This document shows, in pieces, positions 1-64,000 of a stretch of 64,000 nucleotides of DNA. Every line of letters starts with the position of its first letter. Positions within the stretch are counted from its first letter, which is position 1. The notes under the pieces are model-generated. The model saw only the letters and a list, made by a program, of their open reading frames with translations. It was not told where the DNA came from and did no database searches. A program made the translations under genes and the position numbers. The stretch is from positions 1,638-65,637 of the forward strand of contig JAENYQ010000007.1 of NCBI GenBank assembly GCA_016841675.1. Reading direction: 5' to 3'. Source of the stretch: Desulfotomaculum sp. Its GTDB lineage: Bacteria; Bacillota; Desulfotomaculia; Desulfotomaculales; Desulfallaceae.

Positions 1-350
1 TCTCCTGGATGTTTGACACCAATGGCTTAGTCATAGTAGAGAAAGCGGCCAACCCGGGACTGGATGCCGATGAATTTCTGTTGTTGGCGCTCGATGCCGG
101 AGCCGTTGACGTACGGGAAGAGGATGACAGTCTGGAAGTAATCACCGAACAGGCTCAGTTAAGCCAGGTACTGGATGTGCTTGAGGTGGAAGGTATTAAA
201 GTAAGTCACTCTAGCATAGCTAAAATTCCTAATAATACGGTGTCGCTAAGTGGTGAGCAAGCAGAACAAATAATGAAGCTTATGGATGCTCTGGAAGATC
301 ACGACGACGTTCAGGATGTATATGCAAATTGCCAGTTTGAGGAAGAATAG
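1..350 (+). CDS. YebC/PmpR-family transcriptional regulator, C-terminal part (5' end outside window)
   Basis: Frame is open to the window edge. C-terminal sequence ...MDALEDHDDVQDVYANCQF is typical of the YebC family. Position upstream of ruvC is common. Confidence 0.8.
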   Translation, partial: SWMFDTNGLVIVEKAANPGLDADEFLLLALDAGAVDVREEDDSLEVITEQAQLSQVLDVLEVEGIKVSHSSIAKIPNNTVSLSGEQAEQIMKLMDALEDHDDVQDVYANCQFEEE

Positions 351-432
351 CGGGTTGCCATAGCAGCCCGTGTTATTTTTTAGAGTATACTGGCAATACT
401 TCAATAAAAAGACTTTAAAAAGAGGTATTGCC

Positions 433-1086
433 ATGATGAAGAAACTGATTGGTCTTGGTATGGCCATATTGTTTATGGCCGCGATGGCCGCTGCGGTTTA
501 CCTGGTACTTGATTCGATTGGAGGTCCGGCCATGAAACCTGCTTCCAGTGTTATTAATAACCTAACAGGCGATGGCGTGGTGGAAACCCTTGTAGTGCCC
601 TATACTACAGTTAAAAAAATTAATTATTATCGTTCCTGTGGGGACAGAGAGTTATATTCGCTCGGGCCGGCAGAAAAAGAACTAGTGGGCCTGGACCTGG
701 ACCGGTTAAAGATGAAATATCCCGCATCCGGTGCTTGGGATGTGTCATACAAGAACGACGAGGTGACCATTACCCGAAATATTGACGGGTATTGCGGCTT
801 GCACAGGGAGTATCGGCACTTGGGTATTCACGACGGGAAAACAGCGGTTTATCAGGGTCCGCTGGGTAACGACGAAGTACTGCTGCGGGTTGAAAAAAAC
901 ATTGATATCAGCTTACTGCCTGCTGACTGGCGGGAACGGCTGGAGAAAAGTGCTGTGTTTAACAGCCTGGCTCCGGATGAAAAGTTTAATTTGCAGGAAA
1001 CCATTGAGTTTCCTGATGAGCACGCCCTAAATATGGTCCTGGAGAATTTTGATGAAATGGATGGGGAGAAGGACGGTACAAACTAA
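433..1086 (+). CDS. bofC: BofC-like sporulation protein (bypass-of-forespore C family), signal-anchored
   Basis: ATG at 433 preceded by AAAAGAGG. N-terminal hydrophobic segment. C-terminal HLGIHDGKTAVYQGPLG...LENFDE resembles the BofC C-domain. bofC lies next to ruvAB in Bacillus subtilis. Confidence 0.55.
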   Translation: MMKKLIGLGMAILFMAAMAAAVYLVLDSIGGPAMKPASSVINNLTGDGVVETLVVPYTTVKKINYYRSCGDRELYSLGPAEKELVGLDLDRLKMKYPASGAWDVSYKNDEVTITRNIDGYCGLHREYRHLGIHDGKTAVYQGPLGNDEVLLRVEKNIDISLLPADWRERLEKSAVFNSLAPDEKFNLQETIEFPDEHALNMVLENFDEMDGEKDGTN

Positions 1087-1159
1087 GAATGTGGTCATTT
1101 GAAGCATGGTGTTGCCCGGTACCGGTTGTCTATGCTACCATATAATGGGGAGTGAACGG

Positions 1160-1648
1160 ATGAGAATACTGGGGATTGATCCTGGGAACGCCATTATGGG
1201 TTATGGTATTTTGGATTACAGCGGTAACAGGTTTACGCCGGTGGATTATGGATGTCTACGCAGTTCTGCCGGCGTACCTCAACATATACGTTTACAAAAG
1301 CTGTACAATGAACTAAATAATCTGTTAAAAAAATATCAACCGGGCTGTTTGGCAGTGGAAGAAATTTTTTTTAACCGCAATACCAAGACCGCTTTGGTGG
1401 TTGGACAAGCTCGGGGAATTGTACTGCTTGCTGCCGCCGAGGCCGGGATAGATGTATACGAATATACGCCGCTTCAGGTAAAACAAGCAGCAGTGGGGCG
1501 TGGCCGGGCGGAAAAGGGACAAGTTCAATATATGGTCAAAATAATACTTAACCTGCCTGAAATCCCCCGTCCTGACGATGTGGCCGACGCATTAGCGGTA
1601 GCAATATGCCACGCCAACAACGGAAGCGGCTGGGGGGTACTGGCATGA
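1160..1648 (+). CDS. ruvC: Holliday junction resolvase RuvC
   Basis: MRILGIDPG... start preceded by GGGGAG. Family motifs present. ATGA overlap with ruvA. Confidence 0.93.
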
Positions 1649-2247
1649 TTGCATTTCTCAAAGGAAAATTGGCGGCAGTTGAGCCTGAATCTGTAGTTAT
1701 TGACGTTGGCGGTGTTGGTTACAGGGTCAACGTTACCGCCGGGTGTGCTGCCGGTCTGCGCGGTTTTGAGGATGTTCAGCTACATACGCATATGATTGTT
1801 CGCGAGGACGACATGCAGCTATACGGTTTTAATACCCCCGGTGAGATTACCGCCTTTTTGCTGCTGTTGGGTGTTAATGGTGTGGGACCCAAGGCTGCTC
1901 TGGCAGTGCTTTCTGCTTTGACGCCCAGAGGGTTGAGCAAGGCGCTGGCCCTAGAAGATACCGGTGCGCTTACCCGGGTGCCGGGAGTGGGGAAAAAAAT
2001 TGCTCAGCGCATCATCCTGGAGTTAAAAGACAAATTAGGCCGGTTTGAACCGGATTCGGAAACAATTGTTACTGGTGAGGGTGGTAAGAACGAAGTGCTT
2101 GATGATGCAGTTAACGCGTTAATCGCCCTGGGTTACAGCGCTGGGGAAGCCAGGGAAGTGGTGCGCAAGGTTTTTAATGATGGAGATACACCGGATGTGC
2201 AGCAATTAATTAGATCAGCGCTGCGTTTTTTGGATCAAAATAAATAA
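1645..2247 (+). CDS. ruvA: Holliday junction DNA helicase subunit RuvA
   Basis: MIAFLKGKL... start, HhH region [17 protein letters not shown]. Confidence 0.93.
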
Positions 2248-2298
2248 ATAAAGAAATAAAGCGAATTTAAGGCAACCGTCAGGGTACGGTGGAATCGG

Positions 2299-3339
2299 GT
2301 GATAGGTATGGATGACCAGAGAAAAGAAAGAATAATATCAGCGGCTCTGCAAGCGGATGACGCGGATACCGATGCCAACCTGCGCCCGCGTAAACTAGGC
2401 GATTACATAGGCCAGGACAAGGCCAAAGAGACAATCAGTATATTTATTCAGGCAGCGCTGCAGCGGGGCGAACCGCTGGACCATGTACTGCTGTTTGGGC
2501 CCCCAGGCCTGGGCAAGACCACTCTGGCCAACATTATATCAAACGAGATGGGCGTTAGTATCCGCACTACATCAGGACCGGCTATTGAACGTCCCGGTGA
2601 TTTGGCAGCCATATTGACCAACCTGCAGCCAGGTGACGTTCTTTTTATCGATGAAGTGCACCGGCTAAGCCGGATGGTAGAGGAAATTCTTTATCCTGCC
2701 ATGGAAGACTTTGCTCTGGATATAATAATTGGTAAGGGGCCGGGTGCTCGTTCTCTGCGTATTGACTTGCCTAGATTTACTTTAATTGGTGCCACTACCA
2801 GGGCAGGATTGATGACATCTCCTCTACGGGACCGGTTTGGTGTTCTCAGCAGGCTGGATTACTATAGTGCCGATGACTTAATGGTGATCATTATCAGAGC
2901 CGCTCGTATTTTTGAAGTGGAAATTGACAGTGACGGCGCGCTTGAAATAGCCCGGCGTTCCCGTGGCACGCCCCGGGTGGCCAATCGACTTCTTAAACGG
3001 GTAAGGGACTTTGCCCAGGTGCGCGCGGGCGGTAGTATAACCAGTGGGGTAGCCAGGGATGCACTGGAGTTCTTTGAAGTGGACCCTCTGGGGCTAGACG
3101 AGGCGGACCGCCGAGTGCTTAAGGCAGTAATCAATAAATTTGGCGGCGGTCCGGTAGGCCTAGAAACAATTGCTGCAGCCACGGGAGAAGAGTCGGGGAC
3201 CGTCGAAGACGTTTATGAACCCTATTTACTGCAGCTCGGCTTATTGGCTCGTACCCAGCGGGGCCGGGTGGCCACGCCGGCGGCATACAAACACCTGGGT
3301 TTAGAGGTGCCGGGAGAAAAACAGCCCGCATTATGGTAA
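2299..3339 (+). CDS. ruvB: Holliday junction DNA helicase RuvB
   Basis: Walker [18 protein letters not shown], full-length RuvB similarity. Alternative ATG at 2308. Confidence 0.95.
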
Positions 3340-3356
3340 AGGGATGGGTGTAGATA

Positions 3357-3899
3357 ATGAAAATACTCCTCCATAATTGCTGCGGACCATGTACTATTTA
3401 CCCGCTTAACAGATTAAGGGAGCAGGGTCACCAGGTGCATGGCTACTTTTATAACCCTAATATTCACCCCTATACTGAGTGGCAAAAACGCCAGTCCGCC
3501 CTATTGCAGTATGCTGATGCACACGGTTTACCTGTGATAGTGGAAAACGGATACGAACTGGAGGACTACCTGCGCGAGGTGGTGCACCGGGAAGCGGTAC
3601 GCTGCCGTTTTTGTTACATCATGCGCCTGCGTAAGGCGGCCCGGGTGGCCAGAAAAGGTAAATTTGATGCTTTTACGACTACGCTGCTGGTAAGCCCTTA
3701 TCAGAAGCATGACTTGATCAGGGAAACAGGAATGGCTATTGCAGAGGAAGCAGGTATCCCGTTTTATTACGAAGATTTTCGCAGCGGTTACCGTGAAGCT
3801 ACGGAAATATCCCGCGCTCTGGGCATGTACAGGCAACAATACTGTGGTTGCATTTTTAGTGAAAAAGAAAGGTATTATAAGCCGGTAAGAAAAAAATAG
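3357..3899 (+). CDS. queH: Epoxyqueuosine reductase QueH (DUF208)
   Basis: N-terminal LLHNCCGPC and C-terminal QQYCGCIFS cysteine motifs of QueH. Clustered with queA/tgt. Confidence 0.85.
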   Translation: MKILLHNCCGPCTIYPLNRLREQGHQVHGYFYNPNIHPYTEWQKRQSALLQYADAHGLPVIVENGYELEDYLREVVHREAVRCRFCYIMRLRKAARVARKGKFDAFTTTLLVSPYQKHDLIRETGMAIAEEAGIPFYYEDFRSGYREATEISRALGMYRQQYCGCIFSEKERYYKPVRKK

Positions 3900-3906
3900 T
3901 GCGCGT

Positions 3907-3995
3907 AACTACTTAGGATCATGACTCAGACTTCATAATTCAGAATAAGAGAATGGTTTATCGTCTACGGATCATTCTAAAATTGTGAATACTAT
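3907..3995. repeat. Intergenic repeat family, copy A
   Basis: AACTACTTAGGAT...GAATGGTTTATCGTCT...ATTCTAAAATTGTGAATACT aligns with copies at 49108, 52706 and 58394. Confidence 0.7.
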
Positions 3996-4036
3996 ATATT
4001 AACGAGTGCACGATAAAAATGGCGGGGGAGGTTAAG

Positions 4037-4261
4037 ATGGATTCCCTGTACTTGATTGGTAAAATGATTTTGGGTTTTGGTTTTATCATGGTGCTAGTCG
4101 GCGGCTTGTTAATGGTAGCTGGAAAGGTTACCGGGTTGGGCCGATTGCCGGGAGATATCCTGGTTCAACGGGGCAATTTTACTTTTTATTTGCCGGTAAT
4201 GACCATGATATTAGTGAGTCTGCTGCTAACTCTTGTGCTAAATTTGGTATTTAGAAGATAA
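4037..4261 (+). CDS. DUF2905-family small membrane protein
   Basis: ATG at 4037 follows GGGGGAGG. About 74 aa with two TM segments and the GRLPGDI motif. Confidence 0.7.
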   Translation: MDSLYLIGKMILGFGFIMVLVGGLLMVAGKVTGLGRLPGDILVQRGNFTFYLPVMTMILVSLLLTLVLNLVFRR

Positions 4262-4358
4262 TAATGGTTTAGTGCCGGTTATAGGCAGGAAAACCATTTT
4301 TTCTGTCGAATTTCCCCATGATAAACATTATTGGTTTTTCAGGGGGGGTTCTTTTTTT

Positions 4359-5783
4359 ATGCCGGGAATTAAGGCTGCCTTTTTGTTACGGTTAATGTTT
4401 TTATCCCTGGTGTTTATGGTGGCGACTTTTCTATGGCCCCAGGCACCCGCCCTGGCGGATGTGCGGGTAAACCATGATACCGTGCGAGTAGGGATAGCCC
4501 AACAGATGCCCGAGGTTAGGTTAACCTTTCAGGGTTGCTATCGGTTGGTGGATGCATATAACAATAGCATAATTGCTGAAACGAACCCTAGTGAAACATG
4601 GACCGTTGCTAACGTGGGCGGGTTTACAGTATTAAACCGGAACGGCAATAATCAAGGCCTGTATAAAGGCTCCCTTCGAGCCGAGGAGATTAAAGCCGAG
4701 CAGAGTATCCTTTCGGGCGGGGGAATTCTACAGCAGAAAGATTCGCTGTCCGGGCTGGCCGTGTTAAGTGCCGGAAGCGGTCTGCGCTACATCAATGACT
4801 CCGGAGACTTGCGGGCGCTGGATGGTAACGGCAGGGTTACAGCTTTGTCCCAAGGTGGATTGAACCTGTTTGGTATAGAAAAGTACGGACGCATCGCCCG
4901 TTACCGTGGTAACGTTGAGATAATGCCGGCCGGTGCAGGGTTAACGGTAATCAACGAACTGTCCATGGAACATTACCTTTATGGTGTGGTGCCGGCGGAA
5001 ATGCCCGCATCTTTCCCCTTGGAGGCACTTAAAGCCCAGGCTGTGGCAGGACGCACTTATGTAATTGCTCAGTTGGGCAGTTATGGGAGCCAGGGGTTTG
5101 ATGTGCTGGATAATCAGCAAAACCAGGTTTATCAGGGCTATGACGGGGAAAACCCTCAAACAACGCGGGCAGTGGATGAAACTGCTGGAAAGGTGCTTGT
5201 TTACAAAGGCCAACTCATTTCAGCATTTTTTCACTCTTCCAGCGGTGGGCACACGGAAAATTGTGAGGACGTGTGGAGGGATTCACTGGGGTATATTCGT
5301 GCCCGGGAAGATCCCGCAGACTTCAATAATAAATACTATAATTGGACGGTTGCTTATTCATTAGAGCAATTAACACGTGTAGTTAATGATAAATTAAAGA
5401 GTTTTTCAAATCCGGGTCCTTACCCTCAATTTTCGCTGGTTACCGATATCAAGGAAGTGCAACGCACTTCATCCGGGCAGCGTGTAAAACGGCTATTAAT
5501 CGAAGGCTGTGACGCTGCAGGAAATCCCATGCAGGTGGATATAAACAACTCCGACCGGGTGCGTGTTGTCCTGGGACTGAACAGTGCCCTTTTCTCGATG
5601 CAAAAAGAAATAGATATTAATGGAATGCTGAGCGGTGTGGTCATTAATGGCAGCGGTTTGGGACACGGGCTCGGGATGTCTCAGTGGGGTGCGTCAGGCT
5701 TGGCTATGGAAGGTTATAATTACCAAGATATTTTGCAATACTATTATACAGGTGTCGACATGTTAAATAACTATGGGGGTTGA
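4359..5783 (+). CDS. spoIID: Stage II sporulation protein D (SpoIID/LytB domain lytic transglycosylase)
   Basis: Signal peptide after ATG 4359 (RBS AGGGGGGG). The EHYLYGVVPAEMP...AQAVAGRTY...FHSSSGGHTE motifs are diagnostic of SpoIID. Confidence 0.88.
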   Translation: MPGIKAAFLLRLMFLSLVFMVATFLWPQAPALADVRVNHDTVRVGIAQQMPEVRLTFQGCYRLVDAYNNSIIAETNPSETWTVANVGGFTVLNRNGNNQGLYKGSLRAEEIKAEQSILSGGGILQQKDSLSGLAVLSAGSGLRYINDSGDLRALDGNGRVTALSQGGLNLFGIEKYGRIARYRGNVEIMPAGAGLTVINELSMEHYLYGVVPAEMPASFPLEALKAQAVAGRTYVIAQLGSYGSQGFDVLDNQQNQVYQGYDGENPQTTRAVDETAGKVLVYKGQLISAFFHSSSGGHTENCEDVWRDSLGYIRAREDPADFNNKYYNWTVAYSLEQLTRVVNDKLKSFSNPGPYPQFSLVTDIKEVQRTSSGQRVKRLLIEGCDAAGNPMQVDINNSDRVRVVLGLNSALFSMQKEIDINGMLSGVVINGSGLGHGLGMSQWGASGLAMEGYNYQDILQYYYTGVDMLNNYGG

Positions 5784-5804
5784 TTACCGGAAAGTGGCTG
5801 CCGC

Positions 5805-7966
<2,162 letters not shown>

Positions 7967-8111
7967 CTTGAACTGGGCTGCGGCAGTTAGGGAAAGTCCT
8001 TTGAATTTGCATGATCCACTTTTTAACACCGCAAAAATAAAAAAAGGGAAATGCCCGGTAATAAAGAATAAGTAATATGTTTTGAATCCATGCAGAAAGG
8101 AGGTTAATGGT

Positions 8112-8399
8112 TTGCCTGAATCCACAATTGGTATTATATATATAGTCGGTCTGTTTGCTTTGTTATGGTTTCTCATGATTCGGCCTCAGCAACAACGTCA
8201 GAAAAAGCACCAGGAGATGGTAAAAAACCTTGGCGTTAACGACAATATCGTCACCGCAGGGGGCTTATATGCTACCATAGTTAAAGTAAAAGAAGATAGC
8301 TTCGTGATCAGGATCGGTGACAACGTGCGAGTCGAAATTTTAAAGCACGCCATATCTCAGAAAAGAACTACTGAAGTTGGGGAAAACGATAAGGTATAA
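8112..8399 (+). CDS. yajC: Preprotein translocase subunit YajC
   Basis: TTG at 8112 lies 7 nt after AAGGAGG. WFLMIRPQQQRQKKHQEM motif. The track start at 8082 is probably too far upstream. Confidence 0.85.
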   Translation: MPESTIGIIYIVGLFALLWFLMIRPQQQRQKKHQEMVKNLGVNDNIVTAGGLYATIVKVKEDSFVIRIGDNVRVEILKHAISQKRTTEVGENDKV

Positions 8400-8518
8400 T
8401 ATTATTGAGTAGGCCCCGAGTCTACTCTTTTTATTGGTTTATCTTCGCACAAATTGATGGGTAAAAACCCCATCTGAACCAAGTTTTCTTTATCTTTTGC
8501 GGCTGAGGAGGTCTGGGT

Positions 8519-9178
8519 TTGGTCGTTCTGCAGGACGTCAAATGTAACCCGGTTGTAGACAGTTTTATTCGAAAGGGCAACGAGCACCTTGGAGTGTTGG
8601 GCTTTACAGAGCACAGTTACCGCCATGTGAACTTGGTATCCAGCATTGCCAAGAATATCCTGGCCAAGCTGGGGTACAGCGAACGTGAAACCGAATTGGC
8701 CTCCATAGCCGGTTACCTGCATGATATCGGTAACGTGGTCAGCCGAAACGACCATGGAATATCGGGTGCCACGATTTCTTGTTCACTGCTGCTGCAAATG
8801 GGCATGGATCCTGAGGAAGTAGCCGTGGTCATATCCGCCATTGCCAATCATGAAGAAGATTACGGGCAGCCTGTTAATACCGTGGCCGCGGCTCTAATTA
8901 TGGCGGACAAGTCCGATGTGCATCGTTCCCGGGTGCGCAACCAGGATTACGCCACCTTTGATATCCATGACCGGGTTAATTATGCTGTGGAGCATTCTTT
9001 TGTTTGGGTAGACGAAAAGAAACGCACTATTACCATGGAACTACAGATTAACACTGAAATATGCCCCGTTATGGAGTATTTCGAGATTTTTTTAACCAGG
9101 ATGATGTTATGCCGACGGGCTGCTGTTTTTTTACGGTGCCAATTTGAGCTGGTGGTCAACGGAAGCAGGCTGTTGTAA
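8519..9178 (+). CDS. HD-domain phosphohydrolase
   Basis: H...HD metal-binding signature (YRHVNLV...AGYLHDIGN). RBS GAGGAGG upstream. Confidence 0.75.
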   Translation: MVVLQDVKCNPVVDSFIRKGNEHLGVLGFTEHSYRHVNLVSSIAKNILAKLGYSERETELASIAGYLHDIGNVVSRNDHGISGATISCSLLLQMGMDPEEVAVVISAIANHEEDYGQPVNTVAAALIMADKSDVHRSRVRNQDYATFDIHDRVNYAVEHSFVWVDEKKRTITMELQINTEICPVMEYFEIFLTRMMLCRRAAVFLRCQFELVVNGSRLL

Positions 9179-9245
9179 ATTAACCGGGCAGTATTTGTAT
9201 TTGAGTTTATGTTTCCTACACCTTATTTATAGGGGGAGAGCCGGT

Positions 9246-10487
9246 ATGAGATGGAGTAAAGTACTGACCCTGGCTGTTATATTGGTCATAGTAATTGCCT
9301 TGGGTTTAACGGCAGCGGCTCCGCTGTCGATTTTTAAAGATATAAAATGGCTACCTTGGGGCAAAGAGATTATCCTAGGCTTGGATCTACAGGGCGGGGT
9401 GCACGTAGTGCTTGAGGCTAAGGACACACCGGAAGCCGAGGTTACCGATGACAGCCTTAAACGAGCGGTGGCTATCTTGGAGAACCGGATTAACGAAACA
9501 GGCGTGGCTGAACCAATTATCCAGCGCCAGGGGGAACGTCGGATTATAGTGGAACTGGCGGGTATTGATGATCCGGAGAAGGCTGTTCGGGACATGATTC
9601 AACCTGCTTACCTGGAATTTAAGACGGTGGAAGGTGAGACCATCGTTACCGGCAGCGACCTGAAAGACGCCATTGAAAGCCGTGACCCCACATCCGGCCA
9701 GGTCACTGTCAACATTGAATTTAATTCGGAGGGCACCAAAAAGTTTGCCCAAGCCACTGCTGCAAATGTGGGGCGGCAGATTGGTATTTACCTGGACGGT
9801 GATTTACTGCAAAACCCTGTGGTAAATGAGCCTATCCCAAGTGGCAAAGCGCAAATTAGTGGTTATGCGGACCTGGAAGAAGCGCACACCATTGCCATTT
9901 TGCTTCGTTCCGGTGCCCTGCCGGTGCAACTGGACGTGATGGAAAAACGCACCGTCGGCCCTCAATTAGGCCAGGATTCTCTGGACCGGTCTATTAACGC
10001 CGGTATCGTGGGCTTGATTGCTATCCTGGTGTTCATGATTGTTTACTACCGGGTTCCCGGGTTTATTGCCGCTATTGCACTGACTATCTATGCGTTAATT
10101 GTTTTCGCCATTTTTATCGGTATCCATGCCACCATGACTTTACCGGGTATTGCCGGTTTCCTGCTGTCGCTGGGGATTGCGGTGGATGCCAACGTTATTA
10201 TATTCGAGCGCATTAAAGAAGAACTACGTTCGGGTAAAAGTACTCGTTCCGCTATTGATGCCGGGTTTAAGCGCGGTTTCGTGGCGGTGTTTGACGCCAA
10301 CGTGACCACTTTAATTGCAGCGGTGGTGCTGTATTACTTCGGTTCCGGTCCGATTCGCGGGTTTGCTGTTACCCTGAGTATCGGTATTCTGGCCAGCATG
10401 TTCACTGCGCTCACCATGACCAGGTGGATGCTGCACCTGGCCGCCGCCACCAATCTGGCGAAAAATCCTAAGTATTACGGCGCATAG
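9246..10487 (+). CDS. secD: Protein translocase subunit SecD
   Basis: MRWSKVLTL... start. LGLDLQGG and the C-terminal 6-TM SecD core. Confidence 0.93.
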   Translation: MRWSKVLTLAVILVIVIALGLTAAAPLSIFKDIKWLPWGKEIILGLDLQGGVHVVLEAKDTPEAEVTDDSLKRAVAILENRINETGVAEPIIQRQGERRIIVELAGIDDPEKAVRDMIQPAYLEFKTVEGETIVTGSDLKDAIESRDPTSGQVTVNIEFNSEGTKKFAQATAANVGRQIGIYLDGDLLQNPVVNEPIPSGKAQISGYADLEEAHTIAILLRSGALPVQLDVMEKRTVGPQLGQDSLDRSINAGIVGLIAILVFMIVYYRVPGFIAAIALTIYALIVFAIFIGIHATMTLPGIAGFLLSLGIAVDANVIIFERIKEELRSGKSTRSAIDAGFKRGFVAVFDANVTTLIAAVVLYYFGSGPIRGFAVTLSIGILASMFTALTMTRWMLHLAAATNLAKNPKYYGA

Positions 10488-10500
10488 GGAGGGCTGAAAA

Positions 10501-11367
10501 ATGTTTAATTTCATCAAACACAGAAAGATATGGTACATTATATCAATACTAGTGATTCTGCCCGGACTGGTCTCCCTGGCGCTGCAGGGTTTAAACCTTG
10601 GTATAGATTTTACAGGGGGCAACTTGGTGGAAATAAGAGCCGAAAAGGGTCCTGACATCCAGGAAGTGCGCGGAGTGGTCGAGGGACTGGGGTTTGGTGC
10701 CTCGCGTAATGTACAGAAAAGTGGCGATAGTGATTACCTAGTTAGGACTAGGGAACTTTCCGAGGATGAAAGTGCCACATTGATTTCCACGTTGGACGAA
10801 AAGCTGGGTGGGGTAACCCTGCTGCGTAACGATAGGGTGGGCCCGGTTATGGGACGGGAATTGGCCGTAAAGGCGTTGTTGGCCCTGGTGGTGGCTTCGA
10901 TAATGATGCTGCTCTATATAAGCTACCGTTTCGAACTCAAGCAGGGGATTGCCGCCATTATAGGGCTGTTGCATGACATTCTGGTGGTGCTAGGCATATT
11001 CTCCATCCTCCAATTGGAAGTGGACAGCGCTTTTGTGGCGGCTATACTAACTGTAATCGGTTATTCCATAAATGATACTATTATTATTTTTGACCGCATC
11101 AGAGAAAACCTGAAAAACCGCAAGAAGGGCGAGATGCTGGATGAACTAGTGAACAACAGCATTTGGCAAACACTGGCCCGTTCCATAAACACTGTTTTGA
11201 CGACAATGTTAGTGTTGCTGGCCTTGTACTTCCTGGGTGGCACCACCATTAAGACTTTTGTGCTGGCCATGATCATCGGGATCATTAGCGGGGCGTATTC
11301 ATCAATATGCAATGTCAGTCCAGTATGGGTGGACTTGAAGCTGATGGATAAAAAGAAACGGGCCTAA
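10501..11367 (+). CDS. secF: Protein translocase subunit SecF
   Basis: GIDFTGG motif and the SecF TM core. Confidence 0.93.
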   Translation: MFNFIKHRKIWYIISILVILPGLVSLALQGLNLGIDFTGGNLVEIRAEKGPDIQEVRGVVEGLGFGASRNVQKSGDSDYLVRTRELSEDESATLISTLDEKLGGVTLLRNDRVGPVMGRELAVKALLALVVASIMMLLYISYRFELKQGIAAIIGLLHDILVVLGIFSILQLEVDSAFVAAILTVIGYSINDTIIIFDRIRENLKNRKKGEMLDELVNNSIWQTLARSINTVLTTMLVLLALYFLGGTTIKTFVLAMIIGIISGAYSSICNVSPVWVDLKLMDKKKRA

Positions 11368-11425
11368 ACTACTAGGCTGGTTAGCGAGAGGCACCATAAA
11401 ACTATTTTTAGGTCAGATTTATTAT

Positions 11426-11448
11426 GTCATTGTATACGAAGTGAAGAC
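11426..11448. repeat. Solo half-copy of the GTCAT..GAAG palindromic repeat
   Basis: GTCATTGTATACGAAGTGAAGAC resembles the arms of the 54-bp palindrome at 49166-49219. Confidence 0.4.
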
Positions 11449-11638
11449 ATGCGCCGCGGGCGCTTGCCTCGTCATAGCCCCGAATTTATGGCTTCTTAGA
11501 GCGTAATTAATGATTAGGCGTTTGGCCGGCGCGTTCACCAACAGTATTACCAACATATTAAGAATGATAGTAAACGGGGTTTTAGGCCTCGTTTATTTTT
11601 TTTGTACTGACTGGGCAAATTAAAACAATAATTGGGGG

Positions 11639-11950
11639 TTGGAGCCGGTGAAAGACAAGCAAAATATAGTTTTACAAGCTCTTGAGGGAAGGGTCCGGGA
11701 ACTGGCCATCAACATGGAAAAAATGAAGCTGGCCGAATACGTGGAACTGCTGGAAAACCCGTACCGGTTGTTATACATAAACTTCATCAGCGGTATTGCC
11801 AGGGGACTGGGTATTGCCATCGGGTTTGCCATCCTGGGAGCAATTATTGTGCTCGTTCTACAGCGGTTGGCGGTGCTTAATTTACCTGTAATCGGCGATT
11901 TTATTGCCGATCTGGTTAAAATTGTTCAGGCTCAGTTGGGAAAACAATAA
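11639..11950 (+). CDS. Small membrane protein (DUF5665-like)
   Basis: ORF with a C-terminal TM pair. Start is TTG 11639 or GTG 11648 after GGGGG. Confidence 0.55.
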   Translation: MEPVKDKQNIVLQALEGRVRELAINMEKMKLAEYVELLENPYRLLYINFISGIARGLGIAIGFAILGAIIVLVLQRLAVLNLPVIGDFIADLVKIVQAQLGKQ

Positions 11951-11965
11951 TCGTGGGGGTAAAAG

Positions 11966-12631
11966 ATGAAACAGGAATTGATGAATCATTTCAAACGCGA
12001 ACTGGAACAGGAAAAACAAAGGAATATAGAATTAAAAAAGCATATCGACGACGGGGGGTTGGGTACCTCACTTTCTGATTCTGTGGAGGAATTATCCGCT
12101 TACGACCAGCATCCCGCTGATATAGCCAGCGAAGTGTTTGAGCGGAGTAAGGATATGTCCCTTCGTGAAGACGCGCAAATTAAACTTAATGCCATAGACC
12201 ATGCTTTTAAACGCATGAACGAAGGTACTTATGGAAAATGCGATATGTGCGGCCGGGAGATCCCGGTAGAACGACTGGAAGCGCTACCTTATACCACTCA
12301 GTGCGCGGATTGTCACAACCGTTACGAGGAAGTACCTAACCGCATTAATGTGCGACCGGTGGAAGAAGATATACTGGAACCTCCCTTTGCCAGGACCACC
12401 GGTCAGCAAGAAGGTACTATGTACGATACGGAAGACGCCTGGCAGGAGTTAGCCAAGTGGCAGGAGCATTCACCCCATTCAGGGGCCGGTTCTTATTACG
12501 GCGGCGGCAGCGCCGATGAGGAGGCCGTGGGTTACACTGAACTGGTGGATCATATCCCTTACGAGGTAGGGGATGACGGTATTATTTACGAGGAAACCCG
12601 TGGTACTGATGATGAGGATCCGCCCAGCTAA
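11966..12631 (+). CDS. DksA/TraR C4 zinc-finger protein (YteA-like)
   Basis: CDMCGREIPVERLEALPYTTQCADC zinc-finger motif. YteA-like N-terminal coiled region. Confidence 0.8.
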   Translation: MKQELMNHFKRELEQEKQRNIELKKHIDDGGLGTSLSDSVEELSAYDQHPADIASEVFERSKDMSLREDAQIKLNAIDHAFKRMNEGTYGKCDMCGREIPVERLEALPYTTQCADCHNRYEEVPNRINVRPVEEDILEPPFARTTGQQEGTMYDTEDAWQELAKWQEHSPHSGAGSYYGGGSADEEAVGYTELVDHIPYEVGDDGIIYEETRGTDDEDPPS

Positions 12632-12710
12632 AACATCGCCGTGGGGTTGCATCACATAGAGGACCAGCGCAAGCGCTGATTTCTAACATACCATTTATTG
12701 CCCGTAATTA

Positions 12711-12739
12711 TTGAACGTAATGGCAACATATGTTATATT
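12711..12739 (+). promoter_or_regulatory. Sigma-A-type promoter TTGAAC-17-TATATT
   Basis: -35 at 12711-12716, -10 at 12734-12739. The predicted start falls at the 5' edge of the structured leader. Confidence 0.5.
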
Positions 12740-12745
12740 GAAATG

Positions 12746-12850
12746 AATGCACTGTCAGGCCGGATTCGAAAACCGGCCGGGCCGATACGGCAGCGGTTAT
12801 GCCCGCGGGACTTCATCTTAGCCTGGATAAAGATGATGGCCCCGGGCATT
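12746..12850 (+). promoter_or_regulatory. Candidate czcD-motif (NiCo-type) metal riboswitch leader
   Basis: Closing helix AAUGC/GCAUU (12746-50 / 12846-50) plus three hairpins (GGCCGG/CCGGCC 12758-78; GGGC..GCCC 12780-12805; UCAUCUU/AAGAUGA 12813-36). Lies directly upstream of a CDF exporter. Confidence 0.45.
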
Positions 12851-12896
12851 GATTTTACTTTTGGGCATTATTTTTAGATTTAGGGGAGAGAGTTTT

Positions 12897-13877
12897 ATGG
12901 ACCCGCGGGAAAAAGTAAAAGTTGCCCGCTTATCAATTATATCAAATACTTTTTTAACGGCAGGTAAGCTTGCAGTTGGTTTGTCCATGAATTCCATCGG
13001 TGTCATTTCGGAGGCGATACACTCTGGCCTCGATCTGGTAGCATCGGTAATCGCTTACGCTTCAGTGCGAGAATCAAACAAGCCGGCTGATGACCAGCAT
13101 CGCTACGGGCACGGCAAGTTTGAGAACCTGGCGGCTATAATTGAAGCTGTGCTAATAGTTGCGGCTGCCGCCCTGATCGTTAAGGAAGCAGTGCCCAAGC
13201 TTTATGAATCCACCGCGATAAAGTCGCTGGGTTTAGGAATGATGGTAATGGGTATTTCAGCGGCAGTGAACTTGTATGTTTCATCACGGTTGATGCACGT
13301 AGCTAAGCAAACCGATTCCCCCGCCCTAGCTGCCGATGCCTGGCACCTGCGCACCGATGTAATGACCTCGCTGGGAGTTCTGGCCGGCATCGCCGCCATT
13401 AAACTAACCGGACTATACATCATTGACCCTATTATAGCTATAGCTGTGGCGTTATTAATATTAAAAGCGGCGTACGACCTGATGCGTGAGTCGGTGGGCA
13501 GTATCCTTGACGTGAGGCTGCCGGACTGTGACGAATTAGCAATAAAAGAAGTACTAGAGGGGTATGCCGGCCTGTACGTGGACTACCGTAATCTGCGCAC
13601 TCGCAAGGCAGGTCCGGAGAAACATGTTGATTTTAATCTTGTTGTGCCCCGAGGCAAGCAAATAGTGTCCATCCATGCTTTGTGTGATAATATTGAGCAA
13701 GACTTGCGCAAACGGCTGCCCGCACTGCAGGTTATTATCCACCCCGAACCCTGTATGCCGGTAAAAGGTGATTGCGAACTGTGTCATATAAGATTGGTAT
13801 ACCGCCAGGAAGGTGACAGCGTCGGGTGCTGCGATGTATGCGCAGATTGCCATCCCGGGGATGAAAAAAAGAACTAA
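12897..13877 (+). CDS. Cation diffusion facilitator (CzcD-like) metal exporter with Cys-rich C-terminal tail
   Basis: ATG 12897 after GGGGAGAG. CDF motifs (HSGLDLV, AWHLRTDV). Tail CELCH...CCDVCADCH. Confidence 0.88.
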   Translation: MDPREKVKVARLSIISNTFLTAGKLAVGLSMNSIGVISEAIHSGLDLVASVIAYASVRESNKPADDQHRYGHGKFENLAAIIEAVLIVAAAALIVKEAVPKLYESTAIKSLGLGMMVMGISAAVNLYVSSRLMHVAKQTDSPALAADAWHLRTDVMTSLGVLAGIAAIKLTGLYIIDPIIAIAVALLILKAAYDLMRESVGSILDVRLPDCDELAIKEVLEGYAGLYVDYRNLRTRKAGPEKHVDFNLVVPRGKQIVSIHALCDNIEQDLRKRLPALQVIIHPEPCMPVKGDCELCHIRLVYRQEGDSVGCCDVCADCHPGDEKKN

Positions 13878-13984
13878 CCGTACATTGGAGATATTAAGGG
13901 GCAAAATTACCAATAACGGGTTTTTAAAAAATCTGGCAATGCTCTATAATAGATGTAATTACATTTTAAGGGCAGGTGGACTTT

Positions 13985-14617
13985 ATGCATGTAGAACAAG
14001 TTGAGAACGGGTATGCGCTGTGGCTGGAGCCCGCTCACCTTCATTTTCATCATGGTGACAGTGCCAGGGTTAAAGTGCTCTGGGGACAGGCTATGAAACG
14101 GGATAAGCCGGATCTTCCTATCAACTGGACGGGCCTTGTAAAGGAGCCCGGTGGACGTGAGTTCAATGTGCCTGTTGTTATAGACCGGGATGGTTTAAAT
14201 TATGAACTGACCTTTGAAGGTGGCCCGGAAGGCATTTATACCGCGCAGGCCGAGCATCACGCCGGGAAATTACACTATTTGGCCCGGGTACTGGTACCAT
14301 TTGGCCACCATGTGCATGGGCAGGGCGTGTTATTTAACCGGGGGTTGGAAATTGTGCCGGGTGATTATACCGAATTTAGTCCCGGTAAATCCGTCGACCT
14401 AACCGTGCTATATGATGGAAAGCCTTTGGCAGGAACCCGGGTACTGGCAACATACCATATTTATGATGGGGACGGCTTTATACATGAGCTTTTTACGGAC
14501 GAAAAAGGCACCCTGAAGTTTGTATTTGATGCCCGAGGGCACTGGATGTTTCGGGTTCACGTCACCCAAGGAGAAGACGAATATATAGCGACCCTGGTTA
14601 TACCAGGGGTTAAGTGA
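13985..14617 (+). CDS. DUF4198-like protein (no obvious signal peptide)
   Basis: ATG 13985 after AGGTGG. The YALWLEPAHLHFHHGD region resembles DUF4198/nickel-uptake-associated domain proteins. Confidence 0.45.
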   Translation: MHVEQVENGYALWLEPAHLHFHHGDSARVKVLWGQAMKRDKPDLPINWTGLVKEPGGREFNVPVVIDRDGLNYELTFEGGPEGIYTAQAEHHAGKLHYLARVLVPFGHHVHGQGVLFNRGLEIVPGDYTEFSPGKSVDLTVLYDGKPLAGTRVLATYHIYDGDGFIHELFTDEKGTLKFVFDARGHWMFRVHVTQGEDEYIATLVIPGVK

Positions 14618-14651
14618 GGATGATTAATCGATTTAATATGGAGGTGAGTCA

Positions 14652-14876
14652 GTGGGTGATGTAGTTATTTATACCAAGACCGGTTGCCCGCACTGTAAGA
14701 AGGCCGTGGATGATTACACAGCCAAGGGCATTCGGTTCAGGGAGATAAATACCAGCGAGGATGCAGACGCCAAACGTTTGCTTAAGGAAAAGTACGGGGT
14801 CGACAAAGTTCCGGTAATCGTAACAGACGGGAAAATCGTGTTGACAGGATATAACGGTGGTGGGTGAGGAGTCTGA
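14652..14876 (+). CDS. Glutaredoxin-like protein, candidate Uxx-stop selenoprotein (UGA 14865-14867 read as Sec)
   Basis: GTG start after GGAGGTG. CPHC redox motif. Annotated stop is TGA followed in frame by GGA GTC TGA. Hairpin CGGCA-GUU-UGCCG lies 16 nt downstream of the first UGA. Confidence 0.55.
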
Positions 14877-14897
14877 TCCCGACGGCAGTTTGCCGCT

Positions 14898-14925
14898 AAA
14901 AGCCACGCCTAAAGGCGTGGTTTTT
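14898..14925 (+). terminator. Rho-independent terminator
   Basis: CCACGCC-TAAA-GGCGTGG followed by TTTTT. Confidence 0.8.
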
Positions 14926-15107
14926 ACACTTGGCATCGGGATGCCGAAACAAAGTGGCTTAAATCAGGTATTTTAGTAATTACAAAAGCGCGCGTTCTTT
15001 ACCCTGGTTAAGTTAAGGGTTAATATGTGTATAGAAAACTTATTTACCGCGCGTCTTTGGGGCGACTACAGTATAACGTTTAGTTGCCAGGAAAAGGAGG
15101 GCAGAAC

Positions 15108-16061
15108 GTGCTATCTGTATATCAAATAACATTACCTACTCCATATAAGGTGGGTCCGGTAAACATCTATGTCATTAAAAACCGACCGCTGACCCTAGTA
15201 GATGCAGGTGCTGATACACCGGAAGCATATAAAATGCTGCGGCACATGCTCCCGCTTCTTGGCGTAAATATAAATGAAATTGAGCGAGTGTTATTAACCC
15301 ACAGTCACCCGGACCACAGCGGGCTGGCCGCTAAAATTGCCGCTGAATCCGGCGCTGCAATAATAGCGCATCGCATTGAAATACAAAAAATGGCCAGCAC
15401 CGCCGATCCAATCAGCGAACGGTTACCTTACATGTTGGAAACAGGTATTACTATCGATGAGATCCGTGCCATCCAGGATGATCGGGACAAACTACCCGGT
15501 CAGACGATGATAGACGCCAAAATCTATGAAATGCAAGAAGGAGATTTGCTGGAATTTGAAACCGGGGAATTACAGGTGCTGCACCTGCCGGGGCACAGCC
15601 CGGGACATATCTGTTTCTACAGCCCGGAACAAAAGTTCTTTTTCTCCGGCGATTTCATGCTTTCGCACATCACCCCCAACCCGCTTTGGGAAGCGGATCC
15701 CGATTGTCCCGAGCGGCGTATGCCTACACTGAGTCAGTATTTGCAGGGTTTGGAAAGAGTAGAGAAAATGGATATATCGGTGGTTTTCCCGGGACATGGC
15801 GGTTCGTTCAGCGATTATCATGGTGTAATAGAGGCTGTGCGGGGACATCATGATGTGCAAGTTAAACTAATGCTGGATAAATTAAAAGGTTATGAACTGA
15901 ACACATACCAACTATGCCGCAAAATATACCCAAATCTTGGTGGTTGGGATGTCTTTCTGGGCTTATCCGAAATCCAGGCTAACCTGGATTTGATGATGGA
16001 AAATCAGCTAATTGGCAGTTATAAGCGGAACGGGGTTGTTTATTATCAAACCGCCGATTAA
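15108..16061 (+). CDS. MBL-fold metallo-hydrolase
   Basis: THSHPDHSG motif. GTG 15108 after AAGGAGGG. Confidence 0.85.
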   Translation: MLSVYQITLPTPYKVGPVNIYVIKNRPLTLVDAGADTPEAYKMLRHMLPLLGVNINEIERVLLTHSHPDHSGLAAKIAAESGAAIIAHRIEIQKMASTADPISERLPYMLETGITIDEIRAIQDDRDKLPGQTMIDAKIYEMQEGDLLEFETGELQVLHLPGHSPGHICFYSPEQKFFFSGDFMLSHITPNPLWEADPDCPERRMPTLSQYLQGLERVEKMDISVVFPGHGGSFSDYHGVIEAVRGHHDVQVKLMLDKLKGYELNTYQLCRKIYPNLGGWDVFLGLSEIQANLDLMMENQLIGSYKRNGVVYYQTAD

Positions 16062-16097
16062 AAGGGAAAAAACTATTAACTATTGCAGAGGTAGACT

Positions 16098-17513
16098 ATG
16101 AATTTGCGTTTAATACTGGCTGTTATTGTGGGCAGGTTGGCCATGCTTGCCAGCCGTTTAACCGGTCGGGGGCGGGGTTCGTCGCTTCCCGGCAAATTGG
16201 CACTGCGTATCTACCCGGATATATTGAATCATTACCGGGATCAACCCCGTAAAGGGGTGATTATGGTTACCGGGACCAACGGTAAGACCACCACCAACAA
16301 TATGCTGATGGGTATCCTGGAACAAGCCGGCCATAAAGTTGTGGCCAACCTGGAAGGAGCCAACCTGATGACCGGAGTGGTTACGGCTTTTATCCGCTCT
16401 GGGAGTATTACGGGCCGGGTTAGCAGTGATTATGCTGTGCTGGAAGTGGACGAGGCCGTTTTTCCGTTGGTATTAGGCTGGATTAAGCCGGACATGGTGG
16501 TTGTAACCAATTTCTTCCGGGATCAACTTGACCGTTATGGTGAACTTGATACCACGGTCAAGAAGGTTTTAAAAGCTTTGAAAAAACTCACCGGCGATGT
16601 GAAGCTAATCCTGAACGGTGACGACCCGCTGGTAGCTCGCCTGGCAGTTGAATCCGGTTTGACGGCGCTTTTTTACGGTATTCTGCCGGTGCAAGAGCTG
16701 TCGGCTGGTGCTTCATACAGCAGGGAAGCCAAGTTTTGCCCATTATGCGGTGCAGGCCTGCATTATGGGATTTATATTTATAGCCAATTAGGTGATTATT
16801 CGTGCCCCGGATGCGGATTTGTCCGCCCTAACCCCGACCTGGAAGCTTCGGCTGTGTTAGAGGAAGAAACCGGTATTAGAGCGATGGTAAGGGGTACCGA
16901 CGGTCATTGGGAAGTCAGGCTTCCGGTGCGGGGCATACATAATCTTTATAATGCCATGGCAGCATTCAGTGCCTCACTGTCATTGCAAGTGGATCCACAA
17001 ACTGCTCTGGCCAGCCTCGGGAAATACTTACCCGCTACGGGCCGGATGGAATCGTTTCGTTATAATAACCGGCGGGTGCTCCTGAACTTGGTCAAGAACC
17101 CTACCGGGTTCAACCGGGCTCTTTTCGCGCTTTTGGGGAACCAGGGAGCCCCAAAGCAGGAAGTATTGATCGCTATCAATGACAATGATGCCGACGGCAG
17201 GGATATTTCATGGCTCTGGGACGTGGATTTCGAGATGCTGGCACTGCACCCGGAAAAGTTCAGCCGGTTTGTGTGCTCGGGGCAGCGGGCTGAGGATATG
17301 GCTCTGCGCCTTAAATATGCAGGAGTGCCGGTGTGGATGGTGGACATTGAAAAGGAGTACCGCCAGGCAGTGGATAAGGTGCTGAACGGGAAAGGTGAGA
17401 GTGTGGGCATCCTGGCCACCTATACAGCATTATGGCCGGTGGAAAAGATTTTAAGCCGGCAGGCAGAAAGGGTGAAGGATCATGACGATTACAGTTTGTC
17501 ACCTGTATCCTGA
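16098..17513 (+). CDS. murT: Lipid II isoglutaminyl synthase subunit MurT (Mur ligase family)
   Basis: GTNGKTTT P-loop, Cys4 ribbon CPLCG...CPGCG, DUF1727-like C-terminus. Overlaps gatD. Confidence 0.88.
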   Translation: MNLRLILAVIVGRLAMLASRLTGRGRGSSLPGKLALRIYPDILNHYRDQPRKGVIMVTGTNGKTTTNNMLMGILEQAGHKVVANLEGANLMTGVVTAFIRSGSITGRVSSDYAVLEVDEAVFPLVLGWIKPDMVVVTNFFRDQLDRYGELDTTVKKVLKALKKLTGDVKLILNGDDPLVARLAVESGLTALFYGILPVQELSAGASYSREAKFCPLCGAGLHYGIYIYSQLGDYSCPGCGFVRPNPDLEASAVLEEETGIRAMVRGTDGHWEVRLPVRGIHNLYNAMAAFSASLSLQVDPQTALASLGKYLPATGRMESFRYNNRRVLLNLVKNPTGFNRALFALLGNQGAPKQEVLIAINDNDADGRDISWLWDVDFEMLALHPEKFSRFVCSGQRAEDMALRLKYAGVPVWMVDIEKEYRQAVDKVLNGKGESVGILATYTALWPVEKILSRQAERVKDHDDYSLSPVS

Positions 17514-18216
17514 CTTGCTGAACCTGTACGGAGATCGCGGCAACATAATAGCCTTTACCCAGCGCTGCCGCTGGCGGGGCATACCGGTGCGGATTATGGA
17601 GGCCAATCTGGGTGATCAAGTGCAATTCGAGGATTACGATTTTTTATTTATCGGTGGCGGATCGGATCGGGAACAGGGTCTGATGGCCGAAGATCTGACC
17701 GCCCGGGTGAACAACCTTCGGTCGGCAGTGGAGGACGGCCTGGTGGTGCTGGCCATTTGCGGTGGTTACCAACTAATGGGGAAATATTACCGTATGCCTG
17801 ATGGTACCGAAATTCCCGGCCTGGGTTTGATGGAACATTACACCGAGGCCGGCGACACCCGGCTTATTAGCAACGTGGTTGTTGAGGCCGAACTGGGCGG
17901 AATTAAAACCAGGCTGGTGGGGTTTGAAAATCATGGCGGCAGGACATTCCTAAACGGCATCCAACCACTGGGCAAGGTGTTGCACGGCGGTGGCAATAAC
18001 GGGTTTGATGGAACCGAGGGGGCCAGGTACAGAAACGTATTTTGCTCTTACCTGCACGGGCCGCTGCTGCCTAAAAACCCGGCACTCACCGACCTGCTTA
18101 TAACGCTTTCGCTGCAAAGAAGGGGGCAGGACCACCGGCTGGAGCCTCTGGACGACAATTTCGAGAAGCGGGCAAACCAGGCGATGGTGGAAAAACTGTT
18201 GGGTAAAAAATCGTGA
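17482..18216 (+). CDS. gatD: Lipid II isoglutaminyl synthase glutaminase subunit GatD (CobQ-type GATase)
   Basis: AICGGYQLMG nucleophile elbow. Paired with murT. Confidence 0.88.
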   Translation: MTITVCHLYPDLLNLYGDRGNIIAFTQRCRWRGIPVRIMEANLGDQVQFEDYDFLFIGGGSDREQGLMAEDLTARVNNLRSAVEDGLVVLAICGGYQLMGKYYRMPDGTEIPGLGLMEHYTEAGDTRLISNVVVEAELGGIKTRLVGFENHGGRTFLNGIQPLGKVLHGGGNNGFDGTEGARYRNVFCSYLHGPLLPKNPALTDLLITLSLQRRGQDHRLEPLDDNFEKRANQAMVEKLLGKKS

Positions 18217-18234
18217 GTTAAAAAACTTTCTGCA

Positions 18235-18266
18235 AACCGGAACATCAGGGCGTTCCGGTTTTTTTG
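18235..18266 (+). terminator. Rho-independent terminator of murT-gatD
   Basis: AACCGGAAC-loop-GTTCCGGTT followed by TTTTT. Repeated at 31626-31657. Confidence 0.85.
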
Positions 18267-18303
18267 TCCAGGTTGTATTTTTATAGACGTCAATAGTATG
18301 AAT

Positions 18304-18332
18304 TTGACATAAATAGCAGGAAACTGTAATGT
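18304..18332 (+). promoter_or_regulatory. Sigma-A-type promoter TTGACA-17-TAATGT upstream of the ECF sigma gene
   Basis: Hexamers at 18304-18309 and 18327-18332. Confidence 0.45.
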
Positions 18333-18418
18333 CGAAATAGAACAATATACGACAGCGCAGTTGACTGTCCACCCCATATCAGGAAAAAGCAAAGCCTTAC
18401 GAAAGAAGGTTTTTTATT

Positions 18419-19006
18419 TTGAAAACAGAAACAATTGTTTCTAAAATAAAAAGCGGAGATACTCAGGCACTCAGATTTGTTTACGAACTGTTTTACAAGC
18501 CTGTTTACCAGGCAGCTTATTATATTACCAATGACACCGGACTTGCCGAAGATACTGTCCACGAAGTCTTTCTAAAGATTCAATACAAAATAAATCAGCT
18601 TGAAGACCCCTTCAAGCTGGAGGCTTGGTTGTGCCGTATGGCTACAAACACAGCCCGGGACATTATCCGCCACCGTTCAAGGAGCACACTATTTGCTGAG
18701 GCCCGGGGTATATACTCAGATAACCAGTTGTTCTCCCCGGACACCATCTTATTAGAAAATGAAGAAAAGCAGGCTATTAAACAACAGATTGATGGCCTTC
18801 AACTGGAACACCGGCAGGTAATATATCTAAAATATTATAGGGAAATGTCATACGAGGAAATAAGCACAGCCCTGGGTATACCGGTGGGAACCGTCAAGTC
18901 CCGGCTTTTTCACGCCAGGCAGGAGATTAAAAAACTGATAGAACCTAAAGGCAGTTTCAAACGTCGTAGTATATTCATAGATCCGGAAGAGGTGAAACAA
19001 TCATGA
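18419..19006 (+). CDS. ECF-type RNA polymerase sigma-70 family factor
   Basis: Region 2 and region 4 (MSYEEISTALGIPVGTVKSRLFHARQ). TTG start. 4-nt overlap with the anti-sigma gene. Confidence 0.88.
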   Translation: MKTETIVSKIKSGDTQALRFVYELFYKPVYQAAYYITNDTGLAEDTVHEVFLKIQYKINQLEDPFKLEAWLCRMATNTARDIIRHRSRSTLFAEARGIYSDNQLFSPDTILLENEEKQAIKQQIDGLQLEHRQVIYLKYYREMSYEEISTALGIPVGTVKSRLFHARQEIKKLIEPKGSFKRRSIFIDPEEVKQS

Positions 19007-19785
19007 AACACTATTCTGAAACCGAACTGGATAAAGTAATCAAAGAAACAGTATGCGAAATGGTGGATTCAGTTACCCCGCCCCCACTGGAAGAATCATG
19101 GGTAAGGTTTGATAAAAAGCTTAAAGAGCAGCACAAAACTGATAATCAAAGAAGAAAGAAACTTTTATATTTGCGTCTGGCTGCCTCTGCCGGCGTGATT
19201 ATCATTTTAGCCGGCGCCTTTGCCATATCCGTTCCGGGAACGGCCCGGGCCATAGGGGAAAAGATACTTTATACGGTAGAGACCCTGCTTGGCGGTACTC
19301 AGATAAATATCAGCACTGGATACCGGCACAATGAACCCGGTCAATTGTCTCCACCGCCAAATGAAGGGTTTACAGAGATCCCCATTGAAGAGGAGAGAAT
19401 TGTTTCCCTGGAAGAGGCGAAAACGGTTTCCCCTTTTCCGGTCACAATTCCTGAATATATCCCCGCCGGCTATACCCTTGATCAGGTTAAATTTCAGCCA
19501 ATGAGCAAACCCGTGGCCAGGATCAGCCTCAATTATAATAGCCCCGATGCAAATTACATTGTGCTTGAAGAGATGAATGTACCGGAGGGATATGTTCAGG
19601 GATACGGATATGATATTGAAGACGCTGTCACAGAGGATATCGAGGTGGGGAAAAACAGTGGCAAAATGATTTTATTCAAAAATGATATGATTCGAATGAC
19701 GTGGATAAATAACAGTGTATTGTTTACCCTGGAAGGGAAGATATCAAAAGAGAATGCTATAAAAATAGCCGAGTCCATGAAATAA
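19003..19785 (+). CDS. Membrane anti-sigma factor with DUF4367-like extracytoplasmic domain
   Basis: Translationally coupled to the sigma gene. Single TM (LRLAASAGVIIILAGAFAI). C-terminal domain resembles DUF4367. Confidence 0.7.
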   Translation: MKHYSETELDKVIKETVCEMVDSVTPPPLEESWVRFDKKLKEQHKTDNQRRKKLLYLRLAASAGVIIILAGAFAISVPGTARAIGEKILYTVETLLGGTQINISTGYRHNEPGQLSPPPNEGFTEIPIEEERIVSLEEAKTVSPFPVTIPEYIPAGYTLDQVKFQPMSKPVARISLNYNSPDANYIVLEEMNVPEGYVQGYGYDIEDAVTEDIEVGKNSGKMILFKNDMIRMTWINNSVLFTLEGKISKENAIKIAESMK

Positions 19786-19812
19786 AACGGGGCACACCGG
19801 GTGCCCCGTTTT
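19784..19812. terminator. Bidirectional terminator between convergent genes
   Basis: AAAACGGGGC-loop-GCCCCGTTTT. Confidence 0.8.
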
Positions 19813-20274
19813 ATTTGACATAATACGAATCGGAATACGACTTTGCAGATTCAGTTGTCGTGCCGTGGGTCAGGCTGTGATCCGCCCGTACTCTGTAATA
19901 GTAACCCTTTAAGACCGCCAGACCCTTTATCCCCTCTGCCTTGGATGCGTTATACCTTTCATAAGGCCAGCTTCCCAGATCGACCCAACTGCTGCCGTTC
20001 CAACGCTGCAGGTAAAGCCTTACCATGATATAGTCCACATTTTGATAAGCCTGGGTATAAGCGGTTATATTTATATTTCCGCCTCCGCTGGGAATAAGAT
20101 TGCAATCCCAATCCTGCAGGTACTGTAAAGATTCAATTCCCACTTCCTTAAACGCTTTACTTTGCTCCGGCGGCGGCGCCTTCAACTCAGGCTGCCCGGC
20201 ATAAACAGCGCCGGTTGCCGTAAGAAAAACAACCATCATTACCAACGAAAAAACACCTTTCGAAACCCCTTCAT
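19811..20274 (-). pseudogene. Small secreted beta-rich protein, copy 1 (1-nt deletion in the signal-peptide region)
   Basis: ATG 20274 after AAAGGGGGAA gives MKGFRKVFFRW-stop. The body continues in another frame (track ORF 19811-20245). Copy 2 is intact. Confidence 0.6.
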
Positions 20275-20310
20275 ACTACATTTCCCCCTTTCAGAATTAA
20301 AACGCTAACA

Positions 20311-20340
20311 TAAGACGTTTCAGAATGGGATTAGGTTTAA
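20311..20340 (-). promoter_or_regulatory. ECF-type promoter (degenerate -35), minus-facing, copy 1
   Basis: The reverse complement reads AAACC-N17-CGTCTTA. Confidence 0.4.
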
Positions 20341-20380
20341 ACTTAGCAAAAAAATTTATAAAAATTTTTTAGTGTTTTTT

Positions 20381-20406
20381 TGAACCTAAATCCATTTTCA
20401 TTCGTC
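20381..20406 (+). promoter_or_regulatory. ECF-type promoter GAAC-N17-CGTC, plus-facing, copy 1
   Basis: GAAC 20382-20385, CGTC 20403-20406. Confidence 0.55.
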
Positions 20407-20652
20407 TTATTGTGATTAGGTCTTAGGAGGGGCGTAGCAATAAATTTTGGGAGGTGGGAATGAAGGTGTGAGAGTAGCTGTGTTTAAAAGGATTTAGGTT
20501 CTAAAAATAAGGTGATTTAATTCTTATTCAAAAGGAGCATTCCTGTAATCATTGAAAACGACCTTTGAAAAAAGAGACGCCCATCAATACAATGGTAATG
20601 TGCTAATTCCCGCAAAGAAGGCACAAAACCAAAATTGAGGAGGCGCCTCTAT

Positions 20653-21881
20653 ATGAAGCGTACACAAAACGAGAAGATTTCGCAAATCAAAATTGAAACT
20701 TTGGTGGTTGGAATCGACATTGGTAAAGAAAGCCATTATGCCAGAGCCTTTGATTACAGAGGGATTGAGCTGGCCAAGCTGCTGAAATTAGCAACACGGC
20801 GGAAGGATTTATACTCCTGACCCGATGGATGCAGGACACATGTAAGCAGCATGAAAAGACAGAAGTCATCGCTGGCTTTGAGCCTACTGGACATTACTGG
20901 TTTACATTGGGAGACCATCTCAAACGCCAAGCCATAAACCGGCCATAGTCAACCCATTCCATGTCAAACGAACCAAGGAACTGGATGATAACAGCCCCAC
21001 CAAGAATGACCGCAAATCCGAAGACCATCGCCATGTTAGTGAAAGACGGACGCTACCGGGAGGTATACATCCCGGACGACATCTATCAGGAACTACGCGA
21101 AGCGGTGGCTGAAAGAGAGCGGCTGCAAAAGCAGCTAACCGCTATCCACAATAGGGTTGTTCGCTGGCTGGATATCCGGTTTCCAGAGTTTGAAGGCGTA
21201 TTCAAGAAATGGACAGGAAAAACGGCGCTTCTGACGCTTCGAATGTTTCCAACACCAGCCAAGGTTTTTGAAGCGGGCGAGGACAAAATACTGGCCATTT
21301 GGCGGACAGTTGTAAAGCGCTCCGTAGGCATAAAAAGAGCGCAGGCACTGGTCAAAGCTGCAATCAATAGTATTGGCAGAACCAATGGCCATGTAGCTTC
21401 AGAAGCCAGCCTGCAGAACCTGCTCGCCGAATACGATTTGTACCGTGCCCAGCATGAACGCTTGGAACAATTGATGTGGGAATTGCTGCTTCAGGTACCG
21501 AATGCAGTAAAACTTCTGAAAATCAAGGGAGTTGGGTTGGTTACGGCTACAACCTTTATTGGTGAAAGCGGGGATATCCACAGGTTCGAACACCCCCGTC
21601 AAATACAAAAAATGGACGGTTGTAACCTGGTAGAGAACAGCTCCGGCAAACACAAAGGAAAGACCACCATCAGTCACCAGGGGGCGGAAGCGATTAAGGC
21701 ATGGGCTGTTCATGGCCATGATTGAACAAGGGAAAAAAACCCGCTAAACAAGATGCAATCCATTGTCGTCCTCTGTGGAAAACTCATCAGGGTATTCTAC
21801 GCCATTCTGAGCAAGGCCGTTAACTACAATCCAGAGAAGATGATGGGCGATATTCAACAGTCGGTGAAGATAGCCGCATAA
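20653..21881 (+). pseudogene. IS110-family transposase, multiply frameshifted
   Basis: N-terminal VGIDIGKESHYA (DEDD), then EPTGHYW, VNPFHVKRTKE and C-terminal GVGLVTATTFIGESGDIHRF...CGKLIRVFYAIL in at least 4 different frames. Confidence 0.8.
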
Positions 21882-22348
21882 AACGCTGGAGACAACCCTA
21901 ACAAGCATGGAAACAACATAAGCACATAGTCGCCGAGTAGAGAGTGCTGCGATCCACCAGTTGATGTGTAAATGACCCAAACGTTTATACACAAGCCTTG
22001 AGCGCACTTTGAAAACGGAGAGCCGGGACAGTCAGGTTGAATTTTTCCATTAGGGCATAGACCCTGTTTAGGAGCATGACTGACGTTCCACCTCTTGGAA
22101 TAGGCAGGACGAAGGAATTTAGGGCGAAGACCCAGGAAGACATGGGAGGTTTGCTGCCGGGAGACGATGTGGAATCCCACTGGCCAAAATACAGAACACA
22201 AGCGGCCTTGGTGAAGGTTACGCATTGTCATCCATTATTACACATTGATGTAAATAATAAGAGACGGGCTGTCCGAAAACAAAGTAAAAATCTAAGAAAA
22301 ACGAAGATATTTTAAGATTAACCGAAATTTATTAAGGGGGGATTAATA

Positions 22349-23149
22349 ATGTGTAAAATAAGAAGTCTTATAGCAATAACAGTAATGTTTTGTTTGTTAT
22401 TTTTAAATTTTTCTCCAATCGCATTGGCAAGTACCCAGAATAGCAAAAACCAAACTGAAACTGTCGTATATACTAGTAAGGAAACTAAAAACAAAGTCGT
22501 AGAGGTAAAAACGGATTCATCAGTTAATTATGTAGTTATTGCTTCTCCGGTAACCTCTGATGAACCATCTATTGACGAACAATCTGATAAATCCAAAATA
22601 AATAAAGATAAAGATAAAGATAAAGATAGGAAAGATGAAACAACTAACCAGAGAACTTATTTTGCTTTTGCAAAAGACCTTGAAGAAGCTAAAAAAATTG
22701 CTGAATGCGTGCCTGAAATTGAGCAGGATTCCCCTGGAGAAGTAACGATGAGTGCAAAAAAGAACTTTTGGCATTATAGCTATATAGAAAGCTATACTTC
22801 AGGCGGATATCTATACTACCACACATATTTGTCACCAACAGATGTTAATTATATTACTGCTACTGGATTAATTATAGCAAGTACTTTGGCAGGAGCGCTT
22901 GTGGCAACAGGTGTGGTTACTGCAGCCGTAGGTGTAGTAATTGCAGGAATAGCATCTCTAGCCATAATTAATTATTTCCATTTCACCACTAATCCAAATG
23001 GTTCTTTAGATTTATGGAAAAGGCACGTTGACCTAAATATAAATAACAGTTACGTTGAACCTGGGGAGAAACTGGGTAATGCCGAAGCAGGAACAGGCTA
23101 TTGGAAAACATATTATTGGCCAAGTAGTCAGCCGGGATATGGAATATAA
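22349..23149 (+). CDS. Secreted/membrane protein with KD-repeat linker and Gly/Ala-rich TM hairpin (unknown function)
   Basis: RBS AAGGGGGG. Signal peptide ending ALAST. KDKDKDKD low-complexity run. TM region LIIASTLAGALVATGVVTAAVGVVIAGIASLAII. AT-rich. Confidence 0.6.
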   Translation: MCKIRSLIAITVMFCLLFLNFSPIALASTQNSKNQTETVVYTSKETKNKVVEVKTDSSVNYVVIASPVTSDEPSIDEQSDKSKINKDKDKDKDRKDETTNQRTYFAFAKDLEEAKKIAECVPEIEQDSPGEVTMSAKKNFWHYSYIESYTSGGYLYYHTYLSPTDVNYITATGLIIASTLAGALVATGVVTAAVGVVIAGIASLAIINYFHFTTNPNGSLDLWKRHVDLNINNSYVEPGEKLGNAEAGTGYWKTYYWPSSQPGYGI

Positions 23150-23167
23150 ATTTAGGAGACCTTTTAA

Positions 23168-23359
23168 ATGACCAAGCTAATAAAGTTGTTACCTATAATA
23201 GCCTTACTTGTATTAACTTTAATAGTTAATACTGCAGTTAGAAATTACTTTATTATAGTAGGCTTGAGCCCAAGAGACTCTTATATTATAACAATGGTGG
23301 CGATATTAAGTTATATATTAGGAGCAATATTCATAGAAATATATCATCGTTATAGGTAA
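23168..23359 (+). CDS. Small two-TM membrane protein (63 aa)
   Basis: Starts 19 nt after the preceding gene, RBS AGGAG. Two hydrophobic helices. Confidence 0.5.
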   Translation: MTKLIKLLPIIALLVLTLIVNTAVRNYFIIVGLSPRDSYIITMVAILSYILGAIFIEIYHRYR

Positions 23360-23498
23360 ACGGGCTAATTTTATGTTACCGCTCACGAAAATTGGCGGTG
23401 TGAATCTCACCGTCAATGGCGTAAGAGTTTAGCCGCTAATCCGCCATTGGGGTGAGAACCCAGCCGCCAGTCATTTAAGGTAAATGAAAGCGTGCCGG

Positions 23499-23828
23499 TC
23501 ACCCGACCACTCCCCGTTGCCGGTCAAAGTCCGCCAGCACCCTGGCAATATGGGTTTCTTCGATCACCTCGTGACCCCGTTGGGCCGCATCGTGGATGGC
23601 CTGGCTACAGATTTAGTTGATAATACGCGGGATGCCTTGACCAGCGGCATGGACCAGGGACATAACACTATCGGCAAAAACCGGGGCCGCCATGCCGGCT
23701 ATCTTCATCTGATGGCGGATGTAATTAGCAGTCTCCTCCGGGCTGAGCCCTCCCAGGTGATACTGCAGTGGGATCCGCTGGGTGATAGCCTCGTACTTTT
23801 TAAGCCGTAAAGTCCGCCGCAGTTCGGG
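23499..23828 (-). pseudogene. TniB/ExeA-like AAA ATPase, C-terminal part (in-frame TAA)
   Basis: ...GQPELRRTLRL...GIPRIIN-stop-ICSQAIHDAA... continues the frame broken at 27367. Confidence 0.7.
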
Positions 23829-23931
23829 CTGCCCATATCCCAGCAATTATTTTATCAACCATAATTCTTCTGAAGTGTTGTAACTCCGAGGAATCTGCTT
23901 TAGACTCCTCGGATAATTTCTGATGACAAAA

Positions 23932-24975
23932 CTATCTGTATAGGAATGGCATCGCATTGGGGAGGGACTGCGGAATCGATTGCATCATTGTATTTTCTAA
24001 TGGTTTGCCGCGTTCATTAAGGTATTTGTTAGCTAATTCTGGCGTAAGCTTGGCGTAAACAACAGTAGAAGAAATCGATGCATGGCCTAAAAACGCCTTT
24101 ATTGCAATAAGTGATTCCCCTGCTTCAAGCATATGAACCGCGATTGAGTGGCGAAATGAGTGCGGCGTGTAGTCGTTCTGTCTAAAAAGCTTCGGATATA
24201 GTTCCCTTGCTCTAACCACATATTTCCGGACAACTTCCTCAACGCAAGAGATTGACATTTGCTCATTGGCCTGGCTTGAGAATAGATGCCGGTCGTAAGT
24301 TGACTTGTTGTTTAAATCGTATTTTCTTACCCGCAAATATTCGGTTATGATTGCGGTACAGCTCGTGGGGATAGTAACTATTCGAGACTTGTTCCCTTTT
24401 CCAGTCAAGCGCACCTTTGTCGGAAAAGACGGCGTTGCTAACGTGATGTCCTTCAAAGTTATGTCGCACAGCTCCTGCGCCCGTGCGCCAGTGGCATATA
24501 ATGCCGCCAGCATCGCGACATCGCGCTGTCCGATCGCTTTTGATGTATCAGGCAGTTTTAGCAGCAATTGAATTTCTTCTTTCGTAAAATATTTTATGAT
24601 ATTATTCTTCGGCTCTTTTTTCTTTGCGGAAGTAATTGCTTCGGAATAGAATGGCAAAGATGCGGAAAAGGATTTCTTGGCGGCATATTTTGCAAACGCA
24701 ATGATCGCGGAGCGGCGAACATTGCGCGTTTTAGCGGTACACTGGCGCTCTTGTTCGAGATGAACAAGAAATTCGTCAATAACGCCGTTTGAGAGCGTTT
24801 CAAACGACACCTTGGTCGGCATGATACCTTTCACATCATCAAGATATCCAAAAAGCAGCCGGAAAGCGTACTGGTACGCTGTTATGGTGTTTGCGCTCAG
24901 CCCCTTGGTAGTAGGCAGGTATTCGGTAAAGAACTCTGACAGCAGACGAGTTAGCTCACCAGGTTTGCTTTTCAC
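23932..24975 (-). CDS. Tyrosine recombinase, third of trio (RitC-like)
   Basis: GTG start overlaps the upstream stop (GTGA). ATGARAQE, HSFRHSIA, LGHASISSTVVY catalytic signature. Confidence 0.85.
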   Translation of the reverse strand: MKSKPGELTRLLSEFFTEYLPTTKGLSANTITAYQYAFRLLFGYLDDVKGIMPTKVSFETLSNGVIDEFLVHLEQERQCTAKTRNVRRSAIIAFAKYAAKKSFSASLPFYSEAITSAKKKEPKNNIIKYFTKEEIQLLLKLPDTSKAIGQRDVAMLAALYATGARAQELCDITLKDITLATPSFPTKVRLTGKGNKSRIVTIPTSCTAIITEYLRVRKYDLNNKSTYDRHLFSSQANEQMSISCVEEVVRKYVVRARELYPKLFRQNDYTPHSFRHSIAVHMLEAGESLIAIKAFLGHASISSTVVYAKLTPELANKYLNERGKPLENTMMQSIPQSLPNAMPFLYR

Positions 24976-25949
24976 TCGAAATTCACCTCCGGAAACAGAT
25001 TTCCAACGCTCTCTTCCATCCGGGCGTGCGAGTTTTTGTACAGCACATAATTCGTCGTTATGTATTTTTCAGTTCCCGCCAGAGATTCATGTCCAAGATA
25101 TGCCGCAAGTCGTGGTCCAGATTCTTCCAGCGGTCTCCTTTCCGCTTCCGACTTCAAAAACGATTTGAACGTGAAGTAGTGCCTTAAGGTGTGAGGGGAT
25201 ATTATGCGCTCCGATGGCACGCTGCGTACATTTGGGATACCGGCTTGCTCCAAGATTTGCAAGAACCAGAGCCTAAACGTGTTTTGCAGGTATGGACGCC
25301 CTTTTATGCGGACGCTCTCAAACAATAAACTGGCGTCCGAATCATCTCCAATCATGCGCCTATTGTATAATCTGAGCACCTCTGCCAATGAGCTGCTAGT
25401 TGGGACAATTCGCTGCTTGTGGTTTTTGGCTTTCCGTATTGTGATAACTTCAGTATCTAAATCTATGTCACGCCAACAGAGCGAAAGCGCTTCGCCCAGC
25501 CGCAATCCGCAGCCGTAGAGAATCCTGAGTAGCATTGGAAAGACATATGATGTCTCATTTTCTTTGCTTTTGATTGCTGCAAAATTGTCCGCTACGTCAA
25601 TAATGGCTGCGAACTCTTCATCTGAAAAAGTGTACACAACATAATCTGACTGTGTCCGAAACAATTCCGGCTCATACGCAGGGATTTCAAGCGCGCTCAA
25701 GTATCGTGCAAACCTGCGCATGTTGCCTGTGTAATTCCTCTTAGACTTTGGTTTGCACGCAAGAGTCTTCAGCCACCCGGAAACAACCGCTTCCGTCAGT
25801 GCCTTTTGAGATATATTGCTGTTTAATAAATATGCGTCAAGGCTGTTAAACGTAGTCCTGTATTTGCTAGTGTCTTTATCTGCGTTTTCCAGCAGCTTCA
25901 AATAATCATTCATTTCAGCGGCTAGACAGCTGCCATATTGCTTAGGCAT
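24972..25949 (-). CDS. Tyrosine recombinase, second of trio (RitB-like)
   Basis: ATG lies 1 nt after the upstream stop. GLRLGEA, HTLRHYF, LGHESLAGTEKY. Confidence 0.85.
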   Translation of the reverse strand: MPKQYGSCLAAEMNDYLKLLENADKDTSKYRTTFNSLDAYLLNSNISQKALTEAVVSGWLKTLACKPKSKRNYTGNMRRFARYLSALEIPAYEPELFRTQSDYVVYTFSDEEFAAIIDVADNFAAIKSKENETSYVFPMLLRILYGCGLRLGEALSLCWRDIDLDTEVITIRKAKNHKQRIVPTSSSLAEVLRLYNRRMIGDDSDASLLFESVRIKGRPYLQNTFRLWFLQILEQAGIPNVRSVPSERIISPHTLRHYFTFKSFLKSEAERRPLEESGPRLAAYLGHESLAGTEKYITTNYVLYKNSHARMEESVGNLFPEVNFE

Positions 25950-25950
25950 A

Positions 25951-27192
25951 TTACAACGCCCCCTTTCCGCTGGCTAGGTATTCGGCAAATCTGCCGCTCG
26001 CCATTGGGACGTCAAGGGCGCAGGAACGCAGGCTTTCCGTGTCAAGTTTCACATAATGCGTTATGGCGTTAGGATCTTCATGCCCCAGAATGGTTCTGAC
26101 CGCTTCATAAGGCACATTTTCCGCTACGAGACCGCTTGCGAGTGACATCCTGAGGGCATGTGCGCTATGGTGCCTGTCGCCAAACTCGATTCCAGATTGA
26201 CGAAAATGTTTTGCGGCAACCCGGCATATAGCCCCGCTGCTCAATTTCGGCAGCACGCCCTTCTTCAAGCTTTCTCGGCAAGTAAGGAATATATATAGCT
26301 CAACTGAGTCGCCACGCACGTTGTTGATATAGTCTTGCAAGGCTTCCGCTATTTCTGGCAAAAGCGTTAATTGGTTTGCGACCCCTGTTTTTCGTTGTTT
26401 AAACTCAATAATAGCCTTGACAAAATCAACATTTTCGAAGCGCAGGAAACTTATGTCAGAAGAGCGCATGCCCAATCGTGCTGCCAACAAAAGAATCGCA
26501 TAATTACGTTTCCCCACTTCATTTGAACGATCGACGCTTCCGAGTATCGCCTCAATTTCGTCGCTGCTATACACGGAGGGGATACGCTTCCAATAATGCA
26601 TTTGCGGCACTATCCCCGCGTAATTGTATTTGACAATTCCTTCTTTGACCAGGAATCCAAAGAGTTTCCGTATGCAAGCCGCAAACTGAGCTTTGCTTGT
26701 AGCCCGGTCAAACGCTCCCGACAGTGCTTTGGCATCGACGGCATCCCATGATTCTATGCCGTTCCTCGCGAAATCCCTGCATAGCTTTATTGTAAATACA
26801 CGATGTTTGTCAATGGTGCATTGCTTCAAATTTGCTGTCTCCAATGATTTGAGGTAATGCTCAAGCACCTCTTTGAAAGCTTCCGGGCATTCGTAATTCA
26901 CTCGAAGATACGTATACGAATACTTTCCGTCGTCAAGGTACTCATTAAATCGCCGTATGACCAAACGCTGGCGCTGATAACCAGCTTGCTGTAGATACAT
27001 CAGGCGCTCTTCAGACTCCAGAAATTTCTCGCCTATTTCTTGGGTGTATGCTTTATAGCCGTTTGCATTCGCAAAGCGGATCAGCAGATTGATTGTCCCC
27101 CTGTAGTGCCTTGTAATGTCGTGGGTGTAGCCTTTCTCGACAAGAAAGTCAGTAAACCCGTCATTTAGTTCTCTCCAATAACTGATATCCAT
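25951..27192 (-). CDS. Tyrosine recombinase, first of trio (RitA-like)
   Basis: ATG 27192 after GGAGGG. RLGMRSSD, HALRMSLA, LGHEDPNAITHY. Confidence 0.85.
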   Translation of the reverse strand: MDISYWRELNDGFTDFLVEKGYTHDITRHYRGTINLLIRFANANGYKAYTQEIGEKFLESEERLMYLQQAGYQRQRLVIRRFNEYLDDGKYSYTYLRVNYECPEAFKEVLEHYLKSLETANLKQCTIDKHRVFTIKLCRDFARNGIESWDAVDAKALSGAFDRATSKAQFAACIRKLFGFLVKEGIVKYNYAGIVPQMHYWKRIPSVYSSDEIEAILGSVDRSNEVGKRNYAILLLAARLGMRSSDISFLRFENVDFVKAIIEFKQRKTGVANQLTLLPEIAEALQDYINNVRGDSVELYIFLTCRESLKKGVLPKLSSGAICRVAAKHFRQSGIEFGDRHHSAHALRMSLASGLVAENVPYEAVRTILGHEDPNAITHYVKLDTESLRSCALDVPMASGRFAEYLASGKGAL

Positions 27193-27366
27193 AATACCCT
27201 CCAAAACATATTTGTGACATCGGTTGATGTCCAGGAGTATTATAGATTATATATCAGAAATTATCCGAGGAATTTTCATAGAAACTATTGGTTTTTCTAT
27301 GCTTTGACCATTATCGAGGATAGTATAATTGCTGGGATATGGGCAGTTATCTGACTTCTGAGATAA

Positions 27367-27725
27367 CTGACCCACCATGATCAAAGGGAATAGCGAGCAG
27401 GAGTCCATCTGGTGGTTAACCACAAACCTTAATTCTCCCAGCATGGTTTCGCTCATTTCTGTTCCTGACGGGACTCCAGCACATCTACCCAGAGGCGCTT
27501 GGCTTTGGCTGGGGAAAAGGGAGACACTTCACCTACGTACCGTAAGAGTTCCCCGTAGAATCCGCGGGGTTTAAGATTGGATTTAGAAATGTAGATGAAG
27601 AGATACCGCATAGGATCCAGGCTTTGAAACAGACGGCGGGTGAGGAGAGACTTGCTGCTTCCCACCTCGCCGGTTAGAAGACCCAGATAGCGGTTTTCCA
27701 CCATCAGTTGCAAGCGGGCCAACAC
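27367..27725 (-). pseudogene. TniB/ExeA-like AAA ATPase, N-terminal part (frameshifted, interrupted)
   Basis: Degenerate Walker A LLTGEVGSSKS. ...FVVNHQMDSCSLFPLIMVGQ ends at the RIT insertion. Confidence 0.7.
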
Positions 27726-27935
27726 CTTTGTCCAGGAAATGGACTCCAGGGAGGACCGAACGGAACCGAGATTCCCGGCCTTGGCTGAAGGATCATTACA
27801 ATGAGACTGGCGACCCGCGGCTATAGGGTAACGTGGTTGTAGAGACTAAATTTAACATATTAAAACCATACTGGTTGGGTTTGAAAACCATTGACTGGGC
27901 AAACTGGGCTGACGAGACCGACAATATCTATCTAA

Positions 27936-27971
27936 ACCTAAAAATGATGGTGTCAGAGTGCACCATCATTT
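27936..27971 (-). terminator. Orphan hairpin with T-run (minus orientation)
   Basis: 11-bp arms AAATGATGGTG/CACCATCATTT. T-run on the minus strand. Confidence 0.4.
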
Positions 27972-28135
27972 ACCGACTTTCAAAGTTTGATATTCGTATT
28001 GGTTCAACATCGCAAGTCTGGGCTGCAATAGACCTGCCCGTTACCCTAATAATGAACCATCTCATTTTGTCTTATATACCCATCCCAAAAATTTATTTTT
28101 AAATGCTATAACATTTAAATTAAGGGGGATGCAAA

Positions 28136-28798
28136 ATGATTAATAGAAAAAAATATATGATACTAATTATGGTTTTAATAATTATAACAGTGTCATCATT
28201 GGCAGCCTATGCAGCAAAAGATTCTGTATGGGAAAAGGCCGGGCAAGACATAAAAAATATTCATGAAAACCCTGATAATAGTAAGGTCGTCGCATTAATA
28301 GATGACGAAGAAGTGACACAAATAAATGTTGAGATAAAAAAGGCTTTTCTTACTTTGCAGGGGAAAAAACCTTCTAAAAATGAAATACTTAATGCCATTG
28401 CTTACGACAAAATTCTTATAAAAAAATCCAAGCAACGTGAATTATACCCGTCACAGGGTGAAACATTAGACTATATGAATCAACTAAGGGATATGCAAGA
28501 CGAAGCCATAAAAAATGGCGACACTAACGAGACTTATGATGAATGGATAGATTATTTGGCAGGTAGAGGAATGTCAGAAGATGAATATTGGGAAAGTGAA
28601 GAAGCTATTACAGGTTACCAATACAGTCTTGCCATCGCGAGATTGCGTTCAGCACTGGCAGAAGAATGGGGTTATACTCCGGAAAAGCTTGAGACACCTC
28701 AACAAATTAATGAATTTGAGGAAACGTTTAATAAAAAAATAAATGAACGTGTGCAACAAGCCAAAAAAGAAATAATTGAGGAAAGTGTTTTTGAATAA
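28136..28798 (+). CDS. Signal-anchored acidic helical protein (SurA/PrsA N-terminal-like, no PPIase domain)
   Basis: RBS AAGGGGGA. N-terminal TM. VALIDDEEVTQINVEIKKAF-type chaperone-like N-domain. AT-rich. Confidence 0.5.
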   Translation: MINRKKYMILIMVLIIITVSSLAAYAAKDSVWEKAGQDIKNIHENPDNSKVVALIDDEEVTQINVEIKKAFLTLQGKKPSKNEILNAIAYDKILIKKSKQRELYPSQGETLDYMNQLRDMQDEAIKNGDTNETYDEWIDYLAGRGMSEDEYWESEEAITGYQYSLAIARLRSALAEEWGYTPEKLETPQQINEFEETFNKKINERVQQAKKEIIEESVFE

Positions 28799-29081
28799 AG
28801 TGTATAATTGTTGGAAAATATTTATTGTACAAAGTCTTATATCGCTCCAAAGGCAGCGAAGCACAAAAACGATCCAGCAAATGATCGGTCTGGGGATCGA
28901 ACTGGTCGCCATCATTGAACCCCATTCAAGCATTCGCGAATTGAACGCCATGGCGATTCTCCAGCGGTTTATCAACGAGCAGGCTACCTTTGATAGCGAG
29001 AAGAACACCTGGGGGAAGCAAAAGCAAATAAAGACATTGAGGCAGACTCCTCCCCAAGTCCAGCTCCAGAGAGGAATATAG

Positions 29082-29139
29082 GGTGCCTGGTGCAGCTAAA
29101 TTATGACAAATGTGTCGAGATTTAGCTGCACCAGGCACC
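29082..29139. repeat. Perfect 20-bp-arm palindrome at a rearrangement junction
   Basis: GGTGCCTGGTGCAGCTAAAT (29082-29101), an 18-nt loop, then ATTTAGCTGCACCAGGCACC (29120-29139). Confidence 0.95.
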
Positions 29140-29146
29140 TGGAATT

Positions 29147-29712
29147 TTTGCCATATCCGTTCCGGGAACGGCCCGGGCCTATGGGAAAAGATACTTTATA
29201 CGGTAGAGACCCTGCTTGGCGGTACTCAGATGAATATCAGCACTGGATACCGGCACAATGAACACGGTCAGTTGTCTCCACCGCCAAATGAAGGGTTTAC
29301 AGAGATCCCCATTGAAAAGGAGAGAATTGTTTCCCTGGAAGAGGCGAAAACGGTTTCCCCTTTCCCGGTCACAATTCCTGAATATATCCCCGCCGGCTAT
29401 ACCCTTGATCAGGTTAAATTTCAGCCAATGAGCAAACCCGTGGCCAGGATCAGCCTCAATTATAATAGCCCCGATGCAAATTACATTGTGCTTGAAGAGA
29501 TGAATGTACCGGAGGGATATGTTCAGGGATACGGATATGATATTGAAGACGCTGTCACAAAGGATATCGAGGTGGGGAAAAACAGTGGCAAATTGATTTT
29601 ATTCAAAAATGACAGGATTCGAATAACGTGGATAAATAACAGTGTATTGTTTACCCTGGAAGGGAAGATATCAGAAGAGGATACAATAAAAATAGCCGAA
29701 TCCATGAAATAA
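29147..29712 (+). pseudogene. Anti-sigma factor 3' fragment (copy 2, lacks N-terminus and TM)
   Basis: Near-identical to 19219-19785. No sigma gene or cytoplasmic anti-sigma domain upstream. Confidence 0.85.
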
Positions 29713-29740
29713 AACGGGGCAGGACCGGGTGCCCCGTTTT
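29711..29740. terminator. Bidirectional terminator, copy 2
   Basis: AAAACGGGGC-loop-GCCCCGTTTT. Confidence 0.8.
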
Positions 29741-30197
29741 ATTTTACATAATACGAATCGGAATACGACTTTGCGGATTCAGTTGTTGTGCCGTGGGTCA
29801 GGCTGTGATCCGCCCGTACTCTGTAATAGTAACCCTTTAAGACCGCCAGACCCTTTACCCCCTCTGCTTTGGAGACGTTATACCTTTCATAGGGCCAGCT
29901 TCCCAGATCGACCCAACTGCTGCCGTTCCAGCGTTGCAGGTACAGCCTTACCATGATATAGTCCACATTTTGATAAGCCTGGGTATAACCGGTTAAATTT
30001 ATATTTCCGCCTCCGCTGGGAATAAGACTGCAATTCCAATCCTGCAGGTACTGTAAAGCCTCAATTCCCACTTCCTTAAACGCTTTACTTTGCTCCGGCG
30101 GCGGCGCTTTCAAGCCATCCGCGTAGGCAGCACCGGTTGACGCAAAAAAAACAGCCACCATTACTAAAGCTAACACACTCTTCCGAAAACCCTTCAA
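29739..30197 (-). CDS. Small secreted beta-rich protein, copy 2 (intact, 152 aa)
   Basis: TTG 30197 after AAGGGGGAA. Signal peptide KGFRKSVLALVMVAVFFASTGAAYA. The track start at 30227 is probably too far upstream. Confidence 0.65.
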   Translation of the reverse strand: MKGFRKSVLALVMVAVFFASTGAAYADGLKAPPPEQSKAFKEVGIEALQYLQDWNCSLIPSGGGNINLTGYTQAYQNVDYIMVRLYLQRWNGSSWVDLGSWPYERYNVSKAEGVKGLAVLKGYYYRVRADHSLTHGTTTESAKSYSDSYYVK

Positions 30198-30235
30198 TTG
30201 CTTATTCCCCCTTTTTTTAAAAAACAAACGTCAAT

Positions 30236-30266
30236 ATAAGACGTTTCAGAATGGGATAAGGTTCAA
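30236..30266 (-). promoter_or_regulatory. ECF-type promoter GAAC-N17-CGTC, minus-facing, copy 2
   Basis: The reverse complement reads TGAACC (30261-30264 core) - 17 nt - CGTC (30240-30243). Confidence 0.55.
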
Positions 30267-30308
30267 TATCTGACAGAAATATTTTTAAAATTTTTTTTGG
30301 CTTTTTTT

Positions 30309-30333
30309 GAACCCAAAGCCATTTTCATTCGTC
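30309..30333 (+). promoter_or_regulatory. ECF-type promoter GAAC-N17-CGTC, plus-facing, copy 2
   Basis: GAAC 30309-30312, CGTC 30330-30333. Confidence 0.55.
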
Positions 30334-30572
30334 TTAATGTGATTGAGTTTTTAGGAGAGGTGAAGCAATAAATTTAGGGGGGTGATGTTAGTGGCATATC
30401 AATTTTATCTTACTAGGGCTTCTCCCCAAGAAAACAGGTAAGGGTTTCAAACCCTTACCTTAACCAATGTGTTCCTACTTTGAATATAACCTATAAAATC
30501 TCATAAAAGCTATTAAAATAGTAGATATTCTAGTCAGTCAATAATTTTAATAATAAATAAGAGGTAAAACTA

Positions 30573-31236
30573 ATGAATTTTGGAAAGTTACCTATTATAA
30601 TGGTAGTGATGTTTATTTTTGGGTTGCTAGTACCCGGAATAGCGTTTGCCTGTGCAGAAGTTTCTGAGAAAGACTCCGCGAAAGAGAAAGCAGCTAAACA
30701 TATAAGTGAATTCATGTCTGACCGCGATAAGAGCATTTCAGCACTGAATAAAGCGGCTGAATCTTCAGTAATAGATACTGAAGAGTATACTTTGAAAAAC
30801 GGTGACAAAGTTAAAAAGGAGTTTCGCAAATTTAAGGTTGATGATAATTTAACAATTGAAAACGAACGAACATATACAATAAGTGCCACTATGTATACTG
30901 TCGAGGATTCTTACGGCTTGTTCTGGGGTGGCGTACCCGGTGCTGGCGGCTACATGGTAGCTGTGTATAAATATACACATCCCACGATTAACAATCCAAA
31001 CTCAATGACAACCCAATTTTATGGTGCCTCTGGTCATGTCAGGAATCTTGATTCGTTGAACTATATTTGTAGATGCAGAAGGAACATGGGATACGCATGA
31101 ATCATACAGTCCTAGCGCTCAAGTAGTATTTGAAATGGAAATGAGAATTCCCGGAACCACATATTGGCAAGATATTACTTATAAAAATACTTGCCGATTT
31201 AACAGTTATGGCGAAGCTTCTTTTGGTTGGTCTTAA
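30573..31236 (+). pseudogene. Secreted protein of unknown function, split by one frameshift near 31061-31100
   Basis: Signal peptide plus 175-aa ORF. The +1 frame continues as FVDAEGTWDTHESY...GEASFGWS to TAA at 31234-31236. Confidence 0.55.
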
Positions 31237-31266
31237 TTGGCGACAATTATTAGGAGAAAATGGTAA

Positions 31267-31488
31267 ATGTTAAATTTAGATCACATAAAATTAAGAATTA
31301 TGGGATGGCTGTCAGTCAATTCTAATTTAATTCAACTAAAAAAACCATTAAACAAAGTTGCCTTTATATTAATCATTGTAGCATATCTTCTACCCTCGCC
31401 CGTTTGGCTTTCCGATCTTTTGTTCTGGCTAGCTATAACTATTGCCATTTTTCTCACCTATTTAGAATATAAATATAAATTCAAATAG
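31267..31488 (+). CDS. Small two-TM membrane protein (73 aa)
   Basis: RBS AGGAG. Two hydrophobic helices. Follows the secreted-protein gene. Confidence 0.45.
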   Translation: MLNLDHIKLRIMGWLSVNSNLIQLKKPLNKVAFILIIVAYLLPSPVWLSDLLFWLAITIAIFLTYLEYKYKFK

Positions 31489-31512
31489 GTCACTAATAAG
31501 TTCTCTGGTTCA

Positions 31513-31570
31513 AAAGGGCTGCTGCACAATGAACCGATTATTCAAAGTGCAATAGCCCTTTTTTGTCAGA
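31513..31570 (+). terminator. Long imperfect hairpin followed by TTTTTT
   Basis: AAAGGGCTGCTGCAC...GTGCAATAGCCCTTTTTT. Confidence 0.55.
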
Positions 31571-31577
31571 ATAAAAA

Positions 31578-31935
31578 AGAACTGTTGGGGAAAAAAGCTT
31601 GAGCTTAAAAAACTTTCTGCAAACCGGACCATCAGGGCGTTCCGGTTTTTTTGTCCAGGTTCTATTTTTAGACGGCAATAGTATTAATTTGACATAAATA
31701 GCAGAAAACTGTAAGGCTTAAATAGAACAATATACGGCATAAACAGTTGACTGTCCCCCCAATATCAGTAAAAAGAAGAGCCTACTGAAAGAAGGTTTTT
31801 ACTTTGAAAGCTGGAAGAATCATGGGGCAAGGTTTGAGAAAAAGCTTAAAGAGCAGCAGAAAACTGATAATCATAAAAGAAAGAGAGTTTTATATTTGCG
31901 TCTGGCTGCCTCCGCTGGTGTGATTATCATTTTAG
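31578..31935 (+). repeat. Second copy of the gatD 3' tip, terminator and sigma promoter region, fused to an anti-sigma 5' fragment (sigma gene deleted)
   Basis: Aligns to 18195-18426 and then jumps to 19087-19210. Ends abruptly at 31935. Confidence 0.85.
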
Positions 31936-31967
31936 AACAGCACATTGATATCGATACAAACAGCAAA

Positions 31968-32573
31968 TTAAAATTCCTGTAAAACCCGTAAAAACGCACA
32001 TAAAATTCGGCAACTGTAATGCACCACAATCCGCTGCCTAAGCGACTCATGCACCGGCTTTTCCAAAATAGAGGACAGATAAGGCTGGCCGATAAAAACC
32101 AGGGCAAAGCAATCCAGGCTATCAAAATGAGCATTCATTAGCATCCTAATATCCCGAAAAATACCCGCGTTTAAATACTGACTTTCATCGATAGCCAGAA
32201 TAAATGTTTTACGCTTCTCCTTAAGCAAATAAAAAAGCCGTTCCTGGATATTTCTGAACATAACCGACTTCTTAGTACTGTAATCCAAGCCCAGTTCAAA
32301 AGAAAACTGGTGATAAAACTCGGACACACTCACCGTAGAAAGGCAAATATACGAAAGCCTGAAAAGATTGGGGTTCAAGTTTTTAGCAAAACAGCGCAGG
32401 GCAAAAGTCTTACCCATACCGGGCGGGGCGGTAAAAAGACCGATACCCCGGGTATTTTTCAGATAATCCAGCCGGGAAAGCATCTGCTTAAAATCCCCGG
32501 ACTTAAAAGCATAACTTTTCGGAATGGATTTATCGAAAGGATTAAAAGACAGGCCATAAAAAGAATTAAACAT
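31968..32573 (-). pseudogene. TniB/ExeA-like AAA ATPase (second, distinct copy; aberrant C-terminus)
   Basis: Walker A APPGMGKT, Walker B ILAIDESQ, ...FIGQPYL. The C-terminal third is missing or frameshifted. Confidence 0.7.
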
Positions 32574-33577
32574 CGGAAGGGCCCTCCATCCTGGAATAAT
32601 CAATGGCGTGCACATTATTGCGCTTAGTACGCCCGTTTTCCACCCGGTTGGCGGCCCGGATAGGATAATGTTTACCCTCGAAAAAAATATAAGCATCCTG
32701 CATACAATCGGGCAGATAGCGGATCTCCACCCCTGGACCGGATGAACTGCATGGGCACGTCATAATAAACAGCGCCAATGGAAACCGTAGCATCCAGATT
32801 CACCTTCCTGGTAATGCGGTTCATGAAACAATCATCCAGCCACTGGCGGCTTTGGGGCAGCCGGACATGGCCAATACCCCGCTGATAACGCTCCATAGGC
32901 GTCTCACCAATGGTGCGGTTGAAACTGGTATTGCGCTTACGGACATAATCAGTCAGCAAACGATTGAGCTCCTCCAGCTATGATACACCTGAAGTATCAA
33001 AACCATAAAGCCAGGTATCCTTAATGGTTCTAAAGCTCCGTTCAACCTTCGCCTTGGATGCCCCATCACGAACAGGTGTATGTATTTTTACAATGCCCAG
33101 AGAGCCGCAAATCAGTGTGAGCTGAGCATTGGCATAAGTAGAACCATGATCGATATACAGTTTATTGCAAATCCCGTGGCGGGCAATGGCGTCCTTTAGG
33201 ACAATTTGAAAGTTATAGGCGTTATCGTTACAGAAAAAACGGGCCGCCACAATTAGGCGTGAGTGGTCGTCCATCACATGAATAAGATAAGTGTGCCTGG
33301 ATTTGCCGCCCTCTTTGATGTAGGTGGTATACGACGTATCCGCCTGATACATACCGCCGGGTAAGCCTCTTCAAAAAGCCTTGCGGTCCTTTTGGTTGGG
33401 GTTAACCGTCGCCCTCAGGTCGTTGTGCTTGATAAAACGCTGCACACTGGAAACAGAAACCCCGGATTGGTTAATGAAACCATCCTCAATCAGCTTATGG
33501 TAGATCAAGGTGGCGTTAACCGGGGCGATTAAGGCGAATCGGAAATAGGCCATTAAGAAACATGGAGCACCGATCAT
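32566..33577 (-). pseudogene. rve (DDE) integrase-type transposase, Tn552/TniA-like, in at least 3 frames and 5'-truncated
   Basis: DDE core ...IHVMDDHSR...YIDHGSTY...KAKVERSF... (32978-33352). C-terminal pieces in other frames. HTH fragment at 33371-33545. Confidence 0.7.
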
Positions 33578-33689
33578 CTTAAATAGCGATCAGGGTAGTC
33601 AATTCACCAGCCCTATTTATGTTAATACATTGAAAGAGTATGGCATCAAGATCAGCATGGACGGTAAAGGCAGAGCCTTAGATAGCGTT
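33549..33689 (+). pseudogene. IS3-family-like integrase-core fragment
   Basis: ...HGAPIILNSDQGSQFTSPIYVNTLKEYGIKISMDGKGRALD... with no 5' or 3' continuation. Confidence 0.6.
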
Positions 33690-33854
33690 AATGGTAGCGA
33701 TAGCTATGTTGACATAAGCTGGAACGATACAGCTGCGAGCAATGTCTATTATGGCGGTTACGGTTTATTTTACAATGATGAATATGGCTACAAGAGTGGA
33801 AAGAACAATGGCATCACCCCGTCTTGCCCCTAACTATTTAAAAACCATAAGTTT

Positions 33855-33881
33855 AGGTGGGTAAGCAACACTTACCCACCT
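33855..33881 (+). terminator. Hairpin after an orphan C-terminal ORF fragment
   Basis: AGGTGGGTAAG-CAACA-CTTACCCACCT. Weak T-run. Confidence 0.4.
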
Positions 33882-33904
33882 AATAACCAAAAAAAGGGAG
33901 TTGA

Positions 33905-34144
33905 ATGGAGTTGAATCTTGGTTCTAATTGGCTTTTAGTTTTACTGATAATATATACCCCGCTTATTTTACTAAAATATACTTCATTAAAAGAAGGTAAG
34001 GGTTGGTTGCCCCAGGTTTTTTTAACAATTTCTATTGCTATTATATTTGTAATTACAGACGGTATTGGTGATTACTTATTAATTGTGTTGTATGACTTGT
34101 TCTGGACTGGTTCAATATATTTTTACCTGAATAAAAGAAAATGA
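33905..34144 (+). CDS. Small three-TM membrane protein (79 aa)
   Basis: RBS AAGGGAG. Hydrophobic helices. AT-rich. Confidence 0.45.
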   Translation: MELNLGSNWLLVLLIIYTPLILLKYTSLKEGKGWLPQVFLTISIAIIFVITDGIGDYLLIVLYDLFWTGSIYFYLNKRK

Positions 34145-34160
34145 AGGGGTGCCTATATAT

Positions 34161-34797
34161 ATGAAAAAATTTCTTATTATTGTTTTTATATTTTGTTTTT
34201 TTAGCACACCATGTGAAGCCAAAGATGATTCTCAACCCCAAGATTTTTTTTTAAAAGCATCTCTGGCTAGCTTGTTTTGTACAAGTAAATATTTTGGATA
34301 TGCCAAAATAATGGGTATCGAAGACGGTCTAATTGAAGCTGGAGTTCTAATGCAAGTTTTAGATGATGATTTAGATAATGATATGTGTGATTATCGGTTT
34401 AATCGTAACGGGGGAGATGTAATAGAAAATGATCCTTTAATAATAGATTTGCGTAACGAAAATGATTATAATCTTGGACATATTCCAAGTGCAATTATGG
34501 ATTGCTAATGCTGAAGACATAATAAAGGCCGAAAATATTAAAAAACTGAAAAAAGAACTATCTATTCATATTGATAACGGTGGAAAAAATGAAATAGTTG
34601 CATATTGCTATACAGGGCATAAATCAGGTTTAGCTTGTGGTTTCTTAAGAGCTTACGGACTAAATATCAAAAATCTTATGTACGGATACACATTGGCCTG
34701 GGAAGGAACCGATATCCCCCATATCCCTTATTTAGAGGCACCTAGAGAAAATTCACAAGGCGTTACTGTCCCCTATAAAAATATTCCTTCAACTTGA
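34161..34797 (+). pseudogene. Secreted rhodanese-domain protein, frameshifted near 34495
   Basis: Signal peptide. IIDLRNENDYNLGHIPSAI in one frame and AYCYTGHKSG (active-site loop) in the next. Confidence 0.6.
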
Positions 34798-35010
34798 AGT
34801 AGCATAACTTCCTGTGGGACACAGGAATAATAAAAAAATCCAAACTACAATTCGTATAAACTGGTCATTAATTGAAGATGCAATATTTTTTAAAAAACAT
34901 AAGCATAAGCTTATTCATGATGATGGTAGTGACGACGAAATGGTAAAATATACCTCTATCAAAGTTGACTTTATTTAAAGATTGACCTAAAAGATATGGC
35001 CATGGGGCAA

Positions 35011-35208
35011 TCATTTTAACCCCATGGCTATTCTAATTAATTTAAAATAAAACAAGATTAAACCAACAAAAGGCAATAATATGATTGCAGCTAACCATGG
35101 TATAGGATTGTATTTATATTTTTTGCTATGAAAAAATAAAATTATAATAGAAATAATGTAAACTATTATTAAAAAATGATTAAATAATTGTAATACTTGT
35201 ATATTCAA
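35011..35208 (-). CDS. Small membrane protein, PLDc_N-like
   Basis: The PWLAAIILLPFVGLILFY motif resembles the PLD nuclease N-terminal (cardiolipin synthase N-terminal) domain. Confidence 0.45.
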   Translation of the reverse strand: MNIQVLQLFNHFLIIVYIISIIILFFHSKKYKYNPIPWLAAIILLPFVGLILFYFKLIRIAMGLK

Positions 35209-35385
35209 TTTTTATCAGCTCCCTAAGTGATTCTAGAGCGAGGATGCTTACAATCTAATTAGTAATCGCATTTATAAACTCCAAAGCGAGGTGCATATCG
35301 ATGCTAGAATTACAGTAGATTTTTCCCCATGAGTTATTATAATACACTAGGTTTTGGGATAGGGAATTTTTCGTAGTTGCTTACA

Positions 35386-35496
35386 ACGCTTTCGCTACAG
35401 AGGAGGGGACAGGACTACCGATTGGAGCCTCTGGACGACGGTTTCGAGGAGTTGGCAAACTAGGCGACGGTGGAAAAATTATTGGGTAAAATTTAA
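35386..35496 (+). pseudogene. Relic of the gatD 3' end (third copy)
   Basis: About 85% identical by eye to 18103-18213. Same reading frame but with an in-frame TAG. Confidence 0.8.
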
Positions 35497-35682
35497 ATTT
35501 TGGATATAAAACCCAGGATGAGTTATTATTTCCCGAGTTTTATTATTTTAATTGTAAACAGCTTGTTTCCCGGCACATGTTATTTACAATTTGCATAATA
35601 CTGTTTTACTATTGCCTGCATATAATGTAATACCTGAGGAAGTACCCAGGCTTAATCTCTCACCAAAGGCGGGGTTATATAG

Positions 35683-36840
35683 ATGTCCGGTAAATATACC
35701 ATTTCGCGCGAAGACTGGTCTTTGCACCGTAAAGGCGAGATCGACCGGGAGCGTCATCGGGAGAAAGTAAAAGAGGCTATTAAAAAAAACCTGGCTGACG
35801 TGGTCAGCGAGGAAAGTATTATTTTGTCAGACGGCAGGAAAGTGGTCAAGGTGCCCATCCGTTCCCTGGATGAATACCATTTCCGTTTTGACACAGGCAA
35901 ACGTAAGCACGCGGGGCAGGGTGATGGTAATTCAAAGGAAGGGGACCTGCTGGGCAGCGACCAGAAGAAGGCAGACGGGCCTGGTAAAAGTCCCGGCGCC
36001 GGTGATGAACCCGGAGTAGATTATTATGAAGCCGAGATCACCATTGATGAATTGGCCCAGTTAATTTTCGAAGACCTGGGCCTGCCAAACCTGCAGCAGA
36101 AGAAAAAGCCGGAACTGGCCTCCGAGGCCTTTGAATTCAAAGATGTCAGAAAGATGGGCATATCCAGCAATATTGACCGCAAGAGAACCATTATGGAAGC
36201 CATGAAACGTAATGCGCTTAAGGGGGGCATCAAGGGCACATACAATATTACCAGGGATGACCTGCGTTTTAAAACCTGGGACGTTACCTTTAAGTACGAA
36301 AGCAGCGCTGTGGTGCTGGCCATGATGGACACTTCAGGTTCGATGGGGCCCTGGGAAAAGTACATTGCCCGCAGTTTTTTCTTCTGGATGGTTCGTTTTT
36401 TGCGCACCAAGTATCAGAATGTGCAGATAGTGTTTCTGGCTCACCATGTAGAGGCCAGGGAAACCACAGAGGAAGAGTTTTTTACCAAGGGAGCCAGCGG
36501 TGGAACCCGTTGTTCTTCTGTATATAAACTAGCGCTGGAAATCATTGAGGAACGTTACAGCCCCCAGGATTACAACATTTATGCTTTTCACTTTTCCGAC
36601 GGGGATAATCTGTCTTCCGACAACGAACGATGTGTCCGCTATGTGAATGAACTGCTCAAGATATGTAACCTTGTAGGTTATGGAGAGATTGAGGGGCCAT
36701 ACTATCACGCCAGCACGCTGCGCAACGCGTTTAAAAAACTCAGCGATAATAACTTTACCAGCATTGGGATTAAGGATAAAAGCGATGTGTATCCGGCCTT
36801 GAAAAAATTTTTCCATAACCGTAATGAGTCCAAGGCATGA
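35683..36840 (+). CDS. yhbH: Sporulation protein YhbH (DUF444)
   Basis: Full-length DUF444 similarity ([10 protein letters not shown]...[12 protein letters not shown]...). Confidence 0.9.
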
Positions 36841-38330
36841 CGAAAGGAGCGATGCCGTTGCACCCGACCCTTGAACTTAAAGCGCTAGATGAGGCCACTG
36901 AAAAAATAGATGCTATTGCCCGCAATTTTAACCTGGATTTTTACGACATGTATTTTGAAATATGTCCGGCGGATATAATTTATTCCTTTGGCGCGTACGG
37001 CATGCCGACCAGGTTTTCGCACTGGACTTTCGGCAAGGCTTATCACAAAATGAAAACTCAGTATGATTACAACCTGAGCCGCATTTACGAAATGGTGATC
37101 AATTCAGACCCCTGTTATGCTTTCCTGCTGGAGGGGAACTCGCTGGTGCAGAACAAGATGGTAATAGCCCATGTTCTGGCACACAACGACTTTTTTAAGA
37201 ACAACCACTACTTTAAACGCACTACTAAAAAAATGGTGGAAAGCATGTCCACGGCGGCAAACCGAATTAGAGAGTACGAGTTTAAGTACGGTCGTGACCG
37301 AGTGGAGTCTTTTCTGGATTCAGCAATTGCAGTTCAGGAACATGTAGATCCGCAGCATCACATTTCAGCTGTAGCAAAAAAAACTGAGGGCCATGAGGAA
37401 CATGGTTGTTCCGTCGGGAAGTGCAGTCATGGCCAATGCAGCAATAAACACAGCCAGGGAGCCTCCCCATCCCCATACGATGATCTGTGGGATCTGGATC
37501 AAAAGGAATGTGCCGGCAAGTGCGGCGGCGGGGAACAACGGGAGAAAAAATTTCCCCGGCAACCGGAAAAAGACCTGCTTCTATTCATGATGGAACATGC
37601 TCGGGACCTGGAAGAATGGCAACGAGATATTTTATCTATTATCCGGGAGGAGATGTTGTACTTCTGGCCTCAGATGCAGACTAAAGTTATGAACGAGGGA
37701 TGGGCCACTTATTGGCATATGCGAATTATAAGGGAACTTGATTTAACCGGTGATGAGGCCGTAGAGTTTGCTAAAATGCACGCCGGTGTAATTCATCCAT
37801 CCAGATACACGCTCAACCCTTATTTGTTGGGGCTTAAAATCTTCGAGGATATTGAGAAGAGATGGGATAATCCTTCTGATGAAGAACGTGCTAAATTTGA
37901 TCGCAAGGGTAACGAGGGAAAAAGTAAAATTTTCGAGGTCAGGGAATCTGAAAATGATATCTCTTTCATTCGCAATTACCTAACCAGGGAACTTATTGAC
38001 GATCTGGATCTGTACCTTTATAAAAAGGTGGGCCACGAGTGGAAAGTGGTAGACAAAGACTGGGAGAAGGTCCGTGACGGACTAGTAAGAAACCTTTACA
38101 ATTGCGGGTACCCGCACATTGTAGTAGAAAATGGCGATTTTGGCAAGCGGGGAGAAATATACCTCAAACATATCCACGAAGGGATGGACCTGGATGTCTT
38201 TTACCTGGAAAAGACCCTACCTCACGTGTTTAAAATCTGGGGTCGGCCAGTGCATATGGAAACGGCGGTGGATGGAAAAGAGGTTCTTTTCTCATATAAC
38301 GGAGAAAAGGTAAGTAAAAAATTTATTTAG
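36837..38330 (+). CDS. spoVR: Stage V sporulation protein R (SpoVR family)
   Basis: Full-length SpoVR similarity. ATGA overlap with yhbH. Start may instead be a few codons downstream. Confidence 0.9.
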
Positions 38331-38384
38331 CACCGACCCGCATGTTTATAAAAAACTAATAGTGACAAAGAGTCCTGAAGGGAT

Positions 38385-38425
38385 AAAAAAAATAGGGCCG
38401 TGGTGTACACCACGGCCCTATTTTT
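38385..38425. terminator. Bidirectional terminator (perfect 28-bp palindrome)
   Basis: A-run, TAGGGCCGTGGTGTACACCACGGCCCTA, T-run. Confidence 0.85.
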
Positions 38426-38687
38426 CTACTCTTTTACCAACTCCACTGTTCCCCCTGCTTCTTTAATGGAATCAATAATGCCAGACAAGTTGGCACCGCC
38501 TGCCAATAGCGGTATTCTTACAATCAGGCAGATCCCGGAAGGTGATGTTAGCTCAATAAGATTAAGCAGATTAATTACGGCACCGGCGGGAATGAAAATT
38601 CTAATTAGTGTCCCGGTAATTGGGGGCAAGGTTGAGCAGGTACTGGTACTTTTTTATAATTTTATGCATTCCATTTTCCGTTGTCAT
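38426..38687 (-). pseudogene. NIL-domain (ferredoxin-fold) small protein with apparent +1C frameshift
   Basis: Frame A reads MTTENGMHKIIKKYQYLLNLAP. Frame B reads PITGTLIRIF..AVINLLNLIEL...GGTVELV. They join if the C5 run at 38623-38627 is C4. Confidence 0.45.
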
Positions 38688-38933
38688 TCATGTAATAAAT
38701 CCCTCCTATTTTTTTATATACCATCATATGGCTAATATGTAAAAGGGTTCCTTGCCGTAATAATTTTGTCTAAATAAGTGAAAATTTTTTTATCCATTTG
38801 AAATTTGCATCCAATAGTAGCAATTTGTTGCCGTTATGGGTTGGGGATAAAAAAAATAAATTAGGGAGAAAATAATTATTGGAGGTGAATTAGTCTGAAC
38901 AAAACAGTTACAGTACTCATAGTTAAGTTTGCC

Positions 38934-39248
38934 ATGACCCTTATTTTTGCTGCCATTGCATTTATTACTCTGATTAACAATGCCTGGAGCTGGGTGCTTC
39001 TAGTAGCCCTGGCGGGGACGGCTATTAATTACTGGGTCGGTGATTTAATGGTTTTGCCCAAATACGGTAATATAGTGGCTTCATTGGGTGACGGGGTAAT
39101 GGCTGCTTTGGTTGCATTTATTGTGGATTTGCTAGTTGTTCCTTTTCGAACCGGCCTGTCTTCTCTAGTTCTGTTTGCTGTACTGATCGCGGTTGGAGAG
39201 TACTTTTTCCACCAGTACCTGCGCCGGCCGGAAAAAGCTGAGGCGTAG
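38934..39248 (+). CDS. YndM/DUF2512-like membrane protein
   Basis: GDLMVLPKYGN motif with 3-4 TM segments. The frame is open upstream to 38889 with GGAGGTG nearby, so the true start may be non-ATG. Confidence 0.65.
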   Translation: MTLIFAAIAFITLINNAWSWVLLVALAGTAINYWVGDLMVLPKYGNIVASLGDGVMAALVAFIVDLLVVPFRTGLSSLVLFAVLIAVGEYFFHQYLRRPEKAEA

Positions 39249-39281
39249 AAAATTTAATTTTCAAGCTCTTATAGTAAGCGC

Positions 39282-39320
39282 AAAAGGGCTCGGGTCGCTA
39301 AATGCGATCCGAGCCCTTTT
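39282..39320. terminator. Bidirectional terminator
   Basis: AAAAGGGCTCGGGTCGC-loop-GCGATCCGAGCCCTTTT. Confidence 0.85.
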
Positions 39321-39433
39321 GGGGTAACACTTAGAATATTATCAACCTCGCAACCCAAAACCAGTATACTACTAATTCAAATGCTTAACCTAAAACATGT
39401 TGATGTTTGTGATTTTATTGCATCGTTACGTTG

Positions 39434-39541
39434 TTATTTTTTTGCTTCATATGCACCAAAGAATGGAAACATTCCGAATACCAGCAGAATAAGGACCAAA
39501 AATAGTATGAAACTACCGCTACCACCAGAACCGTAAGCCAT
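39434..39541 (-). CDS. Tiny Gly-rich TM protein, YjcZ-like (35 aa; below the ORF-track cutoff)
   Basis: GGAGGG RBS 8 nt upstream. MAYGSGGSGSFILFLVLILLVFGMFPFFGAYEAKK resembles the YjcZ tiny-TM sporulation family. Confidence 0.6.
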   Translation of the reverse strand: MAYGSGGSGSFILFLVLILLVFGMFPFFGAYEAKK

Positions 39542-39877
39542 AGAATTAACCCTCCTTGCTTTAGTTATTTTGGTTTTTTAGATCTTCGGTTTATAATATG
39601 CGATCATCTCAGTATGTGTTAACATCGGTGGTAAAATGATATTAACCGCCTGGCACTCTTAAATGTGCTTAGTTAAGCAAATGGGTTCGAACAGAATGCC
39701 ATGGCAAACTTTAGCGAGAATTTTTCTGTGTTTAAAATTAATAAAGCATACATCTTTAGGCATGATATACCTAAAGATGTACGTTAGGCACAATTTACCC
39801 ACCGCCAGCAGGGTTATTTTTTTGCACATTTAACAATAATAACAAACAAAAGAATACTAATGTTTTGGAGTGATGAC

Positions 39878-40720
39878 ATGCGCTCCATGTGGAAAGGCGC
39901 TGTTACTTTCGGCTTGATATACGTCCCTGTCAAGCTGTATGCGGCTACAGAAAAGAAGGACGTTAAGTTTAACTATCTGCATAAAAAATGCAGCACTCCG
40001 GTGCGCTACGTACGCTCTTGCCCTTACTGTGACGAAGAGGTAGGAATGGATGAAATAGTCAGGGGATATGAATACGAAAAAGGCCGGTATATTACCATGA
40101 CTGACGAAGAATTGGCCGAACTGGCCGGAGAAAAAGAGCGCAGCATCGAAATAGTTGATTTTGTGGATGCGGCCTTAATTGACCCCGTCTATTACGATCG
40201 TTCCTACTATCTGGCGCCAGGTGAGGGTGGGACCAAAGTATACGCTCTGCTTAAGCAGTCCATGGAGGAGAGCGGGCGCGCTGCCGTGGCCCACGTGGCT
40301 ATCAGAAGCAGAAAATCATTGTGTGTAATTCGGCCGGCCGGCCGGGCGCTGGTTATGGAAACAATGTTTTATGCCGATGAGGTACGTCAGGTGGAGAAGA
40401 TTGAGGAGATTGGCGCCCCGGCCAAGGTGCATGAAAATGAAATAAAAATGGCGGTTAGCCTCATTGATAGCCTGACCGTTGCTTTCGACCCGGCCAAGTA
40501 CACAAGCGAATACCGGGAAAAACTTCATGAGGCTATTCGAGCTAAGATTGCCGGCGAAGTGGTGGTTGAAAAACCGGTTGCACCTGACAATGAGAAGGTA
40601 GTTGACCTGATGTCGGCATTAAAAGCCAGTATTGATTTGGCGCGGGATCAGCGGGATAAAAAACCGCGTACCCGAAAAAGCACTCCGGAAAAACGCAAAA
40701 TAGCAGCCGAAAAAAAATAA
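39878..40720 (+). CDS. ku: Ku protein (NHEJ)
   Basis: MRSMWKGAVTFGLIYVPVKLY... and a basic C-terminal tail. Confidence 0.92.
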   Translation: MRSMWKGAVTFGLIYVPVKLYAATEKKDVKFNYLHKKCSTPVRYVRSCPYCDEEVGMDEIVRGYEYEKGRYITMTDEELAELAGEKERSIEIVDFVDAALIDPVYYDRSYYLAPGEGGTKVYALLKQSMEESGRAAVAHVAIRSRKSLCVIRPAGRALVMETMFYADEVRQVEKIEEIGAPAKVHENEIKMAVSLIDSLTVAFDPAKYTSEYREKLHEAIRAKIAGEVVVEKPVAPDNEKVVDLMSALKASIDLARDQRDKKPRTRKSTPEKRKIAAEKK

Positions 40721-40760
40721 TGTCGTTAAGTCAAGTTGCATAAAGCGAGAACTTAAGCTG

Positions 40761-41750
40761 TTGCTGGGGGGTGCTATAAACCTGGTTGCCACAAGAGTTT
40801 TGCCGCTGGTTAAACCTATGTTGGCCGTAGCCGCGGATCCATTCGATCATCCTGACTATGTGTTTGAGATTAAGTGGGATGGTTACCGCTGCCTTGCTTA
40901 CCTGGAAGCTGGGCATACCATCCTGATTTCTCGGAATCTTAACAATATAACCCCTCATTTTCCGGACCTGGGGGACATGCATCGGCAAGTTCAAAAAACT
41001 GCGGTCATTTTGGACGGTGAGATAATCGTTCTTCGAGACGGGCAGCCCTCTTTTGCCGCATTACAGTCCCGGGCCAGGCTTACTGATAAACACCGGATAA
41101 GTTTGGCGGCGCAGAGTATGCCAGCTCTTTATATGGCATTTGATATGCTTTATTGCCAGGGGAATTCACTAATGGAGTTTCCGTTGGCTGATCGTTTTGA
41201 GGAATTAAAGGCAGTCGTTGGGCCAAACCGATTGATTGTTGTTTCGGATGGTGTACGCGGTGATGGAATATCCTTTTTCCGGGCCTGTGTTGATAGAGGT
41301 CTTGAAGGGATGATGGCCAAGCGTTTGGACAGCAGGTACCTGCCCGGGACCAGGTCGCCTCTGTGGAAGAAAATACGGGCTACCCGTGAGGCCGACCTGA
41401 TAATTTGCGGGTATCGGAGCGGTAAGGGCAGTCGACGGTTGGGTTCGCTAGTACTGGGTGCTTGGAATGGCAAGAAATTTGTTTACCAGGGGCTAGTGGG
41501 GACTGGTTTCAACCAGGTTGAAGAAGACGAATTGTTAACCAAACTGACTGCTATTGGTGCTAAACGAAGAAGCCTGGAAATGGCAGAACCTGCGGGGCGA
41601 TCTGTGCACTGGGTCATACCCGAAATGGTGTGCCGGGTGGAATACCTGACGCTCACCGGGCAGGGGCTGCTTAGGCACCCGGTATACCGGGGGCTGCGCA
41701 ATGATAAGAATCCCCGGGAGTGCAGACCAGCAGGCGAACAATTATTTTGA
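40761..41750 (+). CDS. ligD: ATP-dependent DNA ligase (LigD ligase domain only)
   Basis: Motif I EIKWDGYR. Start uncertain (TTG 40761 or ATG 40818). Confidence 0.88.
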   Translation: MLGGAINLVATRVLPLVKPMLAVAADPFDHPDYVFEIKWDGYRCLAYLEAGHTILISRNLNNITPHFPDLGDMHRQVQKTAVILDGEIIVLRDGQPSFAALQSRARLTDKHRISLAAQSMPALYMAFDMLYCQGNSLMEFPLADRFEELKAVVGPNRLIVVSDGVRGDGISFFRACVDRGLEGMMAKRLDSRYLPGTRSPLWKKIRATREADLIICGYRSGKGSRRLGSLVLGAWNGKKFVYQGLVGTGFNQVEEDELLTKLTAIGAKRRSLEMAEPAGRSVHWVIPEMVCRVEYLTLTGQGLLRHPVYRGLRNDKNPRECRPAGEQLF

Positions 41751-41765
41751 ATTGAGGTATGAGCA

Positions 41766-42719
41766 ATGAGCGAAAAGGCCAGGGAAGTAGTTGAGATTGG
41801 GGGGCGGGTGCTAACTGTGTCCAATTTGGACAAGATAATGTGGCCAAATGAAAATATTACCAAGGCGCACCTGATTAAGTATTACCTCGATTTAGCACCG
41901 GTTTTGCTTCCTTACATTCGCAACAGGCCGCTGGTGTTGAAAAGGTACCCAGACGGAATTGAAGGGAATTTTTTTTATCAAAAGGAATGCCCGGAATATG
42001 CTCCGGACTGGGTGGAAACGTATTCCGTCAGACATGCCCGTAAGGTAATCAACTATATCGTTTGTAACGACACCCCAACTCTGGCCTGGATGGCCGGTCA
42101 GGGTTGCCTTGAGATACATGCCTGGCTTAGTCGGATGGATGCAATTGACTGCCCTGACCTGGCGGTGTTTGACCTAGACCCTGCCGAAGGTGTTCCCTTT
42201 AGCGCGGTAAAGCAAGTGGCCCTGATTGTCCGTAGTGTTCTGGAACAGTTTGGCATAACCGGTTTTCCCAAAACCTCCGGTTCAAGCGGCATGCACGTTT
42301 TCATACCATTGGAAGCCAATTACACGTTCCCCCGGGTAACTGCAGCCATGAAATATTTGGCCGAGTTAATCTTGCGGGCCTACCCCGACCTTGTTACGGT
42401 GGAAAGGAGTAAGGCCAAACGTAAAGGTAAGGTTTATCTTGATTATCTGCAAAATGGCCGGGGTAAGACTATGGCTTTTCCATATAGTTTGAGGCCCCTA
42501 CCCGGCGCGCCGGTATCTACACCGTTAACCTGGGATGAAGTAGAGTATCAAGACTTTAATCATGCCTGCTATAACATGCAGAACATTTCCCAACGGATTA
42601 ACCGTTTTGGTGATCCTTACTCCGATATTTTTCAGGCTCGACAAGACCTTGACCGACTGTTTAATGTTCTGTCTCCGGTGCGGTTTGGTATTTCGGATGT
42701 TGATTCCGTACGCCTGTGA
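41766..42719 (+). CDS. LigD polymerase/primase-domain protein (stand-alone)
   Basis: Full-length LigD PolDom similarity (VFDLDP..., SGSSGMHVFIPL). Confidence 0.85.
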   Translation: MSEKAREVVEIGGRVLTVSNLDKIMWPNENITKAHLIKYYLDLAPVLLPYIRNRPLVLKRYPDGIEGNFFYQKECPEYAPDWVETYSVRHARKVINYIVCNDTPTLAWMAGQGCLEIHAWLSRMDAIDCPDLAVFDLDPAEGVPFSAVKQVALIVRSVLEQFGITGFPKTSGSSGMHVFIPLEANYTFPRVTAAMKYLAELILRAYPDLVTVERSKAKRKGKVYLDYLQNGRGKTMAFPYSLRPLPGAPVSTPLTWDEVEYQDFNHACYNMQNISQRINRFGDPYSDIFQARQDLDRLFNVLSPVRFGISDVDSVRL

Positions 42720-42889
42720 AGTATATAATATGGCGATAGATATTATGGCACAAGCAGGAAAATAACAATTTACCTTGAAAATGTGCATTATGTGAAGAAA
42801 AATAGTGCATATCAAATTCTATTAGCAAGAATTATATTGCTTCGAGTGACACGTGCGTATAATTTAAAAAGTAATTAACTAAGGCGTAA

Positions 42890-43999
42890 ATGGTGGATGG
42901 GATGGATAAAAACAAAGTTTATTGGCTGGCCTGGCATATTATACTGGCTGGACAAGCCCGCCGATTCTGGGAAATTATAAACCACTTTGGTGATCCAGCA
43001 AAAGCCTGGTACGCACCGGACAAGGAGTTCGGGACCGTTCCCGGGATGCCGGCGAGATACCACAACGACATTCTAAACCGGAGACGAAACACGAATCTGG
43101 ACCAAGTGGCCGCTTTCCTGGATAGTGGTAATAAAAAAATATCCTTGCTTTTTTATACGGACGAAGATTATCCGGAACAGCTAAAGAATATATTCGACCC
43201 CCCGCCGGTTTTGTACCTGCGGGGTAACCGGAACAGTCTGCGGGATATGTCCGTAGCCCTGGTTGGCTCCAGGCAGGCTTCACCATATGGACTTAGTGTC
43301 GCTGAAAGCCTGGCTCGGGATCTGGCTGCCGCAGGTGTTGGCGTAGTAAGCGGTATGGCCAGGGGAATAGATACTGCCGCCCATCAAGGAGCTATCAAGA
43401 GCGGCGGTAGAACGGTGGCGGTGTTGGGGTGTGGAGTAGATGTAGTGTACCCGCGGGAAAACGTCAAGCTGGTAGAAGAAATTGCATCTACAGGAGCTGT
43501 AATTAGTGAATTTCCGCCTGGCTCCCGGCCCGAACCATGGCATTTCCCCGTACGTAACCGGGTTATCAGCGGACTCTCCAGGCTGGTAGTGGTAGTTGAA
43601 GCCACGGAAAAAAGCGGCGCCCTGATCACTGCTAATGTAGCTTTAGAACAAGGTCGAGACGTTATGGCGGTGCCCGGCCAGATAACCGCTCCATACAGCC
43701 GGGGGCCAAACAATTTAATTAAACAGGGAGCGGCGGTGGTGCTGAGCGCCGGGGATATCATGGCCGAGTTGGGTATGGGGGTGCTGTTTACACCGCATGC
43801 AAATGATAGTTCAAGCCACTTGAAAATGAGTGCAGATGAAGAACAGTTGAATCAACTCATTGAATACCAACCCGTTTCAGTGGAAATGCTGGTCCAAAAA
43901 ACCGGTTTACCTGCCGGACAGGTATTGACTGCTTTAATGTTTCTGGAGATAAAAGGTTTGATTAAACAAATGCCTGGCAGGCTTTACGCCAGGACCTAG
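42890..43999 (+). CDS. dprA: DNA processing protein DprA
   Basis: GMARGIDTAAHQGAI Rossmann core and C-terminal winged helix. Confidence 0.9.
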   Translation: MVDGMDKNKVYWLAWHIILAGQARRFWEIINHFGDPAKAWYAPDKEFGTVPGMPARYHNDILNRRRNTNLDQVAAFLDSGNKKISLLFYTDEDYPEQLKNIFDPPPVLYLRGNRNSLRDMSVALVGSRQASPYGLSVAESLARDLAAAGVGVVSGMARGIDTAAHQGAIKSGGRTVAVLGCGVDVVYPRENVKLVEEIASTGAVISEFPPGSRPEPWHFPVRNRVISGLSRLVVVVEATEKSGALITANVALEQGRDVMAVPGQITAPYSRGPNNLIKQGAAVVLSAGDIMAELGMGVLFTPHANDSSSHLKMSADEEQLNQLIEYQPVSVEMLVQKTGLPAGQVLTALMFLEIKGLIKQMPGRLYART

Positions 44000-44077
44000 T
44001 GAACCAGTCTGTTCTAAAATACCGCGATACGGGATACATTTACCAAAGAAGCGCAATTATTATTGAGGTGAATTAGT

Positions 44078-46219
44078 GTGGCTAAGACGCTGGTTATTGT
44101 CGAATCACCGGCCAAAGCAAAGAGCCTGGGGAAATTTCTGGGCCGGAATTATACCATTAAGGCATCCATGGGGCATGTCAGGGATCTGCCCAAAAGTCAG
44201 TTCGGTGTTGATGAAAATAAGGGCTTCAAACCAAAATATATAACCATCCGCGGCAAGGGGGATATCATTAAAGAACTAAAGTCAGCCACCAAGAAGGCTG
44301 ACCGAGTATTACTTGCTTCTGACCCGGACCGGGAAGGTGAGGCTATTGCCTGGCACTTGGCCAACATGTTGGACGTGGATGAAAATACCCCTTGTAGAAT
44401 TGAGTTTAATGAAGTCACCAAGCAGGCGGTACAGAATGCCGTAAAACAACCGCGCCCCATAGACCGCGACAGGGTGGATGCACAGCAGGCCAGGCGTATC
44501 CTTGATCGCTTGGTAGGCTACAACTTAAGCCCGCTGTTGTGGCGTAAGGTAAAAAAAGGTCTTAGCGCAGGGCGGGTCCAATCAGTGGCAATGCGTCTTA
44601 TCTGCGATCGTGAGGATGAAATACAAGCTTTTGTACCCGAAGAATACTGGTCGCTGATCGCCAAACTGTTGAAAGGTAAAAATAGTGCTTTCGAAGCCAA
44701 ACTGCACAAAATTGACAATAAGAAAGCGCATATACCGGATGAAAGCTCATCGCGGCAAATAATGGACGATTTGCGAGAAGAAACATTTGAAGTGGTCTCA
44801 GTCACCAAGCGCGAAAAAAAGAGGCAGCCAGCTCAAGCTTTTACCACCAGCAGCCTGCAGCAGGATGCATACCGTAAGTTAAATTTTACGGCTCGCAAGA
44901 CCATGATGGTAGCCCAGCAGCTGTACGAAGGTTTGGACATGGGTAAGGATGGCCCGGTGGGCCTGGTTACTTATATCCGTACCGATTCCACCAGGATTTC
45001 GGAAACTGCAGCCCTAGAGGCCAAGGAGTTTATTACACAACGTTACGGGCCGGATTACGCGCCGGCGGAAGTACAGCGCCCGGCCCCCAAGGGGCGGACC
45101 CAGGATGCCCATGAAGCTATCAGGCCTACATCGGTGGCCAGAGAGCCTAACAGTGTTAAGGGGTTTCTCACCAGGGAACAATTTAAACTGTATAAACTAG
45201 TTTGGGAGCGTTTCATTGCCAGCCAAATGAGCCCGGCTGTTTTTGATACCACCAGTGTGGATATCAGCGCGGGTAAATATATCTTTCGGGTTGCCGGTTC
45301 GATAATGAAGTTTGCCGGTTTCATGCAGGTGTACATTGAAGGGCGCGATGATGAGGAAGAAGGCGACCAAGAGGGTACTTTTCCCGCGCTTAAGAAGGGC
45401 GAGATACTTAAACTTCGTGCCCTGGTGCCCAAACAGCATTTTACCCAGCCGCCGCCGCGTTTTACTGACGCCACCCTGATTAAGGTGCTCGAGGAAAAGG
45501 GCATTGGTCGGCCTAGTACGTATGCACCCATTGTGGATACTATCCTCAAACGTGGATATGTGATCAGGGAGAAAAAGAACTTTTATCCTACAGAGTTAGG
45601 GTTCGTGGTAGTTGAACTACTGAAAAAATATTTTAAGGATATCATAGATGTCGAGTTTACCGCTGAGATGGAGGAAAAGTTGGACGGCATTGAGGATGGG
45701 GATATTGACTGGGTTAAAATATTAGATGACTTTTATACCCCTTTCCGAGAGATGCTTATTATAGCTGAAAAAGAGATTGAGCAGATTCAGGTAGAAGATG
45801 AAGTTACTGAAGAGGTATGTGAGCAGTGTGGCCGGAACATGGTGGTCAAGATGGGCAGGTTTGGCAAGTTCCTGGCTTGTCCCGGATTTCCAGAGTGTCG
45901 GAATACGAGGCCGCTTTTGGAGCCCACAGGTGTGTCCTGTCCGAGCTGCAGCGGAGAACTGGTACTCAGGCGCAGTAAAAAAGGACGCAAGTTTTATGGT
46001 TGTAGTAATTACCCTGAATGCGCATTTGTTGTCTGGGATCAGCCTACCAATCGCAAGTGCCCTGAATGTGGCGGCTTAACGGTTGTTAAAGATACCAAGG
46101 GTAAAAAAGTATACCGGTGCATTGATAAGGAATGCAGCGGTAAAATAATTGTTCAAGATGACGAAGATGAAAATGATGCTGCCCAATCCGGGGAACGGCA
46201 AGAAGAGCGCCTGACGTGA
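44078..46219 (+). CDS. topA: DNA topoisomerase I
   Basis: Toprim IVESPAKAK..., three C-terminal C4 zinc ribbons. Confidence 0.95.
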   Translation: MAKTLVIVESPAKAKSLGKFLGRNYTIKASMGHVRDLPKSQFGVDENKGFKPKYITIRGKGDIIKELKSATKKADRVLLASDPDREGEAIAWHLANMLDVDENTPCRIEFNEVTKQAVQNAVKQPRPIDRDRVDAQQARRILDRLVGYNLSPLLWRKVKKGLSAGRVQSVAMRLICDREDEIQAFVPEEYWSLIAKLLKGKNSAFEAKLHKIDNKKAHIPDESSSRQIMDDLREETFEVVSVTKREKKRQPAQAFTTSSLQQDAYRKLNFTARKTMMVAQQLYEGLDMGKDGPVGLVTYIRTDSTRISETAALEAKEFITQRYGPDYAPAEVQRPAPKGRTQDAHEAIRPTSVAREPNSVKGFLTREQFKLYKLVWERFIASQMSPAVFDTTSVDISAGKYIFRVAGSIMKFAGFMQVYIEGRDDEEEGDQEGTFPALKKGEILKLRALVPKQHFTQPPPRFTDATLIKVLEEKGIGRPSTYAPIVDTILKRGYVIREKKNFYPTELGFVVVELLKKYFKDIIDVEFTAEMEEKLDGIEDGDIDWVKILDDFYTPFREMLIIAEKEIEQIQVEDEVTEEVCEQCGRNMVVKMGRFGKFLACPGFPECRNTRPLLEPTGVSCPSCSGELVLRRSKKGRKFYGCSNYPECAFVVWDQPTNRKCPECGGLTVVKDTKGKKVYRCIDKECSGKIIVQDDEDENDAAQSGERQEERLT

Positions 46220-46285
46220 AGGCGCTCGCTGCAATATCATACTGTAGCCATTATTTATCAATCAAGACACTTTGGGGGGAATAAC

Positions 46286-47596
46286 TTGCCACAAACCCTG
46301 ACCATTGCCGGTGCAGGGCTGGCCGGTTCTGAGGCCGCCTGGCAGGCCGCCAGCAGGGGGATACCTGTGCGCCTGTACGAAATGCGTCCTTTTAAGAATA
46401 CTCCGGCTCATCATACCGGGCATTTTGCTGAGCTGGTCTGTAGCAATTCCCTGCGGGCTGCGGCACTTGAAAATGCCGTTGGTCTGTTAAAAGAAGAGAT
46501 GCGTAAGATGGATTCTATTATCATGCGGTGTGCCGATGAAAATTCGGTTCCAGCCGGCGGCGCCTTGGCCGTAGACAGGGAAAGGTTCTCCCGGTCAGTA
46601 ACCCTGACGCTGGAGAATCACCCGTTGATAGAAGTTGTTCGGGAAGAGTTCGCCGGCCATAAAGGTGGTATAACGGTAATAGCAACGGGGCCGCTTACAT
46701 CCGAAGCACTGGCGAATGAACTTAAAACAATTACAGGCCGTGAAAACCTTTATTTTCACGATGCTGTGGCTCCTATAGTCGCTTTGGATTCAATTGATTT
46801 GGAAAAAGCCTTCTGGTCTTCTCGGTATGATCGGGGAACCGCTGACTATCTTAATTGTCCAATGAACCGGGAAGAATATGAGTTGTTCAGGGATGCGCTG
46901 GCGTTAGCCGAACGTGCACCCCGGAAAGATTTTGATCAGGAAAAAAACTTTGAAGGTTGTATGCCCATTGAAATTTTGGCCCGGCGGGGAATGGACACCA
47001 TGCGCTTTGGCCCGCTAAAACCGGTTGGTCTTATAGATCCGCATACAGGCAGGAGACCTTACGCAGTTGTGCAATTGCGCATTGATAATGCCGCTGGAAC
47101 TCTTTTAAATCTTGTCGGCTTTCAGACCCACCTCAAGTGGAGTGAACAAAAAAGGGTGTTCAGTATGATCCCCGGGCTCAAGCGGGCTGAATACGTTCGT
47201 TACGGGGTGATGCATCGCAATACATATATTAATTCACCCGTTCTTTTGCATCCAACCTATCAATGCAAAAATGAAAGCCGGTTATTTTTAGCCGGCCAAA
47301 TAACCGGTGTTGAAGGTTATGTAGAATCGGCTGCCTCGGGCCTGGTAGCAGGTGTTAACGCCGCCCGGTTACTACTTGGACGACAACCGCTGGCTCCGCC
47401 CCGTGAATCTGCACTGGGTGCGTTGGCTTACTACATAACTTCCGCGGACCCAAATAGATTTCAGCCCATGAATATTACTTTCGGGCTGTTCCCACCGCTG
47501 GATGAAAAAATCAGGGAACGTAAAAAGCGTAATGCCACCTACGCGCAAAGAGCGCTGGCTGGCCTGGAAAGCTGGATGAAATCGGTTGGGCTGTGA
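46286..47596 (+). CDS. trmFO: Folate-dependent tRNA (m5U54) methyltransferase TrmFO
   Basis: [15 protein letters not shown] motif with full-length similarity. TTG start. Confidence 0.92.
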
Positions 47597-47599
47597 GGA

Positions 47600-48517
47600 G
47601 TGGAGCAAGTGTACGGTTATATTGATGGTTTTTTGTTTTATCTCCAAGCAGAGAAGAACGCCTCCCCGCATACAGTGCAAAACTATCAGCGGGATCTGTT
47701 TGACGGGCTGACCTTTTTTGCTCGCGAACTAAGCCGGGACGATTTTACTCTACACCCGTCGGAAATCACTGTCATATTATTCAGGAACTACCTGGCAGAC
47801 ATGCGGATAAGAAACAAAGCGGGTGCCACAATATCAAGACGGCTTTCTTCCTGGCGTTCCTTTTACCGCCATATTTGCAGGGAAGGGGTACTACAAGAAA
47901 ACCCGTTGCGCCGGATCAGTAACCCCAGGCGGGAAAAAAAACTGCCCGGGTTTCTGGCCGAAGAGGATATGATCAAACTGGTAGAGATCCCGGAACGCAG
48001 CAGTGTACTCGGTAACCGTGATCGAGCGGTTTTGGAAACACTTTACGGCACGGGCATCAGGGTATCAGAATTGGTGGGGATTAACATCGGTGATGTGGAC
48101 TTTAAGCGAGCCGCCGTCAAGGTTACCGGTAAAGGTAACCGGGAAAGAATCGCACCGCTGGGGGAACATGCTGTCAACGCTTTAAGCATATACATAAAAA
48201 AAGCCCGGCCTATGCTGATGGGTAAACGCACCGGCCGGATAGATGCCCTTTTTTTAAACAACCGGGGCGGGAGGTTGACTGATCGCGGTGTGCGCTGGTT
48301 GATTAAACGGTATGCAGCTGTGATAGAAATTGATCCTGAAACCAGCCCGCACACTTTCCGCCATTCATACGCTACCCACATGCTGGATCACGGCGCGGAC
48401 CTTAGGGCGGTGCAGGAACTTTTAGGACACGCTCGTCTTTCCACCACTCAAATATATACACACCTAAGCCGGGAACGTGTCAAGCGTATCTACGACAAGA
48501 CACATCCCAGAGCATGA
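47600..48517 (+). CDS. xerC: Tyrosine recombinase XerC (CodV-like)
   Basis: R..HxxR..Y signature (GIRVSEL, HTFRHSYATH, LGHARLSTTQIY). Conserved trmFO-xerC-hslVU-codY order. Confidence 0.9.
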   Translation: MEQVYGYIDGFLFYLQAEKNASPHTVQNYQRDLFDGLTFFARELSRDDFTLHPSEITVILFRNYLADMRIRNKAGATISRRLSSWRSFYRHICREGVLQENPLRRISNPRREKKLPGFLAEEDMIKLVEIPERSSVLGNRDRAVLETLYGTGIRVSELVGINIGDVDFKRAAVKVTGKGNRERIAPLGEHAVNALSIYIKKARPMLMGKRTGRIDALFLNNRGGRLTDRGVRWLIKRYAAVIEIDPETSPHTFRHSYATHMLDHGADLRAVQELLGHARLSTTQIYTHLSRERVKRIYDKTHPRA

Positions 48518-48575
48518 GGCGTAAAAAAGGTTAACTGTGTCTATCCTAGATTTAGGAGTTAGGAGTAGGAATACA

Positions 48576-49112
48576 ATGAGCGACTTTCATGCCACTACTA
48601 TTGTGGCGGTTAAAAAAGACCAGGATGTAGCTATAGCCGGTGACGGCCAGGTTACTTTCGGCCAGAATACCGTGCTGAAGCATAATGCGCGCAAGCTGCG
48701 CCGCTTGCACGGAAATGCGGTGTTGGCCGGTTTTGCCGGTTCAGTCTCAGATGCACTTACTTTATTTGAAAAATTTGAGGGTAAACTGGACAGCTACCAG
48801 GGGAACATGAAAAAAGCAGCAGTGGAGCTGGCTAAAGACTGGCGTACCGACAAGTACCTGCGTCGTCTGGAAGCCTTGCTGGTGGTGGCGGATAAAGAGT
48901 GTATTCTTGTCATCAGCGGCAGCGGTGAAGTAATTGAACCAGATGATGGCATTGTTGCCGTGGGATCGGGTGGCCCGTACGCACTTGCGGCCGCTAGAGC
49001 GCTGGCCAGACATACCGACATGCCAGCAACCGAGGTAGTGGGAAAAGCGCTGGCCATTGCTGCCGAAATATGTGTGTACACTAATGACAGAATTACCGTG
49101 GAAACACTTTAA
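48576..49112 (+). CDS. hslV: ATP-dependent protease subunit HslV
   Basis: [12 protein letters not shown]... The track start at 48537 reads through repeat sequence. Confidence 0.92.
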
Positions 49113-49335
49113 CTACTTTTGAATTCAGGAGTCAGTAGTCAGGAGTCAGAATGGATTATCATAATGTCATCTTGAGCGCAGCGAAGGATCTTAAGATTCT
49201 TCACTTCGTTCAGAATGACATAATGCTGAAGTTTTTCTATCAATTGCGGTGCCGTACCAGCGGCATGGTGGTCTATCCTGGAAGCATGTTCTTCGGACAT
49301 TCTGAATTTTAACTACTGAATTCTGACTACTTAAT
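49108..49335. repeat. Composite intergenic repeat (family copy C) carrying a nested 54-bp palindrome
   Basis: Outer imperfect inverted repeats ...AGTAGTCAGGAGTCAGAATG / CATTCTGAATTTTAACTACT.... Inner palindrome 49166-49219 flanked by ATAAT on both sides. Confidence 0.8.
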
Positions 49336-49356
49336 AGAAACCGGGGGGATTCGTTG

Positions 49357-50757
49357 ATGGAATCACTTACACCCAAAGAAATAGTAGCTGAACTGGATAA
49401 GTATGTAATAGGTCAGGGACAGGCTAAAAAAGCCGTGGCCATTGCCCTGCGCAATAGGTACCGTCGGAATAAGCTACCCGAGGATTTAATGGACGAGGTT
49501 ATGCCCAAGAACATCCTCATGATTGGGCCGACCGGTGTGGGAAAAACCGAAATTGCCAGGCGGCTGGCCAAGTTGGTCAGTGCGCCATTCATTAAGGTAG
49601 AAGCCACTAAGTTTACCGAGGTGGGGTACGTCGGCCGGGACGTTGAGTCCATGGTTCGTGATTTGGTGGAAACATCTATAAGGATGGTCCGCCAGGAAAA
49701 AATGGCTCAGGTAGAGGATAAAGCCAGGAAATTAGCCGGTGAGCGAATTATTGAATTATTGGCCCCAATGCCGCAGCAGAATAAACAGGTCAAGAATCCG
49801 CTGGAAATGATTTTTGGTACCACCAAGACAGCGGACCAGGGAGATGAAACTCGTTACGAACAAATGGCCAGTCGTATCCGTTTTGAACGGGAGACCCTAC
49901 GGGAAAAAATGGACCGCGGTGAATTGGAAGAAGAGTTTGTTGAAATTGAAGTGGAAGATACCAAGCCACCGATGATGGAAGTGTTTAGCGGTTCCGGGGT
50001 AGAGGAGATGGGGATTAATATTGGCGACATGCTGGGCAATCTTATACCTAAAAAGAGACATCAACGCAGGGTAACCGTATCTGAAGCGCGTAAAATTATT
50101 ACCCAGCAGGAAGCACAGAAGCTTATTGATATGGATGAGGTCTCAACTGCTGCAGTAAACAGGGCTGAAAACAGCGGCATTATTTTCCTTGATGAGATCG
50201 ACAAAATAGCAGTAAGGGATGGCGGCGCAGGACCTGATGTTTCCCGGGGCGGGGTACAACGGGATATTTTGCCCATTGTAGAGGGCTCCACAGTGATGAC
50301 CAAATATGGCCCGGTTAAAACAGACCATGTTTTATTCATTGCCGCCGGGGCGTTTCACATGTCTAAACCTTCGGACTTGATTCCTGAATTGCAGGGGCGC
50401 TTTCCGATTCGAGTAGAATTATCCAGCCTTACCAAGGATGAGTTTTTGCAAATATTAACCGAACCAAAAAATTCCTTAATCAGACAATATATCGAATTAT
50501 TGCGCACTGAGGGGCTTGAGCTCAAATTCTCGCAAAAATCCCTTGTGAAAATAGCCGAAATCGCGTATACTGTAAATGAGCAAACGGAAAACATCGGTGC
50601 CAGAAGGCTTCACACCATTGTAGAGAAGCTGCTTGAAGACATTTCTTTTGAGGCCGCGGATTTACCCGTCGGTTCTTTTGACGTTGGTGAGGATTACGTG
50701 TCACAAAAGCTTGCAGGTATCGCTGGGGACAGTGATTTAAGCAGGTATATCCTTTAA
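49357..50757 (+). CDS. hslU: ATP-dependent protease ATPase subunit HslU
   Basis: [15 protein letters not shown] with full-length similarity. Confidence 0.95.
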
Positions 50758-50916
50758 TTTAGCGAAAAGAGAACTTAACGAGTTATTGTTTAACAGTACA
50801 TGTGTTTAATTTTCCTCGTTGTGGCAAAATATAAATGTATTTAAAAATATATGTTTACTATTTACTAATTATTTCCAAACTAAATGAGAATTAGTTCAGA
50901 AAAGAGGCGATGAGAT

Positions 50917-51699
50917 TTGAGAGGCTTGCTGGAAAAGACCCGTTCCATAAATAAGGTACTACAAAAATCAGCGGGCTATCCGGTTGACTTCAAGGAAATT
51001 GCCGCAATCCTGAGTGAGAATATAGAGTGCAGCGTTTATATCCTTGACCGTCGGGGGAAAGTTTTGGGGTATACTTACCTTAGAGGTTTTGTTTGTGAAA
51101 TCATGGAAGATATCGTAGAATCTTTGGCCGGTTTTCCCGAGGACTATAACGAGAATCTACTAAGAATTACTGAAACCCATGCCAACATTTGTCAGACATT
51201 AAACGTCTGCGCTTTTCAAAATGACAAAAAATGTCAGTACAGCAAGGTGACCACTGTAGTTCCTATCGTGGGCGGCGGCACCAGATTGGGAACGCTGGTA
51301 TTGGCCAAATATGACCGTAACTTTAACGATGAAGACCTAATTTTGGCTGAACTGGGTGCCACGGTTGTGGGTATGGAAATATTACGGGCCCGGCAGGACC
51401 GGATGGAAGAAGAAGCCAGAAAACGGGCCGCTGTGCAAATCGCACTGGGCACGCTCTCTTATTCTGAAATGGACGCTGTGCACCATATTTTTGAACAACT
51501 TGAGGGCGACGAAGGTCTACTGGTGGCCAGTAAAATTGCAGACCGGGTGGGTATCACCAGGTCCGTTATTGTGAACGCCCTGCGCAAGTTTGAAAGCGCC
51601 GGGGTTATTGAATCCAAGTCACTGGGCATGAAGGGAACATACATTAAAGTTCTTAACGATCGTTTGCTTGAGGAACTGGATCGTCTAAAGCAGCAATAG
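50917..51699 (+). CDS. codY: GTP-sensing pleiotropic repressor CodY
   Basis: [13 protein letters not shown]..., C-terminal [27 protein letters not shown] start. Confidence 0.93.
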
Positions 51700-51903
51700 T
51701 ATATCGGAATTAAATGGCCGCGGCATCTCGAGCGGTCGTTTTTTATTGGCGGGTAATCTTGCCACCACCTGAAGTTTGTGTTAGAATACATGCTGGTGCG
51801 AAATACACACGCGGCCCGATTTTGGCAGGCGGTCCCCCTTTATGGGGTCTTGCCGGAAGATGAAGACCGCGGAGGGAAAAACCGGTGGGAGGAGGTGTAA
51901 CTA

Positions 51904-52608
51904 ATGGCCATAATTTCAATGAAGCAATTGCTTGAAGCAGGCGTTCACTTCGGGCACCAAACCCGGAGATGGAATCCCAAGATGGCACCTTTTATTTTTA
52001 CTGACAGGAATGGTATTTATATTATCGACCTGCAGAAAACCGTCAAAAAAGTTGAGGAAGCCTATAACTTTGTACGGTCCGTTGTTCAGGATGGTGGCTC
52101 AATTCTTTTCGTTGGTACCAAAAAGCAGGCTCAGGAATCAGTACGGGAAGAGTCTGAAAGATGTGGTATGTTTTATGTGAACCAGCGCTGGTTGGGTGGT
52201 ATGATGACCAACTTCCAAACAATTCGCAAGCGTATTGATAGACTGCACGAGTTGGAGCGCATGGAGCAAAACGGAATTGCCGAAAAACTGCCCAAGAAGG
52301 AAGTAGCCGAGTTAATGCACGAAAAAGAAAGGCTAAGTAAATTCCTGAGCGGCATCAAGGATATGCGGCGTCTGCCAAGTGCTATGTTTGTTATCGACCC
52401 GCGCAAAGAGCGCATTGCTGTGGCTGAAGGGCGCAAACTGGGCATCCCCATTGTAGCCATCGTAGATACCAACTGCGATCCCGATGAAATTGATTATATT
52501 ATACCAGGTAACGATGACGCCATCAGGGCGGTCAGACTGTTGACCAGCAAAATGGCTGATGCAGTGCTTGAAGGCAAGCAGGGAGAACAGGTTGCGGTAG
52601 CCGAGTAA
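51904..52608 (+). CDS. rpsB: 30S ribosomal protein S2
   Basis: Full-length S2 similarity. Confidence 0.96.
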
Positions 52609-52705
52609 AGAAAACGGTGGGGGTTTAACCGTAAAGGGTAACCCCTGCCTTTTTTCTGTGCATAAAAACATTTGTTTGGATTTTGCCAAAAGAGGAAACA
52701 ATAGT

Positions 52706-52790
52706 AACTACTCAGGATTTAGGGAGTCAGAATGAAAGAATGATTTATCGTCTTGAATTATTCTAATTTTTGACTACTGAATTCCTAAAA
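52706..52790. repeat. Intergenic repeat family, copy D
   Basis: AACTACTCAGGATTTAGGGAGTCAGAATGAAAGAATGATTTATCGTCT...TGACTACTGAATTCC. Confidence 0.7.
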
Positions 52791-52828
52791 TACAAAATAG
52801 TTATGCATTAGCAGGGAGGTTGATTATT

Positions 52829-53482
52829 ATGGCTGATATATCTGCTGCAAGTGTTAAGGAGTTGCGCGAAAGAACCGGGGCCGGGATGATGGATTGTAAA
52901 AAAGCATTGGTAGAAACTAACGGTGATGTAGCAAAAGCCGGCGATTACTTGCGTGAAAAGGGCCTTGCCGCTGCGGCTAAAAAGTCAGGTCGGGTAACTG
53001 CTGAAGGTCTCGTTGAATCATATATACACGCCGGGGGCAAAATTGGCGTGCTGGTGGAAATAAACTGCGAAACCGATTTCGTAGCCAAGACAGATGAGTT
53101 TAAAACTCTGGTACGAGACATAGCCATGCAAATCGCTGCAGCCAAACCCGAGTATGTTAGCCGGGAAGAAGTGCCTGAAGAGTTAATTACCAAGGAGAAA
53201 GAAATCCTGGCTGCTCAGGCGGCCAACGAAGGTAAACCCGAAAAAATTATTCAAAAAATGGTTGAAGGAAGGATAGAAAAATTTTATAAAGAACTATGCC
53301 TTTTGGAACAACCATTTGTCAAGGATCCAGATAAAACCATAAAACAGCTGATTTCAGAGAAAATTTCTAAAATCGGCGAGAATATTTCGCTGCGCAGGTT
53401 TGTTCGTTTCGAGCTGGGCGAAGGTCTTGAGAAAAGACAGGATGACTTTGCCGCCGAGGTAGCAGCCCAGGCGAAGAAGTAA
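52829..53482 (+). CDS. tsf: Elongation factor Ts
   Basis: ATG 52829 after [30 protein letters not shown]. Confidence 0.95.
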
Positions 53483-53635
53483 GTCTAAGCAGTACTAAAC
53501 GGTTAACTTTAGTGCGTGTGTTTTACTAATGCGGAGGAACTTTAACCCTAATATATATGATTTTAGCGGCCGGGAAAAAGGATCTAAATTATTGGTGTAG
53601 AACTATAAGTATGACCGGAGGTTAAAATTATCTTT

Positions 53636-54385
53636 ATGGACCAAGCCAAATATAAAAGGTTAATCTTAAAACTTAGTGGTGAAGCACTCGCCGGTTCCAA
53701 GGGATACGGTATCGACCCCGAAGTTGTATATTCCATCGCGGTTCAAATCAAGGAAGTTGTAGAGATTGGTGCTCAGATATCAATTGTTGTGGGCGGTGGG
53801 AACATATGGCGCGGGGTGGCCGGTAGTACCAAGGGCATGGACCGGGCCACTGCTGACTATATGGGCATGTTGGCCACGGTAATCAACTCCCTGGCTCTAC
53901 AAGATGCCTTATCCAAACACGATGTAGATACTAGGGTACAAACCGCTATTGAAATGCGCGAAGTGGCCGAGCCTTATATTCGTAGGCGGGCTATCAGACA
54001 TTTGGAAAAGGGCCGGGTGGTTATTTTCGCTGCTGGGACAGGTAACCCTTATTTTTCGACCGACACAACCGCGGCCCTAAGGGCGGCGGAAATTGAAGCA
54101 GAAATAATTTTAATGGCCAAACAGGTAGACGGAGTTTATGACTCTGACCCGATGAAAAATAGTAACGCCAAGAAATTTAACACTCTAAGTTATATAGACG
54201 TTTTGAATATGGGGCTTGGCGTAATGGACTCCACTGCTACATCCCTGTGCATGGATAACCGCATCCCTCTGCTGGTATTCAACTTGAACGACCGGGGTAA
54301 TATTAGGCGGGCTGTGATGGGAGAAAATGTTGGAACATATGTTGGGGGTGACAATAATGGCAAATCCTCTACTTTCAGAAGCTGA
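53636..54385 (+). CDS. pyrH: UMP kinase
   Basis: [12 protein letters not shown]..., full-length similarity. 3' end overlaps frr by 29 nt. Confidence 0.93.
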
Positions 54386-54914
54386 GAGTAACATGAAGAA
54401 AACGGTAGAAGTGGTAAACAAGGAATTCGGCTCACTTCGTGCTGGCCGAGCCACTCCTTCTTTGCTGGATAAAATTGCAGTAAATTATTACGGAACACCT
54501 ACACCGATAAACCAGATGGCCAATATATCGGCCCCCGAAGCACGCTTATTGGTCATCCAGCCATGGGATAAATCCGCGATGCCCGAAATGGAAAAGGCCA
54601 TTATGAAATCCGACCTGGGCATAACCCCGATGAGCGACGGTAATGTGATTAGATTAGCAATCCCACAACTGACCAAAGAGAGAAGAATCGAACTAGTTAA
54701 GGTTATTAAAAAGAAGGCCGAGGAAGGTCGGGTGGCAGTCCGCAATTTGCGGCGGGACGCTAATGATAGTTTAAAAACCCAGCAAAAAAACGGGGAAATA
54801 TCTGAAGATGAACAACGTCGTCTGCAAGACGAGGTACAAAAGCTTACTGACAAGTACATAAGGGAAATAGATGAGCTTTTGGCAGCCAAGGATAAGGAGA
54901 TAATGACGGTCTGA
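54357..54914 (+). CDS. frr: Ribosome recycling factor
   Basis: ATG 54357 after GGGGGTGA. Full-length Frr similarity. Confidence 0.93.
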
Positions 54915-54915
54915 T

Positions 54916-55113
54916 ATGCATTGTATGGACCTTTTAGCCGGGGAACTGGATCAGGCGCTGAAAATATGTCGTGCAGCCGGGTGGAGTGTTGAGTTGGAAT
55001 ATACATCTCCACCAAAGAATGAACCAACCGGACAGTTCAGGGTGGTAAGGTGTATTTGGCTTGCCGAGGATAAGTTATTGTTAACTGCGGCCAGAGAAGT
55101 TCCCGGAAAATAA
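54916..55113 (+). CDS. Hypothetical 65-aa protein
   Basis: ORF starts 1 nt after the frr stop. No family recognised. Confidence 0.3.
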   Translation: MHCMDLLAGELDQALKICRAAGWSVELEYTSPPKNEPTGQFRVVRCIWLAEDKLLLTAAREVPGK

Positions 55114-55360
55114 AATAAAGTTCATGAAATGATAGTCCGAAAAGGAGCCATGAGAAGGCTAAAACCACGCAGATGGAAAGGCAAGCTATTATTTGTTTAT
55201 TTTTGCGAGCCTTTCCTTATCTTTCCCCATTAATCATTGCTAATTAGTGTCTCCTGAAAACTAAATTTTGGTGGAGCTAATTAGGGTGAAGGTCTAGGAG
55301 AATTGCGATGGATTAGATTTCGCGCGGACTTTTCAAACATGTTAGAAAGGAGGTGTAAAA

Positions 55361-55528
55361 GTGGCTTACAAGATAACTGATGAATGTTTGGCTTGCGGGA
55401 CATGCCTCGAATCCTGTCCCAACGATGCTATCGTTGAGGGCGATTTCTACAAAATAGACACGGATAAATGTGAAGATTGCGGTACGTGTATCGAGGAGTG
55501 CCCTACCGGTGCGATTATTGAAGAATAA
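55361..55528 (+). CDS. 2x[4Fe-4S] ferredoxin (55 aa; below the ORF-track cutoff)
   Basis: GTG after AGGAGGTG. CLACGTCLESCP and CEDCGTCIEECP cluster motifs. Confidence 0.85.
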   Translation: MAYKITDECLACGTCLESCPNDAIVEGDFYKIDTDKCEDCGTCIEECPTGAIIEE

Positions 55529-55537
55529 ACCATACTA

Positions 55538-55565
55538 CCCCCTCGCTGCCAGAGGGGGTTATTTT
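55538..55565 (+). terminator. Rho-independent terminator
   Basis: CCCCCTC-loop-GAGGGGG followed by TTATTTT. Confidence 0.8.
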
Positions 55566-55688
55566 ATAATTTTTAATAAACAAGATATATTTATGTAGAA
55601 ATAAATGCAAAACTGTTGTAAACACAGCGTATATTACATAAATACTCCTTAAATTTGAAGTTTAGAATGCGGGAAAGGGGACTGCCGT

Positions 55689-56489
55689 GTGTTTAAACGG
55701 CTGTTGGGTAACCGCAGTAAAACCGCCGGAAATTCCGTCGGCGTGAACAGCGAACAAAACTTAATGGACCAACTGGACTTATCCAAGTTGCCTGTTCATG
55801 TGGCTATTATAATGGACGGCAATGGACGTTGGGCTGTCAGGATGGGTATGCCCCGGTCTTTTGGGCACAGGACCGGTGTAAAGGCGTTACGTCAAGTAGT
55901 TGAACTGTGCGTTGAACTAAATATCAGGCACCTCACTGTTTACGCCTTTTCCACTGAGAATTGGAAACGTCCACGGGAAGAGATTAATGTTTTAATGGAT
56001 TTGTTGGTGGAATATTTATATAAGGAAATGGATGAACTTTGCGCCAATAATGTAAGAATTAACCCTATAGGTATTCTATCTGAACTGCCGGAAAAGGCAC
56101 GGGATGCAGTATATGCAGCCAGGGAAAGAAGCCGCGAAAACACCGGCCTGGTATTTAATGTAGCTTTAAATTACGGGGGCCGGGCTGAATTGGTGCAGGC
56201 AATCCGTGAAATAGCTCAAAAGATAAACGGTAATCAGTTAAGGGTAGAGGATATTGATGGCGAGGTGCTGGCCGATCACCTATATACAGCGGGACAGCCG
56301 GATCCCGACCTGCTTATCAGACCATCCGGGGATTACCGGTTAAGCAATTTTTTGCTGTGGCAGTTGGCTTATACGGAGTTCTGGCTCACGGATACTATGT
56401 GGCCGGATTTTAGCAAACGGGATCTTCTAAAAGCTTTTCTGGATTTTCAAAGCCGGGAGAGACGTTTTGGAGGATTAATACGTAATTGA
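55689..56489 (+). CDS. uppS: Undecaprenyl diphosphate synthase
   Basis: HVAIIMDGNGRWA motif with full-length similarity. Confidence 0.93.
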   Translation: MFKRLLGNRSKTAGNSVGVNSEQNLMDQLDLSKLPVHVAIIMDGNGRWAVRMGMPRSFGHRTGVKALRQVVELCVELNIRHLTVYAFSTENWKRPREEINVLMDLLVEYLYKEMDELCANNVRINPIGILSELPEKARDAVYAARERSRENTGLVFNVALNYGGRAELVQAIREIAQKINGNQLRVEDIDGEVLADHLYTAGQPDPDLLIRPSGDYRLSNFLLWQLAYTEFWLTDTMWPDFSKRDLLKAFLDFQSRERRFGGLIRN

Positions 56490-56510
56490 TCTATTCGGGT
56501 TGGTGATTAG

Positions 56511-57299
56511 GTGTTTGGGCTGAGGTTATTAAGTGCCCTGGTAGGTATTCCATTGCTGGTGGCTGCTGTTTGGTACGGGGGGGTATACCTCCTGGGAGTG
56601 TCCGCTGCATTGATGTTTCTTGGAGCACGGGAATTAAGCCGCATATGCAACCGGGCTAATTTACAGGCACCCCTGCCGCTGATGCTGGCGGGCTGTCTGG
56701 TATTGCTAATGTTCACTTATGTATTCCGGGATGGATTTCCGGGTCCGGCTATTATAACCATACTGACAATGTATCTTGTGACAGTGGTAAAACTTTACCC
56801 TCGTTTTACACCGCTTGATGCGGCTATTGCTTTTACCGGAACTATTTATGTAGGATTAATTTTATATTTTTATCTGATTAGCACTTTGGGTGACGGCTGG
56901 ATATGGCTTGTTTTTATGCTTGCCTGCACCTGGGCTAGCGATACCATAGCTTATCTGGTGGGCCGCAAATGGGGCAAACACCGGATTGCACCTACACTTA
57001 GCCCGGGCAAGACCGTGGAGGGTGCCGTAGGCGGGGTGTTGGGCAGTTTTTTGACGGCGGCGCTGATTTTATATTTTAACCCTGCATTACCAATAGCTTA
57101 TGTACTGCTGCTTGGTATGCTGGTTGGAGTGGCAGCCCAGGTAGGTGACCTGGTAGAGTCGGCTATCAAAAGACAGGCGGGAATTAAGGACGCTGGGGGT
57201 TTAATACCGGGACACGGTGGTATTCTTGACCGTTTTGACAGTATGTTGTTTACAGCCCCACTGGTATACTACTATGTGGGCCAGATTATTATAACTTGA
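56511..57299 (+). CDS. cdsA: Phosphatidate cytidylyltransferase
   Basis: CdsA signature SAIKRQAGIKDAGGLIPGHGGILDRFDS. Confidence 0.92.
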   Translation: MFGLRLLSALVGIPLLVAAVWYGGVYLLGVSAALMFLGARELSRICNRANLQAPLPLMLAGCLVLLMFTYVFRDGFPGPAIITILTMYLVTVVKLYPRFTPLDAAIAFTGTIYVGLILYFYLISTLGDGWIWLVFMLACTWASDTIAYLVGRKWGKHRIAPTLSPGKTVEGAVGGVLGSFLTAALILYFNPALPIAYVLLLGMLVGVAAQVGDLVESAIKRQAGIKDAGGLIPGHGGILDRFDSMLFTAPLVYYYVGQIIIT

Positions 57300-57309
57300 G
57301 GTGAGCTAG

Positions 57310-58392
57310 GTGCCGCGAGCAGTGCAGAACATCTTATACGTACTGGCGGGGACTGTAACACTGCTGGCCATTTACCTGGCCCTGAAATACGTGTTACCCG
57401 AAGCGTTTTCTTGGCTTAAGTATATGCTGGTTGTTTTATTTCCTTTTCTTATTGCCGCCATATTCAGTGCTTTCATGGAACCGTTGGTTGTTCTTTTAAG
57501 TAATCAGGGCCGGCTTTCCAGGGCTGCATCCGTACCATTAGCCATGCTGCTTTTCTTTGGCAGCATTAGTATTGTGTTCACTCTGCTAGTGTTCAGGCTG
57601 TTAAAAGAATTAAATGACCTTTCGATGACCTTACCTGATAGATTTACGGCGCTGCAAATTTTTATCGATGACTGGTTCCATAAGGGTATTATCTTATACG
57701 GAACGCTGCCCGAAACAGTCACCGACAACCTGCGCGATACTCTGTACAGTATTACCCTAACGCTTCAGCACTGGTCGCGGGAAATGTTCAATATATCACT
57801 TCACGTGGTCACCAGTATTCCCAGCGCAATTTTATTAGTTATAATAAGTCTGATTGCCACTTATTTTTTTAGTAAAGATCGGGATAAAATAATGGAATTG
57901 TGGATTAAATTTATTCCCGCTCCCTGGGGCGAAAGGACTATAGAAGTTAGCCGTCAGGTATCCAGTGCATTTCAAGCTTATGTACGGGCCCAGTTTGTAC
58001 TAATTTCGATCAGTACAGTAATCAGTATTATCGGGTTGCGGCTCATTGGAGCCGAGTACGCTATAACCATGGGTTTAATTATCGGTTTTTTTGACCTGAT
58101 CCCGGTGCTGGGCCCGGGCACCATTTATATTCCATGGGCTATATGGGCATTCATTAACTCTGATATCGTGTTGGGATTGCAGTTACTAGTATTGTACTTA
58201 CTGGTGATAGTTACACGAGCAGTGATGGAGGCCAAGGTGGTGGCCGTTAATTTGGGGCTACACCCATTGGCAGTGTTGATGGCCATGTATATTGGTTTAA
58301 AAACTATTGGCGTATTGGGACTTTTCCTGGGGCCGATCCTGGTTATTGCCATTCAGGCAGTTATTAAGGCCGGTATTTCAGTATATAAATAA
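57310..58392 (+). CDS. AI-2E family transporter / YtvI-like sporulation membrane protein
   Basis: Polytopic membrane protein with an AI-2E (PerM) family layout. Confidence 0.75.
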   Translation: MPRAVQNILYVLAGTVTLLAIYLALKYVLPEAFSWLKYMLVVLFPFLIAAIFSAFMEPLVVLLSNQGRLSRAASVPLAMLLFFGSISIVFTLLVFRLLKELNDLSMTLPDRFTALQIFIDDWFHKGIILYGTLPETVTDNLRDTLYSITLTLQHWSREMFNISLHVVTSIPSAILLVIISLIATYFFSKDRDKIMELWIKFIPAPWGERTIEVSRQVSSAFQAYVRAQFVLISISTVISIIGLRLIGAEYAITMGLIIGFFDLIPVLGPGTIYIPWAIWAFINSDIVLGLQLLVLYLLVIVTRAVMEAKVVAVNLGLHPLAVLMAMYIGLKTIGVLGLFLGPILVIAIQAVIKAGISVYK

Positions 58393-58393
58393 A

Positions 58394-58495
58394 TACTTCG
58401 GAGTTTAGAATTTAGAAGTCAGAAGGAAAGAACAGTTTATTGCCTCAAATGATGATGAATTCTGACTCCTGAAGTTAGAATTCTGAATTACTTAA
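58394..58495. repeat. Intergenic repeat family, copy E
   Basis: ATACTTCGGAGTTTAG..AGTCAGAAGGAAAGAACAGTTTAT...GAATTCTGACTCCTGA... Confidence 0.6.
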
Positions 58496-58542
58496 AATTA
58501 ACAAGTAATATTATGAACATGCGTTAATCAAAAAGGAGAACC

Positions 58543-59703
58543 ATGATCCAATTAGCTATATTAGGTAGTACGGGTTCAGTGGGGCGGCAGGCCCTGCAGG
58601 TAGTGGATAGTTTTAACAGTGAGTTGAAAGCGGTAGCTCTGGCGGCTGGCGGTAACAGAGAACTGATGCTGGAACAAGTGCGCCGGTATGCACCCGAGCT
58701 GGCAACGTTGAGCAGAGAGGAAGACGCAAGCTGGCTTAAAAAGGAATTGGGTGCCCGATCGGGAACCGAGGTTTACTACGGTCGTGAAGGGTTACTGGCA
58801 GTGGCAACTGCTTCAGGTGCGGACACAGTGCTTACTGCCATATCCGGTGCAGCGGGTCTGGAACCTACTCTGGCAGCTATCAGGGCTGGGAAAAAAATCG
58901 CCCTGGCCAATAAGGAAACCCTGGTGGCCGCAGGAGAATTGGTATTGGATGAAGCCCGCCGCCTAGGGACGGAAATTGCCCCGGTGGATAGTGAACACTC
59001 AGCAGTTTGGCAGTGTTTAAACGGTGAGAGTCATGGTGATTTAGCACGCATCATGCTTACCGCTTCCGGTGGCCCTTTTCGTAACTTTACCCGTGACGAG
59101 ATGGAAAAGGTCACTCCGACCATGGCCCTTAATCATCCTAATTGGGAAATGGGCCCCAAGATAACTGTCGACTCGGCTACCCTGATGAATAAAGGTCTGG
59201 AGGTCATTGAAGCCAAATGGCTGTTTGATGTTGACTATGATAGAATAAATGTGGTAATCCATCCGCAAAGCATTATTCATTCGATGGTGGAATATAGGGA
59301 CGGTTCGGTTATTGCTCAATTAGGAGTCCCTGATATGCGTCTGCCAATCCAGTATGCCCTGCTGCACCCCTGCCGGCCGGAAGGTGGTGCGCCCAGGTTA
59401 GGATGGCCGGTTCAAGACCTGACTTTTGAAGAGCCGGACCTTAAGCGGTTCCCTGCCCTCGCATTGGCCTACGAAGCGGGCCGGACTGGAAATACCATGC
59501 CAGCTGTGCTCAACGCTGCCAACGAAGTGTCGGTGGGAGCGTTCCTGGCCGGAAAGATCAGCTTTACTGCCATTACGGATATCGTGTCCGAGATTATGTT
59601 TGCACATAATCCAGTTCATTATGAATCACTGGATGAGTTACTGGATACTGACCGCCGGGCGCGGGATGAAACAGAACAACTGGTTCGCCGGCGGGAATTT
59701 TAA
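58543..59703 (+). CDS. dxr: 1-deoxy-D-xylulose 5-phosphate reductoisomerase
   Basis: ILGSTGSVG NADPH motif with full-length similarity. Confidence 0.95.
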   Translation: MIQLAILGSTGSVGRQALQVVDSFNSELKAVALAAGGNRELMLEQVRRYAPELATLSREEDASWLKKELGARSGTEVYYGREGLLAVATASGADTVLTAISGAAGLEPTLAAIRAGKKIALANKETLVAAGELVLDEARRLGTEIAPVDSEHSAVWQCLNGESHGDLARIMLTASGGPFRNFTRDEMEKVTPTMALNHPNWEMGPKITVDSATLMNKGLEVIEAKWLFDVDYDRINVVIHPQSIIHSMVEYRDGSVIAQLGVPDMRLPIQYALLHPCRPEGGAPRLGWPVQDLTFEEPDLKRFPALALAYEAGRTGNTMPAVLNAANEVSVGAFLAGKISFTAITDIVSEIMFAHNPVHYESLDELLDTDRRARDETEQLVRRREF

Positions 59704-59812
59704 TTTACATCATCAGGTCTGGATTATGGAAGAGAACACAACCGTCACTCAAAAAAGACAACCCAGGCTGTCTGATAATGCTTAACAATATAGAAAAGTT
59801 TTTAGGTAAAGG

Positions 59813-60862
59813 ATGAATCTAATGACTACTTTCTGGGCGGCCATTTTTGTTTTCGGTATATTAATTTTTTTCCATGAACTTGGCCATTTTGCCGTGGCCA
59901 AAGCAGTGGGCATCAAAGTGTATGAATTTAGCCTTGGTTTTGGACCCAAATTGGTTGGTGTGCTCCGCAGCGGCACCGTTTACAACCTGCGGTTGCTGCC
60001 GTTAGGCGGTTTTGTGCGTATGGCCGGCATGGACCCTGAAGACAAGGAAGCCGGCGAAGGTGAAAGATTTGGCGATAAATCAGTAATGCAAAGAATGGCT
60101 GTTATAGCTGCCGGCCCCCTAATGAATTTTGTACTGGCCTGGCTTCTATTTGCCATTATCTTGGTTGCCCTTGGTGGCGACCCGATAGCCGATAGTACGT
60201 CGATAAAGGACGTTGTGCCAGGTTCCCCCGCCCAACAGGTTGGGTTGCAGGGGGGCGATGAAATATACAGCATTGAAGGCCAAAAAGTGGCCGGGTGGCA
60301 AGACATAACGTCTGCAATTCACCAGCGTCCCGGTCAGGAAACAGATATTGTAGTGCTCCGGGGTGGTCAGCAACTAGAGTATCAAGTGACCCCCCAAACT
60401 GCTGAGGAAGGTCGGGGGGTAATAGGTATTTACCCCTACCGGGAATCAGTTAACGCGCTGCTTGCGATGACGATGGGTGTAAAGTTAACCGGCCAAACGG
60501 TGTATAATATTATTTATTTCATCGGTCAGATGTTTACCGGACGAGTTCCTGCGGATCTAGGCGGCCCGGTGCGGATAGTATATGAGATCGACCGGGCGGT
60601 GGAAACGGGGGTTTTGTTTTTATTGCAACTGGCAGCTTTTCTGAGTATTAACCTGGGTCTGTTCAATCTGTTCCCAATCCCGGCTCTTGACGGCAGCAGG
60701 CTCATTTTTCTTGGTTTTGAAGCCCTAAGAGGACGCCCGGTGGATCCAGCCAGGGAGAATTATATTCACCTGGTGGGATTTGGGTTTTTGTTGCTCCTGG
60801 TGGTTTTTATAACTTATAATGACATTCTTCAGTTGTTGATGAAAAATGCACCTTCTCCTTAA
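59813..60862 (+). CDS. rseP: RIP metalloprotease RseP/RasP (M50, PDZ)
   Basis: HELGHF zinc motif, PDZ region, and an NLFPIPALDG motif. Confidence 0.92.
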   Translation: MNLMTTFWAAIFVFGILIFFHELGHFAVAKAVGIKVYEFSLGFGPKLVGVLRSGTVYNLRLLPLGGFVRMAGMDPEDKEAGEGERFGDKSVMQRMAVIAAGPLMNFVLAWLLFAIILVALGGDPIADSTSIKDVVPGSPAQQVGLQGGDEIYSIEGQKVAGWQDITSAIHQRPGQETDIVVLRGGQQLEYQVTPQTAEEGRGVIGIYPYRESVNALLAMTMGVKLTGQTVYNIIYFIGQMFTGRVPADLGGPVRIVYEIDRAVETGVLFLLQLAAFLSINLGLFNLFPIPALDGSRLIFLGFEALRGRPVDPARENYIHLVGFGFLLLLVVFITYNDILQLLMKNAPSP

Positions 60863-60995
60863 AATTAGCGTGGTGCTACCCATAGTTAGTTATTTGTGTC
60901 TCCTAAGAAAGTCTTGGTGAGAGGTTAAAGTTAGTTTTTTAGGGAGAACTATTTAGGGTCCTGGTAATACCGTTTTCACCGGAGGATTTGCCAAT

Positions 60996-62114
60996 ATGAA
61001 GCGTAGAAAAAGCAGGCCGATTAGTCTAAGCGGCTTTATTGTAGGCGGAGACGCGCCTATTTCTGTGCAATCGATGACCAATACTGATACCCGGGACGCG
61101 GCAGCCACCAGAAAGCAAATAGACTGTCTGGTTCAAGCCGGATGTGAAATTGTCCGGGTGGCTGTGCCTGACTGGGAAGCGGCCCGGGCATTGCCCGTTA
61201 TCCTTAAGGACTTGTCGGTTCCCTTGGTGGCTGATATACACTTTGACCATCGCCTGGCCTTAGCGGCCATCGAAGCCGGGGTGGGCGGTCTGCGCATCAA
61301 TCCGGGCAATATTGGTGGTCACGAAAAAGTGGCGGCGGTGGTCAAAGCTGCCACGGTTAAAAACATTCCTATTCGCATTGGTGTTAACGCCGGTTCGCTG
61401 GAAAAAGAACTGCTCCAGGACGGTCAGGTAACTCCCCAGGCGATGGTGGAAAGCGCGTTACGCCATGTAACAATGCTTGAAAATATGGGGTTCTACGAAA
61501 TTAAAATATCGCTCAAGGCTTCCGATGTACCGCTAACGGTCAATGCTTACCGTATGCTGGCCCAAAAGGTTGACTATCCGCTCCACATCGGTGTAACCGA
61601 AGCAGGAACACCTTTTGCCGGTAGCATTAAATCATCGGTAGGTATAGGTATACTTTTATGGGAAGGCCTCGGAGACACTGTCCGGGTCTCTTTAACCGGT
61701 GACCCGTTATTGGAAGTCCGGGCGGCTTACGAAATTCTTAAATCACTGGGGCTCAGACGTCGGGGAGTGGAGTTGATATCTTGCCCCACCTGCGGTCGCA
61801 CACAGATAAATCTGGTACGCATCGCTGAGCAAGTGGAAGAGCGCTTGGCGGGGTTGGACATGTCCCTTAAGGTTGCAGTGATGGGCTGTGTAGTCAACGG
61901 ACCCGGTGAAGCCCGGCATGCCGATGTGGGCATAGCCGGCGGTAAAGGTGAGGGGCTAATTTTTCGCAAGGGCCAAGTGATTAGAAAAGTGCCGGAAAAC
62001 GAACTGGTGGAAGAACTAATGAAAGAGATCGACAACATTGTTATTGGAGGGTACAGGAATGAAGGTTTCGGAAATGCTGGTGCCGACCCTGCGGGAAATT
62101 CCGGCGGAAGCTGA
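60996..62114 (+). CDS. ispG: 4-hydroxy-3-methylbut-2-enyl diphosphate synthase
   Basis: Full-length IspG similarity (CPTCGR..., GCVVNGPGE). 3' end overlaps proS. Confidence 0.93.
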
Positions 62115-63786
62115 GGTAATCAGCCATCAGCTGTTGCTTAAAGCGGGTTTTATCCGTAAGGCGGCGGCGGGGGTGTATAATTTGCTCCCTCTGGCCTGGC
62201 GGGTGGTTAGAAAGATCGAACAAATTATCAGGGAAGAAATGGACAGGCAGGGCGGTCAAGAGTTGATGATGCCCATTGTTCAGCCTGCGGAACTGTGGCG
62301 GGAATCGGGCCGCTGGGACGTGTACGGCCCGGAACTGTTTCGGCTCAAGGACAGGCATGGCCGGGATTTCTGTCTTGGTCCCACCCATGAAGAAATAATT
62401 ACCACCCTGGTCAAGGGAGATATTAACTCATATAAACAGTTGCCTTTGCTGCTATACCAGATCCAGAACAAATATCGTGACGAACGCAGACCGCGGTTTG
62501 GACTGCTGCGTGGTCGGGAATTCATTATGAAGGACCTGTACTCTTTTGACTATGATCAGGCCGGGCTTGACGCTAGTTATAATAAGATGTATGAAGCGTA
62601 CAACAATGTGTTTAGCCGCTGTGCTTTGGATTTCCGCCCTGTTGTTGCCGATTCCGGTGCTATTGGGGGTAAGGATACCCATGAATTCATGGTGCTTGCC
62701 GATTCCGGCGAGGCGACCATAGTTTACTGTGAAGGTAATGATTGCAGTTACGCAGCCAATGAAGAGCGGGCTGAAGCCGTTATGTCGGGGGAGAAAGAAG
62801 TTGCTCCGTTACTGGAGTTGAAAAAAATCCATACCCCGGACTGCCGGACTATTGCAGATTTGGCGGCGTTTTTAAAAATTACCCCAGAGCGAATAATTAA
62901 AACCATTTTATATACTACCGAAAAGGAAACGATAGCAGCACTGGTGCGGGGTGACCGGGAAATTAACGAAATAAAGCTGTATAATACTTTGGATTGCGTC
63001 AGGTTGGATATGGCCAATCCGAATACGATACTTGCGGTTACCGGTGCCCAGACGGGTTTTGCCGGCCCGGTTAAACTGAAAAGTGTGCGCATGGTGGTGG
63101 ATTCCGAAGTTATGGCTATGGTCAACGCCGTTTGCGGCGCTAACGAAGCCGACCAGCACCTGGTAAATGTAAACCCGGGCCGGGATTTTGAGCCCGACAT
63201 TGTCACCGATATCCGGTTGGTAAAATCCGGCGAGCCTTGCCCTAATTGCGGCAATAAATTACTGGAAGCCCGGGGTATCGAGGTTGGCCAGGTATTTAAA
63301 CTAGGTGACAAGTACAGCAAGGCCATGAACGCTACTTTTTTAGATGAAAACGGTCAGGCCAGATTGTTTATTATGGGCTGTTATGGAATCGGAGTAACCA
63401 GGACCATGGCTGCCGCTGTAGAACAGAATCATGATGAGCGGGGGATTATTTGGCCGCCTCAGATTGCGCCTTACCACGTAGCGGTGCTGCCAGTGAACCA
63501 TAAGGATGAACACCAGTTTGCCATGGCGGCAAGTATTTACCGGCAGCTTGTGGATGCAGGAGTGGAAGCAGTGTTTGATGACCGCCCGGAACGGGCCGGG
63601 GTTAAGTTCAAGGATGCCGACCTGGTAGGGTACCCGCTGCGCATTACTGTGGGTGCTAAGGGCCTGGCTGGCGGCCAGGTCGAGCTTACTACCCGGCAAA
63701 ATGGGGAGATGAAAATGATCCCCTTGGATGGAGTAGTGGATGCAGTTAAAAGCAACTTGCGCAGATTGGGTCACACCAGGTTGTAA
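62059..63786 (+). CDS. proS: Proline--tRNA ligase (bacterial type with editing domain)
   Basis: ATG 62059 after [19 protein letters not shown]... with full-length similarity. Confidence 0.95.
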
Positions 63787-63826
63787 GTTAAACAGTGGAA
63801 GGATATTGCTTAGAAATGCAGTTTCC

Positions 63827-63855
63827 TTGTCAAATCCTCTCTTTTATTATATAAT
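63827..63855 (+). promoter_or_regulatory. Sigma-A-type promoter TTGTCA-17-TATAAT
   Basis: Hexamers at 63827-63832 and 63850-63855. Followed by a hairpin at 63926-63946. Confidence 0.5.
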
Positions 63856-64000
63856 AATCATTGGTTTGACGTTGGACTTGAGGTGCGTTTTGCATTTTAG
63901 CTTTCCATGGTTATTTCGTTTAAGGAGAGTGGGTAAAGCCCACTCTTTCGTCTTATACTAATAAAAACTAAGAATGATATTGTCCACGAGGGGGACTGAT

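Follow-up and report, generated by a model that had tools for sequence, protein, structure and literature searches.

The 64-kb window, the whole stretch of DNA that was analyzed, carries an insert of 3,538 bp (23829–27366) inside a gene for an AAA_22 (ExeA/TniB-like) ATPase. Three tyrosine recombinase genes on the minus strand fill this unit, with no fourth open reading frame within it: ritA (25951–27192, 413 aa), ritB (24972–25949, 325 aa) and ritC (23932–24975, 347 aa). A single nucleotide separates the ritA stop from the ATG of ritB, and ritB and ritC overlap by GTGA, the same-strand arrangement that the first-pass annotation had described. The start of ritA is an ATG located 7 nt past a GGAGG; the mechanical reading frame, from a TTG, would give 417 aa. 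Promoter-like hexamers for ritA lie just downstream of the ritA-side copy of a subterminal 18-mer (27253–27270).

The catalytic residues R-K-H-R-H-Y are complete in RitA, RitB and RitC on alignment to XerD or XerA, which bears out the earlier claim of a full signature in all three. Those of RitA (R239, K268, H345, R348, H371 and Y380) are invariant in 36 homologues, and the catalytic columns of RitC in 38. Solved recombinase structures cover only about 290 of the 413 residues of RitA. In the model of the protein, two N-terminal four-helix bundles (at about 3–86 and 104–183, pLDDT 81) precede the catalytic domain, and the two halves align to each other (E = 2e-4). Two sequential core-binding domains have been given as a feature of RitA (PMC8138268); the model suggests, with moderate confidence, that this RitA has them as well. 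RitC is the most XerC/D-like and the most conserved of the three recombinases. It runs 34 residues past the end of the XerD alignment, a region modeled at pLDDT < 50 only, and this conserved tail holds Y318, L319, R322, G323, P343 and L345, invariant in the 38 homologues. An extra conserved C-terminal helix is a described feature of RitC (PMC8138268).

Reciprocal best matching pairs the three proteins one-to-one with RitA, RitB and RitC of Cupriavidus pHG1. Like-for-like comparison with PHG134, PHG135 and PHG136 gave E = 5e-27, 1e-19 and 2e-42, against E = 1e-6, 2e-8 and 2e-17 for the best cross-subfamily matches to the same trio. Each protein falls into its own subfamily, the gene order is ritA-ritB-ritC, and the match to the "recombinase in trio" architecture is upheld by both. 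The proteins group with the trio subfamilies and not with Xer, being far under the NCBIfam cut-offs for XerC/XerD (best scores of 81, 72 and 168 bits, cut-offs about 330) and for integron integrase (37–73 bits, cut-off 265). A chromosomal XerC/XerD is a single housekeeping gene, whereas the rit genes sit on a repeat-bounded insert within another gene. The gamma-mobile-trio (GmtX/Y/Z) was rejected at 29.8 bits for GmtY (cut-off 340) and 20.3 bits for GmtZ (cut-off 600), these matches involving RitC only, over about 50–75 residues each. The Tn554/GInt/SE family was set aside on the presence of exactly three recombinase genes, no fourth open reading frame and clear terminal inverted repeats. By its sequence, the element is an intact and newly added member of the known RIT (recombinase in trio) class.

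Ends of the unit and the interrupted host gene

A perfect terminal 22-mer, CTGCCCATATCCCAGCAATTAT, lies at 23829–23850 and, reverse-complemented, at 27325–27346; it was matched in none of 100 shuffles and extends to 37 nt at 86%. The subterminal 18-mer, CCTCGGATAATTTCTGAT, is exact at 23907–23924 and 27253–27270 and extends to 30 nt at 83%. Both repeats are found where the first-pass annotation had placed them. The ritC-side terminal inverted repeat (23835–23865) holds a dif-arm-like half-site, ATATCCCAGCA, with a second TTATC box about 17 nt inward, and its counterpart on the ritA side (27310–27340) holds the half-site TGCTGGGATAT on the plus strand. The ritC-side subterminal block (23885–23924) includes a hairpin palindrome with 12-bp arms (23885–23913) overlapping the 18-mer. 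The 18-mer contains a GGATAA motif and is near-invariant (at most four substitutions) at both ends in 10 of 10 related copies aligned.

The 20-mer TTATCTGACTTCTGAGATAA at 27347–27366 is a palindrome, here called P, of the form TTATCT-N8-AGATAA, with two back-to-back half-sites. It had been noted as an extra sequence next to the right repeat; the relatives show it to be part of the element. Together with the adjoining repeat, P makes a dif-like site, ...GATAA-N6-ATATCC.... Three 6-bp sequences accompany these features. X1 (27367–27372) is the host GGTCAG, the Gly-Gln codons and proposed crossover region of the target itself. X2 (27341–27346), GGGCAG on the plus strand, is an inverted copy between P and the ritA-side repeat. 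X3 (23829–23834), GGGCAG on the host-sense strand, forms the outer edge (6 bp) of the ritC-side repeat and is where crossover at the right junction is proposed. The insert is thereby bracketed by an imperfect 6-bp direct repeat, host GGTCAG (27372..27367, minus strand) and GGGCAG (23834..23829). The earlier statement that there is no target duplication is literally right, but it passed over this imperfect repeat.

The host gene reads on the minus strand. Its N-terminal fragments (27367–27725) carry the Walker A motif GEVGSSKS and end in ...LIMVGQ, and its C-terminal fragment (23613–23828) begins with PELRRTLRL... and runs to an early stop. Deletion of 23829–27366 rejoins one frame, ...DSCSLFPLIMVGQ|PELRRTLRLKKYEAITQRI..., which aligns gap-free over the junction to an AAA_22 homologue of the uninterrupted type. 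The insertion point ...LIMVGQ|PELRR... and the reconstructable empty site proposed in the first-pass annotation were thus recovered by virtual excision. The host gene is otherwise decayed: the Walker B segment is missing, there is a frameshift at 27453–27456, and the early stop lies at 23613. There is no transposase gene upstream of it.

A second AAA_22 ATPase gene (31968–32696, minus strand), a paralogue of the first, adjoins rve-transposase fragments (32566–33352) and has an unoccupied target, ...FIGQ|PYL... (ggccag|cct at about 32085). This target is 4.7 kb from the element, of which there is one copy only in the window, so that the available sites are not all filled. Besides the element, the 20–33 kb stretch holds an IS110-type fragment and another transposase/ATPase pair, also decayed. 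The remark that this is the only intact mobile unit of its island holds for the annotated parts of that stretch.

Related copies and their junctions

Copies 92–97% identical to the element (nucleotide, full length) occur in different host genes and taxa and are bounded by the same repeats. Given their ends, and with the 20-mer counted as part of the element, sequence comparison defines 23829–27366 as exactly the inserted DNA. Seventeen related junctions lie at the same codon of diverged TniB-like genes: 14 attL junctions with the standard GG-NNNN-P layout, 12 of which came from a metagenome pattern scan, and three more added by L015, L107 and L108. All 14 standard junctions follow the ...(L/V)(I/V)(L/M)xG(Q/L) codon. 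In L097, from the same scan, the position is the same and the host frame reads a stop there. The occupied host genes are only 26–60% identical (protein), compared to 92–97% (DNA) for the elements, so that these are independent insertions. On virtual excision, the ATPase frame is regained in this copy and five others, and long open reading frames reappear in many distant RITs; the same element is found across numerous unrelated host copies and more than one gene family. The arms of the target have no in-register similarity to those of the element. Numerous contigs, about 3.5 kb long, stop at the element ends, as would be expected of collapsed multi-copy repeats with differing flanks. We found no report of experimental mobility for any RIT in the accessible published accounts.

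P is one-sided in 23 diverse RITs. It is kept within each family, and between RITs with RitA identities as low as 27% it changes in step with the repeat motif; on this sequence pattern, and because it occurs on one side only, P belongs to the element. At the boundary of P and the repeat, ...ATAA-N6-(T/A/G)TAT... is seen in 20 of the 23. The layout is that of E. coli dif, GGTGCGCATAA-TGTATA-TTATGTTAAAT. P adjoins ritA in some copies and ritC in others, and the element end adjoining the N-terminal half of the host gene was that of ritA in six copies and that of ritC in seven (13 of the 17 junctions could be typed). In two host genes, both orientations of the element were seen (L093/L101 and L094/L096), with the phase of P relative to the element constant. 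The phase is likewise constant, at either end, in 5/5 copies of a 64% family and in 5/5 copies of a Lachnospiraceae group with the spacer TATTTCTC. Within the element's own family, the two phases of P with respect to the rit genes occur 6:5, so at least occasional extra inversions must be assumed.

In these sequence comparisons, the 6 bp adjoining P (host GGTCAG, element-end GGGCAG) have the behavior of a crossover overlap, not of a target duplication. Variation in the 22-mer is confined to its outermost bases, affecting four of the six overlap positions in the family and all six across RIT families, as bases forming a crossover overlap would vary between copies. The variation follows the patterns expected for a heteroduplex overlap. 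Six copies had three readable positions, and these read (Xt,Xp,Xp) in two, (Xp,Xp,Xt) in two and all-equal in two; X1 = X3 with X2 different, the pattern of a target duplication, was found in none of the six. Three junction sets of the 64% family do not fit a two-state overlap pattern. Two of them have three different overlaps, and L007 has X1 = X3 with X2 different, as target duplication predicts.

Model of movement and its alternatives

Comparison with the relatives locates the points of DNA cutting and joining at insertion, here into one conserved codon of the ATPase gene of another transposon, and probably reveals the manner as well. The model that best accounts for the data, and that we regard as probably correct, is of a RIT moving by conservative, Xer-like tyrosine recombination through a two-site junction intermediate, instead of by cut-and-paste with target duplication. 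When free, the element would have its ends joined through P, in the order of repeat arm, 6-bp overlap, P, inverted 6-bp overlap and repeat arm, giving two mirror-image dif-like core sites that share P. The predicted junction is ...GCTGGGATATGG-NNNN-TTATCT-N8-AGATAA-NNNN-CCATATCCCAGC..., and the restored empty target site would read ...ATGGTGGGTCAGCCCGAACTG.... Either core site could exchange strands with the 6-bp target overlap, which here would be GGTCAG, encoding Gly-Gln in ...VGQ|PEL..., a motif conserved in TniB/ExeA-like ATPases of transposons. Unequal overlaps in target and element would give a heteroduplex product, sorted by replication; in the window, the host GGTCAG would have been kept at the left junction and the element GGGCAG at the other two positions. 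Exchange of the P-joined ends at either site would produce both orientations, place P next to the upstream half of the host gene, and leave no duplication. The cleavage stagger would be 6 bp and the joined intermediate circular and double-stranded. We propose a division of labor in which catalysis at the two half-sites may fall to RitB and RitC, as a pair of XerC/XerD type, and RitA, through its two putative DNA-binding bundles, may hold the inner repeat motif and the subterminal 18-mer.

The same element and crossover region could also be used by an intermediate that is single-stranded or hairpin-folded. The palindrome of repeat, overlap, P, overlap and repeat would fold into one stem displaying a single dif-like site, where one pair of strands would be exchanged and replication would complete the event, as happens with CTX phage at dif or at integron attC sites. 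With 28 bp or more per arm, the junction would be nearly a perfect palindrome. In 11 of 15 copies the two overlaps on either side of P mirror each other, as base pairing within a stem would favor. The metagenome pattern scan returned no match to a joined-end (circle) junction, and none of the four contigs inspected was circular, two of them being of about element length. A mobilome study likewise recovered exonuclease-protected RIT DNA without detectable circles, and hairpins were proposed (PMC5737581). Yet both half-sites of the second double-stranded site are well formed in 20 of 23 elements, the overlap patterns are exactly those of a full double-strand exchange with heteroduplex, and the full catalytic sets of all three recombinases would be superfluous for a single strand exchange. 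None of these three points is decisive; we consider such a folded intermediate rather unlikely. A separate matter is whether the window copy, although intact in appearance, is stranded in the remains of a dead transposon and has lost its activity in this genome. Its solitary state in 64 kb, the matching target left free nearby, the several further lesions of the host gene, from which the insertion would not be very recent, and a difference of about 3% from its nearest relatives all point this way. The three full-length reading frames with complete catalytic residues, the identity of the terminal 22-mers to each other and the match of P and the 18-mers to the family consensus do not. We see loss of activity as somewhat unlikely.

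Two further explanations would deny transposition by the trio. One holds that the trio is a resident invertible switch, of shufflon or Fim type. Long inverted repeats and the occurrence of both orientations at one locus would suit it, as would the P-less copies of pHG1 and L004, flanked by inverted duplications of the host flank, whose sequences show that recombination between inverted sites happens. However, the host gene is interrupted in both orientations, P changes ends between orientations (impossible by inversion in place), the element resides in many unrelated host copies and different gene families, and there is no cargo or promoter arrangement by which orientation would matter. A switch is highly improbable. 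The other posits one ancient insertion carried along with the host transposon, the trio being neither mobile nor site-specific, a caveat raised by Van Houdt et al. for nearly identical Tn6049::RIT composites in Acidithiobacillus (PMC3414803). It is already contradicted by the mismatch between the divergence of the hosts and that of the elements. Both orientations occur, even within the same host gene, overlaps differ between copies, and the many 3.5-kb contigs ending at element ends stand against it as well; we give it hardly any credence.

Extended from this family to RITs in general, the favored model of conservative Xer-like exchange is tentative, and it may or may not hold: RITs would use a joined-end intermediate with two mirror-image dif-like sites around a common palindrome, either of them able to recombine, a mismatch-tolerant 6-bp overlap, and conserved-motif targets in the genes of other mobile elements. 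Candidate targets would include the TniB-like ...GQ|PEL..., the IstB Walker A motif, IstA and the ArdC-like ...VAG|.... RITs would then be orientation-free, duplication-free "parasites of mobile elements", and the three recombinases would have four DNA-binding bundles between them, as many as there are motif copies in each half-junction. A general transposition or target rule was not found stated in the accessible literature; Ricker et al. 2013 may already describe part of it.

RIT elements are common across bacterial phyla and have been known since 2009, and we know of no explanation for the need for three active-looking recombinases. The accessible literature still calls the mechanism of their mobilization undetermined (PMC3414803, PMC5737581, PMC10214605), in agreement with the first-pass annotation. 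Concrete substrates are available from this element and its close relatives, namely a unit of 3,538 bp whose ends are defined exactly, the predicted site of its junction, a target of some 18 bp that includes the 6-bp overlap, and natural overlap variants. With them, the cutting role of each recombinase, the form of the intermediate (circle or hairpin) and the choice of target become accessible to experiment. By inserting at conserved coding motifs in the genes of other transposons, RITs engage in a form of competition between mobile elements, and they are a possible source of compact, programmable, duplication-free integrases.

Comparison with known systems

The RITs of Cupriavidus metallidurans CH34 and C. 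necator pHG1 (Van Houdt 2009/2012; Ricker 2013) likewise carry their three genes side by side, A-B-C, with translational coupling, and are likewise inserted in mobile-element genes (radC of an ICE, IS66 tnpA and a Tn6049-type transposase). They differ in that protein identity to the present trio is only 26–29%, the host here is a Firmicutes-type genome, and the insertion here is at a single codon in a gene for a TniB/ExeA-like ATPase. Accessible published RIT accounts were not found to define the crossover, what the palindrome does or the rule of target choice.

With XerC/XerD-dif and the dif-integrating elements (CTX phage and other IMEX), the element shares Xer-like "simple" tyrosine recombinases, two inverted arms of about 10 bp, ...ATAA and TTAT..., around a 6-bp center, and the availability of paralogous recombinases for non-identical arms. 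In contrast, its recombinases are three, not two, and are element-borne, its target is a coding motif and not dif, with arms unlike those of the element, and the proposed RIT junction has two sites back to back. Tn916/Tn1549 and CTnDOT transpose by tyrosine recombination through a joined-end intermediate, without target duplication, and their non-identical overlap ("coupling") sequences yield heteroduplex junctions sorted by replication. The overlap pattern of the RIT copies resembles these coupling sequences. Unlike a RIT, those elements use one integrase with an arm-binding domain and an excisionase, lack long terminal inverted repeats, carry large cargo and are looser in target choice. Tn554, GInt and the strand-biased circularizing elements (SE) also bring several tyrosine recombinases together and are site-specific and duplication-free, with about 6 bp of flank carried along (PMC10214605). 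They have two recombinases (one of them long), a fourth, small protein of the TnpC/Srap/GinD type, a single target orientation and cargo genes, and they lack terminal inverted repeats; the present element shares none of these traits.

Element anatomy and the three recombinases

The RIT (recombinase in trio) element at 23829-27366 carries ritA, ritB and ritC on the minus strand as three tightly packed reading frames (413, 325 and 347 aa, with a 1-nt gap and then a GTGA overlap), as the first-pass annotation had described. The first of them, ritA, starts at an ATG at 27192, with GGAGG 7 nt before it. The terminal inverted 22-mer claimed there, CTGCCCATATCCCAGCAATTAT, had exactly two matches in the 64-kb window, one at 23829-23850 and its inverted partner at 27325-27346, and none in shuffled sequences; the repeat extends to 37 nt at 86% identity. 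Equally borne out were the subterminal 18-mer, CCTCGGATAATTTCTGAT, with one copy per element end in mutually inverted orientation, and the 20-mer palindrome, TTATCTGACTTCTGAGATAA (27347-27366, hereafter P; TTATCT-N8-AGATAA), which separates the ritA-side repeat from the host sequence. Promoter-like hexamers for ritA, recognized as consensus matches only, lie at 27191-27243, directly downstream of the ritA-side 18-mer. Because of this adjacency, binding of a Rit protein to that 18-mer could autoregulate the operon.

A domain search found the Phage_integrase catalytic domain in all three Rit proteins, and a SAM-like core-binding domain in RitC and, weakly, in RitA. Among the NCBIfam models the proteins resembled XerC, XerD and XerA at scores far under the cut-offs of those families, and they matched the gamma-mobile-trio and integron models only marginally. 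In alignments to the solved structures of XerD and XerA, each protein had its catalytic R, K, HxxR, H and Y at the expected places, in agreement with the R...HxxR...Y signatures of the first-pass annotation, and the catalytic columns were invariant among 36 RitA and 38 RitC homologues. The AlphaFold model of RitA (pLDDT 81) has two consecutive four-helix bundles, followed by the catalytic domain; solved recombinases span only about 290 of its 413 residues, and the two halves align weakly to each other (E = 2e-4). This predicted architecture agrees with the two sequential N-terminal core-binding domains that are the published hallmark of RitA (PMC8138268). RitC has a C-terminal extension that is conserved in the alignment of homologues, a region in which its AlphaFold model is unreliable.

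The target and its conservation

Virtual excision of 23829-27366 joined ...DSCSLFPLIMVGQ to PELRRTLRLKKYEAITQRI... in one frame, which confirms the reported split of a host ATPase gene. The rejoined protein matched AAA_22 and the ExeA-like TIGR03015 model, and its alignment with a counterpart from another locus was gapless across the junction. Only a remnant of the host gene is left: it has lost about 10 residues, Walker B among them, its frame shifts at 27453-27456 and it stops early at 23613. No transposase gene was present upstream of it. In relatives with scanned domains, such an ATPase gene comes after an rve/Mu-transpos_C transposase gene and a DUF6431 gene, and further relatives share the arrangement as judged by gene order alone. 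The gene that the RIT entered therefore encodes the helper ATPase of a transposon of the TniA/TniB type. Another such transposon, likewise decayed, occupies 31.9-33.4 kb on the minus strand, with an AAA_22 ATPase gene (31968-32696, minus) and ORF fragments (32566-33352, minus), the translations of which resemble the transposase of L015, a related locus. Its ATPase gene holds an unoccupied RIT target at about 32085 (...FIGQ^PYL..., ggccag^cct, the caret marking the insertion point). An IS110-family transposase fragment at 20961-21725 matched Transposase_20 and part of DEDD_Tnp_IS110, most of the catalytic domain being missing. Two paralogous DUF4367 genes (18419-19785, which comes after an ECF-type sigma factor gene, and 29110-29712) flank the mobile-element debris at 20-29 kb, which may have entered a sigma/anti-sigma module by insertion or have been duplicated together with one.

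The search for further copies was productive. Whole elements of 92-97% DNA identity (the window family) were found in Syntrophomonas wolfei subsp. methylbutyratica, a Sedimentibacter MAG, an Eubacteriales MAG and several metagenomes, the closest copies being in Syntrophomonas, Sedimentibacter and other Clostridia. RitA homologues ranged from 98% identity downward, and strikingly many were on element-sized contigs (3.3-3.7 kb), which a collapsed multi-copy repeat would be expected to give. One 98%-identical copy is on a 2.7-kb contig (L014, JAHKLX010000118.1) binned as Candidatus Micrarchaeota archaeon, an archaeal placement that is most likely a binning error. Metagenome contigs were scanned for P followed by 4 nt and the repeat, and the 12 further junctions that resulted formed, with the window and loci L001 and L013, a set of 15. 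Fourteen of these lie directly after the same ...(L/V)(I/V)(L/M)xG(Q/L) codon of TniB-like genes; L097, the remaining one, has a stop in its host frame at that position. Three additional junctions (L015, L107 and L108) are at the same codon. Since the interrupted TniB-like host proteins are only 26-60% identical to one another, the window-family junctions are independent insertions and not one inherited composite. The target consensus, T-N-A-T-N-c-T-G-G-t-N-G-G-N-C-A-R^, consists of the constrained codon positions of the motif, and one target sequence is ...ATGGTGGGTCAGCCCGAACTG.... Mimicry of the element arm by the left arm of the target was ruled out, as the two have no in-register similarity.

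In two more distant families, the 64%-identity family and the 50% Lachnospiraceae family, most copies interrupt an ArdC-like gene after ...VAG(Y/F/L) (...VAG^..TW); the host gene of L017, from the 64% family, differs. Virtual excision over the distance that the two symmetries imply restored long ORFs in many distant RITs. Their targets, named by eye from motifs, include the IstB Walker A (GPPG^VGKT), IstA and an Rpn-like protein; another is a second position in a TniB-like gene (...EIRF^L...). Each of the other RIT subfamilies (loci L048, L065, L077; L035, L042, L080; L002-L007, L019-L030; L032; L081) thus keeps to one position within a conserved motif encoded by a different mobile element: the IstB Walker A, IstA, the ArdC-like protein, the Rpn-like protein and the second TniB-like position. 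Loci L105 and L106, in which RitA is 75% identical, have the same palindrome plan, but their overlaps are GGGAGA and GGTGCT and their target positions differ; a protein divergence of about 25% therefore suffices for a shift in target choice.

The palindrome, the overlap and a proposed route of transposition

P is on one side only in every copy, always between the repeat and the upstream half of the host. Homologous 20-mers are seen in the 64% family (TTATCC-N8-AGATAA; L002-L007, L017) and in the 50% Lachnospiraceae family (TTATCC-N8-GGATAA; L019-L030). RITs down to 27% RitA identity keep this plan, the palindrome arms repeating a motif that occurs twice per terminal repeat. P belongs to the element, and the feature is general among RITs. 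Its attribution to host DNA was discarded, since its length is not a multiple of 3, it is absent from uninterrupted homologues and it co-varies with the element. A crossover within its central 8 bp was likewise discarded, since P stays whole on one side. The boundary of P and the repeat is ...ATAA-N6-(T/A/G)TAT... in 20 of 23 diverse RITs. The E. coli dif site is GGTGCGCATAA-TGTATA-TTATGTTAAAT, and the two layouts are the same; the dif-like site of the window is AAGTCAGATAA-CTGCCC-ATATCCCAGCA.

Each insertion has three 6-mers: X1 belongs to the host and precedes P, X2 follows P in inverted orientation, and X3 is found at the far end. The variation of this overlap in the window family is that of the synonymous third bases of GGN CAR. 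All three positions were readable in six copies of the family. Given as X1/X2/X3 from the N of GGN CAR onward, they are TCAG/GCAG/GCAG in the window, CCAA/TCAA/TCAA in L103, TCAG/TCAG/TCAA in L013 and TCAA/TCAA/CCAG in L098; in L015 and L094 the three are identical. The combination of X1 equal to X3 with a different X2 is absent from the window family, so a true target-site duplication is rejected, in line with the first-pass annotation, which saw no obvious one. The triplets of the 64% family are more mixed, L007 showing precisely this duplication-type pattern, a mixture that fits junctions carrying two different overlaps from earlier sites.

We propose that, in the free form, P would connect the element ends, with an overlap and then a repeat arm on either side of it; this would make two mirror-image dif-like sites, with the predicted junction ...GCTGGGATATGG-NNNN-TTATCT-(CAGAAGTC or GACTTCTG)-AGATAA-NNNN-CCATATCCCAGC.... 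Either site would exchange strands with the 6-bp overlap of the target, to give host, overlap, P, overlap, element, overlap and host; no duplication would arise, and both orientations would be possible. Excision would run this reaction backwards, between one outer overlap and the other. Full strand exchange over non-identical overlaps would leave heteroduplex at both junctions, which on replication would segregate as (target, element, element) or (element, element, target). The observed patterns are exactly the predicted ones, and the 6 bp thus behave as a crossover overlap. The crossover region and the site layout are well supported. We infer a double-stranded, circular intermediate and the exact cleavage points; RitB and RitC would act on the two half-sites, RitA at the inner motif and at the 18-mer. 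The main rival to such a circle is an intermediate in the form of a folded single strand or hairpin. It is favored by the mobilome result of PMC5737581 and by the lack of a circle junction in our data: the predicted joined-end junction had no match in the metagenome scan, and neither circularity nor P between two repeats was seen in the four contigs inspected, two of them of about element length.

The orientations of the copies bear on the joined-end model. P adjoins ritA in some copies and ritC in others, and in two host genes insertions of both orientations were found (L093/L101 and L094/L096), P and the rit genes having a constant relative phase within each pair. The phase was also constant in five of five copies of the 64% family and in five of five Lachnospiraceae copies with the asymmetric TATTTCTC spacer in P. 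A constant phase with an alternating end marks a junction that is circularly permuted and has a choice of two crossover points, one on each side of P. As a general rule a fixed phase fails: it holds in those two families, but is 6:5 in the window family. Occasional inversion of P against the element body must therefore be assumed, for example when the far-end site recombines with the full site next to P. Two P-less copies, in the finished pHG1 sequence (L104, 3345-12678) and in L004 (1-13029), lie between inverted duplications of the downstream host flank; inverted RIT sites therefore do recombine. In pHG1, a ritC fragment, ritB1 and ritA1 flank the trio PHG134-136 on both sides as mirror images. 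The P-less arrangement would be the product expected from inverted-site recombination on sister molecules, and that of L004 may be an assembly artefact. In L098, a fermentation metagenome contig, the ritA end has a ritC-type inner end sequence and the terminal inverted repeat is about 100 nt, which indicates sequence conversion between the two element ends.

Comparison with known RIT elements

Literature searches found no mechanistic work on RITs, and their mechanism is, as the first-pass annotation had said, still described as undetermined (PMC5737581, PMC10214605). RITs inside genes of other mobile elements are on record (PMC3414803, PMC2864759), and so is a palindrome near one RIT end. The target rule, the dif-like double site, the overlap behaviour and the permutation are absent from the published RIT accounts examined, Ricker et al. 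2013 aside; their priority relative to that work is uncertain. PHG134, PHG135 and PHG136 of Cupriavidus necator plasmid pHG1 have been named as a rit trio (PMC2864759). The window proteins paired one-to-one with pHG1 RitA, RitB and RitC (E = 5e-27, 1e-19 and 2e-42), the pairings with non-cognate Rit proteins being much weaker, and thus group with the trio subfamilies. The element has those defining features of RITs that the analysis covered and is therefore a new member of this known class.
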